DNA of 64,000 bases from an uncultured Anaerolineaceae bacterium (GCA_964570315.1 CAZMXX010000001.1:3649-67648), one strand, 5' to 3'; positions 1 through 64,000 are shown, counted from the first letter of the stretch. The notes: generated by a model from the sequence alone, not told the origin. A program made the numbers and translations.

Positions 1-1125
1 ACGATTGCCGTTTCCACGGTGGTCATCGCCTGCCCCGACGCGCTGGCGCTGGCAACCCCCGCCGCCATCACCACCGGCATGGGGCTGGGCGCGCGCAATG
101 GCGTGCTCATCAAAGATGCGCCCTCGCTGGAAAGTGTCGCCACGCTGGACACTATTGTGCTGGACAAAACCGGCACGCTCACCGAAGGGAAACCCTCCGT
201 CACCGACATCATCACCACGTCGAACATAACGGAAGACACTCTGCTGGCACGGGTCGCGGCGTTGGAAGCAGACTCGGAGCATCCGCTGGCACGGGCGATT
301 GTGGACTCCGCCGTTGAACGCGGGTTGAACGTCTCTGAAAATATCACCGGCTTTGAAACGATACCCGGTCACGGGGCGCTGGCGATGGTTGGCGGCAGCC
401 GGTTGGCTATCGGCAACGATAAAATGATGGTAAAAGAAGGTTTGACGGTGGACGACGTGCAGACGGACGTGCAACGGCTGTCATCGCAGGGGAAAACGGT
501 CACCTTTGTGGCAATAGATGGCAAACTGGCGGGCTTAATTGCGCTGGCAGACAAACCGAAAGCCTCCGCTGCCGAAGCCATCGAAGAGTTGCACAAACTG
601 GGGCTGGAAGTGGCGATGCTCACCGGTGACGCCCGTAAAACCGCCGAAGCTGTCGCCGCGCAGTTGGGCATTGACACCGTGATTGCGGACGTGCTACCCG
701 ACCAGAAAGCGGCGAAAGTTGCCGCCTTGCAAGGCGAAAAGAAAAAAGTGGCAATGGTCGGCGACGGGGTGAACGATGCGCCCGCGCTGGCAACCGCCGA
801 TGTCGGCATCGCCATCGGCGCGGGGACGGATGTCGCCATTGACACCGCCGATGTGGTGCTGATGCGCAGCGATCCCTTCGATATTGTGAAGGCAATTGTA
901 CTTGCCCGGAAGGTTCGTGGTAAAATAAAACAGAATCTGTTCTGGGCGGCAATCTACAACGTCATTTCCATCCCCATTGCCGCCGGGGTGCTGTATACTT
1001 CCTTCGGCATTCTGTTGCGCCCCGAATGGGCGGCGCTGGCGATGGCAGCCAGCACCATCACCGTGACCTTGAATGCACTGGTGTTGAATTTGGCAGGATT
1101 GCCCAAACCCAAATCAGCGGCGTAG
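1..1125 (+). CDS. P1B-type heavy-metal-translocating ATPase, C-terminal part (5' end lies upstream of the window)
   Basis: Frame 1 is open from base 1. It carries the DKTGTLT phosphorylation motif, the GDGVNDAPALA hinge, TM6 IACPDALALATP (CPD instead of CPC/CPH/SPC), and downstream TM motifs YN and MAAST. Confidence 0.9.
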   Translation, partial: TIAVSTVVIACPDALALATPAAITTGMGLGARNGVLIKDAPSLESVATLDTIVLDKTGTLTEGKPSVTDIITTSNITEDTLLARVAALEADSEHPLARAIVDSAVERGLNVSENITGFETIPGHGALAMVGGSRLAIGNDKMMVKEGLTVDDVQTDVQRLSSQGKTVTFVAIDGKLAGLIALADKPKASAAEAIEELHKLGLEVAMLTGDARKTAEAVAAQLGIDTVIADVLPDQKAAKVAALQGEKKKVAMVGDGVNDAPALATADVGIAIGAGTDVAIDTADVVLMRSDPFDIVKAIVLARKVRGKIKQNLFWAAIYNVISIPIAAGVLYTSFGILLRPEWAALAMAASTITVTLNALVLNLAGLPKPKSAA

Positions 1126-1145
1126 ATAATACCCCCTCTCCCTAT

Positions 1146-1168
1146 CCCTCTCCCCCGTGGGGAGAGGG
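1146..1168 (+). terminator. GC-rich hairpin after the ATPase stop (no clear T-tract)
   Basis: ccctctcccc / ggggagaggg form a 9-10 bp perfect stem with a 3-5 nt loop, 21 nt after the TAG at 1123-1125. Confidence 0.4.
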
Positions 1169-1208
1169 GATTAAAAGGGGGAAAATACATTTAACTCAGG
1201 ATTGATTT

Positions 1209-1877
1209 ATGGCAAAAAAAATCCGGGTAGTTTTGGCAGATGACCATGCGGTGGTGCGCAAGGGCATCCGAGAATTTTTGGAAGACGAAGACGATATCGA
1301 AGTGGTGGCAGAAGCCGAAAACGGTGCGCAGGCGGTCGCATTGGCAGAGACACATCACCCCGATGTGCTGGTGCTGGACATTCAAATGCCGGAAATGACG
1401 GGCATTGAAGCCGCGCGGCAAATCAAAGCCGTTGACCCGCGCGCGCATATTCTGGTACTCACCGCGTATGACGACGACCCCTACATTTTTGCGATGTTGC
1501 AGGCGGGCGCGAACGGCTATGTGCTGAAAAACGCGCCGTCCGATGAGCTGGTGCGGGCGGTGCGAGCGGTTTCCCGCGGGGAATCTGCACTCGACCCCGC
1601 CGTCACCGCCAAAGTGATGAGCCAGATTGCCACCGGCAAACCAGCGGGCGCGCAGGAGGTCATCGAAAGTTTGACCCCACGCGAACTGGACGTGTTGCGA
1701 TTGGCGGCAAAAGGGCTGACCAACCGCGCCATCGGACAGAATCTCGGCATTAGCAACCGCACCGTGCAGGGGCATCTGGCGAATATTTTCGGCAAACTGA
1801 ATGTGACCACCCGCACCGAAGCGGTTCTGCTGGCAATGAAACAAGGCTGGCTCACTCTGGATGAGGCGGTTGATTAG
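1209..1877 (+). CDS. NarL/FixJ (LuxR)-family response regulator
   Basis: REC domain (VVLADDH, LVLDIQMPEMTG, LTAYDD) plus a C-terminal LuxR HTH (LTPRELDVLRLAAKGLTNRAIGQNLGISNRTVQGHLANIFGKL). Confidence 0.92.
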   Translation: MAKKIRVVLADDHAVVRKGIREFLEDEDDIEVVAEAENGAQAVALAETHHPDVLVLDIQMPEMTGIEAARQIKAVDPRAHILVLTAYDDDPYIFAMLQAGANGYVLKNAPSDELVRAVRAVSRGESALDPAVTAKVMSQIATGKPAGAQEVIESLTPRELDVLRLAAKGLTNRAIGQNLGISNRTVQGHLANIFGKLNVTTRTEAVLLAMKQGWLTLDEAVD

Positions 1878-1880
1878 CCG

Positions 1881-3614
1881 ATGCGTTTTGGCAGTGTGCG
1901 CGGATTGCGGGTTCAACTTTTACTGTGGACGGTGTTGCCACTGACATTTATGTTGGTGGCAATCGCTGTATGGGGCATCAATATCCACGAAGCCGCCATG
2001 CGTGAATTGGTGGCGAAGATGGACGCTCGCGCCGCCCGGCTGGCAGCGGGACACCTGAGCGACCAACTCTCGAATCGGCTGGTGGTGCTGGATTCGCTGA
2101 TTGACGGCGCGACCTCCGCCAGTGACGGCACGCTCGATGCGCTGTTTGATGGCGGCATCGCCTTTTTTGCCGCCGATGGCTCTCTGAAAGAAGCCTTCCC
2201 GTCAACCGAAAACTGGGATGTCCGCCCCGTCAACAAAATGCAAGCCGGACAATCCGTGCTGTCAATGTCCCACGCCCGACAAGCCCTCTATTCCCCCCTA
2301 TTCATCGACCCCGCTTCCGGCAACGAAATGCTACTGGTGGGTTTGGCAGAAGAGGACGGGCAAATGGTGATGGGCGCGGTATCGCTGGCTCGGTTGGGTG
2401 AACCGGGGGTGCTGCAATTGACCAATACGCCCTCGGAAATCCCCCGAAATAATGGCTCGCAGTCGCTCAATGTGCTGATTTCATTTCTGGTTGACCCGCA
2501 GGGAACGGTCATCTATCACCCCGACCCCACCCAAATCGGGCTGGATTACCGTCCGCATGAAGGTGTTATCGCCGTGACACAGGGGCTTTCCGGTGCAACC
2601 TTCCACCGCGAGGAAAACGGGCAGGAAATGGTTGCCGGATACGCGCCCGTGGCGGGTCCCGGTTGGGGCTTGGTGGTGCAGGAGCCGTGGGAAACGCTGA
2701 TTGCCCCCAATTTGCGGCTTTCTCTGCTCACCCCTTTGGTGGTGGTGGTTGCCGCACTCATTTCCGGCGCAGCCGTGACCTTTGGATTGCGCAACATCGT
2801 TTATCCCCTGCAAGCGTTAGACAAACAAGCCACCGCCGTCGCCTGGGGCGATTTTTCAGCAGTGGATCAACCCGTGGGCGGCGTGCAGGAAATTGATGAC
2901 CTGCGCCGTACGCTCGAAGGGATGACCCGGCAGATTCAACGCTACCAAACCGGCATGCGCGATTACATCGCCGCCGTAACCGCCGCGCAGGAAGACGAGC
3001 GTCGCCGTTTGGCGCGGGAATTGCACGATGAAACGATTCAATCGCTGATTGCGTTGGGGCATCGGGTGGAAATGGCGCAAAAAGCGCTCGACAAAAACCC
3101 GGAACGGGCGCGGGAACGGCTGGAACAACTGCGAGCGATGGTGCTGGACACACAAACCGAGTTGCGCCGTTTTGTCCGCGCGTTGCGCCCGCTGTATCTG
3201 GAAGATTTGGGGCTGGTCACCGCGCTGGAAATGCTGGCGAAAGAAGTTTCGGCGGCGAGCGGGCTGGATGTGACCGTGCGGATTCAGGAAGCGCCGCGCC
3301 GCCTGCCCGCCGACATTGAATTGACGGCGTATCGCATCGCGCAAGAGGGATTGAGCAATGTGGTGCGGCACGCACAGGCGCAATCGGCGGTGCTGACCGT
3401 CACCTTCGCCCAAAAAGGGGTGCATCTGTGGCTGAAAGATGACGGCATCGGTTTTGACCCGCCCGTCAACCCCGCCGATATGGCAAATGAAGGACACTTC
3501 GGGCTGATGGGCATCCATGAACGCGCGTTGCTCTTCGGTGGCTGGCTCACCATTCATGCCCAACCGGGCGAAGGTTCGGAATTGGAAATTTTTCTCCCCG
3601 CAGCAAAGGAATGA
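1881..3614 (+). CDS. Sensor histidine kinase, HisKA_3 (NarX/DegS-type) family, with a large extracytoplasmic sensor domain
   Basis: Layout: N-terminal TM, about 270-aa loop, second TM, HAMP-like linker, H-box ARELHDETIQSL, then HATPase_c (NVVRHA, DDGIGF, GLMGIHERA). Starts 3 nt after the preceding regulator. Confidence 0.9.
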   Translation: MRFGSVRGLRVQLLLWTVLPLTFMLVAIAVWGINIHEAAMRELVAKMDARAARLAAGHLSDQLSNRLVVLDSLIDGATSASDGTLDALFDGGIAFFAADGSLKEAFPSTENWDVRPVNKMQAGQSVLSMSHARQALYSPLFIDPASGNEMLLVGLAEEDGQMVMGAVSLARLGEPGVLQLTNTPSEIPRNNGSQSLNVLISFLVDPQGTVIYHPDPTQIGLDYRPHEGVIAVTQGLSGATFHREENGQEMVAGYAPVAGPGWGLVVQEPWETLIAPNLRLSLLTPLVVVVAALISGAAVTFGLRNIVYPLQALDKQATAVAWGDFSAVDQPVGGVQEIDDLRRTLEGMTRQIQRYQTGMRDYIAAVTAAQEDERRRLARELHDETIQSLIALGHRVEMAQKALDKNPERARERLEQLRAMVLDTQTELRRFVRALRPLYLEDLGLVTALEMLAKEVSAASGLDVTVRIQEAPRRLPADIELTAYRIAQEGLSNVVRHAQAQSAVLTVTFAQKGVHLWLKDDGIGFDPPVNPADMANEGHFGLMGIHERALLFGGWLTIHAQPGEGSELEIFLPAAKE

Positions 3615-3620
3615 TTCCCT

Positions 3621-4310
3621 ATGACCACGATTTTGATTGTTGATGACGAAGAAAACATCCGCAATTTGGTATCGGCGTATTTGCGCGCCGAAGGCTACAC
3701 CGTCCACGCGGCGGAAGATGGACCCGGCGCACTGAAAGCCGCGCGCGCCTTCAAGCCCAAGCTGATTGTGCTGGATGTGATGCTCCCCGGCATGGACGGG
3801 CTGGAAGTTTTGCAGACCTTGCGCCGCGAATCGGACGTGTATGTCATCCTGCTCACCGCCAAATCGGAAGAGACCGACAAAATCATCGGGTTGTCGGTGG
3901 GCGCGGACGACTATTTGACCAAACCCTTCAGCCCCCGTGAGCTGGTGGCGCGCATCAAAGCCGCCTTGCGCCGCTACGGGCACACATCATCCCCCGAAAA
4001 TGCCGTACTGGTTTTTGAACACATTCGCATTGACGGCGACGCTCGCCGGGTGTGGGTGGACGATGAAGAAATCGCCCTGACCGCCATCGAATTCGACCTG
4101 CTGTATGCGTTGGCACGCCGCCACGGACGGGCGCTCAGCCGTGAGCAGTTGCTGCAAGACGTGTGGGGTTACGATTTCTATGGCGAAGACCGCGTGGTTG
4201 ATGTGCATTTGGGGCGCATCCGCAAAAAAATTGAACCCGACCCCACTCACCCCCGGCTGATTGTCACCGTGCGCGGGGTGGGCTACCGATTTGAGGATAC
4301 GCCCCAATGA
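3621..4310 (+). CDS. OmpR/PhoB-family response regulator
   Basis: REC (ILIVDDEE, IVLDVMLPGMDG, LTAKSEE, KPF) plus a winged-helix Trans_reg_C (LTAIEFDLLYAL, VDVHLGRIRKKI, TVRGVGYRF). Confidence 0.93.
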   Translation: MTTILIVDDEENIRNLVSAYLRAEGYTVHAAEDGPGALKAARAFKPKLIVLDVMLPGMDGLEVLQTLRRESDVYVILLTAKSEETDKIIGLSVGADDYLTKPFSPRELVARIKAALRRYGHTSSPENAVLVFEHIRIDGDARRVWVDDEEIALTAIEFDLLYALARRHGRALSREQLLQDVWGYDFYGEDRVVDVHLGRIRKKIEPDPTHPRLIVTVRGVGYRFEDTPQ

Positions 4311-5464
4311 GAGCGAAACTCGGACAATGGCAATTGAAATTATGGCACTCGCGTTTGGGTTGGAAGTTGATGGCTTCCTACCTGATTGTGATTTTGGTGG
4401 GCGTGCTCACCCTCGCGATGGCGGCGGAATCGGTGGTTCCGAGCACGTTTGACCGCCATATGGTTGATATGTCGCAAATGATGATGGGCGGACAGATGAT
4501 GGGTGACGATTTGAGCCAGATGGAAATTGACCTTTTCACCAGTTATCGCGCCGCCTTCACCGAAGCGCTCACCCTCGCGGCAACCGCCGCGCTCATCAGT
4601 GCCATCATCGTCAGTTTTTTGGTGTCACAGCGAGTGATCACGCCCGTGCAACGGCTGATGCTCGCCAGCCGGCGCATCGCCGCCGGACATTATGATGACC
4701 GGGTGGACGCGGTGGGTGACGATGAACTGGGGGAATTGGGGCGCAGTTTCAACCAGATGGCGGAAGCATTAAACCGCACCGAAGTGATGCGCCGCGATTT
4801 GATAGCCAATGTCACCCATGAATTGCGCACGCCGCTCACCAGCATCAAAGGGTATATGGAAGGGTTGATTGACGGCGTGCTGCCCGCGAATCCGGACACA
4901 TTCCAGCAAATATACCGGGAAGCTGACCGTCTGCAACGGCTGGTGAACGATTTGCAGGAACTCAGCCGGGTGGAAGCCAACGCCGTCGAATTGCATCGCC
5001 AGCCCCTCGACCCCGAAAAACTCATCCGCCAAACCGCCGACCGGCTATTGCCGCAATTTGAAGGCAAACACGTCACCCTTTCGCTCGATATTCCCCCTGC
5101 CCTGCCGCGCATCTGGGCGGATGAAGACCGCATGAGCCAAATATTAGTCAATCTGATGGGCAACGCGCTGCAATACACCCCCACGGACGGGCGTGTCACC
5201 GTATCCGCCGCGAAAACGGACAATATGGTGACCATCTCCATCACCGATACCGGCATCGGCATCCCCGTTGAGCATCTGGCGCACCTGTTCACCCGCTTCT
5301 ACCGCGTGGACAAATCGCGCAGTCGCGCCGGTGGCGGCAGCGGCATCGGATTAACCATCGCCCGCCATCTGGTGGAGGCACACGGCGGTGAAATTCGGGC
5401 GCACAGCGACGGCACCGGCAAAGGGAGTACCTTCCGGTTCACCATCCCCGTCTATCACGATTGA
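4307..5464 (+). CDS. Sensor histidine kinase (HAMP-HisKA-HATPase_c, BaeS/PhoR-like)
   Basis: ATGA start/stop overlap with the OmpR-type regulator. Two TM segments, HAMP, H-box VTHELRTPLTSIKGY, N-box NLMGNALQYT, G-boxes DTGIGI and GGSGIGLTIA. Confidence 0.92.
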   Translation: MRAKLGQWQLKLWHSRLGWKLMASYLIVILVGVLTLAMAAESVVPSTFDRHMVDMSQMMMGGQMMGDDLSQMEIDLFTSYRAAFTEALTLAATAALISAIIVSFLVSQRVITPVQRLMLASRRIAAGHYDDRVDAVGDDELGELGRSFNQMAEALNRTEVMRRDLIANVTHELRTPLTSIKGYMEGLIDGVLPANPDTFQQIYREADRLQRLVNDLQELSRVEANAVELHRQPLDPEKLIRQTADRLLPQFEGKHVTLSLDIPPALPRIWADEDRMSQILVNLMGNALQYTPTDGRVTVSAAKTDNMVTISITDTGIGIPVEHLAHLFTRFYRVDKSRSRAGGGSGIGLTIARHLVEAHGGEIRAHSDGTGKGSTFRFTIPVYHD

Positions 5465-5495
5465 ATCTCCTGCCACAACATGAAAGGAAGGTCTG

Positions 5496-6683
5496 ATGTC
5501 GATTTGGTCTGAACAGCCACTCCAAGTTCGGGTGCGCCAATTGCGCTTTGTCCTGCCGCCGGTGCTGATATTGCTGGTTGTCGGGTATCAATTGGGATTT
5601 GCACGCCTGGTGGAAGCAATTTACGGGCACGCCGGACATTACGGGGTTGAAATCGGATTTTATAGCCTGATTGGTCCACTGGTCACTTGGTTGACTCTGG
5701 TTTGGATGGAACGCCAGCTCACGGAAAAAGAAATCCTCGAATCGAGCGTCCATGCCCACGAACAATTGCTGGCAAAACTCACCGCTTTTTCCGCCGACGC
5801 CATCATCAGTCTGGATGAAAACAACACCATCACCAGTTGGAACCGCGGCGCGGAATACATGTTCGGATACACCGCATCTGAAATCCTGCAACAACCTTTG
5901 CGGAAAATCCTGCCAGAATTGCCCGCGGCAACAGACACCGAAACCACCGTCATCACCGCCGAGGGGCGGCGCATCCCCGTCAGTTTCACCCAAACGCAAA
6001 TTGCGACGGCGGCAGACGAGCCGCCCATCACCTCGCTGATTCTGCGGGACATCACCGCCCAACGGGAACGCGCCGCCATCATTGAGGAAGAACGGGCGCG
6101 CATCGCCCGCGATTTGCACGATGGCGTCGCGCAGACGCTCTATTTTCTGGCGCTCAACGCCGATATGGCGTCCCAGCAACTTTCATCCAACCCAGACAGC
6201 GTGGCGAACGCGCTGCGGGACATCGGACAAAAAGCCCGCGCCGCCATTCAGGATGTTCGTCGCACCATTTTTTCCCTGCGTCCGCTGGACTGGACGACCG
6301 GTGGATTCTTGCCCGCCATGAAACGATTCGTCCATGAATTCGCCGAACAAGCCGGGTGGCGCATCACTATTGACCTGCCGGAAACGCTCACCATTCCCCC
6401 TCGGCTGGAGCCGACCATCTTTCGGCTCATACAGGAATCGCTGAACAATGTTGCCAAACACGCCAAAGCCTCGCGGGTGCGCATCACTATCCAACCCGAT
6501 GCGCCCGCATCAATCCTGCGGCTGACCATCACCGATGACGGCATCGGATTTTCCGCGCCGACATCCAATGGCGGATTGGGCATCCAACAGATGAAACAGC
6601 GCGTGCTAGCGCTCAACGGAGAATTTTCTATTGATAGCCAATTGGGGCAAGGCACAATTGTCTCTGTATCGTTACCCGTATAG
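5496..6683 (+). CDS. PAS-domain sensor histidine kinase, HisKA_3 family
   Basis: Two N-terminal TM segments, PAS-like segment (IISLDENNTITSWNRGAEYMFGY), H-box ARDLHDGVAQTL, and HATPase_c (NNVAKHA, DDGIGF, GLGIQQMKQR). Confidence 0.88.
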   Translation: MSIWSEQPLQVRVRQLRFVLPPVLILLVVGYQLGFARLVEAIYGHAGHYGVEIGFYSLIGPLVTWLTLVWMERQLTEKEILESSVHAHEQLLAKLTAFSADAIISLDENNTITSWNRGAEYMFGYTASEILQQPLRKILPELPAATDTETTVITAEGRRIPVSFTQTQIATAADEPPITSLILRDITAQRERAAIIEEERARIARDLHDGVAQTLYFLALNADMASQQLSSNPDSVANALRDIGQKARAAIQDVRRTIFSLRPLDWTTGGFLPAMKRFVHEFAEQAGWRITIDLPETLTIPPRLEPTIFRLIQESLNNVAKHAKASRVRITIQPDAPASILRLTITDDGIGFSAPTSNGGLGIQQMKQRVLALNGEFSIDSQLGQGTIVSVSLPV

Positions 6684-6692
6684 GAGCAAATT

Positions 6693-7364
6693 ATGTCAAA
6701 AATTATCCGCATATTGCTGGCAGATGACCACAATCTGTTGCGACAGGGTATCGCGCAAATGCTGTCGCTTCAGCCGGATATGACCGTGGTGGCGCAGGCG
6801 CAAAACGGCGTGGAGGCACTGGAACTGGTCGCCGAGCATAAACCCGATGTGGCATTAATGGACATCAACATGCCCGAAATGGATGGCGTTGCGGCAACCA
6901 AAGAAATCACCACCCGTTTCCCGGAAACGCAGGTGCTCATTTTGACGATGTACCGGCGCGATGATTATGTTTTTGACGCCATCAAAGCCGGGGCAAACGG
7001 GTATCTGCTGAAAGAAGTGGGGCTGGATGAACTGCTGGCATCGGTGCGCGCCGTCGCTCGCGGGGAAGCGGTCATCTCGCCCGCCATTGCCGGACGGGTG
7101 CTGCTGGAATTGCGCACCCCGTCGCAGAAAGACGCCCCTGAACCGGAACCCATTCCGGAACGGGACGCGGAAATATTGCAGTTGCTTGCGCAGGGCATGT
7201 CGAATCAAGACATCGCCGACCGTCTCTTTCTCTCGGAAAAAACAATCCGCAACCGGCTGTCACTGATTTTCAAACGGCTGCATCTGAAAAACCGCACCGA
7301 AGCCGCGCTGTACGCCATCAAACGCGGATTCGCCCCGCCGGACGAAGACTCAACCGGCGAATAA
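6693..7364 (+). CDS. NarL/FixJ (LuxR)-family response regulator
   Basis: REC (ILLADDH, ALMDINMPEMDG, LTMYRRDD) plus a LuxR HTH (ERDAEILQLLAQGMSNQDIADRLFLSEKTIRNRLSLIFKRL). Confidence 0.92.
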   Translation: MSKIIRILLADDHNLLRQGIAQMLSLQPDMTVVAQAQNGVEALELVAEHKPDVALMDINMPEMDGVAATKEITTRFPETQVLILTMYRRDDYVFDAIKAGANGYLLKEVGLDELLASVRAVARGEAVISPAIAGRVLLELRTPSQKDAPEPEPIPERDAEILQLLAQGMSNQDIADRLFLSEKTIRNRLSLIFKRLHLKNRTEAALYAIKRGFAPPDEDSTGE

Positions 7365-7369
7365 CCCCC

Positions 7370-7393
7370 ATTTCGGGACAAATGTCCCGAAAT
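7370..7393 (+). terminator. Perfect 10-bp hairpin 6 nt after the regulator stop (no T-tract)
   Basis: atttcgggac-aaat-gtcccgaaat. All 10 pairs are Watson-Crick. It overlaps the TGTCCCGA repeat array. Confidence 0.35.
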
Positions 7394-7422
7394 TGTCCCG
7401 ACAATCAACACAATTGTCCCGA
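7373..7422 (+). promoter_or_regulatory. Array of four copies of the octamer TGTCCCGA (one inverted, three direct): candidate operator
   Basis: tcgggaca at 7373-7380. tgtcccga at 7383-7390, 7394-7401 and 7415-7422. The 11-mer aattgtcccga is exact at 7391-7401 and 7412-7422. The direct copies start 11 and 21 bp apart. A further hairpin ccgattgt/acaatcgg lies at 7419-7439. Confidence 0.5.
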
Positions 7423-7510
7423 TTGTCAGTTACAATCGGCACTATCCACATTGAGTACATTTTGATAAACTGAATGAAAATGATTTATTGCCTGAAGGAG
7501 TTGGTTCCCC

Positions 7511-8233
7511 ATGAAATATCCGAAACTTATTTTATTCGTTGTGATGCTCACAGCCGCACTGATTGTCTCTGCCTGCGGCGGCGCGTCCACAACCACAAAA
7601 AATGATCCCCCCGCCGCCACATCACAGCCGGACACTACTGAAAAAGATTCGCAATCTGCCGTAAACGTCATCGAAACCAATGTAGAAAGCTCGGAAACAG
7701 AAACCGGCGATGAACACAGCGACGGTGACGAACACGCCGCCGAAGCACTACCCGCCGGTGATGCCGAACACAGCGATGGCGACGAACACGCCGCCACAGA
7801 AGCCCCCGCCACCGATGCCGAACACAGCGACGGCGATGAACATGCCGCCGCCGCCACCGAAGGCGAACACAACGACACCGAACACGAACACGAAACGCTA
7901 CCGGACGAATACGCGAGCAAAACCAATCCGTTCGCCAGCGGGGACGCTAATGCCCTTGCCGCCGGGGAACAGGTTTACACCGCCACCTGCGCCAGTTGTC
8001 ACGGTGCGGAAGGCAAAGGGGACGGTCCGGCTGCCGCTGCATTAGACCCGCATCCCGCAGACTTCACCAACGCCGAAATCATGAATGGCATGTCCGACAA
8101 TTATCTGTTCTGGCGAATTAGCGAAGGCGGCATGATGGCTCCGTTTAATTCATCAATGCCAGCGTGGAAACAAGCGCTCACCGAAGAACAACGCTGGCAG
8201 GCGATTTTATATCTGCGTACCTTTACGCAATAA
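7511..8233 (+). CDS. Lipoprotein class I cytochrome c with an N-terminal His/Asp/Glu-rich repeat region
   Basis: AAGGAG RBS 10 nt upstream. Signal peptide plus lipobox (LIVSAC). Single CASCH heme motif with a distal Met region (MMAPFNSSMPAW). Three copies of EHSDGDEHAA. Confidence 0.88.
   Translation: MKYPKLILFVVMLTAALIVSACGGASTTTKNDPPAATSQPDTTEKDSQSAVNVIETNVESSETETGDEHSDGDEHAAEALPAGDAEHSDGDEHAATEAPATDAEHSDGDEHAAAATEGEHNDTEHEHETLPDEYASKTNPFASGDANALAAGEQVYTATCASCHGAEGKGDGPAAAALDPHPADFTNAEIMNGMSDNYLFWRISEGGMMAPFNSSMPAWKQALTEEQRWQAILYLRTFTQ
7709..7894 (+). repeat. In-frame tandem repeat (about 45 bp x 3 plus a degenerate tail) encoding (A/D)EHSDGDEHAA-x-EAPA-x-D units
   Basis: GDEHSDGDEHAAEALPAGDAEHSDGDEHAATEAPATDAEHSDGDEHAAAATEGEHNDTEHEHE, read directly from the translation and the DNA. 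Confidence 0.85.
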
Positions 8234-8260
8234 ACAGTCTCTCCTTAACCTCCTCTCCCC

Positions 8261-8300
8261 GCAAGCCCGACAATGTAACGCTGTCGGGCTTGCATTTTTT
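8261..8300 (+). terminator. Rho-independent terminator
   Basis: 12-bp perfect stem gcaagcccgaca/tgtcgggcttgc, 9-nt loop, then a-tttttt. Confidence 0.88.
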
Positions 8301-8325
8301 AAATCAACAGGCAGAATAATATAGT

Positions 8326-9954
8326 ATGAATCGTTCAGGAAAATGGTTTCTATTGTTTTTGGGGTGGGCGCTGGTTTTGACCTTCCCGCTCATCCGAAAT
8401 TTTAATTCGGCAATTCCGTTGGGCAGCGAACATAGCGGCACAGTCCCGTTTTTCAACCTCTGGACGCTGCAATGGAATATCGAGCAAGCCTTGCGCGGGT
8501 TTCCGAATTACTGGAATCCGCCCTTTTTCGCGCCGTCGGTGGGAGTGTTCGCCTATTCGGAACTTGAGCCGGTGACGGCATTTCTGGCGCTCCCACTGTG
8601 GAAAGCCGTCAGTCCGGCGGCGGGATATAATAGCGTGGTCATTCTGTTTTTAACGCTAAACGGATGGTTCGCCTTCTGTCTGCTCAAACTATGGCGAATC
8701 CCGTCGCTCGCCGCCGGTGGCGCCGCCCTGCTGATGCAATCGCTGCCGTTTGTGGCGCAGGAAATGGGCGTTTTGCAATTGACAGCAATTTTCGGGTTTC
8801 TGTGGTTGCTGGTTTTTCTGCAACGGTTTTTGAAACAGCCGACCCCGGTAAACGGCATCGGGCTGGCGCTTGGTGTGCCGCTGATATTCTTCACATGCAG
8901 TTATTATGGATTGTTCAGCGTGGTATTTTTACCGCTGGCGTTTCTGGGGATGCGGTCTCCGGCGCAAAAATCGAAAGCGTTGTTGATTCGATTGGGGCTG
9001 GCATTGCTGATGGGCACACTGCTCACCCTGCCCCCGTTGCTGGTACAGCGCAAAATTCTGGCTGAACACAATTTCACGCGCTCGGAAAAAACCATCCGCG
9101 AAAATTCGGCGCACCCGGAAGATTATCTCAAAACGCTGGATTACAATATCGTCACCAAAAAAATAAACCCGCGTCCATCGCCGCGCGGGCAACGACTCTT
9201 TCCCGGCTGGGGATTGCTGGCGCTCGCCGCGCTCGGCTTTGCAGTTCCGTCGAAACACGTCCGCTGGCGGCTAAAATTGTTTTTACTCGCCGCGATTTTG
9301 CTCTCGTATATTCTCTCGCTGGGGTTGAACCTCACCGTGGGAGACTGGCAGCCCTATCAATCGTTCCGGCAAATTGTGCCCGGCTTCAAAACCTTGCGCA
9401 GTCCGTTCCGATTCGCCGTGATGGGGCAAATTCATCTGGCGTTGCTGAGCGGGTTGGGGCTGGCGGCAATCATGCGTCTGCCGCGCAAATCAACCGCGAT
9501 TGCCGGCATCATCACCGTGCTGGCAGTGTTTGAAGCGCTGGCGTTGCCGCTCCCCCTGCACCCCGTACCGCCATTTGAAGGAACGCAACCCTGGCAACAA
9601 TGGATCCAACAGCACACCGAGAATCCCCGCATCGTGCTGCTCCCCTTTGCCGCCAACGGCAAAACCGCCGCCTTCGAGCAAACCACCATCTGGATGCTGG
9701 AAAATTCATCCCTACCGGCAACCATGCTGAACGGATATTCCGGGTTTTTTCCCCGGGCGCAAAGTTTTCTGCGCACAGAACTGACAACCTTCCCCTCGGC
9801 AGAAAGTATCTTTTTGCTGGGAAAATATCAGACCGATTACGTGATTGTTTTCCACGCCCTGAAAAATGCCCCCACACGCGACACAATAACTACATATTTA
9901 TCGCCGGTATATTTTGACGCCGAAAATCAAGTATCCATTTTTGCGCTGAATTGA
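8326..9954 (+). CDS. Polytopic integral membrane protein of unknown function (possibly GT-C-fold glycosyltransferase/YfhO-like)
   Basis: 542-aa ORF with many hydrophobic segments over the first about 400 aa and a soluble C-terminal domain. No motif I can name with confidence. Confidence 0.65.
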   Translation: MNRSGKWFLLFLGWALVLTFPLIRNFNSAIPLGSEHSGTVPFFNLWTLQWNIEQALRGFPNYWNPPFFAPSVGVFAYSELEPVTAFLALPLWKAVSPAAGYNSVVILFLTLNGWFAFCLLKLWRIPSLAAGGAALLMQSLPFVAQEMGVLQLTAIFGFLWLLVFLQRFLKQPTPVNGIGLALGVPLIFFTCSYYGLFSVVFLPLAFLGMRSPAQKSKALLIRLGLALLMGTLLTLPPLLVQRKILAEHNFTRSEKTIRENSAHPEDYLKTLDYNIVTKKINPRPSPRGQRLFPGWGLLALAALGFAVPSKHVRWRLKLFLLAAILLSYILSLGLNLTVGDWQPYQSFRQIVPGFKTLRSPFRFAVMGQIHLALLSGLGLAAIMRLPRKSTAIAGIITVLAVFEALALPLPLHPVPPFEGTQPWQQWIQQHTENPRIVLLPFAANGKTAAFEQTTIWMLENSSLPATMLNGYSGFFPRAQSFLRTELTTFPSAESIFLLGKYQTDYVIVFHALKNAPTRDTITTYLSPVYFDAENQVSIFALN

Positions 9955-9961
9955 TGCTGTT

Positions 9962-9992
9962 GGCAGTTGCGTCACTGCCGTGCATCTTTTTT
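9962..9992 (+). terminator. Terminator-like hairpin plus T-tract; a second hairpin follows at 9999-10020
   Basis: ggcagt-tgcgtc-actgcc followed by gtgcatctttttt. Then aaccgggcaa-tatt-gcctggtt followed by ttaatt. Confidence 0.5.
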
Positions 9993-10096
9993 CACAAGAA
10001 CCGGGCAATATTGCCTGGTTTTAATTGCGTCACATGGCGCTGATACCCATCCATGTAATCCGTTATACTCTTTTTAGTATGACGGAGTGGCGGATA

Positions 10097-10465
10097 ATGG
10101 GTGAATACACCATCGAACTGGCGCAGCCCAGCAACACAATCGAATCAATATTGGTGAATCAACTGCAAACCGCAGGCATCAACGTGACCGTCAGTTTTGA
10201 TTTGCAATCCGCGCGCACCAACCATCCGCAATGTGCATGTCCGTATCATGGCACGGATGATTGTACCTGCCAGTATGAGGTTTTGCTGGTGAGCGACCAG
10301 AGAAATTTTCCGGGTGAAACCTTCACAATCACCCTGCACGGGCGAGACGAACACACTTGGATGAGTCTGGTGTCGCCGCAATCTGCGCACACACCGATGG
10401 CAGAACGTATGAGCCGCAAACTCCGCCGATTATTGGTCAAAGCTTTGTCAAAAGAAACATTATAA
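10097..10465 (+). CDS. Hypothetical small Cys/His-motif protein
   Basis: ATG at 10097 preceded by GGAG at 10084-10087; the ORF track begins at an upstream TTG at 10025. Contains CACPYHGTDDCTC. No family recognised. Confidence 0.5.
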   Translation: MGEYTIELAQPSNTIESILVNQLQTAGINVTVSFDLQSARTNHPQCACPYHGTDDCTCQYEVLLVSDQRNFPGETFTITLHGRDEHTWMSLVSPQSAHTPMAERMSRKLRRLLVKALSKETL

Positions 10466-10485
10466 TTATTTCAGGAGGCTGAAAA

Positions 10486-10677
10486 ATGATTAAAGATCCT
10501 GTATGTGGTATGGAAGTAAAACCGAGCGAAGCCGCCGGCACAGTGGAATATAACGGCGAAACGTATTATTTCTGTGCTCCCGGATGCAAAAAAGCGTTTG
10601 AAAAAGACCCGGAACAATTTTTATCATCTTCTGATGACAGCCATGATGCCCACGAACATGGTCATCATCACCATTAA
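10486..10677 (+). CDS. YHS/TRASH-domain metal-binding protein with a His-rich C-terminus
   Basis: DPVCGMEV...[19 protein letters not shown] is a textbook YHS domain. The tail is [20 protein letters not shown]. Confidence 0.88.
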
Positions 10678-10780
10678 TTAGCCAACCATCCTTCCTCTCT
10701 TTGTGTGGGCGGGGAGTTTACCCTCCTCGCCCATACACAACCCTATTTCACCTCTTTTAATTTAAAGGAGATTTAAGCAT

Positions 10781-11353
10781 ATGACAGTATTGTCAGACCT
10801 CAACGATGAGTTACAAACGCCACAACAAGAGCCCCCTGCGAAAAAATCGTTGGGGCGATGGGTGACCGTTATCTTGTTGCTTGCGCTTTTGGCGTTGCTG
10901 GCATGGGGACTGCGTGCCAAAGCGGGCGGACCGCTATCGGAAGGTCCCGCTCCGGATTTCACCCTGAATACATTCACCGGCGAAACAATCACCTTGAGCG
11001 AGTTGCGCGGGCAGGTCGTTATCATCAATTTTTGGGCGAGCTGGTGTCCGCCGTGCCGGGATGAAGCGCCATATTTGGAACAAACATGGCGAAAATATAA
11101 AGATAAGGGTGTGGTATTCATCGGGGTTGATTATGTGGACGCGGAACCCAATGCGCTGGCATACATCGAAGAATTCGATATTACCTACCCCAACGGACCC
11201 GACATCGGCGAAAAAATAGCCGATGCTTTCCGCATTAAAGGTGTGCCGGAAACTTTCTACATCGACAAAACAGGGCAGGTACGCGGTGTCCATATCGGTC
11301 CACTGGTTCCCCCAATTCTTGATAACGAAATTGACGCCCTGTTGGCGGAATAA
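10781..11353 (+). CDS. TlpA/ResA/CcmG-like membrane-anchored thiol:disulfide oxidoreductase
   Basis: N-terminal TM and thioredoxin fold with the WASWCPPC active site. AAGGAG RBS. Located next to ccmF. Confidence 0.9.
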   Translation: MTVLSDLNDELQTPQQEPPAKKSLGRWVTVILLLALLALLAWGLRAKAGGPLSEGPAPDFTLNTFTGETITLSELRGQVVIINFWASWCPPCRDEAPYLEQTWRKYKDKGVVFIGVDYVDAEPNALAYIEEFDITYPNGPDIGEKIADAFRIKGVPETFYIDKTGQVRGVHIGPLVPPILDNEIDALLAE

Positions 11354-11369
11354 ATAGAGGATAATTACC

Positions 11370-13439
11370 ATGATTAATGATTTAGGTTTCTTCACGCTGG
11401 TTTTTGCCACGCTAGCAACCATTTTCGCGATATTCGCCGCTCTAAAAGCCCGAAAAACCTTCGATGTCACATGGCTGTCCGGTTCGCGGCGGGCGGTTAT
11501 CATCACTTTTGTGCTCCTGACGGTTTCCTCTGCGGTAACAATTTACAACCTTGTTTCCGGAAACTATCAGGTTCGCTACGCCTATGAAACATCCGCCAAA
11601 GCAATGCCGCTGTTGCTGAAAGTGACCGCGTTTTGGGGCGGGCAGCAAGGTTCCATTTTGTTCTGGACGTGGCTGATGGCGGGATTTGTGGCGATATTGA
11701 TGTTCCGCAAATGGCACGAAGACCGAGAATTGATGCCGTGGGTCATTGTGGTTTCAATGGGAACGGTATTGTTTTTCCTGCTGGTGGCATTATTCATTTC
11801 CAACCCGTTTGAACGAATGTGGTTCCTGGGGGAAGAATTGGTCTACGCCGTATGGCAACCCGCCGGAACAATGCCCGCCATTCCCCGCAATGGCGAAGGG
11901 TTGAACCCCCTGCTTCGCCACCCCGGGATGATTGGACATCCACCGACACTGTATCTGGGTTTTGTGGGTTTCGTCATCCCCTACGCCTACGCAATTGCCG
12001 CGCTCATCACCGGCAAAGCCGGCGACGATGTGTGGATCCGCACCACTCGCCGCTGGACGCTGGTCGCCTGGGTTTTCCTGTCGATGGGTTTGGTGCTCGG
12101 CGGACGCTGGGCATATGACGTCCTCGGCTGGGGCGGTTTCTGGGGATGGGACCCCGTTGAAAATGCCAGCTTCATGCCCTGGCTCACCGGCACTGCATTT
12201 TTGCACTCGGTGATGATTCAGGAAAAACGGGGGATGTTGAAAGTCTGGAACATCATCCTCATTATTTTAACGTATAGTTTGGTACTCTTCGGCACATTCA
12301 TCACCCGCAGCGGGGTAATTTCATCGGTTCACTCTTTCGGGAACACGCTCATCGGTCCCGCATTCTTCGCTTTCATCGGCGTGACGCTGTTTGCATCGCT
12401 GTACGTGTTGTTCAAACGGCTCGACACCCTGAAAAGTGACCACGAAATGGATTCACTCCTGTCCAGAGAGGCGATTTTCCTGCTGCAAAACCTTCTTTTC
12501 ATCGCCATCACATTTGCCACATTCTGGGGCACGGTTTTCCCGATGATTTCCGAATTGTTCACCGGCACAAAAATCACGGTGGGACCGCCGTATTACAACA
12601 AAGTCAACGGACCTCTCTTCGGGATTTTGGTGCTGACGATGGGGATTGCCCCGTTATTCGCATGGCGAAAGCAATCGGCGAAACGGCTGGGAAAATCGTT
12701 GTGGATTCCGTTTGCCGTTGCCGTCGGTATCGCGGCGGTGCTGTTTGTCGCCGGTATGCACAGTGTCGGGGCGTTGATTGGCTTCTGGCTGGTCTCTTTT
12801 GTCGGGTTTGCCATCCTCTTTGAATTCGGTAAAGGGGCAAAAGCCCGCATGAAACACGGTGAATCGCTGATTGTGGCGCTGGGGCATCTGATTGCCCGCA
12901 ACCGCCGCCGTTATGGCGGGTATATCATCCATTTGGGAGTGGTGATGATTGCGCTGGGCGCAATCGGTACACATTATTTCCAACAGGAAACGCAGGGGAT
13001 GCTTCGCCCCGGTGAAAGTCTGACCGTCGGAGAATATACGCTGACGTTTGAATCTTTGCGGCAGTACAGCCTTGAAGGCGGCGACCGTCAGGTGACGGAA
13101 GCGACCACCAGTTTGTACAAAAACGGCGAGTTTATCCGCACCATGAAACCACGCAAAGACTTCTTTGTGAGCAGCGGGCAACCAATGAGCCTCGCCTCAG
13201 TGTATAGTTTGCCCGGTGAAGATGTGTATGTCTTGCTGGTAGCATGGGAAGAAGTCGGGTTGACCGGTTCAACATTCAAGATATATCTGAACCCGTTGAT
13301 AAACTGGGTCTGGCTCGGCGGGATAACCTTTATTTTTGGAACGCTGGTGGCGGCGTGGCCCAACCGAAAACCGGTGGCAAGTTGGACGGACGCGCGGCGG
13401 GCAGTACGCACCCCGGCAATAGGAGCAACGGTAAAATGA
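11370..13439 (+). CDS. ccmF: Cytochrome c-type biogenesis protein CcmF (heme lyase)
   Basis: 689-aa polytopic protein with the WWD motif WGGFWGWDPVENASFMPWL. Confidence 0.92.
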   Translation: MINDLGFFTLVFATLATIFAIFAALKARKTFDVTWLSGSRRAVIITFVLLTVSSAVTIYNLVSGNYQVRYAYETSAKAMPLLLKVTAFWGGQQGSILFWTWLMAGFVAILMFRKWHEDRELMPWVIVVSMGTVLFFLLVALFISNPFERMWFLGEELVYAVWQPAGTMPAIPRNGEGLNPLLRHPGMIGHPPTLYLGFVGFVIPYAYAIAALITGKAGDDVWIRTTRRWTLVAWVFLSMGLVLGGRWAYDVLGWGGFWGWDPVENASFMPWLTGTAFLHSVMIQEKRGMLKVWNIILIILTYSLVLFGTFITRSGVISSVHSFGNTLIGPAFFAFIGVTLFASLYVLFKRLDTLKSDHEMDSLLSREAIFLLQNLLFIAITFATFWGTVFPMISELFTGTKITVGPPYYNKVNGPLFGILVLTMGIAPLFAWRKQSAKRLGKSLWIPFAVAVGIAAVLFVAGMHSVGALIGFWLVSFVGFAILFEFGKGAKARMKHGESLIVALGHLIARNRRRYGGYIIHLGVVMIALGAIGTHYFQQETQGMLRPGESLTVGEYTLTFESLRQYSLEGGDRQVTEATTSLYKNGEFIRTMKPRKDFFVSSGQPMSLASVYSLPGEDVYVLLVAWEEVGLTGSTFKIYLNPLINWVWLGGITFIFGTLVAAWPNRKPVASWTDARRAVRTPAIGATVK

Positions 13440-13954
13440 AACGATGGATAATCATCACCCTGACGTTGGTATTGTTTTTCGCGGTGGCAAGCATCTTTGT
13501 GGAAGCGCAAGCGCCGAATACCGGCGGCTCGGATGCGCCTGCCCGCGTCATCACGGACGATGAAGTCAATGCAATCGCCAAACAACTCTACTGTCCCGTC
13601 TGCGAAAACACTCCGCTGGATGTGTGCCCCACCCAAGCCTGCAAAGACTGGCGCGAATTAATTCGGCAGCAATTGAGCGACGGCTGGACAGAGCAGCAAA
13701 TCAAAGATTATTTTGTGGCAAGCTTCGGACCGCGGGTGTTGGCAAATCCACCAAATAGAGGATTCACATCGCTGGTGTGGCTGCTACCCATTGCGGCACT
13801 GCTGGCAGGGGGCGCATTCGTCTGGCGGCTTCTGCGGCAGTGGCAGATACAGCACCGCACCAACGCCGATACCGTTGAGCCGATAGATGAAGCTCCGGAT
13901 ATTCCACCTTCGTTATTGGAACAAATAGAAAAAGACGTTGAAGCCAAGTTTTAA
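13436..13954 (+). CDS. ccmH: Cytochrome c-type biogenesis protein CcmH
   Basis: ATGA overlap with the ccmF stop. Signal/TM segment, LYCPVCENTPLDVC (CcmH CxxC motif), C-terminal TM. The upstream part of ORF 13244-13954 overlaps ccmF and is discounted. Confidence 0.85.
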   Translation: MKRWIIITLTLVLFFAVASIFVEAQAPNTGGSDAPARVITDDEVNAIAKQLYCPVCENTPLDVCPTQACKDWRELIRQQLSDGWTEQQIKDYFVASFGPRVLANPPNRGFTSLVWLLPIAALLAGGAFVWRLLRQWQIQHRTNADTVEPIDEAPDIPPSLLEQIEKDVEAKF

Positions 13955-13972
13955 AAAAGGACAATCACTATT

Positions 13973-14503
13973 ATGGACAGCGCATCGTTTTTAATCAGTA
14001 TGGCAATTCTGGCGGGGGTGATGGGATATATTGTGTGGCCCTGGTTCAAAGCCAGAGAACTGGCGGCGCAAGGTTTGGCGCCGGAAGAACCCGCATTTCT
14101 CGCCGGTGAGGTTGACCTGAATACAAAAAGAGAGAAGCTGGTTGCAGCCCTGCGTGACCTTGAATTTGATTACGTGGTAGAAAAAGTTACCCCCGCCGAC
14201 TATGAATCATTGCGCAATCACTTGCTTTCACAGGTGGCGGAAGTTATGACCCAGCAGGAAGCCAGCACAGACGCCGCAATTGACGCGCTGTTGAATCGGG
14301 CGCGAGCGAAAACGTCTGCAACTGCCACCGAAATATGCACGCACTGCGGCGAGAGCGTCCGCGCCGGCGCGCGCTTCTGCGTCTACTGCGGCGAGAAACT
14401 CTCCCAGCAACATTGCCCGGATTGCGGCAGTCCGGCTAATGCGGACGACCAATTTTGCAGCATTTGCGGGTTCAATTTAGAAACACTCACTATGGTAAAT
14501 TAG
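13973..14503 (+). CDS. Membrane-anchored double zinc-ribbon protein (function unknown; sits in the ccm cluster)
   Basis: N-terminal TM (ISMAILAGVMGYIVWPWF). C-terminal CTHCG...FCVYCG...CPDCG...FCSICG. Confidence 0.7.
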   Translation: MDSASFLISMAILAGVMGYIVWPWFKARELAAQGLAPEEPAFLAGEVDLNTKREKLVAALRDLEFDYVVEKVTPADYESLRNHLLSQVAEVMTQQEASTDAAIDALLNRARAKTSATATEICTHCGESVRAGARFCVYCGEKLSQQHCPDCGSPANADDQFCSICGFNLETLTMVN

Positions 14504-14518
14504 CACAGGACAACCCCC

Positions 14519-15241
14519 ATGCCATCCATTACCTATCCGCTGGCGCTTGCCGCGGGCATCCTATCCTTTATTTCACCCTGCGTTTTACCGCTTGTACCCG
14601 TGTATTTGGGATACCTATCGGGCGGCAGCATCACCGGCGCTGCCGCTATTCCCCGCCGCATTGTATTCAAACACGCCCTCTATTTTGTGGGCGGGTTCTC
14701 AGCCATCTTCATCATCCTGTTCGGACTGCCGGCTACCATACTGGGCAGCGCGCTGCAAGATTACAGCAGTTGGATAGCCAAAATCGGCGGGGTGGTGGTC
14801 ATTATCTTCGGCTTGCATGTTTGGGGGGTCATCACCATTCCGTGGTTGAACATGACCCGCCAAATCGAGCTGGGCACCGGATTGCAACCGGGCTTCATGC
14901 GTTCCACCCTGTTCGGCGTGACCTTCGCCGCCGGTTGGACACCGTGCATCGGACCGTTGCTCGGTGCAGTGATGACTATGGCGTTCACCGACCCTTCCCG
15001 CGCGGTCAGCTTTGTTGCCGTCTACGCTCTGGGGCTGGCAATCCCGTTCCTGCTCTCCGCGTTGATGCTCACCCGCGCCAGCAACGCCCTGCGCCGCCTC
15101 AACCGCTATATGCGGGTGGTGGAATACGCCAGCGGCGCACTGATGATCACCGTCGGCATCCTGCTCATCACCGGAATGTTCACCATTATGAACAGCTATT
15201 TCATCCAAATAACCCCGCCGTGGCTGCTGCGCTATCTTTAA
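14519..15241 (+). CDS. ccdA: CcdA/DsbD-family cytochrome c biogenesis thiol-reductant transporter
   Basis: Six TM segments, with conserved Cys in ISPCVLPLVPVY and WTPCIGPLLG. Confidence 0.9.
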   Translation: MPSITYPLALAAGILSFISPCVLPLVPVYLGYLSGGSITGAAAIPRRIVFKHALYFVGGFSAIFIILFGLPATILGSALQDYSSWIAKIGGVVVIIFGLHVWGVITIPWLNMTRQIELGTGLQPGFMRSTLFGVTFAAGWTPCIGPLLGAVMTMAFTDPSRAVSFVAVYALGLAIPFLLSALMLTRASNALRRLNRYMRVVEYASGALMITVGILLITGMFTIMNSYFIQITPPWLLRYL

Positions 15242-15261
15242 AATAAAGGATGTTTCAAGTT

Positions 15262-16032
15262 ATGCTGAACACGCACTCCCAAACCGACACCCCGCTCTTG
15301 GCGGTCACGCTCAATATTGACGGGATGACCTGCAACCACTGTGTCGCCGCCATTCAATCCGGCGTGAGACAGCTTGCGGGCGTGAAATCCGTACAGGTGA
15401 GTTTACGAAAACGCACCGCTCGCATCACCTTCAACCCGGAAAAAACGTCCGTGCCCGCGCTGAAAGCGGCGGTCATTGAGGCGGGATACTTCATCGCCGG
15501 AGAAGATACGCCAACCGCCGTCCTGCCATCCGCCTCAAAAAGTCTTTTCCGGTATTGGCAATTTCGGGTGATTTTTTTCGGCTTGCTCGGCACATTCGGG
15601 CTGATGGCGATCTATCTCGGCTTGGTCAGTTGGGCGGAGGGTTGGGCGCACGCCGTTGAATTAATGCTGGAAGACGCCTGGATTGTGGGACCCATTTTAG
15701 CCGGGTTCGGCATCCAAGTGGGACTGTACACCTATTTAAAAACCGTGGTGCACGCCGCCGGACACGGAACCGGCGCGATGGCGGGCGCGGGCGGCGGCAC
15801 ATCCACCGTGGCGATGGTCGCCTGCTGCGCCCACCACGTCACCGATGTGTTGCCGCTGCTGGGGCTTTCTGCGGCGGCAACATTTTTAGCCGATTACCGC
15901 ATCCCGTTCATGGTCGTGGGGTTGGTCACCAACCTCATCGGCATTGGCGTCATGATTTATGTGATTTTCAAAGAACGCAATCGAATGCGGCAGTTGATGG
16001 TCGCCGTTCCCGCAGAAATGAACACCCATTAA
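15262..16032 (+). CDS. HMA (heavy-metal-associated) domain fused to a multi-TM membrane domain
   Basis: GMTCNHCV metal-binding loop and ferredoxin-like HMA fold, then about 4 TM segments including VACCAHHVTDVLP. ATG 15262 is preferred over 15250 on RBS spacing. Confidence 0.8.
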   Translation: MLNTHSQTDTPLLAVTLNIDGMTCNHCVAAIQSGVRQLAGVKSVQVSLRKRTARITFNPEKTSVPALKAAVIEAGYFIAGEDTPTAVLPSASKSLFRYWQFRVIFFGLLGTFGLMAIYLGLVSWAEGWAHAVELMLEDAWIVGPILAGFGIQVGLYTYLKTVVHAAGHGTGAMAGAGGGTSTVAMVACCAHHVTDVLPLLGLSAAATFLADYRIPFMVVGLVTNLIGIGVMIYVIFKERNRMRQLMVAVPAEMNTH

Positions 16033-16101
16033 TGCCGCAACACTTTGGGGCATCGCCGCCATCCGATGCCCCGACAAAAAAATTATCGCGAGGAATTCAT
16101 A

Positions 16102-16581
16102 ATGAAACGTTGGATTTTAACCCTGTTGGTGGTCAGCATCGGGCTGATAGCAACGGCATGCGGCAACAGCGCCGCCCCCGCCGAAGCCTCAAAACCGGCT
16201 CAGCAACCCGCGCCCGTCTCCGCACCGGCACAAGCAAGCGCACCGGCTGCCGCCGAGTTTGCGCCGCAAACAAACGATGAAAATTCGGTGACCGTGGAAG
16301 TAACACCGCTGAACATCACCGACACCGGCATGGACGTGAAACTCGCTTTCAACACCCACTCCGTGCCGCTGGATTTTGACCCCACCCAAATCATCGTCCT
16401 GCGTGATGCCAACGGCACGGACATCCATCCCGTCAGTTGGGATGGCAGTGGACCCGGCGGGCATCACCGGAAAGGCACGTTGCATTTTGAGCTGGACTCA
16501 CACCCCCAGCAATTCATCGAGCTGGTGGTGCATGATGTTGCCGACATCCCGGCGCGCACATTCCGTTGGGATTTGCAATAA
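16102..16581 (+). CDS. Hypothetical lipoprotein
   Basis: MKRWILTLLVVSIGLIATACG lipobox, Ala/Pro-rich linker, about 100-aa beta-rich domain containing GGHHRKG. The upstream part of ORF 16045 is discounted. Confidence 0.65.
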   Translation: MKRWILTLLVVSIGLIATACGNSAAPAEASKPAQQPAPVSAPAQASAPAAAEFAPQTNDENSVTVEVTPLNITDTGMDVKLAFNTHSVPLDFDPTQIIVLRDANGTDIHPVSWDGSGPGGHHRKGTLHFELDSHPQQFIELVVHDVADIPARTFRWDLQ

Positions 16582-16607
16582 TTTCATTTTAAAGGGGAGA
16601 CAACTGC

Positions 16608-17615
16608 ATGGAGAATCTAACACCACTACCGGAAACGCCGGAGGAAGCACCCGTCATCGCACCGGAACCGGCGCTTCCGGCATCAAAACCCGGCAAACCG
16701 CCGACGCTGAGCCTCCGCGCAAAAGCAATTATCCTGCTGGCAACATACGCCATCGGGTTGCTGAGCGGATTTTTAGTGTGGGGCTGGAAACCGCTCACCG
16801 CGAACACGCCGGAAATCGTCGCCGTACCGACGGTTGCGCCAACCGCAACGCCGGTTCCCGTTTTGCCCACCGAATACACCCTGCCGGTATCTTTCGGCGA
16901 TTTGGGTCCCCAATTAATCGAAGCGGGCGCAATTGACTATGAAAAATTCATCCAAATATACCAGCGTTCCGGCAATCCGCTCTCGGATGAACAGCTCACC
17001 ATCCTGTCAAAGGGCAGCGATGCCCCCATCGTCTTCAACCGTCAGAACGCCTATTTCCTGCTGAACTTCTTCTGGGCATTGGGATTGACCAACGAAAACA
17101 CCTTGCTCACCGACGGTCCGATGGTGCAAAACAGCGGTGGCAACGTGGCGCGATTCGCCTCAACCGGCGGCTGGACGGTCGGCACCAAACCCGTGACCGA
17201 ACTATACGCCAGCACCCCCCTCGTCCCGCTCACCTCGGAGCAGGCGGGCATTCTGGCGACGGTCGCCTCGGCGGTGTATCGTCCATGCTGCAACAACCCC
17301 ACCGCTTTCCCGGACTGCAACCACGGGATGGCAATGCTGGGTATGCTGGAACTGCTGGCGGCAAACGGCGCCACGGAAGACGAACTTTTTGAAGCGGCAA
17401 AATATGCCAACACCTTCTGGTTCCCCCAGCAGAGCGAAGAAATCGCCACCTTTTTCCGCAATGCCAAAAACGTGACCTTCGAGCAGGCGGATGCGCGCGA
17501 TTTTGTGGGACCGTACGTGGCATCCGCCAGCGGTTTCCAAGCCGTACATCAATGGCTCATCGAAAACAACCTTCTGCCGCAAGCGCCTTCCAGCGGCAAT
17601 AGCTGTGGAGTGTAA
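16608..17615 (+). CDS. Hypothetical membrane-anchored protein with a conserved Cys cluster
   Basis: N-terminal Pro-rich region, one TM, soluble domain with YRPCCNNPTAFPDCNHGMA. No family recognised. Confidence 0.7.
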   Translation: MENLTPLPETPEEAPVIAPEPALPASKPGKPPTLSLRAKAIILLATYAIGLLSGFLVWGWKPLTANTPEIVAVPTVAPTATPVPVLPTEYTLPVSFGDLGPQLIEAGAIDYEKFIQIYQRSGNPLSDEQLTILSKGSDAPIVFNRQNAYFLLNFFWALGLTNENTLLTDGPMVQNSGGNVARFASTGGWTVGTKPVTELYASTPLVPLTSEQAGILATVASAVYRPCCNNPTAFPDCNHGMAMLGMLELLAANGATEDELFEAAKYANTFWFPQQSEEIATFFRNAKNVTFEQADARDFVGPYVASASGFQAVHQWLIENNLLPQAPSSGNSCGV

Positions 17616-17616
17616 C

Positions 17617-18039
17617 ATGAAACGAGTACGCATTTTCGGGGTATTCGGGGCTGTTTTTTTGCTGATACTTCTCTCGGCATGCACGGGCAAAGCGCCGCAA
17701 GCCGTCGCCTCGCCCACCAGTTTCGATTTTGGGGAAATTGGACCGATAGACCCCGTTTCCACCACTTTCACCATTTCAAACACCGGTACCGCCCCGCTCA
17801 TCATAGAGGGCATCACCACCTCATGCAGTTGCACCGCCGCCGAAATCAGCGAGGACACCATCGCCCCCGATGGCTCCGCGACGCTGACCGTCACATTTGA
17901 CCCGCAGGTACATGACGGCGCAACCGGACACTTTTTGCGATATGCCTATCTGCAAACCAACGACCCGGAGAACCCGGAATTAAAGGTGGAAATCACCCTT
18001 GATGTCGTTGAAAATAAATCTACACAGGAGACAAACTAA
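17617..18039 (+). CDS. DUF1573-family protein (lipoprotein-like)
   Basis: Signal peptide with LLSAC. FDFGEI...FTISNTGTAPLII...SCSCT...TNDP matches the DUF1573 pattern (F-x-FG, N-x-G, CxC). Confidence 0.75.
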   Translation: MKRVRIFGVFGAVFLLILLSACTGKAPQAVASPTSFDFGEIGPIDPVSTTFTISNTGTAPLIIEGITTSCSCTAAEISEDTIAPDGSATLTVTFDPQVHDGATGHFLRYAYLQTNDPENPELKVEITLDVVENKSTQETN

Positions 18040-18650
18040 TGGGTACAGCCACATACAAAAAACGGAAAAAAAGCTCTAAAAGCCGACGCCGGCAGAAAAA
18101 CAACAGCTCATTCTGGCTGATTGCCGTGGGCGCGTTGATATTGGTTTTGGGCGGCATCATCATCATTCTGAGTGGACAAAGCGGCGGGGGCGGCAATACC
18201 GACCCGATGTCGGCAAAAAATTTACTGCCGCTCACCGACCCGGTCAACCCGATTGAGGGCTGGCATGACATGGAAAATCCGGTTAACCCCAACCAACCCA
18301 AAGATTCCCTGCCCGCCGGCACCCCACAACCCAACATCGATATTCCCATCACCTATTTTGATTTCGGCACAATTCCCGCCGCGCCCGACAACGCCGTTCA
18401 AACCTTCCCCATTCAAAACACCGGCGATGAACCGCTCATCATCAAGCGGATTGTGACTTCATGTGCCTGCACCACCGCCGAACTCACCAGCAGCGTGATT
18501 GAACCGGGCAAACGTGCCGACCTGACCGTCATCTTCGACCCCGATTTTCACGATACACAGGGTCCCGTAAAACGAATTGTGTGGATGGAAACCAACGACC
18601 CGGATATGCCCGTGGCTGAAGTCTCCATCACCGCCAACGTGCAAAAATAG
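18039..18650 (+). CDS. DUF1573-family protein with an N-terminal TM anchor
   Basis: TAATG overlap with the previous gene. Basic N-terminus, TM, FDFGTI...FPIQNTGDEPLII...SCACT...TNDP. Confidence 0.75.
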   Translation: MGTATYKKRKKSSKSRRRQKNNSSFWLIAVGALILVLGGIIIILSGQSGGGGNTDPMSAKNLLPLTDPVNPIEGWHDMENPVNPNQPKDSLPAGTPQPNIDIPITYFDFGTIPAAPDNAVQTFPIQNTGDEPLIIKRIVTSCACTTAELTSSVIEPGKRADLTVIFDPDFHDTQGPVKRIVWMETNDPDMPVAEVSITANVQK

Positions 18651-18687
18651 CTGAATTGCACGCTCATACATTGTAAGCATCGAATAG

Positions 18688-18706
18688 CCCGCTCTCGCGG
18701 GTTTTT
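18688..18706 (+). terminator. Weak terminator-like hairpin plus T-tract
   Basis: cccgc-tctc-gcggg followed by ttttt. Confidence 0.4.
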
Positions 18707-18801
18707 CGATTGTAGCAACACCAGGCAACCACGAAGGTTGCCCCAACCAACATATCAGCAAGTAAATGTGCGCTCTTGAGTATACAAAGGACAAATTTCT
18801 T

Positions 18802-19437
18802 ATGGACACTCATAGATATGTCTTGCACGTGGCGGTGTTGGGTGGCTCACGATTGTGGCGGCTGGGATTGCAGGCGCTGCTCACCAACCAACCGGGGATA
18901 AAAACCGTCAGTCACACCACAACCGTTGATGGCATCGCCGGGAACCCGGACGTTTTTTTGATTGACGGTTCGGTGGCAGATGCCCTGCTGGTTGGCGTTG
19001 GCGTCGCCTTCCCCGGCACGCCGACCATCATCATCACCCAAGCCCAAGACCTTCCGCGCCTTTCCCGGTGGCTTGAGCAAGGGGCATTGGGCATTGTTGA
19101 CCAGGACACCTCGCTGGCTGATTTGCTCAGCGCCTTGCGGCAAGTAACCACCGGCGAATTGAGCCTCCCTCCCCAATTGGCGGTACGGTTGGTGCAGACA
19201 ATGGCAAGCCGCGCCCCCACGGAAACACCCCTCACCGAACCCCTTTCCACCCGCGAGAAAGATGTCCTCACCCTTTTGGCACAGGGGCTGAGCAACAAAG
19301 CCATTGCGCAACAAATATACGTCAGCGTGCGCACGGTGGAGGGGCATCTGGCAAATATTTACGGCAAGCTGGGCGTTCATTCCCGCACGGAAGCCGCGCT
19401 GATTGCCGTTCGCAATGGTTGGGTATCCGCAAAATAA
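18802..19437 (+). CDS. LuxR-family regulator with an atypical receiver-like N-terminal domain (no adjacent kinase)
   Basis: C-terminal LuxR HTH (LSTREKDVLTLLAQGLSNKAIAQQIYVSVRTVEGHLANIYGKL). The N-terminal domain lacks the DD acidic pocket (VAVLGGSRL). The ATG at 18802 has an AAAGGA RBS. Confidence 0.75.
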   Translation: MDTHRYVLHVAVLGGSRLWRLGLQALLTNQPGIKTVSHTTTVDGIAGNPDVFLIDGSVADALLVGVGVAFPGTPTIIITQAQDLPRLSRWLEQGALGIVDQDTSLADLLSALRQVTTGELSLPPQLAVRLVQTMASRAPTETPLTEPLSTREKDVLTLLAQGLSNKAIAQQIYVSVRTVEGHLANIYGKLGVHSRTEAALIAVRNGWVSAK

Positions 19438-19535
19438 ACACGTAAAACTACCTATACCCACCCGGTAATTCACCCCTATTACCCTACTCTGATTTATGAT
19501 ATGCTTCATTTAGCTTGAGGCTGATTGGAAATGTT

Positions 19536-20144
19536 ATGGCGCTTAAAACTCGTTTAGCTCTTTTAAGTACATTAGCGGAAACTCACACGGAAGCGATTCA
19601 ATATAACCTGAAAGCACTGGCAAAAGTGATTGAATACCTGAATCCGGATATGCTGTGCGTCGAATTGCCACGCCGGCACTGGGAACTCCATGACTTGTCG
19701 CACGCTTCCATTGAAGTGCGCGAAAGTTTGCTCCCCATCGCCGATTTAACGGACGTGGTGGTACTGCCCATGATGTCGCAGGACACCCGTCAATTTTCCG
19801 ATTTTATGCCCAAAAGCGGCTGGCGTGGCTGGTGTGCCGACTCATTGAGCCGCGCTTTGGTGCGGGCACAACGCGCCGCCAACGACATTGACACCATCCA
19901 CGCTAAAACGTACCAAAATATGTGTCACACCCTCTGTCTCACCAGCGAAATGTTCTGGACGGCAGAAGCTCGCCGCGAATGGCACGAGCAGAATCACGCC
20001 ATGCTGGAAAATATTCTGCTCGCCATCCGCCAAGACCCGGGGCGACGGGTGCTGGTGGCGCTGCAATGTCAGCGCGTCCATTGGCTGGAACCGAAACTCA
20101 AAAAAATTCCGGATATTGACTTGGTAGACTTTCGAGATTTGTAA
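19536..20144 (+). CDS. Hypothetical protein
   Basis: About 200-aa ORF with no recognisable motif. First ATG in an ORF that the track starts at a TTG (19515). Confidence 0.55.
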   Translation: MALKTRLALLSTLAETHTEAIQYNLKALAKVIEYLNPDMLCVELPRRHWELHDLSHASIEVRESLLPIADLTDVVVLPMMSQDTRQFSDFMPKSGWRGWCADSLSRALVRAQRAANDIDTIHAKTYQNMCHTLCLTSEMFWTAEARREWHEQNHAMLENILLAIRQDPGRRVLVALQCQRVHWLEPKLKKIPDIDLVDFRDL

Positions 20145-20167
20145 TTCATATATCGAGGCGCAAACCG

Positions 20168-22096
20168 ATGATCCACGCCACACAACTAACCAAATCGTAC
20201 AAAAAAACACCCGCCGTCCGAGGCATTGATTTGGCGGTGAAACAGGGAGAAATCTTCGGGCTGGTGGGTCCCGACGGCGCGGGCAAAACAACCACCATCC
20301 AACTTCTCACCGGCATTCTCACCCCCACCTCCGGCACGGCGACGGTCGCCGGTATTGATGTCATCAATGAGCCGGATCGTCTCGGCGGGAAAATCGGCTA
20401 TATGTCCGAGGGGTTCACACTGTACGGCGCGTTGAGCGTGGAGGAAAATCTGGACTTTTTCGCCGATTTGTACGGCGTCCCTTTCTCCGTCCGCAAAAAA
20501 CGAAAAGCGGAACTGCTGGCATTCGCCCGGTTGGAAGAAGCCCGCCACCGCCGCGCAGAACACCTCTCCGGCGGGATGAAAAAGAAGCTGGCGCTGGCAT
20601 GCACGCTGATGTATTCGCCGCAGATTTTGTTTCTGGATGAACCGACCACCGGGGTTGACCCCGTTTCCCGCCGCGATTTCTGGAAAATCCTGTTTGAATG
20701 GATGCAATCCAATGAGGGGTTGACGATTTTTGTTTCCACCCCGTATCTGGACGAAGCGGAACGGTTTGACCGCGTGGCGTTGATGCATAAAGGCAAGTTC
20801 ATCGCAGTGGATACCCCTGCCGCGCTGAAAAAGCAACTGACCGGCACGATGATTGACCTGAAAGCCGAACCGCAATTCACCGCGCTGGCGCATCTGAAAG
20901 AGACGCCCGGCGTGTCGCACGTGCAGGTTTTTGGCGAGCGGCTGCGGTTGCTGCTGGCGGAAAACAGCACCCTCAATTTGGAAGAGACGCTGAAAAACGC
21001 GGGCGCACGGGTCATTGATGCCCGCCCCACTTCCCCCACGCTGGAAGACGTGTTCGTCAGTTCCATCGAAGCGGCAACCCCCGGCGACGCCATCCACACC
21101 AATAAACAGCCGCCGCTGGGAGCCGTGGAACCCATTACGGACAAATATGCCGTGACGGTAGAAAATCTGACCAAAAAATTCGGAAATTTCACCGCCGTGA
21201 ACGGCATCAGTTTCACGGTGCGACCGGGGGAAATTTTCGGGTTTTTGGGACCGAACGGTTCCGGAAAAACCACCACCATTCGTATGCTGACGGGGCTGCT
21301 GCCCGCCACCGCCGGGTCGGGGACGGTTGCCGGGTTCGATATTCTGCGCCAGCAGAAACGCATCAAGCCGCACATCGGCTATATGAGCCAGAAATTTTCG
21401 CTGTATAACGATTTGACGGTGGTGGAAAACATTGATTTTTACGCGGGAGTGTACAATGTGCCGCGCAAAATTCGGGGGGAGCGAAAAGCGTGGGTGCTGG
21501 AAATGGCGGGGCTGCGCGGGAAAGAACGCACGCTCACCGGCTCGCTGTCCGGCGGGTGGAAACAACGGCTGGCGCTGGGATGCGCCATTCTGCACCAACC
21601 GCAAATTTTGTTTCTGGATGAGCCGACCTCGGGCGTAGACCCGATTTCCCGCCGCGCTTTCTGGGATTTGATTTTCGAGCTTTCGGCGCAGGGGGTGACC
21701 ATTTTCATCACCACCCATTACATGGATGAGGCGGAACATTGCCATACGCTGGGGTTGCTGTATTACGGCGACATCATCGCTATGGGCGCGCCCACCGAGG
21801 TGAAACGGAACATGAAAGCCGGTGAAATGGTTGAAATTGATGTGGCGCATCCGCTCCGCGCCGCCGGTATTGTGGAAGCGCTGCCCGCCGTTCACAGCGC
21901 CGCGCCATACGGCGACAAATTGCACGTGATGGTGTGGGGGCACGCCGCCGAGTACATCGAAACGCTGGAAAAAACATTGCGCGCCGCCGAGTTGCCCCCC
22001 CGTCGCATCAATACCATTGACTTTTCGCTGGAAGATTTGTTTGTGATATTCATTGAGATGAAAGAAGCCGGTCGCCGTGCCCGTATGGAGGATTGA
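20168..22096 (+). CDS. ABC transporter ATP-binding protein with two fused NBDs (YbhF-like)
   Basis: Two full sets of motifs: Walker A GPDGAGKTT/GPNGSGKTT, signature LSGGMKKK/LSGGWKQR, Walker B ILFLDEPT (twice). Confidence 0.93.
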   Translation: MIHATQLTKSYKKTPAVRGIDLAVKQGEIFGLVGPDGAGKTTTIQLLTGILTPTSGTATVAGIDVINEPDRLGGKIGYMSEGFTLYGALSVEENLDFFADLYGVPFSVRKKRKAELLAFARLEEARHRRAEHLSGGMKKKLALACTLMYSPQILFLDEPTTGVDPVSRRDFWKILFEWMQSNEGLTIFVSTPYLDEAERFDRVALMHKGKFIAVDTPAALKKQLTGTMIDLKAEPQFTALAHLKETPGVSHVQVFGERLRLLLAENSTLNLEETLKNAGARVIDARPTSPTLEDVFVSSIEAATPGDAIHTNKQPPLGAVEPITDKYAVTVENLTKKFGNFTAVNGISFTVRPGEIFGFLGPNGSGKTTTIRMLTGLLPATAGSGTVAGFDILRQQKRIKPHIGYMSQKFSLYNDLTVVENIDFYAGVYNVPRKIRGERKAWVLEMAGLRGKERTLTGSLSGGWKQRLALGCAILHQPQILFLDEPTSGVDPISRRAFWDLIFELSAQGVTIFITTHYMDEAEHCHTLGLLYYGDIIAMGAPTEVKRNMKAGEMVEIDVAHPLRAAGIVEALPAVHSAAPYGDKLHVMVWGHAAEYIETLEKTLRAAELPPRRINTIDFSLEDLFVIFIEMKEAGRRARMED

Positions 22097-22097
22097 C

Positions 22098-23219
22098 ATG
22101 AATCGACGTTTTATCGCTGTGCTGATAAAAGAAACCCGCGAAATCTGGCGCGACCCGTACACGCTTGGGATGGCAATCGGGTTGCCGTTTGTGATGCTGC
22201 TGCTCTTCGCCTACTCCACCAATCTGGACGTGAAAAATATGTCGCTGGCAGTGTTCGATCAAGATAAATCCGCGCTCAGCCGGTTGTACATCACCCAATT
22301 CACCACCGATGACACCTTCTATTTGAAAGGGTATGCGAGCAGCTACGATGAATTGAACCAATGGATGGAAAACGACACCGTGGACACGGCGCTGGTCATC
22401 CCCCCGAACTTTGGGCAGACACTCGCCGCGCGTCGCCCGGAAACGGTGCAAATCTGGGTGGACGGCTCATTCCCGCCCACGGCAAATGTCGCCATCAATT
22501 ATATGCAAGCGTTCAATGCGCGGTTCAATTACGCCCAACTCGCCGCCATTGTCGGTGAGCAGAATTTGAAGCCCGCCATTGACGTGCAACCCAGCGTATG
22601 GTTCAACCCCGGTCTGAAAAGCATCAATTATGTTGTGCCGGGATTGTACGCCGTGATTTTGCTGGCGTTTCCGCCCCTGCTGTCGGCGTTGTCCATTGTG
22701 AAGGAAAAGGAACAGGGGAGCATCCAGCAGGTTTTTGTCTCACCCATCCGTTCCGCCGAACTGATTTTGGGGAAACTCATTCCTTACGGGGTCATAGCCT
22801 TCATCGAAATGCTGGTGATTCTGGCGATGGGGATATGGGGGTTTCGCGTGCCGTTTGAAGGTAGCATCTGGTTGCTATTGTTCGCCGCGCTGATATACGT
22901 CTTCGGCGCGGTGGGCATCGGGTTGCTGGTCAGCACCGTCACCGAGACACAGGTAGCGGCGATGCTGGCGGCAATTGTGCTGACCATGATGCCCGCGCTC
23001 ATCTTTTCAGGGTTCATTTACCCCATCTTCAACATGCCGGAAATTATGCAATGGTACACCTATCTGTTCCCCGCGCGTCATTTTGTGGACATCTCTCGCA
23101 GCATCGTTCTGAAGGGTGCGGATTTGCGCACCCTCTGGTTCCAAATGGGCTTGATGATTGCCTATGTCGCCGCGATTTTCGCCATTGCTGCGCTCCGTTT
23201 CAAGAAAAAAGTCGGATAA
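22098..23219 (+). CDS. ABC-2 type transporter permease (YbhS/YbhR-like)
   Basis: Starts 1 nt after the ATPase stop. N-terminal TM, large extracytoplasmic loop, 5 C-terminal TM segments. Confidence 0.85.
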   Translation: MNRRFIAVLIKETREIWRDPYTLGMAIGLPFVMLLLFAYSTNLDVKNMSLAVFDQDKSALSRLYITQFTTDDTFYLKGYASSYDELNQWMENDTVDTALVIPPNFGQTLAARRPETVQIWVDGSFPPTANVAINYMQAFNARFNYAQLAAIVGEQNLKPAIDVQPSVWFNPGLKSINYVVPGLYAVILLAFPPLLSALSIVKEKEQGSIQQVFVSPIRSAELILGKLIPYGVIAFIEMLVILAMGIWGFRVPFEGSIWLLLFAALIYVFGAVGIGLLVSTVTETQVAAMLAAIVLTMMPALIFSGFIYPIFNMPEIMQWYTYLFPARHFVDISRSIVLKGADLRTLWFQMGLMIAYVAAIFAIAALRFKKKVG

Positions 23220-23235
23220 CCGGAAAGGAAGCCCT

Positions 23236-24363
23236 ATGATTAGCCGAATGTCATCCCTGATGCGGAAAGAATTCCTTCAGTTTTTTCGGGATAAAATGCT
23301 GGTGATGTTGATTCTATATACGTTTGCCGAACCCGTTTTGTGCGGCGTATCACTGTTCATCGCGGTCAATAATATGCCGCTCGCCATCATTGACGGCGAC
23401 CGCACCGTCGCCAGCCGGGAACTGGTGGGCACTTTGGCACGCTCGGAGCATTTTGAGGTGTACGACTCGGTTGGCTCGGTGGCAGAGGCGCGCCCGTTGC
23501 TGCAACGCGGCGACGTGCAAATTGCGCTCGTCATCCCCGCCGGATACGAAGCCGCGCTCGATGGGGGGAAATCATCGCCCGTGCAGCTCATTGTGGATGG
23601 TTCCACCGGCAACACCGCCCAGCAAGCCATCGGTTACGCCCAACTGCACATCGCCAAACTTTCCCGCAATATTGAGCTGGCGCGCTTCGGCATGACCGCC
23701 GCCGATGTTGTCAACCTGCCGGTGGTTGAAAGTCGGCTGAACGTGCTGTATGACCCCGATCTACGGTTCACCAATTTTGTGATGCTGGCAATGGTTGCCT
23801 TTGCCGCGCCGGTGTTGGGCATTCTGCTCGGCGCGGTGACAATTGTCCGTGAAAAAGAAAAGGGGACGCTGGAACAGTTGATGGTGACGCCCATCAACGC
23901 CGCCGAATTAATCACCGCCAAACTCCTCCCAATGGCGGTGGTGAAGATGGGGGGGCTGGCAATCGGCATCGCCATCGCCGTCTGGGGGTTCGGCGTGCCG
24001 GTGCGCGGCAGTTTGCTACTGTATTTTGCCGTTTCCACCCTCATCTTCATTGTGGGTATGGGCATCGGGGTCGCCATCGGAACCATTGCCAACACCATGC
24101 AACAATCGCTCCTGCTGGCGTTTTTCGTCATCTTCCCCATGAGCTTTTTATCGGGGATGTTATCGCCGGTGGAAAACATGCCGCTGGTACTGCAATGGCT
24201 CTCCCTGCTCAGTCCGTTTCGCTATTATCTCACCATCACCATGGATATTTTCCTGAAGGGGGTCGGGATGTCGGTTATTTACCCGCAGGTACTGAGTTTA
24301 GCCGTGTTGGGCGTGGCCATTCTCGGTTTGAGCTTGGCTCGTTTCCAAAAAAGTTTAGCCTAA
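23236..24363 (+). CDS. ABC-2 type transporter permease (second paralog)
   Basis: Same architecture as the preceding gene, with RKEFLQFFRDKM at the N-terminus. The upstream part of ORF 23158 overlaps the previous gene. Confidence 0.85.
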   Translation: MISRMSSLMRKEFLQFFRDKMLVMLILYTFAEPVLCGVSLFIAVNNMPLAIIDGDRTVASRELVGTLARSEHFEVYDSVGSVAEARPLLQRGDVQIALVIPAGYEAALDGGKSSPVQLIVDGSTGNTAQQAIGYAQLHIAKLSRNIELARFGMTAADVVNLPVVESRLNVLYDPDLRFTNFVMLAMVAFAAPVLGILLGAVTIVREKEKGTLEQLMVTPINAAELITAKLLPMAVVKMGGLAIGIAIAVWGFGVPVRGSLLLYFAVSTLIFIVGMGIGVAIGTIANTMQQSLLLAFFVIFPMSFLSGMLSPVENMPLVLQWLSLLSPFRYYLTITMDIFLKGVGMSVIYPQVLSLAVLGVAILGLSLARFQKSLA

Positions 24364-24471
24364 AATATAGGCAATATTGCCCGTTTTCATCTGCGCTATC
24401 ATGCCCTGTCGGGACATTGCAACTTATTTTACAATGTATCGTGTGTATCTTTTTTAGAGGGGAGAAAGTCT

Positions 24472-25227
24472 ATGGTTCCGTTGCTGACCGCGAAAGAATT
24501 ACAAGCCATGTTGCAAGTAGACCGTTCAACCATCTATCGCATGGCAGAATCACAGAATATCCCCGCCATCAAAGTTGGCAAACAATGGCGCTTCCCGGCA
24601 GACCGGGTGGAACTTTGGCTGAAAACACAATCGTCCGGTACAACCGCCCCGCCGCCCGCGCCGACACAACACCCCCAACCGACAACCGTTTCCGCGCCGT
24701 TATTGCCGCCGGTGCAGTTGAAACTCATTCAGGATGGTTTCGCGCTGGCATTGGGCGCAATGGTGCAAATCACCGACATCAACGGGCATCCATTGGTTGA
24801 GCCGAGCAAACCGTTCGGCTTGTTTCTGGCGTTGCAGCCCTACCCTTCGGCAAAACAACGCTACGAAACGGAATGGCGGCGGCTGGCGCAATTGCCCGCA
24901 CTGAAGCCGCAATTCACCCGCACGGGGCTGGGTTTGCTGGCGACGCGCGGCATCGTGCGCGTCGGTTCGGCGTTGCAGGGCATGGTGGTGATTGATGGCA
25001 TCGCCCCGAACGATTGGACGCCGGACGTGGTTGCGCTCGCCGAATATTATGGCGTGCCCGCCGAAACACTCTCCCCCCATTTGGACGATGTGTACTTTAT
25101 GGATAGCGTAAAACAGACATTGGTGCTATCATTGGCGCAACATATCGCTGATATTGTGGCGCATTTGGCAACAGAACGCGCCACAATGGCGGGCAAACTC
25201 AATGCGATTGCTCAATTGGTGGGGTAA
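24472..25227 (+). CDS. Excisionase/MerR-superfamily HTH regulator with a C-terminal sensor domain (PocR-like, tentative)
   Basis: LLTAKELQAMLQVDRSTIYRMAESQNIPAIKVGKQWRFPADRVELWL is a typical excisionase-family HTH. A Pro-rich linker and an about 170-aa C-terminal domain follow. Confidence 0.75.
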   Translation: MVPLLTAKELQAMLQVDRSTIYRMAESQNIPAIKVGKQWRFPADRVELWLKTQSSGTTAPPPAPTQHPQPTTVSAPLLPPVQLKLIQDGFALALGAMVQITDINGHPLVEPSKPFGLFLALQPYPSAKQRYETEWRRLAQLPALKPQFTRTGLGLLATRGIVRVGSALQGMVVIDGIAPNDWTPDVVALAEYYGVPAETLSPHLDDVYFMDSVKQTLVLSLAQHIADIVAHLATERATMAGKLNAIAQLVG

Positions 25228-25280
25228 TATGGCGTTGCGGCGCACATCCCTCCCCCCCCCGCCATATGGCGTGTTTTGCT

Positions 25281-25302
25281 CCCGCCGAATGGCGGGTTTT
25301 TT
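25281..25302 (+). terminator. Rho-independent terminator
   Basis: cccgcc-gaat-ggcggg followed by tttttt. Confidence 0.7.
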
Positions 25303-25406
25303 ATTGCGCCAAGTGGCGCTATCAGCACGATAGTATTTCAGGTAAACTATTGGCAATTGGTTCTCGTACCAATCATCACAAGCCAAAAATGATATGGGAG
25401 CATTTG

Positions 25407-26021
25407 ATGAAACTTCGTTCAATTTCGTTAATCGTTGTCGTTTTTCTTCTCCTCGCCTCCAGCCTCAGCGCGTGCGGCGGCAGTGCCTCCGACCCGTTGA
25501 CGTTGGCGCCGAAAGATATTCTGCCCGATGAAGTGAAAACGGCATCAACCTCGGTGCAGGAAGCGTACCGCTTCGCCGCCGCCAACCCCGATGTGCTGGC
25601 ACAATATCCCTGCTACTGCGGCTGCGGCAACATGGGACACCAAAGCAACCGCGACTGTTTTATTAAAAACATCAATCCCGATGGCACAATTGAATTTGAT
25701 AATCACGCCAATGGCTGCACCCTCTGCGTGGACATCGCCCAAGATGTGATGCGTTTGATGCGTGAGGGGAAAGATGCCGTCACCATCCGGGATTATATTG
25801 ACACAACCTACAGCCCGTTTGGTCCCGGCACGGATACGCCCCCCGTTGGCAGTGTGAACAGCACCAGCAGCGTGAGCAGCACCGGCGCCGCCAACGACGG
25901 CAGCGCAATCGAAGCCTGCACCAAAGAAGTTCCCACCTGCGGCGAAGATACCGGCGGCTCCGCGCCCGCGCTCAACCTTGACGGCGCGCCGCAATCCGCC
26001 GCGCCCGCACCCGGAAAATAA
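25407..26021 (+). CDS. PCYCGC-motif lipoprotein
   Basis: Signal peptide plus lipobox (LSAC). YPCYCGCGNMGHQSNRDCF and a later GCTLC. Ser/Gly/Ala-rich tail. Confidence 0.8.
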   Translation: MKLRSISLIVVVFLLLASSLSACGGSASDPLTLAPKDILPDEVKTASTSVQEAYRFAAANPDVLAQYPCYCGCGNMGHQSNRDCFIKNINPDGTIEFDNHANGCTLCVDIAQDVMRLMREGKDAVTIRDYIDTTYSPFGPGTDTPPVGSVNSTSSVSSTGAANDGSAIEACTKEVPTCGEDTGGSAPALNLDGAPQSAAPAPGK

Positions 26022-26027
26022 TTGCCC

Positions 26028-26483
26028 ATGAAACGCCGACTGCTGTTTTTGCTTCCGTTTTTAGTGCTGGCGCTGGTCATCGCGCTGGTTCCCGTACCGG
26101 CGCTGGCAGAACCGACCACCCGTTACATCACCGTCACCGCCCGCCAATTCGCGTACGACCCGCCCGTGTTGCGCGTCAATCGCGGCGACCGCATCATCAT
26201 CACCCTGCAAGCGGCGGATGTGATGCACGGGTTCTATCTGGACGGGTACGGAATTGATGAACAGGTTGAACCGGGGCAAACCCGCCAAATCGAGTTCATC
26301 GCCGACCGTACCGGCAAATATCGCTATCGGTGTTCCGTCAGTTGCGGACCGCTGCATCCGTTTATGATTGGCGAATTGGTGGTTGAACCCAACCTCACTT
26401 TTGCCCGCGCTATCGGGCTGATGGGCGTGGCTGTCGCCGGAACATTCATGTATTTACGACGGAATTCCGTTGAAATAAATTAA
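26028..26483 (+). CDS. CuA-type cupredoxin domain protein with a C-terminal TM anchor
   Basis: Signal peptide, then VMHGFY-(34 residues from H to C)-CSVSCGPLHPFM. This is H-x34-C-x3-C-x3-H-x2-M, the classical CuA ligand spacing. C-terminal TM IGLMGVAVAGTFMYL. Confidence 0.8.
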   Translation: MKRRLLFLLPFLVLALVIALVPVPALAEPTTRYITVTARQFAYDPPVLRVNRGDRIIITLQAADVMHGFYLDGYGIDEQVEPGQTRQIEFIADRTGKYRYRCSVSCGPLHPFMIGELVVEPNLTFARAIGLMGVAVAGTFMYLRRNSVEIN

Positions 26484-26505
26484 TTTTTTTGAGAGAGGAT
26501 ATGTT

Positions 26506-26997
26506 ATGAGTAAAAAAGTTCGCCGCAAAAAGACTGTGGCTCGCAAAAAAAACCCGTCGTGGGTGTGGGCGGCAGTTGCCGGCGCCGTACTGATTGTCAT
26601 CGGCGGGCTGGCGCTACTGTTCACCTCAAACCAGTCCGATTACGTCCCGGAAGTGACCGGCGCACCCGCGCTGAAAGTTGACCGCGAGCAGATTGATGAA
26701 GGCGACGTGAAGTTGGGCGTCACCAAACGCACGGTTTTCCGGCTGAAAAACGTCGGGGATAAAACGCTGGAAATTTTGGATGAACCGCAAGTTCAGGTTG
26801 TGGAGGGGTGTTGACCGCCCCGCGCCGTCGTCGGTTCGATGACACTCAAACCCGGACAAGAAACTACTTTGACTATGAGCTACCTGATGCACGGAGTTGA
26901 AATGGGGGGGCAACATCAGTTTGATGTCCACGTGAAAACCAATGACCCTGCCCACCCGGAACAGTTATTGGTTGTCCGTTCAAACTGGGTAGAATAA
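26506..26997 (+). CDS. DUF1573-like protein interrupted by one in-frame TGA (codon 103): candidate selenoprotein or recent pseudogene
   Basis: GAGAGAGGA RBS. TM anchor, then FRLKNVGDKTLEI...VVEGC-TGA-PPRAVVGSMTLKPGQETTLTMSY...HVKTNDPAHPE...SNWVE-TAA. The frame stays open for 60 codons after the TGA and keeps family features (PG turn, TNDP) seen in the paralogs at 17617 and 18039. Confidence 0.55.
26827..26843 (+). promoter_or_regulatory. SECIS-like stem-loop 12 nt downstream of the in-frame TGA
   Basis: GUCGUCGGUUCGAUGAC forms a 6-7 bp stem (one G-U pair) with a GGUUC/GUU apical loop. Its size and distance from the UGA resemble the minimal bacterial SECIS upper stem-loop. Confidence 0.35.
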
Positions 26998-27046
26998 TTC
27001 CACTTCGCCCCCGCCGAAAACACTCGGTGGGGGCGCAAAGGTTTTC

Positions 27047-28423
27047 ATGATGCAAAACCGTTTTGAACTCACCCGATACCGCTGGCTTAAAAAAATGTTG
27101 CAGTGGCGCGGCTTTCAGCCGGTATTGATGCTCTTCACCCTGTTCTTTTTCGTCATTGCCATCCTCACCGGCTTTTTCGGCACACCCGCCGGCAGTCATA
27201 ATTTCGGCATTATTTTTGTGTGGATTGTCTGGTGGGCGTTGCTCATGATTGTGATGGTGCCTTTCTTCGCGCGGTTGTGGTGCACCATCTGCCCCATCCC
27301 CGCCCCCGGCGAATGGCTTCAACGGCGTTCGCTCATTCGGCGCAGACCGGGCAAACTGTACACCCTGCGCCGACGCTGGCCCCGAAAATTACGCAACATC
27401 TGGATGCAAAACTTCGGGTTTTTGGCGGTGGCGCTCTTCAGCACCATCATCCTCACCCGCCCGTCGGTGAGCGCCTGGGTTTTACTGGGGATGATTCTCG
27501 TCGCCATTGCGCTCAGTATTCTGTATGAAAATCGCATCTTTTGCCGGTATGTCTGCCCCGTCGGGGGATTTATCGGACTGTATTCGCTCACCTCCACCCT
27601 TGAATTGCGAGTGAAAGATGCGCAAATCTGCAAAGACCACAAAACCAAAGATTGCGTCACCGGCAACGAGCTGGGCTACGGTTGCCCGTGGCTGGTTTAC
27701 CCCGGCAAACTGGAGCGCAACACCTACTGCGGCATGTGTACCGCCTGCCTCACCACTTGCACCCAAGATAACATCGCCATCAACCTGCGTCCGTTTGGCG
27801 CGGATTTGCTGGTAGAAAAAGGTCGCTCACTCGATGAAGCCTTCAAAGCGCTCATTATGCTGGCGTGCGCCATGCTGTACAGCGCCGTTCTGCTCGGTCC
27901 GTGGGGCTGGGTGAAAGATTGGGCGAATATGGACACCCTGCCCCATTGGGCAATTTATGCCGTTTCATTCATTGCGGTGAACTTGCTGGCGCTGCCGGGC
28001 ATCTTCTGGCTCACCGCCGCCGCTGCCCGCAAACTCGCCCGGCTGGAAATCCCCCTGAAAAAAGTATTTGTAGATGTGGCATACAGTCTGGTGCCGATGG
28101 GTCTCATCGGTTGGATTGCCTTCAGCTTCAGTTTCGTCTTTGTGAACGGCAGTTACGCCCTCTCCGTCCTCAGCGACCCCTTCGGCTGGGGCTGGGATTT
28201 GTTCGGCACACGCAGTTTCCCGTGGACACCCATTCTGCCCGACATGGTTGCCGGGCTACAAATTCTGCTGTTGCTGGCAGGGCTGATATATGCTATCATC
28301 ATCGCCTATCGCATTATTCGCCGCCGCGCCGCCACCGACAATCTGGCATGGCGGGGGACGCTCCCGGTGGCGGGCTTCCTTTCTGCGGTCACATTCACAT
28401 TTTTGAGGTTATACATCGGATGA
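27047..28423 (+). CDS. NapH/NosH/MauN-like integral membrane polyferredoxin (4Fe-4S binding)
   Basis: About 8-10 TM segments. CxxxCP-type motifs LWCTICPIP and FCRYVCPVGG. Ferredoxin motif YCGMCTACLTTCTQDNI plus a KDC...GYGCP half-site. Confidence 0.85.
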   Translation: MMQNRFELTRYRWLKKMLQWRGFQPVLMLFTLFFFVIAILTGFFGTPAGSHNFGIIFVWIVWWALLMIVMVPFFARLWCTICPIPAPGEWLQRRSLIRRRPGKLYTLRRRWPRKLRNIWMQNFGFLAVALFSTIILTRPSVSAWVLLGMILVAIALSILYENRIFCRYVCPVGGFIGLYSLTSTLELRVKDAQICKDHKTKDCVTGNELGYGCPWLVYPGKLERNTYCGMCTACLTTCTQDNIAINLRPFGADLLVEKGRSLDEAFKALIMLACAMLYSAVLLGPWGWVKDWANMDTLPHWAIYAVSFIAVNLLALPGIFWLTAAAARKLARLEIPLKKVFVDVAYSLVPMGLIGWIAFSFSFVFVNGSYALSVLSDPFGWGWDLFGTRSFPWTPILPDMVAGLQILLLLAGLIYAIIIAYRIIRRRAATDNLAWRGTLPVAGFLSAVTFTFLRLYIG

Positions 28424-29412
28424 AATTTCTTGCCGACCGCGCCGAACAACGCGCCATCATCGCTCTGATATTCATTCTCATCGGGGTTCCGGTGATAATT
28501 TTGGGCTACCAATTCGGTATCCGCCCGCGCTTAAACACCATCCGCACCATTGATATTGTTGCCGCCGCGCCGGAAAACGGTGGATTCCAACCGGCGGCTT
28601 TTGAAGTAAACGCGGGCGAAACCATCCGCCTGCGGGTTTCCTCGCCCGATGTGGTTCACGGGCTGGCAATTGGACCCGGCGAAGGGTGGGATTTCGGCAT
28701 CGTCAAACCCGGCGAGGTGAAGGAAATTGAAATTACGTTTCCGGAAGCGGGACGATACACGCTCTATTGCAACGTGTGGTGCAGCCCCTCCCACTGGCGC
28801 ATGCGCGCCGCCATTGATGTATTCGGGGATGCACTCGCCACAACCCCCGACCCCATCATTGAACGGTTGACGGCACAGGGCATTGACATTGATGCCCCCC
28901 ACCCCGCCGAGAACGCCCCCGCAGAAAAGCCGTCGGTGGCGCGCGGAAAGACGCTGCTGGCAGACGTTCAATCCACTCTCCCCCCGGAGGTGCTGTCCGC
29001 AGCATGGCGGCAGTCGCACAGCCCGGCAGAGGCGCGAGCATTGCTCATCAATTTAAATGATGCCGAAGCGTGGGATATTGTGGCGGCGCTGTGGCTGGCA
29101 GACGCCGACCCCGTGCAATTGGATGAATCGCAGGTGTTGTATGCGAAAAATTGCGCGGCGTGTCACGGCGCAACCGGCATCGGCGACGGCATCGGCGCGG
29201 CGACGTTGATTGAGCAGGGGTACATGGGCGACGGTCCCGCCGCCTTCGCCGACCCGACGACGATGCTCGGCGCGAGCAGCGATATTCTGTATGGCAAGCT
29301 TCGGCGGGGCGGTATGGGCACGGGGATGCCGGGATTCGGCACGGTGTTCACCCGCGAACAATCGGCGCAGATGATTGATTATCTGTGGACATTTGTCTTC
29401 AGCACGGAATGA
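28420..29412 (+). CDS. CuA-type cupredoxin fused to a class I cytochrome c (caa3 subunit II-like, but orphan)
   Basis: ATGA overlap with the polyferredoxin stop. One TM. VVHGLA-(36 residues from H to C)-CNVWCSPSHWRM gives C-x3-C-x3-H-x2-M. C-terminal CAACHG with a downstream GMGTGMPGF Met region. The 5' part of ORF 27865 overlaps the previous gene in another frame. Confidence 0.8.
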   Translation: MKFLADRAEQRAIIALIFILIGVPVIILGYQFGIRPRLNTIRTIDIVAAAPENGGFQPAAFEVNAGETIRLRVSSPDVVHGLAIGPGEGWDFGIVKPGEVKEIEITFPEAGRYTLYCNVWCSPSHWRMRAAIDVFGDALATTPDPIIERLTAQGIDIDAPHPAENAPAEKPSVARGKTLLADVQSTLPPEVLSAAWRQSHSPAEARALLINLNDAEAWDIVAALWLADADPVQLDESQVLYAKNCAACHGATGIGDGIGAATLIEQGYMGDGPAAFADPTTMLGASSDILYGKLRRGGMGTGMPGFGTVFTREQSAQMIDYLWTFVFSTE

Positions 29413-29469
29413 TACCCGCTGTATCCTCGCACTATTATATGACGCACGCCCCATTGCCCGCATTTATCT

Positions 29470-29498
29470 TTGTTTTTCCGCCCGAAAATAAGTATAAT
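29470..29498 (+). promoter_or_regulatory. Sigma-70-like promoter candidate upstream of the NarX-like kinase
   Basis: TTGTTT-N17-TATAAT. The perfect -10 lies at 29493-29498, about 130 nt upstream of the ATG. Confidence 0.35.
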
Positions 29499-29629
29499 CG
29501 GCACAACACTTTGCGCCGTTTGCACCCCACCGCGATAAGCCTGCGCTTCCGATGCCCACACCATGCCGTCACGCCGAACTCGGGTGCATGTCCACAGTGT
29601 CTTTTTGAGCGGTGAAGGAGAGAGCGGGA

Positions 29630-31564
29630 ATGAAGTTGTTCAACACCTTCCAAAAACGAATCGGGTTGATATTTCTGGCGTTCTTTCTGCTGGTTTCCAC
29701 GTCTGTGGTCGCCAGTTATTTGATTATTGAGACACAAAAACAAGATGCGTTGGTCATTAACCTTGCCGGACGGCAACGCATGTTGATTCAATCAATGACC
29801 AAAGATGTGCTGGAAATTGAACGCGACACCGGAAATATGCGTTTGGAACATATCAACTCATTGGGGAACAGCGTCGCCAAGTTTGACGCAACCCTGACCG
29901 CGCTCATACAAGGGGGCAATGTCCCCTACCCGCCATACCCCTCGGTGTACCTGCCCGCCACCAGAACACCCGTGATTCTGACCCAGTTGCAGGAAATTTC
30001 GGACACGTGGCAGTTATTCCGCCTGACGCTCCAGCCCATCACCGCCCCGCAAACGTCGGATGAAGAGATTGCCACGGCAATTGTATCGCTGCGAGACCTT
30101 TCGCCGGTACTCCTTCAGCAAGCCGATGAAATTGTGCGGTTGTACGAAAACAATTCCAACCAAAAAGTTCTGTACCTACAACGCATTCAAGTGGTGTTTT
30201 TTCTCAGCGCCCTGATTTTGCTTGCCGTCGGTGTTGCCGTCACCCAAAAGGCGATTGCGCCGCTGCACATATTGGGCAAAACCGCCAAACGCATCGGCGA
30301 TGGCGATTTGAACACGCCGGTTGCGGTTACCGGGGTGGACGAGATTCAATTGCTGGCGCGCACGCTCGACAGTATGCGCCGGCAATTGCATGCCTCGCAA
30401 TCCCGACTGGAGGAGCGGGTTTCGCAACAAGCCTCGGAGCTTGCCACCGCGTTTGAATTGAGTCAGGAAATTGTCGCCGAATTGGATATTGACCACTTGC
30501 TGACTTCGGTGACGAACCGCGCCAAATCGCTTGCCAAAGCCGACGTGGCGAGTTTATGTTTGCTCACCCCGGCGGGGAAAACGCTGCGACTGGTTGCCAA
30601 CAGCAACGGCTTCATCCCCCCGCAAGATATGGAACATCCCGTTGAGAACGGGTTAGCCGGTGATGTGGTTTTTGGAGATAAAACAGTCAGCACGGAAACG
30701 GCATGCGCCAACTGCACCTTTATGCAGCATACGGACGGCTTCTGTGTGGCAACCCCCTTGAAAGCCGGAGAAAAAACGCTGGGCGCGCTGTGTGTCATCA
30801 CCGGCAACCCCAACCATGTCAATTCAGGACACTCGCGTGCGCTGTCGTTATTGGCGAACTCGGCGGCAATTGCCATCACCAACGCGCAACTGGTCAAAGA
30901 GAAACAGATACAGGCGCAACAATCGGCATCGCTGGCGGAACGGGAGCGATTGGCGGCAGAGTTGCATGACAATTTGGCGCAAACGTTAAGTTTCCTGAAC
31001 CTGAAAACCGACCACGTGACCGGGTTGCTGCACCATGAAAAATACGGCGACACGCTGGCAGAACTGCAAGCCATGCAATCCGCGATACAATTGGCATACG
31101 GGCAAGTCCGCGCCGCGCTGGTTGGGCTGCGCGAACCCCTTTCCGCACCGGGCGACATCACCCAGAAGATACAATCCATCATCGCCGATTTTTCCGATGC
31201 CACCCGGCTCCCCGTTCAATTGACGCATTCAAGCCCGAACACACTGACGCTTCCCCGCACAGTGCAGACGCAAGCGCTCCACATCATCAAAGAAGCGTTG
31301 GCGAACATCCGCCGCCATGCTCACGCCACCCATGTTCACATCACCGTGGCGCGTAACGACGCCTCGGTTCGAGTTTCCATCACAGATGACGGCATCGGTT
31401 TTGACACAACGCGCGCCGGCGACGAAAATCATTTAGGGTTGATGATTATGCACACCCGCGCCAAACGCAGCGGCGGGCAATTAGCCGTGCAATCGGCGCC
31501 GGGAGAAGGAACAACCATCACCGCAACCTTCCCGTTAGTGACTGCGGACAAAAACTCACGCTAG
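29630..31564 (+). CDS. NarX/NarQ-like nitrate/nitrite sensor histidine kinase (PilJ/NarX N-terminal sensor, HAMP, GAF, HisKA_3, HATPase_c)
   Basis: P-box-like INLAGRQRMLIQSMTKD in the periplasmic domain. Second TM, HAMP, GAF-like region, H-box AAELHDNLAQTL, NIRRHA, DDGIGF, GLMIMHTRA. GAAGGAG RBS. Confidence 0.85.
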   Translation: MKLFNTFQKRIGLIFLAFFLLVSTSVVASYLIIETQKQDALVINLAGRQRMLIQSMTKDVLEIERDTGNMRLEHINSLGNSVAKFDATLTALIQGGNVPYPPYPSVYLPATRTPVILTQLQEISDTWQLFRLTLQPITAPQTSDEEIATAIVSLRDLSPVLLQQADEIVRLYENNSNQKVLYLQRIQVVFFLSALILLAVGVAVTQKAIAPLHILGKTAKRIGDGDLNTPVAVTGVDEIQLLARTLDSMRRQLHASQSRLEERVSQQASELATAFELSQEIVAELDIDHLLTSVTNRAKSLAKADVASLCLLTPAGKTLRLVANSNGFIPPQDMEHPVENGLAGDVVFGDKTVSTETACANCTFMQHTDGFCVATPLKAGEKTLGALCVITGNPNHVNSGHSRALSLLANSAAIAITNAQLVKEKQIQAQQSASLAERERLAAELHDNLAQTLSFLNLKTDHVTGLLHHEKYGDTLAELQAMQSAIQLAYGQVRAALVGLREPLSAPGDITQKIQSIIADFSDATRLPVQLTHSSPNTLTLPRTVQTQALHIIKEALANIRRHAHATHVHITVARNDASVRVSITDDGIGFDTTRAGDENHLGLMIMHTRAKRSGGQLAVQSAPGEGTTITATFPLVTADKNSR

Positions 31565-31574
31565 GCAAAAAGTT

Positions 31575-32249
31575 ATGGCAGACATTTCAATTTTATTGGC
31601 AGACGACCATGAACTTTTCAGAGAAGGGTTAGCCGGGCTGATTAACGCCCAGCCGGACATGAAAGTGGTGGGGCAAGCCGGGGACGGGCTGGAAGCGCTC
31701 ACGATGGTGCGCGATTTGCAGCCGACTCTGCTGGTGATGGACATCAGTATGCCGGTGTGTACCGGCTTGGAGGCAACGCGGCTCATCCGAGAAACGCCCG
31801 GCATCGCCCAGCCCATCATCGTGATTTTAACCGTGCATGACGAAGGGGAAGAGCTGTTTGAAGCCATCAAATCAGGCGCGGACGGTTATCTGCTCAAAAG
31901 CGGCAACTCGGCTGATTTTTTGCAGGGTATCCGCGCCGCCCTCAACGGCGAGGCAACCCTCGCCCCTAAATTGACCACCCGCCTGATGCACGAATTTTCG
32001 CGCATTTCAACGCAGCGTCGCCCCCGCTCCAACCCGGATGCCGTTTCATACAACTTAACCTTCCGCGAAACGGATGTGCTCAAGCTCATTGCCGCCGGCG
32101 CAACCGACAAAGAGATTGCCACCGAATTGACCATCAGCCTGCACACCGTCAAAACCCACGTCCGAAATATCCTGAGCAAATTGCAGGTCACCAGCCGCTG
32201 GCACGCCGTTCGCGTTGCCCACCAACACGGATTAATCCCCGAAAAGTAA
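31575..32249 (+). CDS. NarL-like (LuxR-family) response regulator
   Basis: REC (ILLADDH, LVMDISMP, LTVHDE) plus LuxR HTH (FRETDVLKLIAAGATDKEIATELTISLHTVKTHVRNILSKL). Confidence 0.9.
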   Translation: MADISILLADDHELFREGLAGLINAQPDMKVVGQAGDGLEALTMVRDLQPTLLVMDISMPVCTGLEATRLIRETPGIAQPIIVILTVHDEGEELFEAIKSGADGYLLKSGNSADFLQGIRAALNGEATLAPKLTTRLMHEFSRISTQRRPRSNPDAVSYNLTFRETDVLKLIAAGATDKEIATELTISLHTVKTHVRNILSKLQVTSRWHAVRVAHQHGLIPEK

Positions 32250-32448
32250 TGCCCACCCCATAACTACCCGGAAGACCTAATTCCTCCCCCCATTTGCCGT
32301 ATATTTTCATCCCTCTTTTTTCACTCTCCATGTAACAACCGAGTGATATTTTTTCCCATCTCTTTGTTGTATCATTTTTAACAAACAGAGACCCACTTCG
32401 TCCGGAATGGTGATTTTTCGTCATTCTGCAACTCACCCCTATTTGTGA

Positions 32449-32826
32449 ATGGTAACTATGCGTGAACATCGGGCGTTCATTATTGGAAGTTCATTATTTG
32501 CGGAGACCCTGAAACAATTGCTGACCAATGCCGCCGCCGTTTCCGTGGTGGGGCATGCCTTCAACATTGAAGAGAGCCTTCCGTTTTTAAATACGCTGGC
32601 TATTGACGTGCTCATTGTTGCCAACCATGAGTACGAATCCGGGCAAGGCGATTTCATTCGCCTTCTGTCCGATTATCCCGGCTTGCCCATATTGTACGTG
32701 TCGCTCAGCACCAATACCGTGCAGGTCATCACCAGCCAGCAGGTTCACGCCAATCTCACTAATTTATTGGATATATTAGCTGCATTGCCCGATTCATCGC
32801 ATACAGACCATCACTCAAATCTATAA
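32449..32826 (+). CDS. Stand-alone receiver-like (pseudo-receiver) protein, hypothetical
   Basis: 125-aa ORF with alternating beta/alpha receiver-like periodicity. It lacks the DD pocket (FIIGSSLF), and the phospho-Asp position reads VLIVANHE. Confidence 0.5.
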   Translation: MVTMREHRAFIIGSSLFAETLKQLLTNAAAVSVVGHAFNIEESLPFLNTLAIDVLIVANHEYESGQGDFIRLLSDYPGLPILYVSLSTNTVQVITSQQVHANLTNLLDILAALPDSSHTDHHSNL

Positions 32827-32844
32827 CCTTGGAGGAAATAGCCT

Positions 32845-33714
32845 ATGACTGGCACAACTGTTGTATCCACATTAATGGTCAGAAAATGGATGGCGGTTTT
32901 CTGCTTAACCGGCATCCTGCTGACCGTGTTCGTTGTTGGCGTTGGTGCGGCTCCCCCCCGGCAACAAGGCGGAGAAGCCATATTTCAACAAAAGTGCGCG
33001 GCATGTCACACCATCGGAGGCGGGGCATTGGTTGGACCGGACTTGAGCGGCGTGACCAACCTGCGCGACGTAGATTGGCTCACGCGCTGGATTTCAGCCC
33101 CGGACAAAATGCTGGCTGACGGCGACCCCATCGCCACCGATTTGCTTCAGCAGTTCAACAACATCCCGATGCCCAATCTGGGGTTGACTGACGCGGAAGT
33201 TGCCGCCCTGATTGCGTACATGCAAGCGCAGGACGGAGGTGGCACTGCCGCAGCCGAACCGGCGGCGCAACCGGAAGCCATTGCCGCCACACCCCCCGGC
33301 GACCCCGATATCGGCAGCCAATTGTTCATCGGGGAACGCGCCCTGGCAAACGGCGGACCCGCCTGCATTTCGTGCCACTCGGTTGATACCGTCCGCGGAT
33401 TGGGCGGCGGCACGCTCGGACCCAACCTCACGCACGTATATGGGCGTTTCGGCGACGCCGGACTGAGCGCGTCGCTGAAAGGATTGCCCTTCCCCACCAT
33501 GCAGGGCGTCTTCTCCGCAAAACCGCTCACCGATAATGAAGTTGCCGATTTGCACGCATTCTTCAGCCAAGCCGACCGAACCACCCAAAAACCCATCAGC
33601 AGCACCGGCTTTCTCATCCTCGGTATTTTGGGAACGCTGGTATTTCTTGGGCTGAGTCAACTCATTTGGATAAAACGATTAAACGGGGTGCGCAAACCCC
33701 TGGTAGGGAGATAA
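32845..33714 (+). CDS. Membrane-anchored diheme cytochrome c, NarC-like
   Basis: GGAGGA RBS. N-terminal TM, CAACH and CISCH heme motifs, C-terminal TM. Lies immediately upstream of narG, as in the Thermus thermophilus narCGHJI operon. Confidence 0.8.
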   Translation: MTGTTVVSTLMVRKWMAVFCLTGILLTVFVVGVGAAPPRQQGGEAIFQQKCAACHTIGGGALVGPDLSGVTNLRDVDWLTRWISAPDKMLADGDPIATDLLQQFNNIPMPNLGLTDAEVAALIAYMQAQDGGGTAAAEPAAQPEAIAATPPGDPDIGSQLFIGERALANGGPACISCHSVDTVRGLGGGTLGPNLTHVYGRFGDAGLSASLKGLPFPTMQGVFSAKPLTDNEVADLHAFFSQADRTTQKPISSTGFLILGILGTLVFLGLSQLIWIKRLNGVRKPLVGR

Positions 33715-33717
33715 ACT

Positions 33718-37344
<3,627 letters not shown>

Positions 37345-37372
37345 GCAACCATAAAACAGAAGGAGCAATTAA

Positions 37373-38869
37373 ATGAATGTAAGAGCACAAGTTTCGATGA
37401 TGTTTCATTTGGATAAATGTATCGGTTGCCACACATGCAGTCTCGCTTGTAAAAACATTTGGACAGACCGCGAAGGCACTGAATATATGTGGTGGAACAA
37501 CGTGGAAACCAAACCGGGCACGGGCTATCCCACCCGTTGGGAAGACCAAGACAAATACCGGGGCGGCTGGCAAAAGAACGGCAAAGGCAGCGTCCACCTC
37601 CGCGCCACCGATAAACTGCGCGGCTTCACCAACATCTTCCATCAACCGTATCTGCCCACCATTGATGACTATTACGAGCCGTGGACATACCGCTACAGCG
37701 ACCTGTTCGACGCCCCTCCCGGCGACGACCAGCCCACCGCCCGCCCCATCTCGCTCATCACCGGCGCACCGATGGACATCGAAGCCGGTCCCATCTGGGA
37801 TGATGACATGGGCGGCTCGAACATCTACGCCGCCAATGACCCCGACTTCGCCGACCTGACCGAGCCGGAAAAACAAGCCTTCTTCGAGATGGAACGGATG
37901 GTATTCTTCTACCTGCCGCGCATCTGCAACCACTGCCTCAACCCCGGTTGTGTGGCGGCATGTCCCTCCGGCGCGCTGTACAAACGCGGCGAAGACGGCA
38001 TCGTGCTGGTGAATCAAAATGTGTGCCGGGCATGGCGCTACTGTGTTTCGGCGTGCCCGTACAAAAAAGTGTATTACAACTGGAAATCGGGCAAATCGGA
38101 AAAATGTATCCTCTGCTACCCCCGATTGGAAAGCGGGCAAGCGCCGGCGTGCTTCCATTCCTGCGTCGGACGCATCCGCTACCTCGGCGTGGTGCTGTAT
38201 GATGCCGACCTGATTGAAGAAACCGCCGCCGCCCCCGACGATGAACTGGTGCAGCGTCAGCGGGAGATGATTTTAGACCCCTTCGACCCCGCCGTCATCG
38301 CCCAAGCGAAAAAAGACGGCGTGCATCACTCGGTCGTTGAAGCCGCGCAGAAATCGCCGGTATACCGCTTCGTGAAAGAATGGCAACTGGCATTGCCGCT
38401 GCATCCGGAATTCCGCACCCTGCCAATGTTGTTTTACATTCCGCCATTGTTGCCGGTGCTGGCACGCATGGAAGATGGCGACACCTACAACGTGGATGCC
38501 ACCGATTATTTCGGTTCGCTGGAAAAAGCCCGCGTCCCCATCAAATACATGGCAAACCTGTTCACCGGCGGGAATGAAGGGCATCTGGTGGAAACGTTTG
38601 AAAAATTGCTCACCGTGCGCATGTTCAAACGTTCCGGTGAAGTGGGCGATGTCAGCCTTGAAAAAGTGAAAGAAATGATGGCAGCAACGGGACTCACCGC
38701 CGAAGCCTGCGAAGAAATCTACCGGCTCACCTCCATTCCCACCTTCGATGAACGGTTCGTCATTCCGCCCATGCACCGCGAATACGCCACCGAACTCATG
38801 GGCGACCCGTACACCTTCAAAGCCGAAACCGGCATCGGGTTCCGCGGCAAACCTACCAGGGGGTTATAA
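37373..38869 (+). CDS. narH: Respiratory nitrate reductase beta subunit NarH
   Basis: MFHLDKCIGCHTCSLACKNIW, CNHCLNPGCVAACP, CRAWRYCVSACPY, KCILCYPR: the four Fe-S cluster motifs of NarH. Confidence 0.97.
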   Translation: MNVRAQVSMMFHLDKCIGCHTCSLACKNIWTDREGTEYMWWNNVETKPGTGYPTRWEDQDKYRGGWQKNGKGSVHLRATDKLRGFTNIFHQPYLPTIDDYYEPWTYRYSDLFDAPPGDDQPTARPISLITGAPMDIEAGPIWDDDMGGSNIYAANDPDFADLTEPEKQAFFEMERMVFFYLPRICNHCLNPGCVAACPSGALYKRGEDGIVLVNQNVCRAWRYCVSACPYKKVYYNWKSGKSEKCILCYPRLESGQAPACFHSCVGRIRYLGVVLYDADLIEETAAAPDDELVQRQREMILDPFDPAVIAQAKKDGVHHSVVEAAQKSPVYRFVKEWQLALPLHPEFRTLPMLFYIPPLLPVLARMEDGDTYNVDATDYFGSLEKARVPIKYMANLFTGGNEGHLVETFEKLLTVRMFKRSGEVGDVSLEKVKEMMAATGLTAEACEEIYRLTSIPTFDERFVIPPMHREYATELMGDPYTFKAETGIGFRGKPTRGL

Positions 38870-38871
38870 CC

Positions 38872-39408
38872 ATGCAGCAACAAAAATTTTACCGCTATTG
38901 CAGTGAACTGCTCAACTATCCGACAGAACAGTTGGAAAATCAGGCTCGCACATGTGTGACGCTGCTGGTGGTAGATTACCCTGAAGCGGCACAATCCATG
39001 CAAAAATTCCTCGATGGCATCAAAGGTATTTCTTTGGGCAGGCTGGAAGAAATTTACACCGGCACGTTCGATGTCAGCCCCACCTGTTTCATCTACGCCG
39101 GGTACATCTTGTTTGGCGAAAGTTTCAAACGGGGCAGATTCATGGTTCGGTTGCAGGAAGAATATTACAAATACGGGTTCGACCGGGGAAAAGAGCTTGC
39201 CGACCATCTGGCGGTGATTATGCGGTTTTTGAGCAACATAGAAACAGACGACGAATTCACCCAATCGCTGAAAACTGATTGTCTCATTCCCGTATACACC
39301 AAAATGCTTGCCGGGTTCAATCAGGGCGGGCAAAATCCGTATTTCCATCTGCTGCATGCCATCATCAACGTGCTGGAGAAAACACAAGTAACGGTACCTG
39401 CCGGTTAA
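38872..39408 (+). CDS. narJ: Nitrate reductase assembly chaperone NarJ
   Basis: 178 aa at the canonical position between narH and narI. TorD/NarJ-like helical protein (YTGTFD..., ADHLAVIMRFL). Confidence 0.85.
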   Translation: MQQQKFYRYCSELLNYPTEQLENQARTCVTLLVVDYPEAAQSMQKFLDGIKGISLGRLEEIYTGTFDVSPTCFIYAGYILFGESFKRGRFMVRLQEEYYKYGFDRGKELADHLAVIMRFLSNIETDDEFTQSLKTDCLIPVYTKMLAGFNQGGQNPYFHLLHAIINVLEKTQVTVPAG

Positions 39409-39440
39409 CACAACCGGCGCACACCAATTGGAGGAATGTT

Positions 39441-40130
39441 ATGACTGTTGCGCAATTACTTTTTGGCGTATTTCCATACGTCGCCATCATATTGGCGGTG
39501 GTGGGGACAATTTGGCGGTATCGGAGCGATAAATTCTCATACTCCAGCCTGTCATCGCAATTTCTGGAAACCAAACAACTATTCTGGGGGTCTGTCCCCT
39601 GGCATTACGGAATTTTAACGGTGCTGACCGGGCATCTGGTGGCATTTCTGGTTCCCCGTTCAATTCTGGGCTGGAACGGTGTCCCCATCCGGCTGTACAT
39701 CTTGGAAGGGATGGCGCTGATAGCCGGCATTTTGGCGCTGGTGGGGCTGGTACTGCTCATCATCCGCCGTCTGAACAGCCCTCGTCTGTGGCACATCACC
39801 TCGGTGATGGACAGCATTCTGCTGCTGGCGCTGCTGGTACAGGTTGTCGCGGGCGTGTGGACTGCCATCTTCTACCGCTGGGGGTCGTCGTGGTTCGCCG
39901 CCTTTGCCACGCCGTACCTGTGGTCAATCTTAATATTCAAACCGGATATTGCTTTGGTGAGCAATATGCCGTGGGTGGTGCAAACGCACATTGTGGGCGG
40001 CTTCGTGCTGTTGGCGCTGTTGCCGTTCACCCGGCTGGTTCACCTGTTGTCGTTCCCATATGCGTATTTATGGCGTCCGCCGCAAGTGGTCATCTGGTAT
40101 CGGCGGTCACGTCTGGGCGGTTCGCGGTAA
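39441..40130 (+). CDS. narI: Respiratory nitrate reductase gamma subunit NarI (diheme cytochrome b)
   Basis: Five TM segments, conserved His (WHYG, GHLVAF, VQTHIVGG, RLVHLLS). GGAGGA RBS. The 5' part of ORF 39279 overlaps narJ. Confidence 0.9.
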   Translation: MTVAQLLFGVFPYVAIILAVVGTIWRYRSDKFSYSSLSSQFLETKQLFWGSVPWHYGILTVLTGHLVAFLVPRSILGWNGVPIRLYILEGMALIAGILALVGLVLLIIRRLNSPRLWHITSVMDSILLLALLVQVVAGVWTAIFYRWGSSWFAAFATPYLWSILIFKPDIALVSNMPWVVQTHIVGGFVLLALLPFTRLVHLLSFPYAYLWRPPQVVIWYRRSRLGGSR

Positions 40131-40175
40131 CATCAAACTATTTTTGCAAATTTTTATTGATAGGAGAACAAAACA

Positions 40176-41516
40176 ATGGACAAACAAGGCACAAAGGTAG
40201 GGCAACTTATCTTGGCGGCATCGGGGTTTTTGACAAGCTTCATTATGTGGTTTGCCACCGCCGCCTTCTCTGTTGCCATCATGCAAGAATACGGGCTGGA
40301 AAAGGCACAGCTCGCCATTCTGGCTAGCTCCGCGATGTGGTTGCAACCCTTCTTCCGGCAGTATGCGGGGGTGGTTGCGGACAAAATCGGCGCGCCCAAA
40401 GCGGCGGCGATTGCGCTGACTTATACCGGCGTTTTCAGCATTCTTTCGTCGTTTGGACACAACTACACTTGGTTATTCATCACCCGATTGGTGGTAGCAA
40501 CCGCAGGTATCTTCTTCGTGATTGGGATTCAGCATGTTGCCCAATGGTTCAACAAACAGGAAATGGGGCTGGCGCAGGGCATTTACGCCGGCACCGGCAA
40601 CGTCGGCGCGGGGTTGGGGGCGTTGATGCTCCCTCGCATTTACGGGCTGGATTATCGCAGCGCATTTCTGCACCTCGGTATTCTGGCGTTGGTGCTGGCG
40701 GTTGTGTACTATCGCTTCGGCGTGGCGGCAGTAGACCAGAAACGGGCAATTCAAGCGAAGAAAACCGCAACCCTGCGCGATACGTTGTACGTTGTCACCA
40801 GATACGCCTCCATCGCGCTGATGCTGCAATATGCTATGACCTTCGGGTTGGAGATTGGGCTGAATGCCTGGTTGCCGGGCTATTACCGGCTGGCGTTCAA
40901 AGGACAGTTTGAAGCCATCGGGTATACATCACTGGAGGCGTTGGCAATTGCCGCCGGAACGGTGGCGGCGGTGCAGTCTTTCAACGCCTCGCTGTGGCGA
41001 CCGTTCTCCGGCTACGTCTCCGATATTTTCCTACGGAAGCGATGGACACCGTGGCCCTTCCTCACCCAGCACCAACACATTTCGCCGCGCATTCACTGGG
41101 TGTTCACGGCAATGGTCGCGGTATCTGTGATGATGGTTCTGCTGACCTTCGCCGGACTGAGCGGCAATCTCACCCTCTCGGTGACGATATTGGCAATTTT
41201 AGGGTTCACCATCGCCTTTGGCACGGGCAGCAACTTCGGGTTGACACCCGTTTTATTCCACAAAAATCCGGGGGTTGCCACCGGCTTCATCGGCGGTATA
41301 TCCACCATAGGCGGGATTATCTATCCGCTGGTATTCGGACTGGTTCCCAACATTCATATGGGATATGCCACCGTCGCCGTGCTGATGTTCATTCCCTTCA
41401 TGCTCATCTTCATTGTTGCCTTCAAACGGGGTCAGCAAATTGACGTTGATGCCGGGTTGGGCACTTGGGAAAAATACGGCGTAGCAGGTCCATTGGAAGA
41501 CGCAAAACTCCAGTAA
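40176..41516 (+). CDS. narK: MFS nitrate/nitrite porter (NNP family, NarK-type)
   Basis: 12-TM MFS protein with the NNP signature AGTGNVGAGLG. Sits in the nar operon. Confidence 0.85.
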   Translation: MDKQGTKVGQLILAASGFLTSFIMWFATAAFSVAIMQEYGLEKAQLAILASSAMWLQPFFRQYAGVVADKIGAPKAAAIALTYTGVFSILSSFGHNYTWLFITRLVVATAGIFFVIGIQHVAQWFNKQEMGLAQGIYAGTGNVGAGLGALMLPRIYGLDYRSAFLHLGILALVLAVVYYRFGVAAVDQKRAIQAKKTATLRDTLYVVTRYASIALMLQYAMTFGLEIGLNAWLPGYYRLAFKGQFEAIGYTSLEALAIAAGTVAAVQSFNASLWRPFSGYVSDIFLRKRWTPWPFLTQHQHISPRIHWVFTAMVAVSVMMVLLTFAGLSGNLTLSVTILAILGFTIAFGTGSNFGLTPVLFHKNPGVATGFIGGISTIGGIIYPLVFGLVPNIHMGYATVAVLMFIPFMLIFIVAFKRGQQIDVDAGLGTWEKYGVAGPLEDAKLQ

Positions 41517-41548
41517 ATTCACACACACAGAGTATTGTGGAGGAACAC

Positions 41549-41692
41549 ATGAATAACGTAGAAAAAGTCGAACACGAAAAACAAGAAGGCTGGTACAAAT
41601 ACGGGATGATGTTCATCTTTTTTGAGGCACTGATTGCGGTGGCACAAACCATCTTCGCGCTGTTTTCCACCCTTTCAGGCTCGGCAGGGTAA
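41549..41692 (+). CDS. Possible small membrane protein (47 aa)
   Basis: GGAGGA RBS 7 nt upstream of the ATG, one hydrophobic helix (MMFIFFEALIAVAQTIFALF). No homology evidence. Confidence 0.3.
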   Translation: MNNVEKVEHEKQEGWYKYGMMFIFFEALIAVAQTIFALFSTLSGSAG

Positions 41693-41700
41693 TAACGATT

Positions 41701-41979
41701 ATGTCACAGAAAAGAAAATCATCGAAAACAAAAAACAACACCCGGAAACCGAAAGAAGAAACCGCTCAAAAACCGCGACTCATCGATGCGGTGTCCACAG
41801 CTGTTCCCAGTGCGCTTCTGTTTATTGGGCTGATTATGCTTTCCGTCGCCAACCCTTACGGAGAATACCTCATTGGCGCAGGCGTTGTGTTGCAATTGGC
41901 GTTTCTGATATTCCGAGTCCCAAAACTTTTTAACCAAACCACACCTTCTCAGCCTCAATCCAACACAAAAGATTTGTAA
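41701..41979 (+). CDS. Possible small two-TM membrane protein with a Lys-rich N-terminus (92 aa)
   Basis: ORF between the two narK genes. Two hydrophobic helices. Weak RBS. Confidence 0.4.
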   Translation: MSQKRKSSKTKNNTRKPKEETAQKPRLIDAVSTAVPSALLFIGLIMLSVANPYGEYLIGAGVVLQLAFLIFRVPKLFNQTTPSQPQSNTKDL

Positions 41980-41989
41980 AGGAGCTGTC

Positions 41990-43540
41990 ATGTCAACCTA
42001 TATTGAAAAATGGGACGTTGAAGACGAAGAATTTTGGGAGAGTACCGGGAAGAAGATTGCCTACCGCAACCTATGGATTTCCATTCCCAGTTTGTTGTGC
42101 GCCTTTGCCGTCTGGCTGTACTGGAGCATCATCACCGTACAAATGAAGAACCTCGGTTTCCCGTTTGATACGGCACAACTGTTCACCCTGTCTGCCATTG
42201 CCGGGCTGGTGGGGGCAACCTTGCGCATCCCGAACGCCTTCCTCATCTCTATTGCCGGTGGGAGAAACGTCATCGCCCTGACGACGGGACTGCTCATCAT
42301 TCCCGCGCTGGGCGTGGGCATCGCGCTGCAAAACCCTTCCACCCCGTACATCACCTTTGCCATTTTGGCGGCGCTGTCCGGTTTGGGCGGCGGAAACTTC
42401 TCGTCCTCGATGTCCAATATCAGTTTCTTTTTCCCCAAACGGATGCAAGGAACATCACTGGGGTTGAATGCCGGATTGGGGAACATCGGGGTGAGTGTGA
42501 TGCAGGTGTTGCTACCCTTTGTGATGACCTTCGCGCTGTTTGGCGCGTTGGGCGGCGACCCGCGTCCCCTGCCGACCGATGTGGGCGATAAAGTTGCGGG
42601 CACGCTGGTTTACATTCAAAACAGCGGGTTGGTCTGGGTTCCGATTCTATTCATTTTAGCCATCGCGGCATGGTTTGGCATGAATAACCTGTCAACCGCT
42701 TCCCCCAATTTAGGGTCAACCGCATCGGCACTGATGAAAATACTGGGACTGCTCCTGATTGGTTTCATCAGCGCCGCTGCGGGACTGTACCTGCTGCTGG
42801 GCTTAAAAGTCAGTATGTGGATTGTATTGCCCATCACCATTGTCCTCACGGTATATTTGATGAAGGCTGTACCGGGGGACATCAAAACCAACCTGAAAAA
42901 ACAGTTTGCCATCTTCAACAACAAGCACAACTGGATTATGACCTATCTGTACACCATGACTTTCGGGTCGTTCATCGGTTATTCGGCGGCGTTCCCGCTG
43001 CTCATCCGAGTGGTATTCGGCGAGTTGCCGAACGGCAGCATCAATCCCAACGCGCCCAACCCATTCGCGTACGCATGGTTGGGTCCGCTCGTCGGTTCCG
43101 TCGCCCGTCCCATCGGCGGGTGGGTATCCGATAAAATCGGCGGGGCGAAAGTCACCCAATGGGATACGGTCATCATGATTCTGTCGGCGTTGGGGGTGGC
43201 GTATTTTGTCAAACAAGCCGGCGCCTCGCCACAACCGGAACAATATTTCACGCCGTTCCTGATTCTGTTCCTGATTTTGTTCATCACCACCGGCGTGGGG
43301 AACGGCTCCACCTACCGCATGGTTCCCATCATCTTTGAACCGGCGCAAGCCGGACCGGTCTTGGGGTGGATTGCCGCCGTCGCCGCCTATGGCGCGTTCA
43401 TCATCCCCCGCGTCTTTGGACAACAAGTGAAAGCCGGTACGCCCGAATACGCGCTGTACGGGTTCGCAATTTATTACTTCACGTGTCTGGCGCTCAACTG
43501 GTATTATTACGCCCGCAAAAACGCCGAAATTGAGTGCTGA
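41990..43540 (+). CDS. narK: MFS nitrate/nitrite antiporter (NNP family, NarK2/NarT-type)
   Basis: 516 aa, 12+ TM, NNP signatures GLGGGNFSSSM and AGLGNIGVSVMQ. AAGGAG RBS. Confidence 0.9.
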   Translation: MSTYIEKWDVEDEEFWESTGKKIAYRNLWISIPSLLCAFAVWLYWSIITVQMKNLGFPFDTAQLFTLSAIAGLVGATLRIPNAFLISIAGGRNVIALTTGLLIIPALGVGIALQNPSTPYITFAILAALSGLGGGNFSSSMSNISFFFPKRMQGTSLGLNAGLGNIGVSVMQVLLPFVMTFALFGALGGDPRPLPTDVGDKVAGTLVYIQNSGLVWVPILFILAIAAWFGMNNLSTASPNLGSTASALMKILGLLLIGFISAAAGLYLLLGLKVSMWIVLPITIVLTVYLMKAVPGDIKTNLKKQFAIFNNKHNWIMTYLYTMTFGSFIGYSAAFPLLIRVVFGELPNGSINPNAPNPFAYAWLGPLVGSVARPIGGWVSDKIGGAKVTQWDTVIMILSALGVAYFVKQAGASPQPEQYFTPFLILFLILFITTGVGNGSTYRMVPIIFEPAQAGPVLGWIAAVAAYGAFIIPRVFGQQVKAGTPEYALYGFAIYYFTCLALNWYYYARKNAEIEC

Positions 43541-43562
43541 CCAATCATCCGTCTAATCAAAG

Positions 43563-43590
43563 AACCGGCAACATTGTTTGCCGGTTTTTT
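43563..43590 (+). terminator. Rho-independent terminator ending the nar locus
   Basis: aaccggcaa-cattgt-ttgccggtt (9-bp stem) followed by a T-run. Confidence 0.82.
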
Positions 43591-43686
43591 GGTACAAGAC
43601 AAAAGAGAATACCGATTAAGATTTTGTATCTGTGCCTATCCGTATTATAGTTGCTATTAATCTGCTATAATATTCCTGAGGATAGC

Positions 43687-45813
43687 ATGGCATACATAAC
43701 CGCGTTTTTTGAACAGAAACAGAATATCATCATCGTATTCTTTCTGTACGGGCTGGCATTTTATTCGATGGGGCTAGCGCTGATGCTCGCCAGCCGCCGT
43801 GCTTCAAAATTCCGCCTCGCCGATGCCATTCAGCCGCTGGCAGGTTTCGCCCTGCTGCACAGCGCCAACGAGTGGCTGCAAATGCTGGAAAAAATTCTCC
43901 AGCTAGCCGGTTCCACCCCGATGCCCCTCGTGTTCCACATCTTGCGAGTATCGCTGTTGGTCGCATCATTTGTGATGCTGGTGATTTTCGGGGTGATGCT
44001 CTCCACGCCCGCCGATGTCACCCTGCGGCAGGTGTGGGGCTCCATCTCGGTGCTGTTTGGTTTCTGGGTGCTGAACGTGTTGATTGTCACCGTCGTTTAT
44101 CAATTGAGCCTGTCGGACGTGCTCGTTGTGAGCGACATTTTAGCCCGTTACATTCTGGCTATTCCCGGTTCGCTGTTCAGCGCTTGGGCATTGCTCAAAC
44201 AGCGCAGAACCTTCCGCTTGCATCAACTGCCGCAATTCGGGCGGGATTTGGCAATTTGCGCCTTTGCGCTCATCGGATACGGGGTGGTGGGACAGTTTTT
44301 TGTGGAAAAAACATTCCTGTTCCCGTCAAACGTCATCAACAGCGCCTTGCTCTTCAGTTGGGTGGGCATTCCGGTTCAACTTTTGCGCGGTGGCTTCGTC
44401 ACCATTATTGCGATTTTCATGGTGCGGGCGCTCAACATTTTTGAAATTGAGCAGCAACATAAATTACACGAAGCACAACAGGCGAAAATAGATGCACAGC
44501 GGGCAGCAATCGACAGCGAACGCCGCCGCAACCACGAAAAAGATGCGCTGAATCAAGCCTTGCAGTTGAAAACGCAGGAACTTTCAGTCCTGCTGGAAGT
44601 CTCGACCCTGCTGGCATTGCCGCTTTCCCCGGCAGAAAAGCGCCGGCAGGTCTTGCAAGCCATCATTGATAGTCTCACCTTCCCTGACGCGGGTATGCTG
44701 ATTTTGAGCACAACGCCGCCGTCGGAAATCTCGGTGGATACAACCATCGGCTTTTCGCCCCCCGACACCGGCTCGGCATTGTACGACACCGCCAAAACGC
44801 TCGGCGCGCAGTGCATCGAATCGGGCAAGGTAATATGCCATCATCACAATGAGCGGCAATGGTTGTTCGACCCGCACAACATCGAGAAGCAAAACGCCTG
44901 TCGACAGGCAGCATCGCCGCTGGTGATTCTGGGATTGCCGCTCCGTTCCAAAAAAGGCATCATCGGTAGTTTGGTGCTGGCGCAGATTGAACCGGAACCG
45001 GCTCAAAGCCTACCGGCGGCGGAATTCAATCTGATGCTGAGCATCAGCCAACAACTGGGCATGTCGATTGAAAATGTCCGCTTGCGGCAGGACATTGAGC
45101 AGCATGAAGAAATCTTGAGCGCCCTGCTCGACCGGGTGGTGGAGGCGCAGGAGCATGAGCGCAAGCGCATCGCGCGGGAATTGCATGATGCCACCGGGCA
45201 ATCACTCTCTGCCATTGGGATGGGGTTGCGCGGGGTTGAAGCCATGCTCGAACAAAAACCGGATGTGGCAATGTCACATCTGCAACAACTGAAAAAATAC
45301 AGCGCCGATGCGCTGGGAGAACTGCGGCGTATCATCGCCAACCTGCGCCCATCACAATTGGATGATTTGGGACTGGAACCGACAATTCGCTGGTATGTCC
45401 ACAAATTTGAAGCGCAATACACCCTCCCGGTGCAAATGGAAATTGCCTATACGCCGCAGGCACTATCCGCCGATGAGGAAACCGCGCTCTTCCGCATCAT
45501 GCAAGAGGCGCTCACCAACATCGCCAAGCACGCGCAAGCGCAATCCGTATTCGTCTCACTGCAAGAAGATGACGAAACCATCTCGCTGGTGGTCGCCGAC
45601 GATGGCATCGGCTTCAATACCGATGACATTCTGCACTGCATCGGAGGGGGCAACGGATGGGGGCTGTTGGGCATTCAAGAACGGGTGCAATTGCTGGGCG
45701 GTGACTGCCGAATTATCTCCGCGCCGGAGCGTGGCACACAATTGCACGTGGATATTCCACTGGAAAAGAAGGCACACACATCATATGTCAAACATAAAAT
45801 TATTATTGGTTGA
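43687..45813 (+). CDS. Sensor histidine kinase with a 6-7 TM N-terminal domain, GAF, HisKA_3 and HATPase_c
   Basis: Polytopic N-terminus, coiled-coil, GAF-like region, H-box ARELHDATGQSL, NIAKHA, DDGIGF, GLLGIQERV. Confidence 0.85.
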   Translation: MAYITAFFEQKQNIIIVFFLYGLAFYSMGLALMLASRRASKFRLADAIQPLAGFALLHSANEWLQMLEKILQLAGSTPMPLVFHILRVSLLVASFVMLVIFGVMLSTPADVTLRQVWGSISVLFGFWVLNVLIVTVVYQLSLSDVLVVSDILARYILAIPGSLFSAWALLKQRRTFRLHQLPQFGRDLAICAFALIGYGVVGQFFVEKTFLFPSNVINSALLFSWVGIPVQLLRGGFVTIIAIFMVRALNIFEIEQQHKLHEAQQAKIDAQRAAIDSERRRNHEKDALNQALQLKTQELSVLLEVSTLLALPLSPAEKRRQVLQAIIDSLTFPDAGMLILSTTPPSEISVDTTIGFSPPDTGSALYDTAKTLGAQCIESGKVICHHHNERQWLFDPHNIEKQNACRQAASPLVILGLPLRSKKGIIGSLVLAQIEPEPAQSLPAAEFNLMLSISQQLGMSIENVRLRQDIEQHEEILSALLDRVVEAQEHERKRIARELHDATGQSLSAIGMGLRGVEAMLEQKPDVAMSHLQQLKKYSADALGELRRIIANLRPSQLDDLGLEPTIRWYVHKFEAQYTLPVQMEIAYTPQALSADEETALFRIMQEALTNIAKHAQAQSVFVSLQEDDETISLVVADDGIGFNTDDILHCIGGGNGWGLLGIQERVQLLGGDCRIISAPERGTQLHVDIPLEKKAHTSYVKHKIIIG

Positions 45814-46447
45814 TGATCACGATATTGTCCGCGCCGGACTGCGAATGTTGTTTGAAGCGGAAACTGATATTGAAATTGTGGGGGAAGCGAACAGCGGCAC
45901 GCGCGCGCTGGCGCTTTTGGAACACATCCAACCGGATGTGGTGGTTATGGACGTGGTGATGGACGATATGAACGGAATTGAAGCCACCCGGCGCATCAAA
46001 GCGCTGTATCCGTCCATCGTGGTTTTAGGGTTGACCATGCATGAAGCCCCGCAATATTTGTTTGAAATGCTGCAAGCCGGGGCGTCGGGCTATGTGCCCA
46101 AACGCGCCGCACCCGATGATTTGGTGAATGCCATCCACGTGGTGCATCGCGGAGAAGTCTTTTTGTATCCGCGCATGGCGGAATATTTGGTCAACGATTT
46201 CCTCAACCGCTCAACAACATCGGCGCCGAAACCGGCGAAGCGAAAAATCAACCTAACCCCCAGAGAGCATGAAATTCTGGTGAAAATCGCAGAAGGCAAT
46301 ACCAACCGTGAAATCGCGGAAATGCTGGCTATCAGCGTGAAAACGGTTGACCGTCACCGCGAGAATATCATGCACAAACTTCAAATCCACAGCCGCGTCG
46401 AACTCGTGAAATACGCCATCAGCAAAGGACTCATCTCGGTAGATTAA
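45785..46447 (+). CDS. NarL/FixJ (LuxR)-family response regulator
   Basis: Overlaps the kinase 3' end by 29 nt. REC (LLLVDDHD, VVMDVVMDDMNG, LTMHE) plus LuxR HTH (LTPREHEILVKIAEGNTNREIAEMLAISVKTVDRHRENIMHKL). Confidence 0.9.
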   Translation: MSNIKLLLVDDHDIVRAGLRMLFEAETDIEIVGEANSGTRALALLEHIQPDVVVMDVVMDDMNGIEATRRIKALYPSIVVLGLTMHEAPQYLFEMLQAGASGYVPKRAAPDDLVNAIHVVHRGEVFLYPRMAEYLVNDFLNRSTTSAPKPAKRKINLTPREHEILVKIAEGNTNREIAEMLAISVKTVDRHRENIMHKLQIHSRVELVKYAISKGLISVD

Positions 46448-46616
46448 ACGCCCCCATCCTGATATTTCCCCTTTCTCACCCACACCTTCTATGTGCCTGC
46501 CGCTACTTGCGCGCGCCATATAAACTTCTTCGCCTCTCCAAAACTTGAAACACCATCCATCATATGACATTTATCCTGAAATTGCGCGACAAATGTCACA
46601 AATCCGTATGTGAATA

Positions 46617-46645
46617 TTTACCCAACCGAAGAAATGGGTTATAAT
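46617..46645 (+). promoter_or_regulatory. Sigma-70-like promoter candidate for the multiheme cytochrome genes
   Basis: TTTACC-N17-TATAAT, with the perfect -10 at 46640-46645, about 155 nt upstream of the ATG at 46799. Inverted repeats TGACATTT-N18-AAATGTCA (46565-46598) and TCACA-N8-TGTGA (46596-46613) lie just upstream. Confidence 0.4.
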
Positions 46646-46798
46646 ACCCATATCAGTGGGTAAAAGTGCCCGCGAGATAGTGTCATGTGTATTTCTGATG
46701 GAGGTGTTTATTGAAAAAAACCCGGAAATAACTGTACCATATGTACTCTGCCACGTATTTATGCCACATTTCTCAACATGGAGGTTAGAGGGATAAAA

Positions 46799-48049
46799 AT
46801 GAAAAAAGTGTTAGTGTTAGCGGTAATTTTAGTATTGGCGCTGGTTGCAGCACAATGCGCTGCCGGACCTGCCGGACCACAAGGACCCGAAGGACCACAA
46901 GGACCTCCCGGACCCGCCGGTCCCCAAGGCGATGTAGGACCGCAAGGACCCGAAGGACCACAAGGACCCGCCGGTCCCGCCGGTGAAGATGGCGCGAGCT
47001 TTGAAGCCGCCACATACGTTGGACGAGAGGCGTGTCAAGAATGCCACCAAGACACCTACGACTCCTTCCTGAAAACCGGTCACCCCTACAAGCTGAACAA
47101 AGTTGTGGACGGCAAACCGCCGACATACCCGTTCTCCGAAGTTACCACTCCCCCTGAAGGCTACACCTGGGATGACATCAGCTACGTGATTGGCGGCTAC
47201 GGCTGGAAAGCCCGTTTCATCGACAAAAACGGCTACATCATCACCGGCGATGAAAACGCAAAAACCCAATACAACTTCTACAACGAAGATTTGGATATGG
47301 GTGACAACTGGGTTCCGTACCATGCCGGTGAACAAAAAGCCTACAATTGCGGGACATGCCACACCACCGGCTACAGCCCCGAAGGAAACCAGGATGGTCT
47401 GGAAGGGTTAATCGGCACATGGTCTGAACCGGGCATCAACTGTGAAGAATGCCACGGTCCCGGCAGCAACCACGTGAACGACCCCGTCGGCTTCCCGTTG
47501 AAAGTTGACCGCTCATCCGAAGCTTGCGGCGACTGCCACTACCGCAGCGACAAAACCGAGATTGATGCCAGCAGCGGCTTCATCAAGCATCATGAGCAGT
47601 TTGAAACGATGGCGCAAAGCAAACACAACGCCCTTGAATGCGTTGACTGCCACGACCCGCACAAGCCGGTCAAATACGCCAAAGGGAACGAAGGCACCAA
47701 AGTTCAGTGCGAAAGCTGCCACTTCAAACAGGTGGATTACCAAAAAATCACCGACCGCCAACACGCTGATTGTGTGGAATGCCACATGGCGCGAGCCTCG
47801 AAGAGCGCTCTGGGCGATATAGACCGCTTCACCGGCGACTTGCGGACACACCTGTTCGCCATCAACCCACTGGCAACCGAACAGTTCACTGAAGACGGCA
47901 GTTTCTCAATGCCGTACCTCACGCTGGACTACGCTTGCCGCAGTTGCCACTATGATGGCGGTCCCGCCAGTAACCTCACCGCCGAAGAACTCAAAGACAT
48001 GGCGGTTGGGTATCACGACCGAGACCTTGCCGGTAGTATGAACAAATAA
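46799..48049 (+). CDS. Octaheme c-type cytochrome with an N-terminal collagen-like (Gly-X-Y)14 region
   Basis: Signal peptide [20 protein letters not shown], 14 uninterrupted GXY triplets, then 8 CxxCH motifs (CQECH, CGTCH, CEECH, CGDCH, CVDCH, CESCH, CVECH, CRSCH). Confidence 0.87.
46865..46993 (+). repeat. Collagen-like triplet repeat coding region ([43 protein letters not shown])
   Basis: Read directly. The DNA is a 9/18-bp periodic repeat (ggaccacaaggacccgaa and similar). Confidence 0.9.
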
Positions 48050-48075
48050 TCACCCCATAAATTCAACGCAAGATG

Positions 48076-48103
48076 GGTAAGCCCGGTGCAAATCGGGCTT
48101 GCC
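48076..48103 (+). other. Intercistronic hairpin between cytochrome genes (no T-tract)
   Basis: ggtaagcccg-gtgcaaat-cgggcttgcc, a 10-bp stem with one G-U pair. Confidence 0.4.
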
Positions 48104-48131
48104 CTATCCTATTAGAGGGAGACCCTGACGC

Positions 48132-49943
48132 ATGCATTCAGCAAAATCAATGGCGTTTTTTGCTATCATAGCGTTCATTTTCTTAAACGCATTTAACATT
48201 GTTTATGCCGATAGACCCGTGCTGGATGCCCAGTGCCGACAATGCCACCGCGACAGTCGGCACACACTCACCTTCCCATCCGGCGATGAAGTATCATTGA
48301 AAATATCGTTGGATGCGTATGACCAATCGCCCCACGGTGCAAACGCCGACGCGCCGCTGCGCTGTACCGATTGTCATCGCCCCAGAAGCAATTATTTGTT
48401 CCCCCACGAACCTAATCAAACCCAATCTCTCCGGGAGTTTTCCAACGCGATAGCGCAAAATTGCGAACGGTGTCACTACCCGCACAACCCGTTTCATGCC
48501 ATCGAAACACAACAAAAAGCCGATTTGCCGACCTGCGTTGATTGCCACGGCGACCACAACATCACCCCGGTTGATGAAATTCCGGCGACAATGCCCTCGG
48601 CGTGCGTTGCCTGCCACGCCGACCAAACCGAAGATTGGGCAATTGATTTGATTCCGGCGCGCGAAGGTGTGGGCAATTCACCGGCAGCAGGGTACATCGG
48701 CAGTGACCGCTGCGGCGGATGTCATGAAGACATGTACGCCTCATGGCAAAACACCCTGCACGCAAAAATGATTCAGAACGTGACGAAAAACCCCAAAGTT
48801 GTTGTGGGGAACTTCACTCATGATGACCCTAATTTACCCTTTGGTCTCGATGATGTCCGTTACACCATCGGCAGTAAATGGAAACAACGTTACCTCACCC
48901 AAACCGATACGGGCGAGTTTTACATTTTGCCCGCCCAGTGGAATGTGGAAACGGGCGAATGGGTTCCCTATCATGCCGAAGATTGGCAAACCCGCGAATG
49001 GCGACAAACGTGCGGCTCATGCCATGTGACCGGGCTGAATACCGACACCTGGGATTTTGTGGAATTCGGCATCGGGTGCGAAAGCTGCCACGGTCCCGGC
49101 GCGGAACACGCCGCCGCCCCGAAAAACATTCAACTGTACCAAGAAGTGGACGACCAAGTGTGCGGCGCCTGCCACAGCCGGGGCAAATCGCCCGACGGAT
49201 ACAGCTTCCCCGCCACCTATCGCCCCGGTGACTCCCTCGCCGACCATTTCACCGCCACCACCGCCGACACGGCTGTGTGGGCGGATGGCAGCGCGAAAGA
49301 GCACCATCAGCAATATATGGATTGGCAATTGGGCAGCAAGATGCAGCAATCGGGCAAAGTGAACTGCACCACCTGCCACAGCACTCACGACGACGGACAG
49401 GCGGACGGACAATTGAACGCCCCGCTCAACGATTTGTGCCTGCAATGCCACACCGATAAAACCCGGCTCATCGAACACATCCCCTACCATCAACAAGCCA
49501 GCCAAAAACACACTTTCATCTGCTCGGATTGCCACATGCCCAAAATGGCGAAAAGCGCCGTCGCCTACGACATCCGCAACCACAGTTTCCTGCAACCCAA
49601 CCCGGATGCCTCCGTGGCGCACGGCGGCTTTGAAGCCATGCCGAATGCGTGCAACACCTGCCACACCGCTCCGGCGGAAACCGCGCAATGGGCGGCGGAA
49701 ACCATCGCCTATGCCCAAACGCAGAAACCCGCCTTCGGAACCATCTCGCTGGTGGACGCAGACGTGCCACCCCCACCCACCCCCATCCCCTCGGTGGGGC
49801 AAAAAGCCGATGTGGAATCCTATAAAGTCGAGACCGGACGCTGGATTCGAGTGTCATTTTATGTTGTGGTGATACTGCTTGTATTGTGGGGATTTTATGC
49901 GGCATATCGAACCATCACTTCCCGGAGGTCGCGCAATGCGTAA
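48132..49943 (+). CDS. 13-heme c-type cytochrome with a C-terminal TM anchor
   Basis: Signal peptide, 13 CxxCH motifs, a PPPPTP linker, and C-terminal TM VSFYVVVILLVLWGFYAAY followed by basic residues. Confidence 0.9.
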   Translation: MHSAKSMAFFAIIAFIFLNAFNIVYADRPVLDAQCRQCHRDSRHTLTFPSGDEVSLKISLDAYDQSPHGANADAPLRCTDCHRPRSNYLFPHEPNQTQSLREFSNAIAQNCERCHYPHNPFHAIETQQKADLPTCVDCHGDHNITPVDEIPATMPSACVACHADQTEDWAIDLIPAREGVGNSPAAGYIGSDRCGGCHEDMYASWQNTLHAKMIQNVTKNPKVVVGNFTHDDPNLPFGLDDVRYTIGSKWKQRYLTQTDTGEFYILPAQWNVETGEWVPYHAEDWQTREWRQTCGSCHVTGLNTDTWDFVEFGIGCESCHGPGAEHAAAPKNIQLYQEVDDQVCGACHSRGKSPDGYSFPATYRPGDSLADHFTATTADTAVWADGSAKEHHQQYMDWQLGSKMQQSGKVNCTTCHSTHDDGQADGQLNAPLNDLCLQCHTDKTRLIEHIPYHQQASQKHTFICSDCHMPKMAKSAVAYDIRNHSFLQPNPDASVAHGGFEAMPNACNTCHTAPAETAQWAAETIAYAQTQKPAFGTISLVDADVPPPPTPIPSVGQKADVESYKVETGRWIRVSFYVVVILLVLWGFYAAYRTITSRRSRNA

Positions 49944-51624
49944 ACTCACTAGCCTGAAAGACCGTATCAGCAATTTCATCACGCCGGAGCGCACCGCACC
50001 CCGTTGGACGCGGGCATTGCCGTATCTCACCCTGATTGCGTTCGGCGTGTTGTTGTTCATTTTGGCGGGCGCGGGATGGGAATATACCAACAGCTCGGAG
50101 TTTTGCGGCACGGCGTGCCACACCATGCCGCCGGAATACGCCTCCTACAAAGCTTCACCGCACGCCAACGTAAAATGCGTGGAATGTCACATCGGGCGCG
50201 GATACATCGCCACCCAATTCACCCGCAAAGCCGGCGACATGACCCATGTGTTCAAATATATCGGCGCGGAATATGAAGTGCCCATCTACATCAAAAGTAT
50301 GCGCCCCGCCGAGCAGATTTGCGAAAAGTGCCACAACGCGCAAAAATATTCGGATGACAGTCTGCGCCAAATTCAGCATTTTGATGCCGAAAACAATAAC
50401 GCTATGACCACCACTTTTTTGGCGTTCAAAACCGGGGGCGGCACGTCAACGCAGGGGCAGGGAAAGGGCATCCACTGGCACACCGAAAACACCGTGGAAT
50501 ACATCGCGGTGGATGCACCCTACCTTGAGCAGAAAATTCCCTGGGTGCGGGTGACCTATGCCGACACCGGCGAAACGGCTGAATTCGTGGACATCACCGC
50601 AGACCTGCCCGCCGATTTTCAACCCCAAAACGCCGCGCGGATGAAAACCATGGACTGCACCACCTGCCACAATCGCATCGCCCACACCTTCCCCAACCCG
50701 TCGGATGCGCTGGATGACGCGATGGCGCGCGGCATCATTTCGCCGCAAATTCCATACATCAAAAAGAACGCCGTCGCCGTGATTGAGCGCGAATACCCCA
50801 CCATCGAAGATGCGCTTTTCGCCATAAAAGGCTTGAAAGATTATTACGCCGAAAATTGGTCGGAATATTACGCCGAAAATCAGGTAGTGGTTGATGCTGC
50901 CGTGGACAATCTGGCGGTGATGTACAAAAATATGGTCTTCCCCACCATGGACATCACTTGGGATACCCACCCCGACAACGTGGGGCACGATGAATCGGCG
51001 GGCTGTTTCCGCTGCCATGACGGGAAACATCTGAAAGTGAACAGCGACACCGACGTCATCTCCGCCGAATGCAACTTGTGTCACACTATCCCCGCCACCA
51101 CCACCGCCGACGGAACCATCCCCCCGCTCGCCGTCGCCGATGCCTTCCAGCCGGAATCGCACGCCGACAGCTTGTGGATTGCCCGCCATCGCTTCACATT
51201 CGATGACACCTGCGAAGGCTGCCACACCATTGAAAACCCCGGCGGCGCGGATAACACCGGCTTCTGCGCCAACAGCGCGTGCCACGCCTCGGAATTCAAG
51301 TATGCCGGGTTCAACACGTCGAGCATTCTGGCAATGGTCAATCGTTTGGACGACGGCTTGCCGCGCTATCCGGGGGCAAACCTCACGTGGGATGACCTCA
51401 TTTCGCCCATCATGCAAAATCGGTGTGTGGTCTGCCACAATGAAAACACAACCCTCAATTTGAGCGATTATACTTCGGTGATGGATAGCGGGACGGTTAT
51501 ACCGGGCAATGCTGCGGAAAGCGCGCTGGTGACGGTTCAATCTGCCGGACACACCAACGCCCTCCCCGCCGATGCCACAGACTGGCTGAAGGCATGGATT
51601 GACGCCGGTGCGCCGGAAAAATAA
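49936..51624 (+). CDS. NapC/NirT/NrfH-like membrane-anchored multiheme cytochrome with an extended C-terminal heme domain
   Basis: 8-nt overlap with the upstream gene. N-terminal TM followed by TNSSEFCGTACHTMPPEY (NapC/NirT-like first heme site, but CX3CH). 7 canonical CxxCH motifs plus CANSACH (CX4CH). The C-terminal CVVCHN...VIPGNAAESAL resembles a PSCyt1-type domain. Confidence 0.85.
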   Translation: MRKLTSLKDRISNFITPERTAPRWTRALPYLTLIAFGVLLFILAGAGWEYTNSSEFCGTACHTMPPEYASYKASPHANVKCVECHIGRGYIATQFTRKAGDMTHVFKYIGAEYEVPIYIKSMRPAEQICEKCHNAQKYSDDSLRQIQHFDAENNNAMTTTFLAFKTGGGTSTQGQGKGIHWHTENTVEYIAVDAPYLEQKIPWVRVTYADTGETAEFVDITADLPADFQPQNAARMKTMDCTTCHNRIAHTFPNPSDALDDAMARGIISPQIPYIKKNAVAVIEREYPTIEDALFAIKGLKDYYAENWSEYYAENQVVVDAAVDNLAVMYKNMVFPTMDITWDTHPDNVGHDESAGCFRCHDGKHLKVNSDTDVISAECNLCHTIPATTTADGTIPPLAVADAFQPESHADSLWIARHRFTFDDTCEGCHTIENPGGADNTGFCANSACHASEFKYAGFNTSSILAMVNRLDDGLPRYPGANLTWDDLISPIMQNRCVVCHNENTTLNLSDYTSVMDSGTVIPGNAAESALVTVQSAGHTNALPADATDWLKAWIDAGAPEK

Positions 51625-51651
51625 TTCCTCGTTCCATCATAATTCCTCCCA

Positions 51652-51681
51652 AGCCACCATCTGCGGATGGTGGCTTTTTTT
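51652..51681 (+). terminator. Rho-independent terminator ending the cytochrome cluster
   Basis: agccaccatc-tgcg-gatggtggct (10-bp perfect stem) followed by tttttt. Confidence 0.88.
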
Positions 51682-52013
51682 GTTCTCCGCCAATTTCGTA
51701 TCTTTCGGCAACTTCTTCCGTCAAACATAAAGGCAAGATTCACCGTGCCGCATCGGCATCCGACATTCACGTTATTTTTACGCTATTTTTACGAAAGATT
51801 CACCGCGCACCATATCTTCAACGTAAAAACCACGTCATTAGCAGCAACAAACAAATAACCGGCTTAAAAAAGATTTAAGGTTCCTTAACCTTGTTTTAAA
51901 TACAGTTCCTCAGCTTTTTGTTATTGTTGGTATCACGACATACCTGCATTCTCACCACTCCGACAATGAGCCGTCCCAAGTTCTTCAAGTTTGTGAAAGG
52001 TAATATTTCAAAT

Positions 52014-53285
52014 ATGGTTCGCATACTCTCAACCCTTCTCTCCTCCATTGCGCTGGCTGTTGCCGCAATGTTTGTGGCATCAATGAGTTTGCGCCCGGTG
52101 CAGGCGCAAGCGCCGACCGCCACCGCCGGCAATTCGCTGATTTGGCCACTCTCCGGCACAACCACCCCCGATGTCGCTTCATCGCCGTTTGGTCCGCGCT
52201 GGCAAGCTTCGCAAAACCGTTACGATTATCACCCCGGCATGGATTTACCCGCGCCGCAAAACGACCCCGTTTATGCCGTCGCCGACGGGGTGGTGACAGA
52301 AGTGGGTTGGCTTTCGGCGAGCGCGGGGTTGGGCGTGGTGATATATCATCCCACACAGAATTTATATTCCGCCTATCTGCATTTGAATAGCACTTCGGTG
52401 GCGGTCAGCGATGCCGTCACGCAGGGGCAGGTCATCGGCGCGGTGGGCGATACCGGCATCACCGATTTTATGCACGTGCATTTTGAAATCCGGTTGACCG
52501 CCACAAACTATCCGACCTCCACGCGCAATCCGGTGGGGTATCTGCCCATTGCCGATGTCTCCACCCCAACCATCCGCATCGGCAGTTTGAACAGCAATCC
52601 TTTCGACAGCGCCACTGTTTCGCTGGTGATTACCGCCGCCCGCACCGAGTTGGACGTGAACGCCATCACCGTGACCGTGCGCGACAAAGCGACGGGCGCA
52701 GTGGTGGACACCCACTCGGTTGATTTGAATCAACGCATCCCCACCGGCTCGGACACGCTGACAACCGCCGATGTCACGCTGCAACCCGCGCGATTCAATA
52801 CTTCCACCACAGAATATGAGTTGACAGCGAATTTCAATTTGCATGCGAATGACAGTTTCACGCTCACCGCAGAGGTCGCCGATGTGGCGGGACACACGGC
52901 GTCGGTGTCGCAGGTGGCGTATGATACCACGCCCCCCGCGCAAATTGATTCGCTTTCCGCCCTGTGGCGCACCGATGGCGGGGTGGATTTGCGCTGGACG
53001 GCGCCGGGCGACAACGGGATGGTCGGGATGGCGGTGCAGTATGATATTCGATACAGCGGTTCACCCATCGACAGTTTTTCATGGTACGGCGCAACGTCCA
53101 TCACCTCGCCGCCGACGCCGGTGACGGGGGGCACAGCGCAAACGTTCACCGTGCCCAGCCCCCTGCCCGACCCGGTATACTTCGCCATTAAAACCACCGA
53201 CAATGAAGGCAACCAATCGCTATTGTCCAATTCGGCGCAGGCGCACGCTGTATGGCGCGTCTTTTTGCCCCTAATTGTCAAATGA
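52014..53285 (+). CDS. Secreted M23 (LytM-type) metallopeptidase with Ig/FN3-like C-terminal domains and an FLPLIVK C-terminal tail
   Basis: Signal peptide (ALAVAAMFVASMSLRPVQAQA). M23 motifs YHPGMD (HxxxD) and MHVHFE (HxH). FN3-like segment (DLRWTAPGDNG...YDIRYS). Ends VWRVFLPLIVK. Confidence 0.85.
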   Translation: MVRILSTLLSSIALAVAAMFVASMSLRPVQAQAPTATAGNSLIWPLSGTTTPDVASSPFGPRWQASQNRYDYHPGMDLPAPQNDPVYAVADGVVTEVGWLSASAGLGVVIYHPTQNLYSAYLHLNSTSVAVSDAVTQGQVIGAVGDTGITDFMHVHFEIRLTATNYPTSTRNPVGYLPIADVSTPTIRIGSLNSNPFDSATVSLVITAARTELDVNAITVTVRDKATGAVVDTHSVDLNQRIPTGSDTLTTADVTLQPARFNTSTTEYELTANFNLHANDSFTLTAEVADVAGHTASVSQVAYDTTPPAQIDSLSALWRTDGGVDLRWTAPGDNGMVGMAVQYDIRYSGSPIDSFSWYGATSITSPPTPVTGGTAQTFTVPSPLPDPVYFAIKTTDNEGNQSLLSNSAQAHAVWRVFLPLIVK

Positions 53286-53372
53286 TTTTCAACCTGAACG
53301 GACAGTGTTTTCCGACACGCCCGCAGCAAATTATTTTCAGCAATCTATGTATTTAATTCGGAGGAAACTTAT

Positions 53373-56099
53373 ATGAAAGTATCTACATTCACCCCCGTTG
53401 CATCCCGCCTGAAATCTCTGGTATGGGTTTTGGTGGCTGCCATCGCTCTGACCGGCGGATTGTTGGCGGCACTGGCAGCGACAGCGGTCGCATCCGCGCC
53501 ACAAGAAGCGCAAGCGGTGACGGGCGGCGCGCGGAGCGTCGCCACAATTTCCCTGCCCAACCAAAGCGGGCTGGAACCCTACGCAATGGCATACAATTCA
53601 TCAAACGGGTACATTTACGTGACCAACAACAACACCAACGATGTCTCGGTCATCGCCGGGTCAACCGTCATCGCCCGCATTCCGGTGGGGAGCGGTCCGC
53701 GCGGCATCACCTATAATACGGGGAACGGGCGAATGTATATCGCCAATAAATCCTCCGACAGCGTCAGCGTGATTAATGGCACCACCAAAGAAGCCGACAT
53801 TCCCGTCGGCAATCGCCCGTCGAATATCAAATTCAACCCGGCAAACAATTACGTGTATGTCGCCGACACATTGAGCGACACCGTGACCATCATTGATGGA
53901 CCCAACGTCATTGCGACCGTGCCGGTGGGCAATCACCCCAGTGTGCTGGTGGTGAACGACAACGCCGCTTCGCCAAATTACGGCGACGTGTATGTGACCA
54001 ATCTTTTGAGCGATACCGTGACCATCATCGGCGGGGCGAATGGCAAAACGGTGCTTGGCACGCTGCCCACGGGCGGCATCCGCCCCACCGACCTGACCTT
54101 CAACCCGAACAGCGGGTATGTGTATGTGGTGAACACCTATAGCGACACGCTGACCACCAAAGGGAGCGTGACGGTGATTGACAGCGCCACCCGCGCGGTG
54201 AAGCGCGTTTTTTCGGTCAACACCCGCCCCACCGCCATCACCGCCGACCGGGGGAACGATAACGCCTATGTGCTGAACACCGGCGGCGACAGCGTGAATG
54301 TTCTGCGCCGTTCCGGGCGCGCCCTGCCCCAAAGCTGGTTCCGGGTGGGGAATTATCCGCGCCGCGTGCGGGTAGACCCGGTGACGCATATGGTGTACAT
54401 CGCCAACGCATACAGCGATACCGTCACCGTGTTGGACGGCAACGCCCCCGACAGCACCGTCGCGGTGAGCGTCGCCGGGACGGTGAATGTGGGCGATGCG
54501 CCGCAAGCCATCCAAATTGACCCGACGAATCACAACGTGTATGTGGGTAATCGCGGGGGCAATACCATTTCCATATTGAACGGCACATCGCTGGTGGGAA
54601 CTATTCCCGCGCAGTATTACCCCACCCACATCGCCATCAATCCGAACAACGGTTACGCCTACGTGCCCATGCGCGGCGGCAATGTGGTGCGAATTTACAA
54701 CGGCACATCGCTGGTGAAAGAAGTGCCGGTGCGCCACAACCCGCGCGCGGTCGCCATCAACCCCGCCACCAACATCGCCTATGTCGCCAATTTCGACAGC
54801 AAATCCATCTCGGTGATTGATGCCGCATACAACCCGATTGCACGCATCAAACTGGGGCAAAAGGGTCCCATCCATGTGGCGGTTGACAGCGCCAACAATC
54901 TGGTTTATGCCGCCAACTGGTACAGCGACACCGTCAGCGTGATAAACACTTCAACCAACGCGGTCATCGGGGCGGTAGCAGTGGGCGCAAACCCCCGCTA
55001 CATTGCCATTGACCCCAATACCGGCTTCGCCTACGTGGCGAATACCTATGGCAACACGGTATCCGTGTTGCAGGGAACCACCGTGAAAGCGACGCTCGCG
55101 CCGGGATTGGAACCCCGTTTCGCCCTGTACAATCCGGTGAACGGCAATATTTACGTCAGCAATAAAACCGATGGCACGGTCAGCGTATTCAACGGGCTGA
55201 GCAAACTCGGTGACGTGACCGTCGGGGCGCAACCGGAAGATATGGCAGTGGATGCCGCCGGGCGGGTGTATGTCTCCAATTATGCGGGTAATTCCGTTTC
55301 CATCATTGATGGAACCGGCTTGGTCGCCACCGTTGCGGTGGGGCAAGGACCCGAAGGCATCACGGCGGGCAGCAATGGGCAGGTTTTTGTCAGCAACACG
55401 CTGGACAACACCGTGAGCGTCATCGAAGGAACATCCGTTGTTGCCACCTATGCCGTGGGCGCGAGACCCCGTTCCGTCGCTTACAGCCCCACCACCGACC
55501 AAGTTTTCGTCGCTAATTACGATGGCGCATCCATCTCGGTGCTGAGTACCGAACCCCCGCGCGGCGATTTCTCCGGCACACCGCGCAGTAACGCCGCCGC
55601 GCCCGCCGGCGTCAGCTTCAGCAGCGTCGTCACCGGCGCGGTGACAGGCTATGCGTGGACATTCGGCGACGGCACGACCGCCACCGCCGCCAATCCGAGC
55701 CACACCTACACCACCCCCGGCAATTACGGCGTCTCGCTCACCGTGAGCGGTCCCGGCGGCTCGACGGTCATCTCCAAAACGGATTACATTTTCGTCGCCG
55801 CGCCCACCGCCGGACCGGAAGCCAATTTCTCCGCGAACCAAGTTGCGGGCGAAGTGCCTTTCACCGTCACCTTCACCGCCGTCACCACCAACACCGTGGA
55901 CACCTGGGCATGGGATTTCGGCGATGGCAGTACCGCTACCACCGGACCCACCGTTCAGCACACCTACACCGCCGTCGGCGATTATGAAGTGCGCCTGACC
56001 GTCGGCAACAGCACCGACAACTTCATCGTCGATAAACCGGCATACATTCACGCCAGCAATCCGGTATTCTATGTGTTCCTGCCGTTGGTGTTGAAGTAA
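53373..56099 (+). CDS. YVTN-family beta-propeller repeat protein with two C-terminal PKD domains and an FLPLVLK C-terminal tail
   Basis: Signal peptide. About 15 repeats of the pattern P-x-x-I-x-x-N-P-x-x-G-x-V-Y-V-x-N-x-x-S-D-T-V-S-V-I. Two PKD-like units (WTFGDGTTA..., WDFGDGSTA...). Ends NPVFYVFLPLVLK. Confidence 0.87.
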   Translation: MKVSTFTPVASRLKSLVWVLVAAIALTGGLLAALAATAVASAPQEAQAVTGGARSVATISLPNQSGLEPYAMAYNSSNGYIYVTNNNTNDVSVIAGSTVIARIPVGSGPRGITYNTGNGRMYIANKSSDSVSVINGTTKEADIPVGNRPSNIKFNPANNYVYVADTLSDTVTIIDGPNVIATVPVGNHPSVLVVNDNAASPNYGDVYVTNLLSDTVTIIGGANGKTVLGTLPTGGIRPTDLTFNPNSGYVYVVNTYSDTLTTKGSVTVIDSATRAVKRVFSVNTRPTAITADRGNDNAYVLNTGGDSVNVLRRSGRALPQSWFRVGNYPRRVRVDPVTHMVYIANAYSDTVTVLDGNAPDSTVAVSVAGTVNVGDAPQAIQIDPTNHNVYVGNRGGNTISILNGTSLVGTIPAQYYPTHIAINPNNGYAYVPMRGGNVVRIYNGTSLVKEVPVRHNPRAVAINPATNIAYVANFDSKSISVIDAAYNPIARIKLGQKGPIHVAVDSANNLVYAANWYSDTVSVINTSTNAVIGAVAVGANPRYIAIDPNTGFAYVANTYGNTVSVLQGTTVKATLAPGLEPRFALYNPVNGNIYVSNKTDGTVSVFNGLSKLGDVTVGAQPEDMAVDAAGRVYVSNYAGNSVSIIDGTGLVATVAVGQGPEGITAGSNGQVFVSNTLDNTVSVIEGTSVVATYAVGARPRSVAYSPTTDQVFVANYDGASISVLSTEPPRGDFSGTPRSNAAAPAGVSFSSVVTGAVTGYAWTFGDGTTATAANPSHTYTTPGNYGVSLTVSGPGGSTVISKTDYIFVAAPTAGPEANFSANQVAGEVPFTVTFTAVTTNTVDTWAWDFGDGSTATTGPTVQHTYTAVGDYEVRLTVGNSTDNFIVDKPAYIHASNPVFYVFLPLVLK

Positions 56100-56121
56100 C
56101 TTATTTTCGGAGATTCTGGGT

Positions 56122-59100
56122 ATGGTTCCCTTGCGTAGCGGGTTAAAAACAAAACCACAGAGAAACAGAGAAACTGAGAAAACCGGGAAATATTTTGCCC
56201 GCTGTTCCTCTGCGTCTTTGCGGTTAAACATCAACAAATGCATTTATCTACCGATGCTGCTACTACTGGCGTGGACACTGGCGGCATGCGGCACATCCGC
56301 CGCACCGGCGCAACCGAGCGCGCAATCTCTCTTCGCCAATGGCTATGCCGCCGCGCGCAAAGGCGACTGGGCGGCAGCGGAAACGGCATTCTCGGCGGGG
56401 CTGGCGCAAAACCAAAACCACGGCGAACCCTTCACCGGGCGCGGCTGGGCGCGGCTGAAACAGAATAAATTCGCCGCCGCGCTGGATGATTTCCGGCAAG
56501 CTATCGCCCTCACCCCCGATGATGCATCGGCGTGGGCGGGGCTGGGACGCGCCCAACTCAAATTGGGCGATTACACCTCGGCGCGGGAAAGCTTGACCCA
56601 AGCCGTCACCCTGTCTCCCTTCCGTTCCGGGGCATTCATTGACCGGGGATTGACTTTTTACAAACAGGGCGATTACGAATCCGCCATCGCCGATTTCAGC
56701 CGGGGCATCCGCGCCAACAATCGCACCCAACGCGGATTTTACAATCGCGGGCTGGCATACATGAAACTGGGGCAAACCGCCACCGCCATCGCCGATTTTT
56801 CCGCCGTGATTGAGCGCAACCCGCAATATGCCGCCGCCTACCTGCAACGCGCCGCCGCATATCAGGCGCGGGGAGATTTCGCGCCCGCGCAAGCCGATTT
56901 GGATGCGGCGCTGGCGCAAAACCCCGCCGATGCCGCCGGGTATGTCACCCGTGGCACGCTCTTCGCCGCGCAAAAAGATTACGCCCGCGCGCTGGATGAT
57001 TTCACCCGCGCAGTGGAACTTTCGCCCGCCGATGCCAAAATCCGGCGCGAACGGGGCAAGGTTTTTTATGCCCGGGGCGATTACGTTTCCGCGCTGGATG
57101 ATTTCCGGCAAGCCCTGACGCTGAACCCCAACGATGCCTCCGCCCAATATTGGCAGGGGCTGGCACACTACCGGCGCGGCAATTATGCGGAAGCCATCGC
57201 CGCGATGGACGCCGCTTTTAACCTCACCCCGCCGACGCCCACCCGGCAATACCAACGGGGATTGGCGTTTTATCGCACCGGCGATTTTCCATCCGCCCAA
57301 AAAGATTTTGATGCCGCCATCACCGCCGGGCTGGATACCGCCAACGGCTACTATTATCGCGGGCTGGCGCAGTATCATCAGCAAAATTATGCCGCCGCCG
57401 CAGACGATTTCAGTGCGGCGATTGCCCGCGCCGAAAGTTTCACCAATGCGTATCGCCAACGCGGTTGGGCAAAATACCGGCTGGGCGAATATACCGCCGC
57501 CCGCGCCGATTTCGAGCAGGCGCGCGCGCTCGGCGCGGGGGATGCGGTGGCATACCCGCTGGGGCTGGTCGCGTACCGGCTGGGCAATTATCCGCAAGCC
57601 ATCGCCGAGATGAACGCCGCGTTTGAGGTTTCCGCGCCGACGCCCGCCCGGCAATACCAACGGGGACTGGCGTTTTATCGCAACGGCGATTTTGAATCGG
57701 CGCTGGCGGACATTGAAGCCGCCATCAACAACGGCTATGATTCTGCCAACGCCTTTTATTATCATGGCTTGGCGGCATACCATTTGGATAATTTCCCACG
57801 CGCGGTGGTGGATTTCAGTCAGGCAGTCGAACGGTCGCCCGATATGAGCGGGGCGTATCGCCAGCGCGGGCTGGCGGAATACCGGCTGGGACAGCTCGAT
57901 TTGGCGCAGAAAGATTTTGCCGTCGCCGCCAACCTTTCCGCCGATGCGCCCGCCGAATATGCGCTGGGGCTGGTGCAGTATCACGCGCAGGAATACCGGC
58001 AAGCGGTGGAAAATATGAGCGTCGCTTTTGAGAAAGCCGCCCCCACGCCCGCACAGCGCTATCAGCGCGGGCTGGCGTTTTATCAATTGGGCGATTATGA
58101 ATCGGCGCGGGCGGATTTTGATGCCGCTATCGCCGCCGGGCTGGACACCGCCAACGGCTATTATTATCGGGGACTGACGGCGTACCATCTGAATGATGAT
58201 GAAGCCGCCCGGGCAGATTTTGATGCCGCCATCGCCCGCGCGCCCGACTTCGGCAGCGCGTACCGTCAACGCGGGCTGATTGCGTACCGGCAGGGCGATT
58301 ATACTGCCGCCACCGCCGACTTGGAGACCGCCCAACAATTGGGGAAGGGTATCGCTTCGGCGTATACGCTGGGGCTGGCGGCATACCGGCAGGGTGATTA
58401 CGAGCAAGCCGCGCAGGCGATGACTCTCGCATTTGAAGCCGCGCCGCCCACCCCCGCCCAACGCTATCAGCGCGGGCTGGCATACTACCGGCAGGGCGAT
58501 TATCAAGCCGCTTATGATGACATTTCCACCGCGATAGCGGACGGATACAGCACGGCATACGGCTTCTATTATGCCGGATTGAGCGCCTATCATTTGAAAA
58601 AATACGCCCGCGCCGTCGACTATTTCACCGACTCGCTGAAGCAGGATGGTGCGCCGACGGCCGCCTATCGCCAGCGCGGATTGGCGCGATACAAAGCGGG
58701 ACAGGTGCAACTCGCCCGCGCCGATTTGGACTTGGCAATCAAGCTTCGCCCGTATGACGCCCGCGTCTACTTTTATCGGGGGCTGCTCATCCGCGACGAG
58801 GGCGATTTACCCGCCGCCATTCAGGATTTCAACCGCGCACTGGAAATTGCGCCGAACGATACGATCATTTTGTACACGCGCGGACGCGCCTATTATGCCC
58901 GCGCCGATTTCGCCGCCGCCGCCGCCGATTTCGCCCGCGTGCGGACACTCGACCCCGCCCACAGCGGCGCCAGCTATTATTTGGGGCTGACACAGTACAA
59001 AACCAACGACTATGCCGACGCGGTGCAAAGTTTCTCCACCGCGATTCAACTTGTGCCGACCAACGGCTGGGCGCTCTACTATCGCGGGCTGGCGTACCGG

Positions 59101-59208
59101 CGATTGGGGCAATTCACCGCCGCCAAAGCCGATTTACAGCGCGTGCTAGAAGTCGCGCCGGGGTCTCGCGCCGCTACCCGCGCCGCGCGGGTGCTGAAGA
59201 AATTGTAG
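56122..59208 (+). CDS. Large TPR-repeat protein (about 28-30 TPR units)
   Basis: 34-aa TPR periodicity throughout (xxYxxRGxAxxxxGDYxxAxxDFxxAIxLxP). The start is uncertain: ATG 56122, or ATG 56254 which gives MLLLLAWTLAACG (lipobox-like). Confidence 0.85.
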   Translation: MVPLRSGLKTKPQRNRETEKTGKYFARCSSASLRLNINKCIYLPMLLLLAWTLAACGTSAAPAQPSAQSLFANGYAAARKGDWAAAETAFSAGLAQNQNHGEPFTGRGWARLKQNKFAAALDDFRQAIALTPDDASAWAGLGRAQLKLGDYTSARESLTQAVTLSPFRSGAFIDRGLTFYKQGDYESAIADFSRGIRANNRTQRGFYNRGLAYMKLGQTATAIADFSAVIERNPQYAAAYLQRAAAYQARGDFAPAQADLDAALAQNPADAAGYVTRGTLFAAQKDYARALDDFTRAVELSPADAKIRRERGKVFYARGDYVSALDDFRQALTLNPNDASAQYWQGLAHYRRGNYAEAIAAMDAAFNLTPPTPTRQYQRGLAFYRTGDFPSAQKDFDAAITAGLDTANGYYYRGLAQYHQQNYAAAADDFSAAIARAESFTNAYRQRGWAKYRLGEYTAARADFEQARALGAGDAVAYPLGLVAYRLGNYPQAIAEMNAAFEVSAPTPARQYQRGLAFYRNGDFESALADIEAAINNGYDSANAFYYHGLAAYHLDNFPRAVVDFSQAVERSPDMSGAYRQRGLAEYRLGQLDLAQKDFAVAANLSADAPAEYALGLVQYHAQEYRQAVENMSVAFEKAAPTPAQRYQRGLAFYQLGDYESARADFDAAIAAGLDTANGYYYRGLTAYHLNDDEAARADFDAAIARAPDFGSAYRQRGLIAYRQGDYTAATADLETAQQLGKGIASAYTLGLAAYRQGDYEQAAQAMTLAFEAAPPTPAQRYQRGLAYYRQGDYQAAYDDISTAIADGYSTAYGFYYAGLSAYHLKKYARAVDYFTDSLKQDGAPTAAYRQRGLARYKAGQVQLARADLDLAIKLRPYDARVYFYRGLLIRDEGDLPAAIQDFNRALEIAPNDTIILYTRGRAYYARADFAAAAADFARVRTLDPAHSGASYYLGLTQYKTNDYADAVQSFSTAIQLVPTNGWALYYRGLAYRRLGQFTAAKADLQRVLEVAPGSRAATRAARVLKKL
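57193..58812 (+). repeat. Four tandem 405-bp (135-aa, four-TPR) super-repeats inside the TPR gene
   Basis: Units start at 57193, 57598, 58003 and 58408. Each begins A(I/V/A)xxMxxAF-x4-PTPxxxYQRGLA(F/Y)Y and shares the DTANGYYYRGL and AYRQRGL landmarks. Confidence 0.85.
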
Positions 59209-59283
59209 CTGAAACGCCCCCGTCCAAACTTGGGCGACCACAAGGGTCGCCCCTGTAACAGCGGGGAATTAAAGGAATGTTTT

Positions 59284-61335
59284 ATGCGTTACCGTCTTTT
59301 TTTGCTGATAATTTTCATCCTGCTGATACCCGCTACCGCGCGCGCCGACGACCCCGCCGCGCCGAAAAATCGGGTGCAAGCCAGCGTCACATTTAAAGAG
59401 CTGGGGGAAAAAACGCTCACGCTCAAAACCATTTACGACCAATCGTCCGTCTCGTTCAGTCTGCCCGCCGGGCGAAAAATTGAACGGGCAACACTGAATA
59501 TGGAATTTTCGCACGGGAAAAAGCTGCTGTCCGCCGCCTCCGACCTGACCATTGTTTTGAATGCCGAGCCGGTGGCGAATATCATCCTTTCGCCGGAAAA
59601 CGCCGACCGCAACATCATCCCCATCCCCTTGCCCGCCGAAGCGTTCATCCCCGGCGAAAATACCCTCACCTTCCGCCTGAATCAACGTTTGCGCACCAAA
59701 GGTTGCGGTGATGTGGGCGACAGCCGCTTGTGGACCAAAATCTATTCCGCCAGTTTTCTGGAATTGGAAACGGTGGACGAACCCATCCCCGCCGATTTGG
59801 GGCAGTATCCCCGCCCCTTCACCAGTTTGACCCCGCTAGCGGACAGCCCGCAGGTATTGTTCGTCCTGCCCGATGCACCCACCGCCACCGAATTGACCGC
59901 CGCCGCCGCGATTGCCGCCGCGCTGGGGCAATCCGCCGCGTGGAAACAGCCGCCATTGCAGGCGGTCACGGTAAGTCGGCTCAACACCGCCGACACGGTG
60001 AACAACCATCTGCTCGCCATCGGCAGCGCCGAACGCAACCCGCTGGCGCAAAATGCCGCCCCCGGTCTCACCATTGCCCCTTCCCCGTACAATGCCAACC
60101 GGCTGCTGTTGACGGTCTCCGGCGCTACCGAGGCGGAATTGGCGCAGGCGGGCAACATGCTCGCCACCCCATCGGCGTGGGCAGATTTTTCCGGCGCCAC
60201 CATCCCCCCCGCCGATGTTTCGCCGCGCCCTGTGCCCGTGCGCACCACTCGCGCCACCTTCGCGGAACTGGGTTTCTCCGACCGCCGTGTGCGGGGTATC
60301 GGCGCGCATGACATCTATTTCCCGATTGATATTCCGTACAATTGGAAACCGACCAGCGACGCTTCCATCGAAGTGCGCTTCAGCCACGCCTCGGTGCAGT
60401 TGGACGCCGCCACCTCGAAAATGAGCGCCTTCATCAACGGTTTCAAAGTGGCGGATGTAGCGTTGACCAAGCGGAACGACATCAACGGGCGGCTGGTGAT
60501 TCAACTTTCGCCGCGCCAGATTCATCCGGGGCGAAATTGGCTCCATCTCTCCTTCGATTTGCACGTGCAAAAAGAAGATTGCAACTTCCGCTATTTGCAG
60601 GAGGCGTGGGCAACCGTTTCGGCGGAGAAATCAACGCTGAATTTGGCGCACGTCAACAGCGAGCCGCCGTTGGAATTGCGCTATCTGCCCTCGCCGTTGG
60701 TGACGCCGGAAGATTTGAGCGCGGACATTTTTGTGCTGGCATCGCAACCCACCGCCGCCGAATTGACCGCGCTGGTGCGCACCGCCGCCAAACTGGGCAC
60801 GTATGTGTCGGTGGACGGGTTGCGCCCCCGCGCCACCACCGCCGACGCATTCAACCCCGCCGACGCGCCCGACAGCCATGTCATCGCCATTGGTGCGCCG
60901 GAAACCAATGCCCTGCTGGCGAAATATGATTCGGCGCTGCCGCAACATCTCATCCGTTCCCCGGAAAACGAGCCGGCATCCAATCAGGAAATTTTGGAAC
61001 CGTTGCCCGCGTCCATCGAATACAGTTCCGGTTACATTCAGGTTTTGCCCGCCCCGTGGGACTCGCGGGGGACGCTGATGGTGTTGAGCGCATTTGAAGA
61101 ACCCTTGCTGGCAAAAGCGGTGGACGCGCTCCCCACGCTGGGGAAACGGCTCAAAATACAGGGAAATGTGGCGGTCATCATGCCCGACCAAATCATCGGG
61201 CTGAACATCGGCAGCTTGGCGGAAGCGCAACTGCCCGACAATATGCGGCGACTGCTGGCGGCAATTCTCATCGGCGGATTTGCGCTCATCGGCGGATTCA
61301 GTTGGTGGGCATCCCGTCGCAGAAATGGAAAGTAG
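59284..61335 (+). CDS. BcsB-like (cellulose synthase regulatory subunit-like) protein with a C-terminal TM anchor (tentative)
   Basis: Signal peptide MRYRLFLLIIFILLIPATARA. Two internally similar modules (SVSFSLPAGRKIERATLNMEFSH...LTIVLNAEPVANI... and IYFPIDIPYNW...IEVRFSH...SAFINGFKVADV...), each followed by a linker domain. C-terminal TM LLAAILIGGFALIGGFSWW. This is the duplicated architecture of BcsB. Confidence 0.65.
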   Translation: MRYRLFLLIIFILLIPATARADDPAAPKNRVQASVTFKELGEKTLTLKTIYDQSSVSFSLPAGRKIERATLNMEFSHGKKLLSAASDLTIVLNAEPVANIILSPENADRNIIPIPLPAEAFIPGENTLTFRLNQRLRTKGCGDVGDSRLWTKIYSASFLELETVDEPIPADLGQYPRPFTSLTPLADSPQVLFVLPDAPTATELTAAAAIAAALGQSAAWKQPPLQAVTVSRLNTADTVNNHLLAIGSAERNPLAQNAAPGLTIAPSPYNANRLLLTVSGATEAELAQAGNMLATPSAWADFSGATIPPADVSPRPVPVRTTRATFAELGFSDRRVRGIGAHDIYFPIDIPYNWKPTSDASIEVRFSHASVQLDAATSKMSAFINGFKVADVALTKRNDINGRLVIQLSPRQIHPGRNWLHLSFDLHVQKEDCNFRYLQEAWATVSAEKSTLNLAHVNSEPPLELRYLPSPLVTPEDLSADIFVLASQPTAAELTALVRTAAKLGTYVSVDGLRPRATTADAFNPADAPDSHVIAIGAPETNALLAKYDSALPQHLIRSPENEPASNQEILEPLPASIEYSSGYIQVLPAPWDSRGTLMVLSAFEEPLLAKAVDALPTLGKRLKIQGNVAVIMPDQIIGLNIGSLAEAQLPDNMRRLLAAILIGGFALIGGFSWWASRRRNGK

Positions 61336-61344
61336 GAGAACGAC

Positions 61345-62202
61345 ATGCAAAAAAACACCCTCTGGCTCAAATTGTGGGCATTCGGTTTAACCCTGGCGAT
61401 ACTCGCCGCAACCTATCTCATCATCGCCGTCAACCCCATCGAAATTGCGCCGGTCTACTTGGGCTTGCTGGCAATCGTCGCCGGCATCGGGCTGGTGACC
61501 AACGTGCTGGGCGGCAGTATCGCCTCGGTGGGCGCAGTGTTCGCCATCGTGTTCATCAATCAACTCAGCGGCATTTATCCCCGAGAGAGTCTGTTCATCA
61601 ATGTCGCCACCGAATTGATTGCCCTGCTGCTGGTGGGACCGCTGGCGGGGCGCACCGCCGCGCTGATTGACCGCATCTATCGCCGCGCCGTCCACTGGCG
61701 CACCCGCGCCCGCGAACTTTCGGCGCACGATGAAACCTTCGGCGTGCTGAAACCGGATTTCGCCAAAACGCGGCTCGACGAAGAAATTTTACGCGCCAAA
61801 ACTTTCAACCGCCCCCTTTCGGTGGTGATGATGGACATCGTTCCCCGCCATGCCCCCGCCGACGGCAACGGCTCGGCGCACGTTTTGCAGGCGATGGTGC
61901 GCGTGGCACGCTCGCTCACCGCCCCGCCCGCCGTGGTCGCCCGCACCGGCGAAAATCAACTCTCGCTCATTCTGCCCGAATACACCGCCGAAAGGGCAGC
62001 GGAACTTTCGCACCGACTGATGCGCCATGCCGAACAGACTCCCTTCTTCCCCCCGGAAGATTCGGCGTCGCTGGGGAACCCCATCAGCAGTTGGGGAACG
62101 CTCCGCGCGGGAATTGCCGCGCTGAACGGACAACCCGAAACGGGCGAAAGTTTGCTGGCACGGGCGCAAACCGCGCTGAACGGAGAAAACGCGCATGTTT
62201 GA
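61345..62202 (+). CDS. Membrane protein with a degenerate GGDEF-like domain
   Basis: Four N-terminal TM segments. The C-terminal domain aligns with the GGDEF fold, but the signature reads ARTGENQLSLIL instead of R-x-GGDEF, and the upstream D-x-FK-x-x-ND/GH-x-x-GD motifs are missing. Confidence 0.7.
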   Translation: MQKNTLWLKLWAFGLTLAILAATYLIIAVNPIEIAPVYLGLLAIVAGIGLVTNVLGGSIASVGAVFAIVFINQLSGIYPRESLFINVATELIALLLVGPLAGRTAALIDRIYRRAVHWRTRARELSAHDETFGVLKPDFAKTRLDEEILRAKTFNRPLSVVMMDIVPRHAPADGNGSAHVLQAMVRVARSLTAPPAVVARTGENQLSLILPEYTAERAAELSHRLMRHAEQTPFFPPEDSASLGNPISSWGTLRAGIAALNGQPETGESLLARAQTALNGENAHV

Positions 62203-63469
62203 ACTGCTTCTGGTCATTGCCCTTTATCTCATCTTCATTGTTTATTGGCGCATCCGGCAAATTAATCACGAGCGCCGCATCCACGCCTACGATGTTCGCA
62301 TCCACGTGAACGGCATTCGCGGCAAAAGTACCGTCACCCGGCTGGTGGCGGGCGCACTGCGCAACGCGGGCTACCGCACCGTGGCGAAAACAACCGGCTC
62401 GGCGGCGGTGACGATTGATTTGGACGGGCGCGACATCCCCATTGAGCGACGGGGCGCGCCCAACGTGAAAGAACAGCAGGACATCATCGCCGAATGGGAA
62501 CCCCTGCACGCCGAAGCGATGGTGATTGAGTGTATGGCGCTCCAGCCGAAATATCAGGAATGGACGGAAAAGATGGTGCTGCAAGCGCACATCGGGGTGA
62601 TAACCAACGTGCGGGAAGACCATCAGGATGTGATGGGCGAGACCCTGCCCGAAATCGCGGTCAGTTTGGCGCACATGTGCCCGTTCAACGGCTATCTCGT
62701 CACCGCGGAATACGACCCCGAATTGCAGGCAATTCTGCGCGCCGAAGCGGAAAAGCGCGGCTCGAAATTAATTGTCGCCGACCCCGCCCGCGTGCGCGAC
62801 GATGAAATCGCGCAATTCGATTACCTTTCTTTCAAAGACAATCTCGCCATCGGGCTGGCAATTGCCGATTTGCTGGGCATTGACCGCGATGTGGCAATGG
62901 ATGGGATGATCCATTCCCAGCCGGACATCGGCGTGGTGCGCCTGCAAAACACCGAAATTCGCGGCAAGCCGGTGATGTGGGCGAATCTGTTCGCCGTGAA
63001 TGACCGCGAATCGATGATCATCAGCATGGATATGCTCAACGCCTATTGCGACGAAAAGACGCTGAAAATCGGCATTCTGAATAACCGTTATGACCGCGAA
63101 CGCCGCGCGGAACAGTTCGGCGATATTGCGGTGAAAGATTTGTCCTTCGATTGGCTCATCACCTTTGGCGCGTTTGAAGATTTGGTGACCCGTAAATTGA
63201 AGGAAAACGGTTTCCCCGCCGAGTACATCGTCAATTTGGGGTTCAGCGTCAATCCCTCGCTGAATGAAATTCTGGACGCCATCGCCGGGATGATTCCCGA
63301 CGGCTACCGCGCCATGCTGGTCGGGTTCGTCAATATTCACACCCCGCAGGCGGAATTGATGATGGAACACTTTGAAGGGCTGGACAGCGCACATCACACC
63401 GCCACCACAGACACGGCGTATGCCCTCGGCTATTGGCAACGGCAACGATTTGAAATGGCACATCTTTAG
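62195..63469 (+). CDS. pgsB: Poly-gamma-glutamate synthase PgsB/CapB (Mur-ligase family)
   Basis: N-terminal TM, then IHVNGIRGKSTVTRLVAGALRNAGYRTVAKTTGS...ECMALQP...GVITNVREDHQDVMGETL. This follows the remembered Bacillus subtilis PgsB sequence closely. 8-nt overlap with the upstream gene. Confidence 0.9.
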   Translation: MFELLLVIALYLIFIVYWRIRQINHERRIHAYDVRIHVNGIRGKSTVTRLVAGALRNAGYRTVAKTTGSAAVTIDLDGRDIPIERRGAPNVKEQQDIIAEWEPLHAEAMVIECMALQPKYQEWTEKMVLQAHIGVITNVREDHQDVMGETLPEIAVSLAHMCPFNGYLVTAEYDPELQAILRAEAEKRGSKLIVADPARVRDDEIAQFDYLSFKDNLAIGLAIADLLGIDRDVAMDGMIHSQPDIGVVRLQNTEIRGKPVMWANLFAVNDRESMIISMDMLNAYCDEKTLKIGILNNRYDRERRAEQFGDIAVKDLSFDWLITFGAFEDLVTRKLKENGFPAEYIVNLGFSVNPSLNEILDAIAGMIPDGYRAMLVGFVNIHTPQAELMMEHFEGLDSAHHTATTDTAYALGYWQRQRFEMAHL

Positions 63470-63579
63470 TTCTTGGTAGTCAGTTTTTGGTTATCAGTTT
63501 TCAGTTTTACGGCAAGCAACGCCCCCTCTCTGATAACTGATTACTGAAAACCAACCGCTGTTTTTCGGGAGAAAAAAGC

Positions 63580-64000
63580 ATGCATAATTACGGTATCCCC
63601 ACCGAAGTTGTCCGGCTGGTGTTGGCATTGGGCATCATCGTCAGTATATTAATCTATGAACGTTTCCGGCTAACGGGCGGCGCGGCAGTGGTTGCCGGGT
63701 ATCTGGGCATTTTTGTCAATCGCCCGCTGTATATCATCACCACCATCGGCATTGCGCTCATCACCTATTTTGTCGTGCAGCGGTTCATCGCCCGCCGCAT
63801 GTTTCTGTACGGACGGCGGCGGCTGGTGGTGATGGTGATGGTCGGCATGGTATTTGAGGGCATCGCCGGGACGGTGGCATATTTCACCGCCTCGGATGTC
63901 GCTTGGCTCATCGGGCTGTACGGGGTGGGGTTTGTGCTGCCGGGACTCATCGCGCAGGATATGGAACGGCAGGGCGTGTGGCGCACCGTCTTCACCACGC
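63580..64000 (+). CDS. pgsC: Poly-gamma-glutamate synthase component PgsC/CapC (3' end beyond the window)
   Basis: My own translation from the ATG at 63580 (GGGAG RBS): MHNYGIPTEVVRLVLALGIIVSILIYERFRLTGGAAVVAGYLGIFVNRP...MFLYGRRR...VLPGLIAQDMERQG. It matches the PgsC landmarks GYLG-x-x-FN-x-P, LYGRR and VPGLIA. Absent from the ORF track because no stop falls in the window. Confidence 0.85.
   Translation, partial: MHNYGIPTEVVRLVLALGIIVSILIYERFRLTGGAAVVAGYLGIFVNRPLYIITTIGIALITYFVVQRFIARRMFLYGRRRLVVMVMVGMVFEGIAGTVAYFTASDVAWLIGLYGVGFVLPGLIAQDMERQGVWRTVFTT

Follow-up and report, generated by a model that had tools for sequence, protein, structure and literature searches.

Why should the genes for a poly-gamma-glutamate (PGA) synthase follow directly on genes for a BcsB-like protein and a membrane protein with a dead GGDEF domain? 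This question is raised by the 3' end of a 64,000-nucleotide stretch of DNA (the window) from an uncultured Anaerolineae (Chloroflexota) bacterium, represented by a MAG whose assembly is 89.5% complete. Our answer, drawn from the genes alone, is that the window holds most of a six-gene operon that probably makes, extrudes and trims a PGA-type polymer across a single membrane, using a BcsB-family ectodomain subunit. The features are:

51918-53285, + strand: M23 peptidase (PF01551, 84.5 bits), a facultative upstream neighbour outside the core
53373-56099, + strand: secreted beta-propeller protein (YVTN/lactonase-type) with two PKD domains (PF10282, PF18911, PF00801), a facultative neighbour
56122-59208, + strand: TPR lipoprotein with more than 20 TPR units, the first conserved gene of the clade-A cassette
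59284-61335, + strand: BcsB-family protein (P0001, 683 aa; PF03170, 234.3 bits)
61345-62202, + strand: 4-TM degenerate GGDEF-fold protein (P0002, 285 aa; PF00990, 29 bits)
62195-63469, + strand: PgsB (P0003, 424 aa; TIGR04012, 363 bits)
63580-64000, + strand: 5' part of pgsCC (P0004; PF14102 CapC, 89 bits)

The conserved order is TPR lipoprotein, BcsB, GGDEF-like protein, PgsB, PgsCC and a PghP/YndL-like hydrolase lipoprotein, the last gene being seen in relatives. The cassette genes lie on a common strand throughout. A 9-nt gap separates the BcsB-family gene (ending at 61335) from the GGDEF-like gene (starting at 61345), and the start of pgsB overlaps the stop of the GGDEF-like gene by 8 nt (ATGTTTGA). 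The original prediction had named these four genes (BcsB-like, GGDEF-like, pgsB and pgsC) together with the gap and the overlap, and all of them are borne out, the genes by profile matches at their positions and the spacings by the sequence. From the TPR gene to pgsCC there are no terminator-like sites better than background; a strong terminator-like hairpin is located at 51651-51676, 5' of the M23 gene. The mix that had first attracted attention here, a BcsB-family ectodomain, a GGDEF-fold membrane protein and a PgsB/PgsC amide-ligase polymerase, is one conserved, translationally coupled unit. A literature search did not find a description of PgsB/PgsC combined with a BcsB relative and a dead-GGDEF membrane protein.

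The BcsB-family protein matches PF03170 with an E-value of 3e-69 over profile positions 3-553 of 606; the gathering cut-off is 21 bits, and a match across both modules was required. Thus, its earlier description as BcsB-like passed the HMM check. The same profile has a match in the B. subtilis control, which we take to be YdaN. A PDB sequence search with P0001 returned the E. coli BcsB chains 9fmt, 6yg8 and 7l2z (E about 5e-10). Its ATG at 59284 is preceded by an AAAGGA ribosome-binding site. The sequence reads as a signal peptide (MRYRLFLLIIFILLIPATARA), an extracytoplasmic two-module ectodomain and, at the C-terminus, one TM anchor followed by a basic tail (LLAAILIGGFALIGGFSWWASRRRNGK). P0001 shares the signal peptide, the two-module ectodomain and the single anchor with the BcsB of the E. 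coli BcsA-BcsB complex, and it is likewise encoded directly beside polymerase genes. Unlike in E. coli, the polymerase at its side is an ATP-dependent amide ligase and not a GT2 glycosyltransferase, BcsA is missing, no PilZ domain is adjacent to the BcsB-family gene, and P0001 belongs to a separate subclade. It also scores far below every NCBIfam BcsB equivalog cut-off (best 137.5 bits versus 750, PRK11114 equivalogs), which, together with the lack of an adjacent BcsA (a GT2 with PilZ), rules against P0001 as a cellulose-synthase BcsB orthologue. The statement that the window has no BcsA holds, and it extends to the rest of the assembly, where the best GT2, on another contig, scores 139 bits against the TIGR03030 cut-off of 699. 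Nor is there a BcsA in about 20 cassettes of relatives, including downstream of those with continuing contigs.

The polymerase genes were correctly recognized at the outset. P0003 scores 363.1 bits against the PgsB equivalog cut-off of 222.7 and is a membrane-anchored ATP-dependent amide ligase with a P-loop (GIRGKST) and an N-terminal TM helix. The window fragment of P0004, which is incomplete at its 3' end, matches CapC and reaches 91.6 bits against TIGR04011 (cut-off 96.45). A pgsC of the normal 150 aa is ruled out here; the ORF has 261 aa and is still open at the contig end. In relatives with the full-length gene, pgsC is duplicated: the 333-334 aa product has two tandem CapC domains (147.7 bits, PF14102), with halves that are 26% identical (E 7e-18).

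Shared with the Bacillus PgsBCA(E)/CapBCADE systems are a PgsB above its equivalog cut-off, an adjacent PgsC/CapC domain, a membrane-anchored complex, an apparently single-membrane host and, in relatives, a gamma-PGA-hydrolase-like gene that accompanies the operon. The differences are that no PgsA/CapA was found in this genome or genus, that PgsC, at about 333 aa, is internally duplicated in tandem, and that there are three extra conserved subunits, the BcsB-family protein, the 4-TM GGDEF-like protein and the TPR lipoprotein.

Are the extra genes truly part of the system? In relatives the genes co-occur without exception, and the six-gene order recurs in about 20 Chloroflexota loci. Wherever a Chloroflexota locus has enough flank, the genes for BcsB, the GGDEF-like protein, PgsB and PgsCC stand side by side. 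The GGDEF-like gene adjoins pgsB directly upstream in 15 of 15 Chloroflexota loci, plus L118, L119, L131-L133 and L136, and the BcsB gene is in the cassette in all 11 loci with enough flank. This order persists as PgsB identity falls from 94% to 51% and BcsB identity from 90% to 24%, and reverse look-ups from BcsB recovered the cassette in five of five cases. PgsB is present in only four of the 201 Anaerolineae genomes of an even sample, and the GGDEF-like gene is directly 5' of pgsB in this genome and in the three others (G002, G006 and G178).

These patterns bear on the idea that the BcsB and GGDEF-like genes are chance neighbours of pgsB and serve an unrelated polysaccharide pathway with its synthase elsewhere. 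Pairs of BcsB and degenerate-GGDEF genes are indeed known from Anaerolineae Wzx/Wzy-type loci, including contig C90 of this genome, which encodes a Wzx flippase-BcsB fusion, and contig C63 has one GT2 of 498 aa. However, the adjacency to pgsB persists even where BcsB identity is down to 24% and is found again in a second phylum (L107 and L108), and the rare PgsB is paired with both partners in every Chloroflexota locus where the contig allows it. The overlap between the GGDEF-like stop and the pgsB start and the clustering of the BcsB subfamily (see below) also oppose chance, which we find barely credible as an explanation. In most of the Actinomycetota relatives, pgsB and pgsCC stand by themselves as a pair next to rpoB/rpoC/fusA, without accessory genes. 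Given these bare pairs, the pgsB-pgsCC core may need no BcsB-type partner.

If the six genes do form one operon, how might their products work together? We infer both the physical association of the proteins and the identity of the polymer, and the same applies to each individual role. PgsB would place a cytoplasmic Mur-ligase-type domain on its N-terminal TM helix and, jointly with polytopic PgsCC, polymerise glutamate. The BcsB-like protein could be tethered to this complex via its C-terminal TM helix, in the way that BcsB is anchored to BcsA, and would receive or guide the nascent chain outside the membrane. The GGDEF-like protein, co-translated with PgsB, may have evolved from a membrane diguanylate cyclase into a subunit that faces the cytoplasm and serves in regulation or scaffolding. 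The TPR lipoprotein would be a scaffold for the extracytoplasmic parts, and the downstream hydrolase would release or size the polymer. The host envelope appears to be single-membrane; an Omp85 outer-membrane insertase was not found in the genome at its 89.5% completeness.

A PgsA/CapA protein (PF09587, PGA_cap) has no match in this genome, again at 89.5% completeness, and six genomes of the same genus, among them some that are 96% and 98% complete, give no match above the cut-off. Because none was found in this clade, the BcsB-like protein may cover the PgsA/CapA role. It is not simply a CapA substitute, because the one distant Anaerolineae branch with CapA inside the cassette (L073, probably also L114) carries a 740-aa CapA there in addition to BcsB.

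The GGDEF-like protein raises the question of regulation. That it has four TM helices and a GGDEF fold with a destroyed active site was seen from the start, and three results confirm the helices and the fold. The PF00990 match exceeds its cut-off of 23.8 bits, the AF2 model (pLDDT 85) begins with four helices that lead through a long stalk into a GGDEF-fold domain, and the top PDB matches in Foldseek are GGDEF domains (3ign, TM 0.75, E 6e-11; overall TM up to 0.75-0.79 and E down to 2.5e-11). The GG(D/E)EF position reads TGENQ in P0002 and GSDRM, GDDQV, GPDRV, SATRV or others in relatives. P0002 has a receptor-type layout, being a membrane-anchored protein with an inactive GGDEF domain whose gene is part of an exopolymer operon. 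The layout resembles that of two monoderm exopolymer operons, B. subtilis ydaJKLMN and Listeria pssA-E, which also combine a degenerate-GGDEF membrane protein with a BcsB-type protein. YdaK has four TM helices and a degenerate GGDEF domain (PMC5422440), and in Listeria PssD is a BcsB ortholog and PssE a c-di-GMP receptor (PMC4125290). Those operons polymerise sugars by a GT2 (YdaM and PssC), whereas here the polymerase is PgsB/PgsCC.

This likeness would favor a version of the same machine that is activated by c-di-GMP or a related nucleotide bound to the degenerate GGDEF domain, as in YdaK, PssE and PelD. Production of c-di-GMP is probable, since the genome has one canonical cyclase, with RYGGDEF and a REND I-site, and one PilZ protein. 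Furthermore, the full-length database relatives include active-looking 4-TM GGDEF cyclases. However, known degenerate-GGDEF receptors such as YdaK use an RxxD I-site, and YdaK requires R202 and D205 of that site for function (PMC5422440). Taking the conserved spacing (RxxD five residues ahead of the GG(D/E)EF motif) as the criterion, the site is absent from P0002, unlike in the YdaK and Listeria receptors. The position reads RSLT with 8 intervening residues before the motif, and it varies in 13 homologues (RSAT, RAAT, TSSS, ASAS and others). A 3-residue insertion precedes the motif, none of the residues conserved family-wide map to the primary I-site, and neither the GG(D/E)EF motif nor the DxD-type metal-binding Asp is conserved across the family. 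No Rfam element, c-di-GMP riboswitch included, was found in 51000-64000. Because the RxxD I-site and the catalytic motif are unconserved, gating by c-di-GMP is only a possibility, and a rather unlikely one; the second-messenger gating that had been suggested as possible for this locus finds no support in the sequence.

What, then, is a BcsB relative doing beside an amide ligase? In an unrooted tree of BcsB proteins, the PGA-linked BcsBs, including one from an Acidimicrobiia pgsB-pgsCC locus, are on one side of a branch (SH-aLRT 99) and 17 BcsBs that go with GT2 or Wzx genes are on the other. One exception, L032, is a long-branch BcsB with a glycosyltransferase context that falls on the PGA side. 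The PGA-linked BcsBs form a subclade separate from those of the same order that accompany glycosyltransferases or flippases. A polyanion would be better accommodated by a less acidic surface, but the trend in ectodomain charge is weak and inconsistent (median net charges of -15 in clade A, -24 in clade B, -41 in Acidimicrobiia and -39 in non-PGA proteins).

BcsB is thought to serve the polymer's passage through the membrane and not its synthesis, and it could accommodate other polymers (PMC4125290). We tentatively suggest that BcsB-family proteins may be polymer-agnostic extracytoplasmic partners for membrane polymerases, one subfamily of which would be dedicated to a PgsA-independent polyamide synthase-translocon in Chloroflexota and a few Acidimicrobiia. 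In addition to this BcsB subfamily, the translocon would consist of PgsB, the pseudo-dimeric PgsCC and a nucleotide-cyclase-derived regulatory subunit. If so, this would be the first case of a BcsB partnered with an enzyme other than a glycosyltransferase, and it would offer a new handle on the unsolved exit of gamma-PGA from the cell.

The modules could instead bind a cell-wall glycan and either tether the synthase or present an acceptor for gamma-glutamyl chains, the product being an anchored capsule or a glycan-peptide conjugate. PF03170 modules are carbohydrate-binding in cellulose BcsB (the Pfam name is CBM_BcsB), and the same order attaches BcsB modules to sugar-polymer machines (GT2 loci and the C90 Wzx-BcsB fusion). 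The M23 peptidoglycan peptidase that often neighbours the cassette would fit as well, and the ectodomain is still net acidic, which is not ideal for handling a polyanion. However, genes for a glycosyltransferase, a CapD/GGT-type transpeptidase or a sortase-like protein are absent from the roughly 20 cassettes, and the separate PGA-linked cluster suggests specialisation. We regard wall-glycan binding as distinctly improbable.

That the polymer is gamma-linked polyglutamate is supported only indirectly, by the gene 3' of pgsCC in relatives (c5), which encodes a candidate PghP/YndL-like lipoprotein hydrolase. In Bacillus, PgdS/PghP-type enzymes are near, or act on, the polymer (PMC4497714). The top Foldseek matches of the c5 model (pLDDT 77.5) are poly-gamma-glutamate hydrolases, namely those of phage PM1 (21dc), YndL (5onj) and PghP (3a9l), with E-values of 1e-5 to 3e-5 and TM scores of 0.56-0.58. 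Five residues, H184, D188, H250, H319 and E321, are invariant in nine sequences. This His/Asp/His/His/Glu set is shared with the PghP/YndL enzymes (PF05908) and is consistent with a zinc hydrolase, the assignment of ligands being inferred. Compared with those enzymes, c5, itself a lipoprotein, is about 130 residues longer and carries a Pro/Thr-rich linker as well as an additional helical region at its N-terminus. Its sequence signal is faint: three members have no Pfam match at E<=0.1, the L118 product has a precomputed 'faint' PF05908 match, and a profile search against PDB sequences gave no matches. Because the bacterium's own assembly lacks the hydrolase gene as well as the 3' end of pgsCC, we judge the completeness of the operon from L118, whose BcsB is 90% identical.

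The genes upstream of BcsB had also been proposed as possible members of the locus, and this is true of only one of them. Of the 13 clade-A loci whose flanks are long enough, 7 have the M23 gene upstream of the cassette and the others (L118, L119, L133, L040, L043 and L044) lack it; the propeller/PKD gene has the same distribution. The TPR lipoprotein, by comparison, is conserved in the window's clade. It has a lipobox (LAAC) behind a hydrophobic stretch and is up to 1028 aa long, although translation may actually begin inside this ORF, near 56254. Directly 5' of BcsB, L036, L038, L040, L041, L044, L045, L118 and L119 encode a TPR protein of 489-1114 aa, and unannotated genes of 489-735 aa fill the TPR slot in L131-L133.

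All four of the genes called at this end of the window stand on profile, structure and ORF evidence.

59284-61335, BcsB-like protein
61345-62202, GGDEF-like protein with four membrane helices
62195-63469, PgsB
63580 to the contig end, PgsC fragment

The first of these proteins matches the BcsB family (PF03170) at 234 bits over nearly the full profile and retrieves the PDB chains of E. coli BcsB by a sequence search without structure (E 5e-10). It begins with a signal peptide and ends with a TM anchor and a basic tail. The NCBIfam BcsB equivalog cut-offs are all far above its score (137 vs 750), and so, judged by sequence, it is a member of the BcsB family and not a cellulose-type orthologue. 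The PgsB assignment is also secure, as the protein passes the equivalog cut-off (363 vs 222.7 bits) and has a GIRGKST P-loop and an N-terminal TM helix; the PDB contains no PgsB structure. The gene for the GGDEF-like protein is preceded by a 9-nt gap and an AGGAG ribosome-binding site, and it overlaps pgsB by 8 nt, ATGTTTGA.

The fourth gene is indeed a pgsC, as the original prediction had it, but not one of the ordinary length of ~150 aa. Its ORF is 261 aa and open at the contig end, and the full-length proteins in relatives have 333-334 aa and two CapC domains (e.g., L008:169-1170, reverse strand). The two halves are 26% identical, which indicates that this protein, PgsCC, is an old internal duplication. 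The duplication is common to all of the Chloroflexota loci recovered and to every Actinomycetota locus with a long enough contig. From its sequence PgsCC looks like a pseudo-dimeric PgsC, and we found no description of such a protein.

The window (bases 3649-67648 of contig C1) comes from a MAG of 4.08 Mb in 545 contigs that is 89.5% complete, and C1 terminates 363 nt past the window, within pgsCC. Contigs break inside pgsCC or at most ~170 bp after it in each of five same-genus assemblies (G002:C494, G003:C47, G006:C86, G010:C357 and C1 itself), which suggests that a repeat or a strain-variable segment lies directly downstream of the gene in this genus. Because of these breaks, the context 3' of pgsCC was taken from other contigs (L118, L119, L131-L133 and L040-L045).

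The coupling of these genes is borne out by the gene neighborhoods of relatives, and it held whether the search started from PgsB or from BcsB. A PgsB-seeded scan of species-representative genomes gave 80 loci, to which tblastn and HMM searches were then applied. In all 15 Chloroflexota loci the GGDEF-like gene is directly upstream and pgsCC directly downstream of pgsB, and a BcsB-like gene is present in each of the 11 that have enough upstream flank. This arrangement is kept while identity falls from 94% to 51% for PgsB, from 90% to 24% for BcsB and from 88% to 24% for the GGDEF-like protein. Five of five BcsB-seeded look-ups (P0005, P0023, P0054, P0047 and P0030) returned the same order, i.e., a TPR protein, BcsB, a protein of ~280 aa, PgsB, PgsCC and a protein of ~330 aa. 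In an even sample of the class, only four of 201 genomes, from two of 119 genera, carry PgsB (the source genome, G002, G006 and G178), and all four have the GGDEF-like gene directly 5' of pgsB. The cassette is thus rare and patchy in its distribution and moves as a unit. The original prediction had also proposed the upstream genes as possible members of the locus. This holds for the TPR lipoprotein (LAAC lipobox), which is constant throughout the clade of the window; the M23 peptidase and propeller/PKD genes are present in only 7 of 13 loci. In the literature searched, we found no paper that connects PgsB with BcsB or that ties poly-gamma-glutamate (PGA) synthesis to a GGDEF protein and c-di-GMP in this manner, and none on PGA and pgsB in Chloroflexi that reports such a linkage.

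Outside this group the patterns differ. Most of the Actinomycetota relatives, with PgsB proteins 51-57% identical, have a bare pgsB-pgsCC pair beside rpoB/rpoC/fusA, and no conserved accessory genes were found around the 65 Actinomycetota loci beyond this housekeeping synteny. CapA-like genes occur in eight of the 65 and BcsB in two; for example, in one Acidimicrobiales locus (L107) a BcsB fragment ends 10 nt before pgsB. In the distant Anaerolineae branch, a 740-aa CapA (PF09587, 170 bits) is located between BcsB and the GGDEF-like gene in L073, and in part in L114, which indicates that BcsB and CapA can coexist in one cassette. The cassette of this branch is also flanked by partner-switching genes (L073:3038-4702 and 13508-13843; L096:8167-8502; L114:8701-9075). 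They encode a STAS anti-sigma antagonist and a PAS, PP2C phosphatase and anti-sigma-kinase-like product, the latter read from sequence only, and they hint that this branch may have a different regulatory input.

No PGA_cap (PgsA/CapA) gene was found in the source genome (89.5% complete), and six same-genus genomes, among them ones that are 96% and 98% complete, gave no match above the cut-off. The lack of a BcsA-like glycosyltransferase, first noticed in the window, extends to the source genome, where the best GT2 protein scores 139 bits vs 699 and is on another contig; none of the cassettes examined contains a glycosyltransferase gene. Omp85 was also not found in the source genome at this completeness, which fits a single-membrane envelope.

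Chen et al. [quoted passage not shown] In an unrooted tree of 32 proteins with a BcsB domain (IQ-TREE with LG+C20 and the quick search), a branch with SH-aLRT 99 separates the PGA-linked proteins from the others. On the PGA side are the clade of the window (10 rows), the distant Anaerolineae (three rows) and an Acidimicrobiia BcsB (L108) that adjoins pgsB-pgsCC; the one exception there is L032, a protein on a long branch whose genomic setting is that of a glycosyltransferase. The other side comprises 17 BcsBs from the same order, with genes that lie next to GT2 genes, or next to or fused with genes for Wzx-type flippases. A single origin of the PGA-linked BcsBs is likely, short of proof because the tree is unrooted. 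BcsB has so far been regarded as a subunit of sugar-polymer machines, and here is a subfamily strictly linked to PgsB/PgsCC with no PgsA found; the BcsB fold may therefore serve as a general polymer-exit module.

The source genome also has a second BcsB arrangement. A 1287-aa ORF on contig C90 (L125:4219-8082, forward strand) is a Wzx/MOP-type flippase (PF13440, 275 bits) fused to BcsB (PF03170, 141 bits), and a weak GGDEF-like match is present at the start of this contig. The fusion is found in same-genus genomes, and in G038 the two parts are separate adjacent genes.

Relatives with continuing contigs have a conserved lipoprotein of ~330 aa after PgsCC. Pfam gave no clear match to it, only a faint precomputed one to PF05908, and its sequence profile found nothing useful in the PDB. 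The top three distinct PDB matches of its AF2 model (pLDDT 77.5) are the phage PM1 enzyme (21dc), YndL (5onj, PGA-bound) and PghP (3a9l), all of them poly-gamma-glutamate hydrolases, and N-formylglutamate amidohydrolases come next. H184, D188, H250, H319 and E321 are invariant across nine homologues. Because the modeled fold resembles poly-gamma-glutamate hydrolases, it lends independent support to a gamma-glutamyl polymer as the operon product. In the source assembly only low-complexity matches to this lipoprotein were found, since the contig breaks before it.

Even for Bacillus it is not clear, to our knowledge, how the PGA chain is exported. We infer that in this cassette PgsB/PgsCC would polymerize glutamate and translocate the chain, and that the BcsB-like protein, docked by its TM helix, would take the nascent chain outside the membrane. 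The TPR lipoprotein would arrange the outer parts and the lipoprotein hydrolase would free the polymer or size it. The main alternative is that the BcsB-like protein is a wall-glycan tether instead of a chain receiver. A comparison of ectodomain net charge, as a proxy for polyanion binding, gave a weak and inconsistent trend. The GGDEF-like protein presumably touches the cytoplasmic ligase, either as a regulator or as a scaffold.

The GGDEF domain of this protein is degenerate, as originally called (PF00990, 29 bits vs a cut-off of 23.8; TGENQ at the motif position). In its AF2 model (13 homologues as input, pLDDT 85) the last of four membrane helices runs on as a stalk to residue 127 and leads into an alpha/beta domain, whose best PDB matches are all GGDEF domains (3ign with TM 0.75, DgcB and PleD; E down to 2.5e-11). 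Basic residues around the TM bundle place this domain in the cytoplasm. When 1.84 billion representative proteins were searched, the protein proved to have a small family of its own (16 clusters at E<1e-30), and the weaker full-length matches are proteins of ~280-300 aa and genuine GGDEF cyclases with four TM helices; it thus resembles a membrane cyclase that has decayed. Among these representative proteins we saw none that was fused to PgsB, and the long matches that were checked (P0121, P0122, P0190, P0096 and P0151) are ordinary multi-domain GGDEF proteins.

The original prediction also suggested gating by a nucleotide second messenger. The sequences do not support c-di-GMP gating through this domain: among the 13 homologues the GG(D/E)EF position is variable (TGENQ, GSDRM, GDDQV, GPDRV, SATRV and others), as is the RxxD position (RSLT, RSAT, RAAT, TSSS and others), with three extra residues before the motif, and the metal-binding Asp is not conserved. 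Structural residues, among them RPL and ILPE, do not vary. B. subtilis YdaK has the same architecture, but its RxxD site is needed for function (PMC5422440), whereas this position varies here. The source genome does encode one intact cyclase and one PilZ protein, and so c-di-GMP might yet gate the cassette. The assembly yielded a single canonical diguanylate cyclase. Encoded on contig C387 (L128:2431-3279, reverse strand), it has 282 aa, two TM helices, RYGGDEF and an REND I-site, and it adjoins a 505-aa polytopic protein without a Pfam match. The single PilZ ORF, on contig C507, has an in-frame TAA.

These results widen a pattern in the Anaerolineae, in which BcsB and a dead GGDEF protein behave as a portable accessory pair: they accompany GT2 synthases in some loci and Wzx/Wzy pathways in others, and here the polymer machine is an amide ligase. 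With its six genes, the cassette also offers a compact natural model in which to study how PGA is exported and how that export is regulated.

A hairpin with a perfect, GC-rich stem of 8 bp is present at 59232-59252 of the window (GGGCGACC, loop ACAAG, GGTCGCCC), after the stop codon of the TPR gene (59208) and ahead of the bcsB start codon (59284). It is not followed by a T-run and may act on mRNA stability or processing instead of terminating transcription. An Rfam scan of 51000-64000 (E<=1) found no riboswitch and no other RNA element, and promoter and terminator counts were not above those of shuffles, except for a strong hairpin at 51651-51676.

Finally, in many loci the gene before the TPR gene encodes a conserved protein of ~420 aa; the window has no such gene there.

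L041:2791-4050, ~420-aa protein
L043:3981-5225, ~420-aa protein
L044:680-1960, ~420-aa protein
L045:2771-4102, ~420-aa protein
L119:7246-8526, ~420-aa protein

It lacks a signal peptide and appears to be cytoplasmic. An N-terminal APHHG...EIHGH motif is reminiscent of N-formylglutamate amidohydrolase or PghP, and the C-terminal part has weak CDC48_N/double-psi-barrel matches. This protein could work together with the cassette proteins in the cytoplasm.
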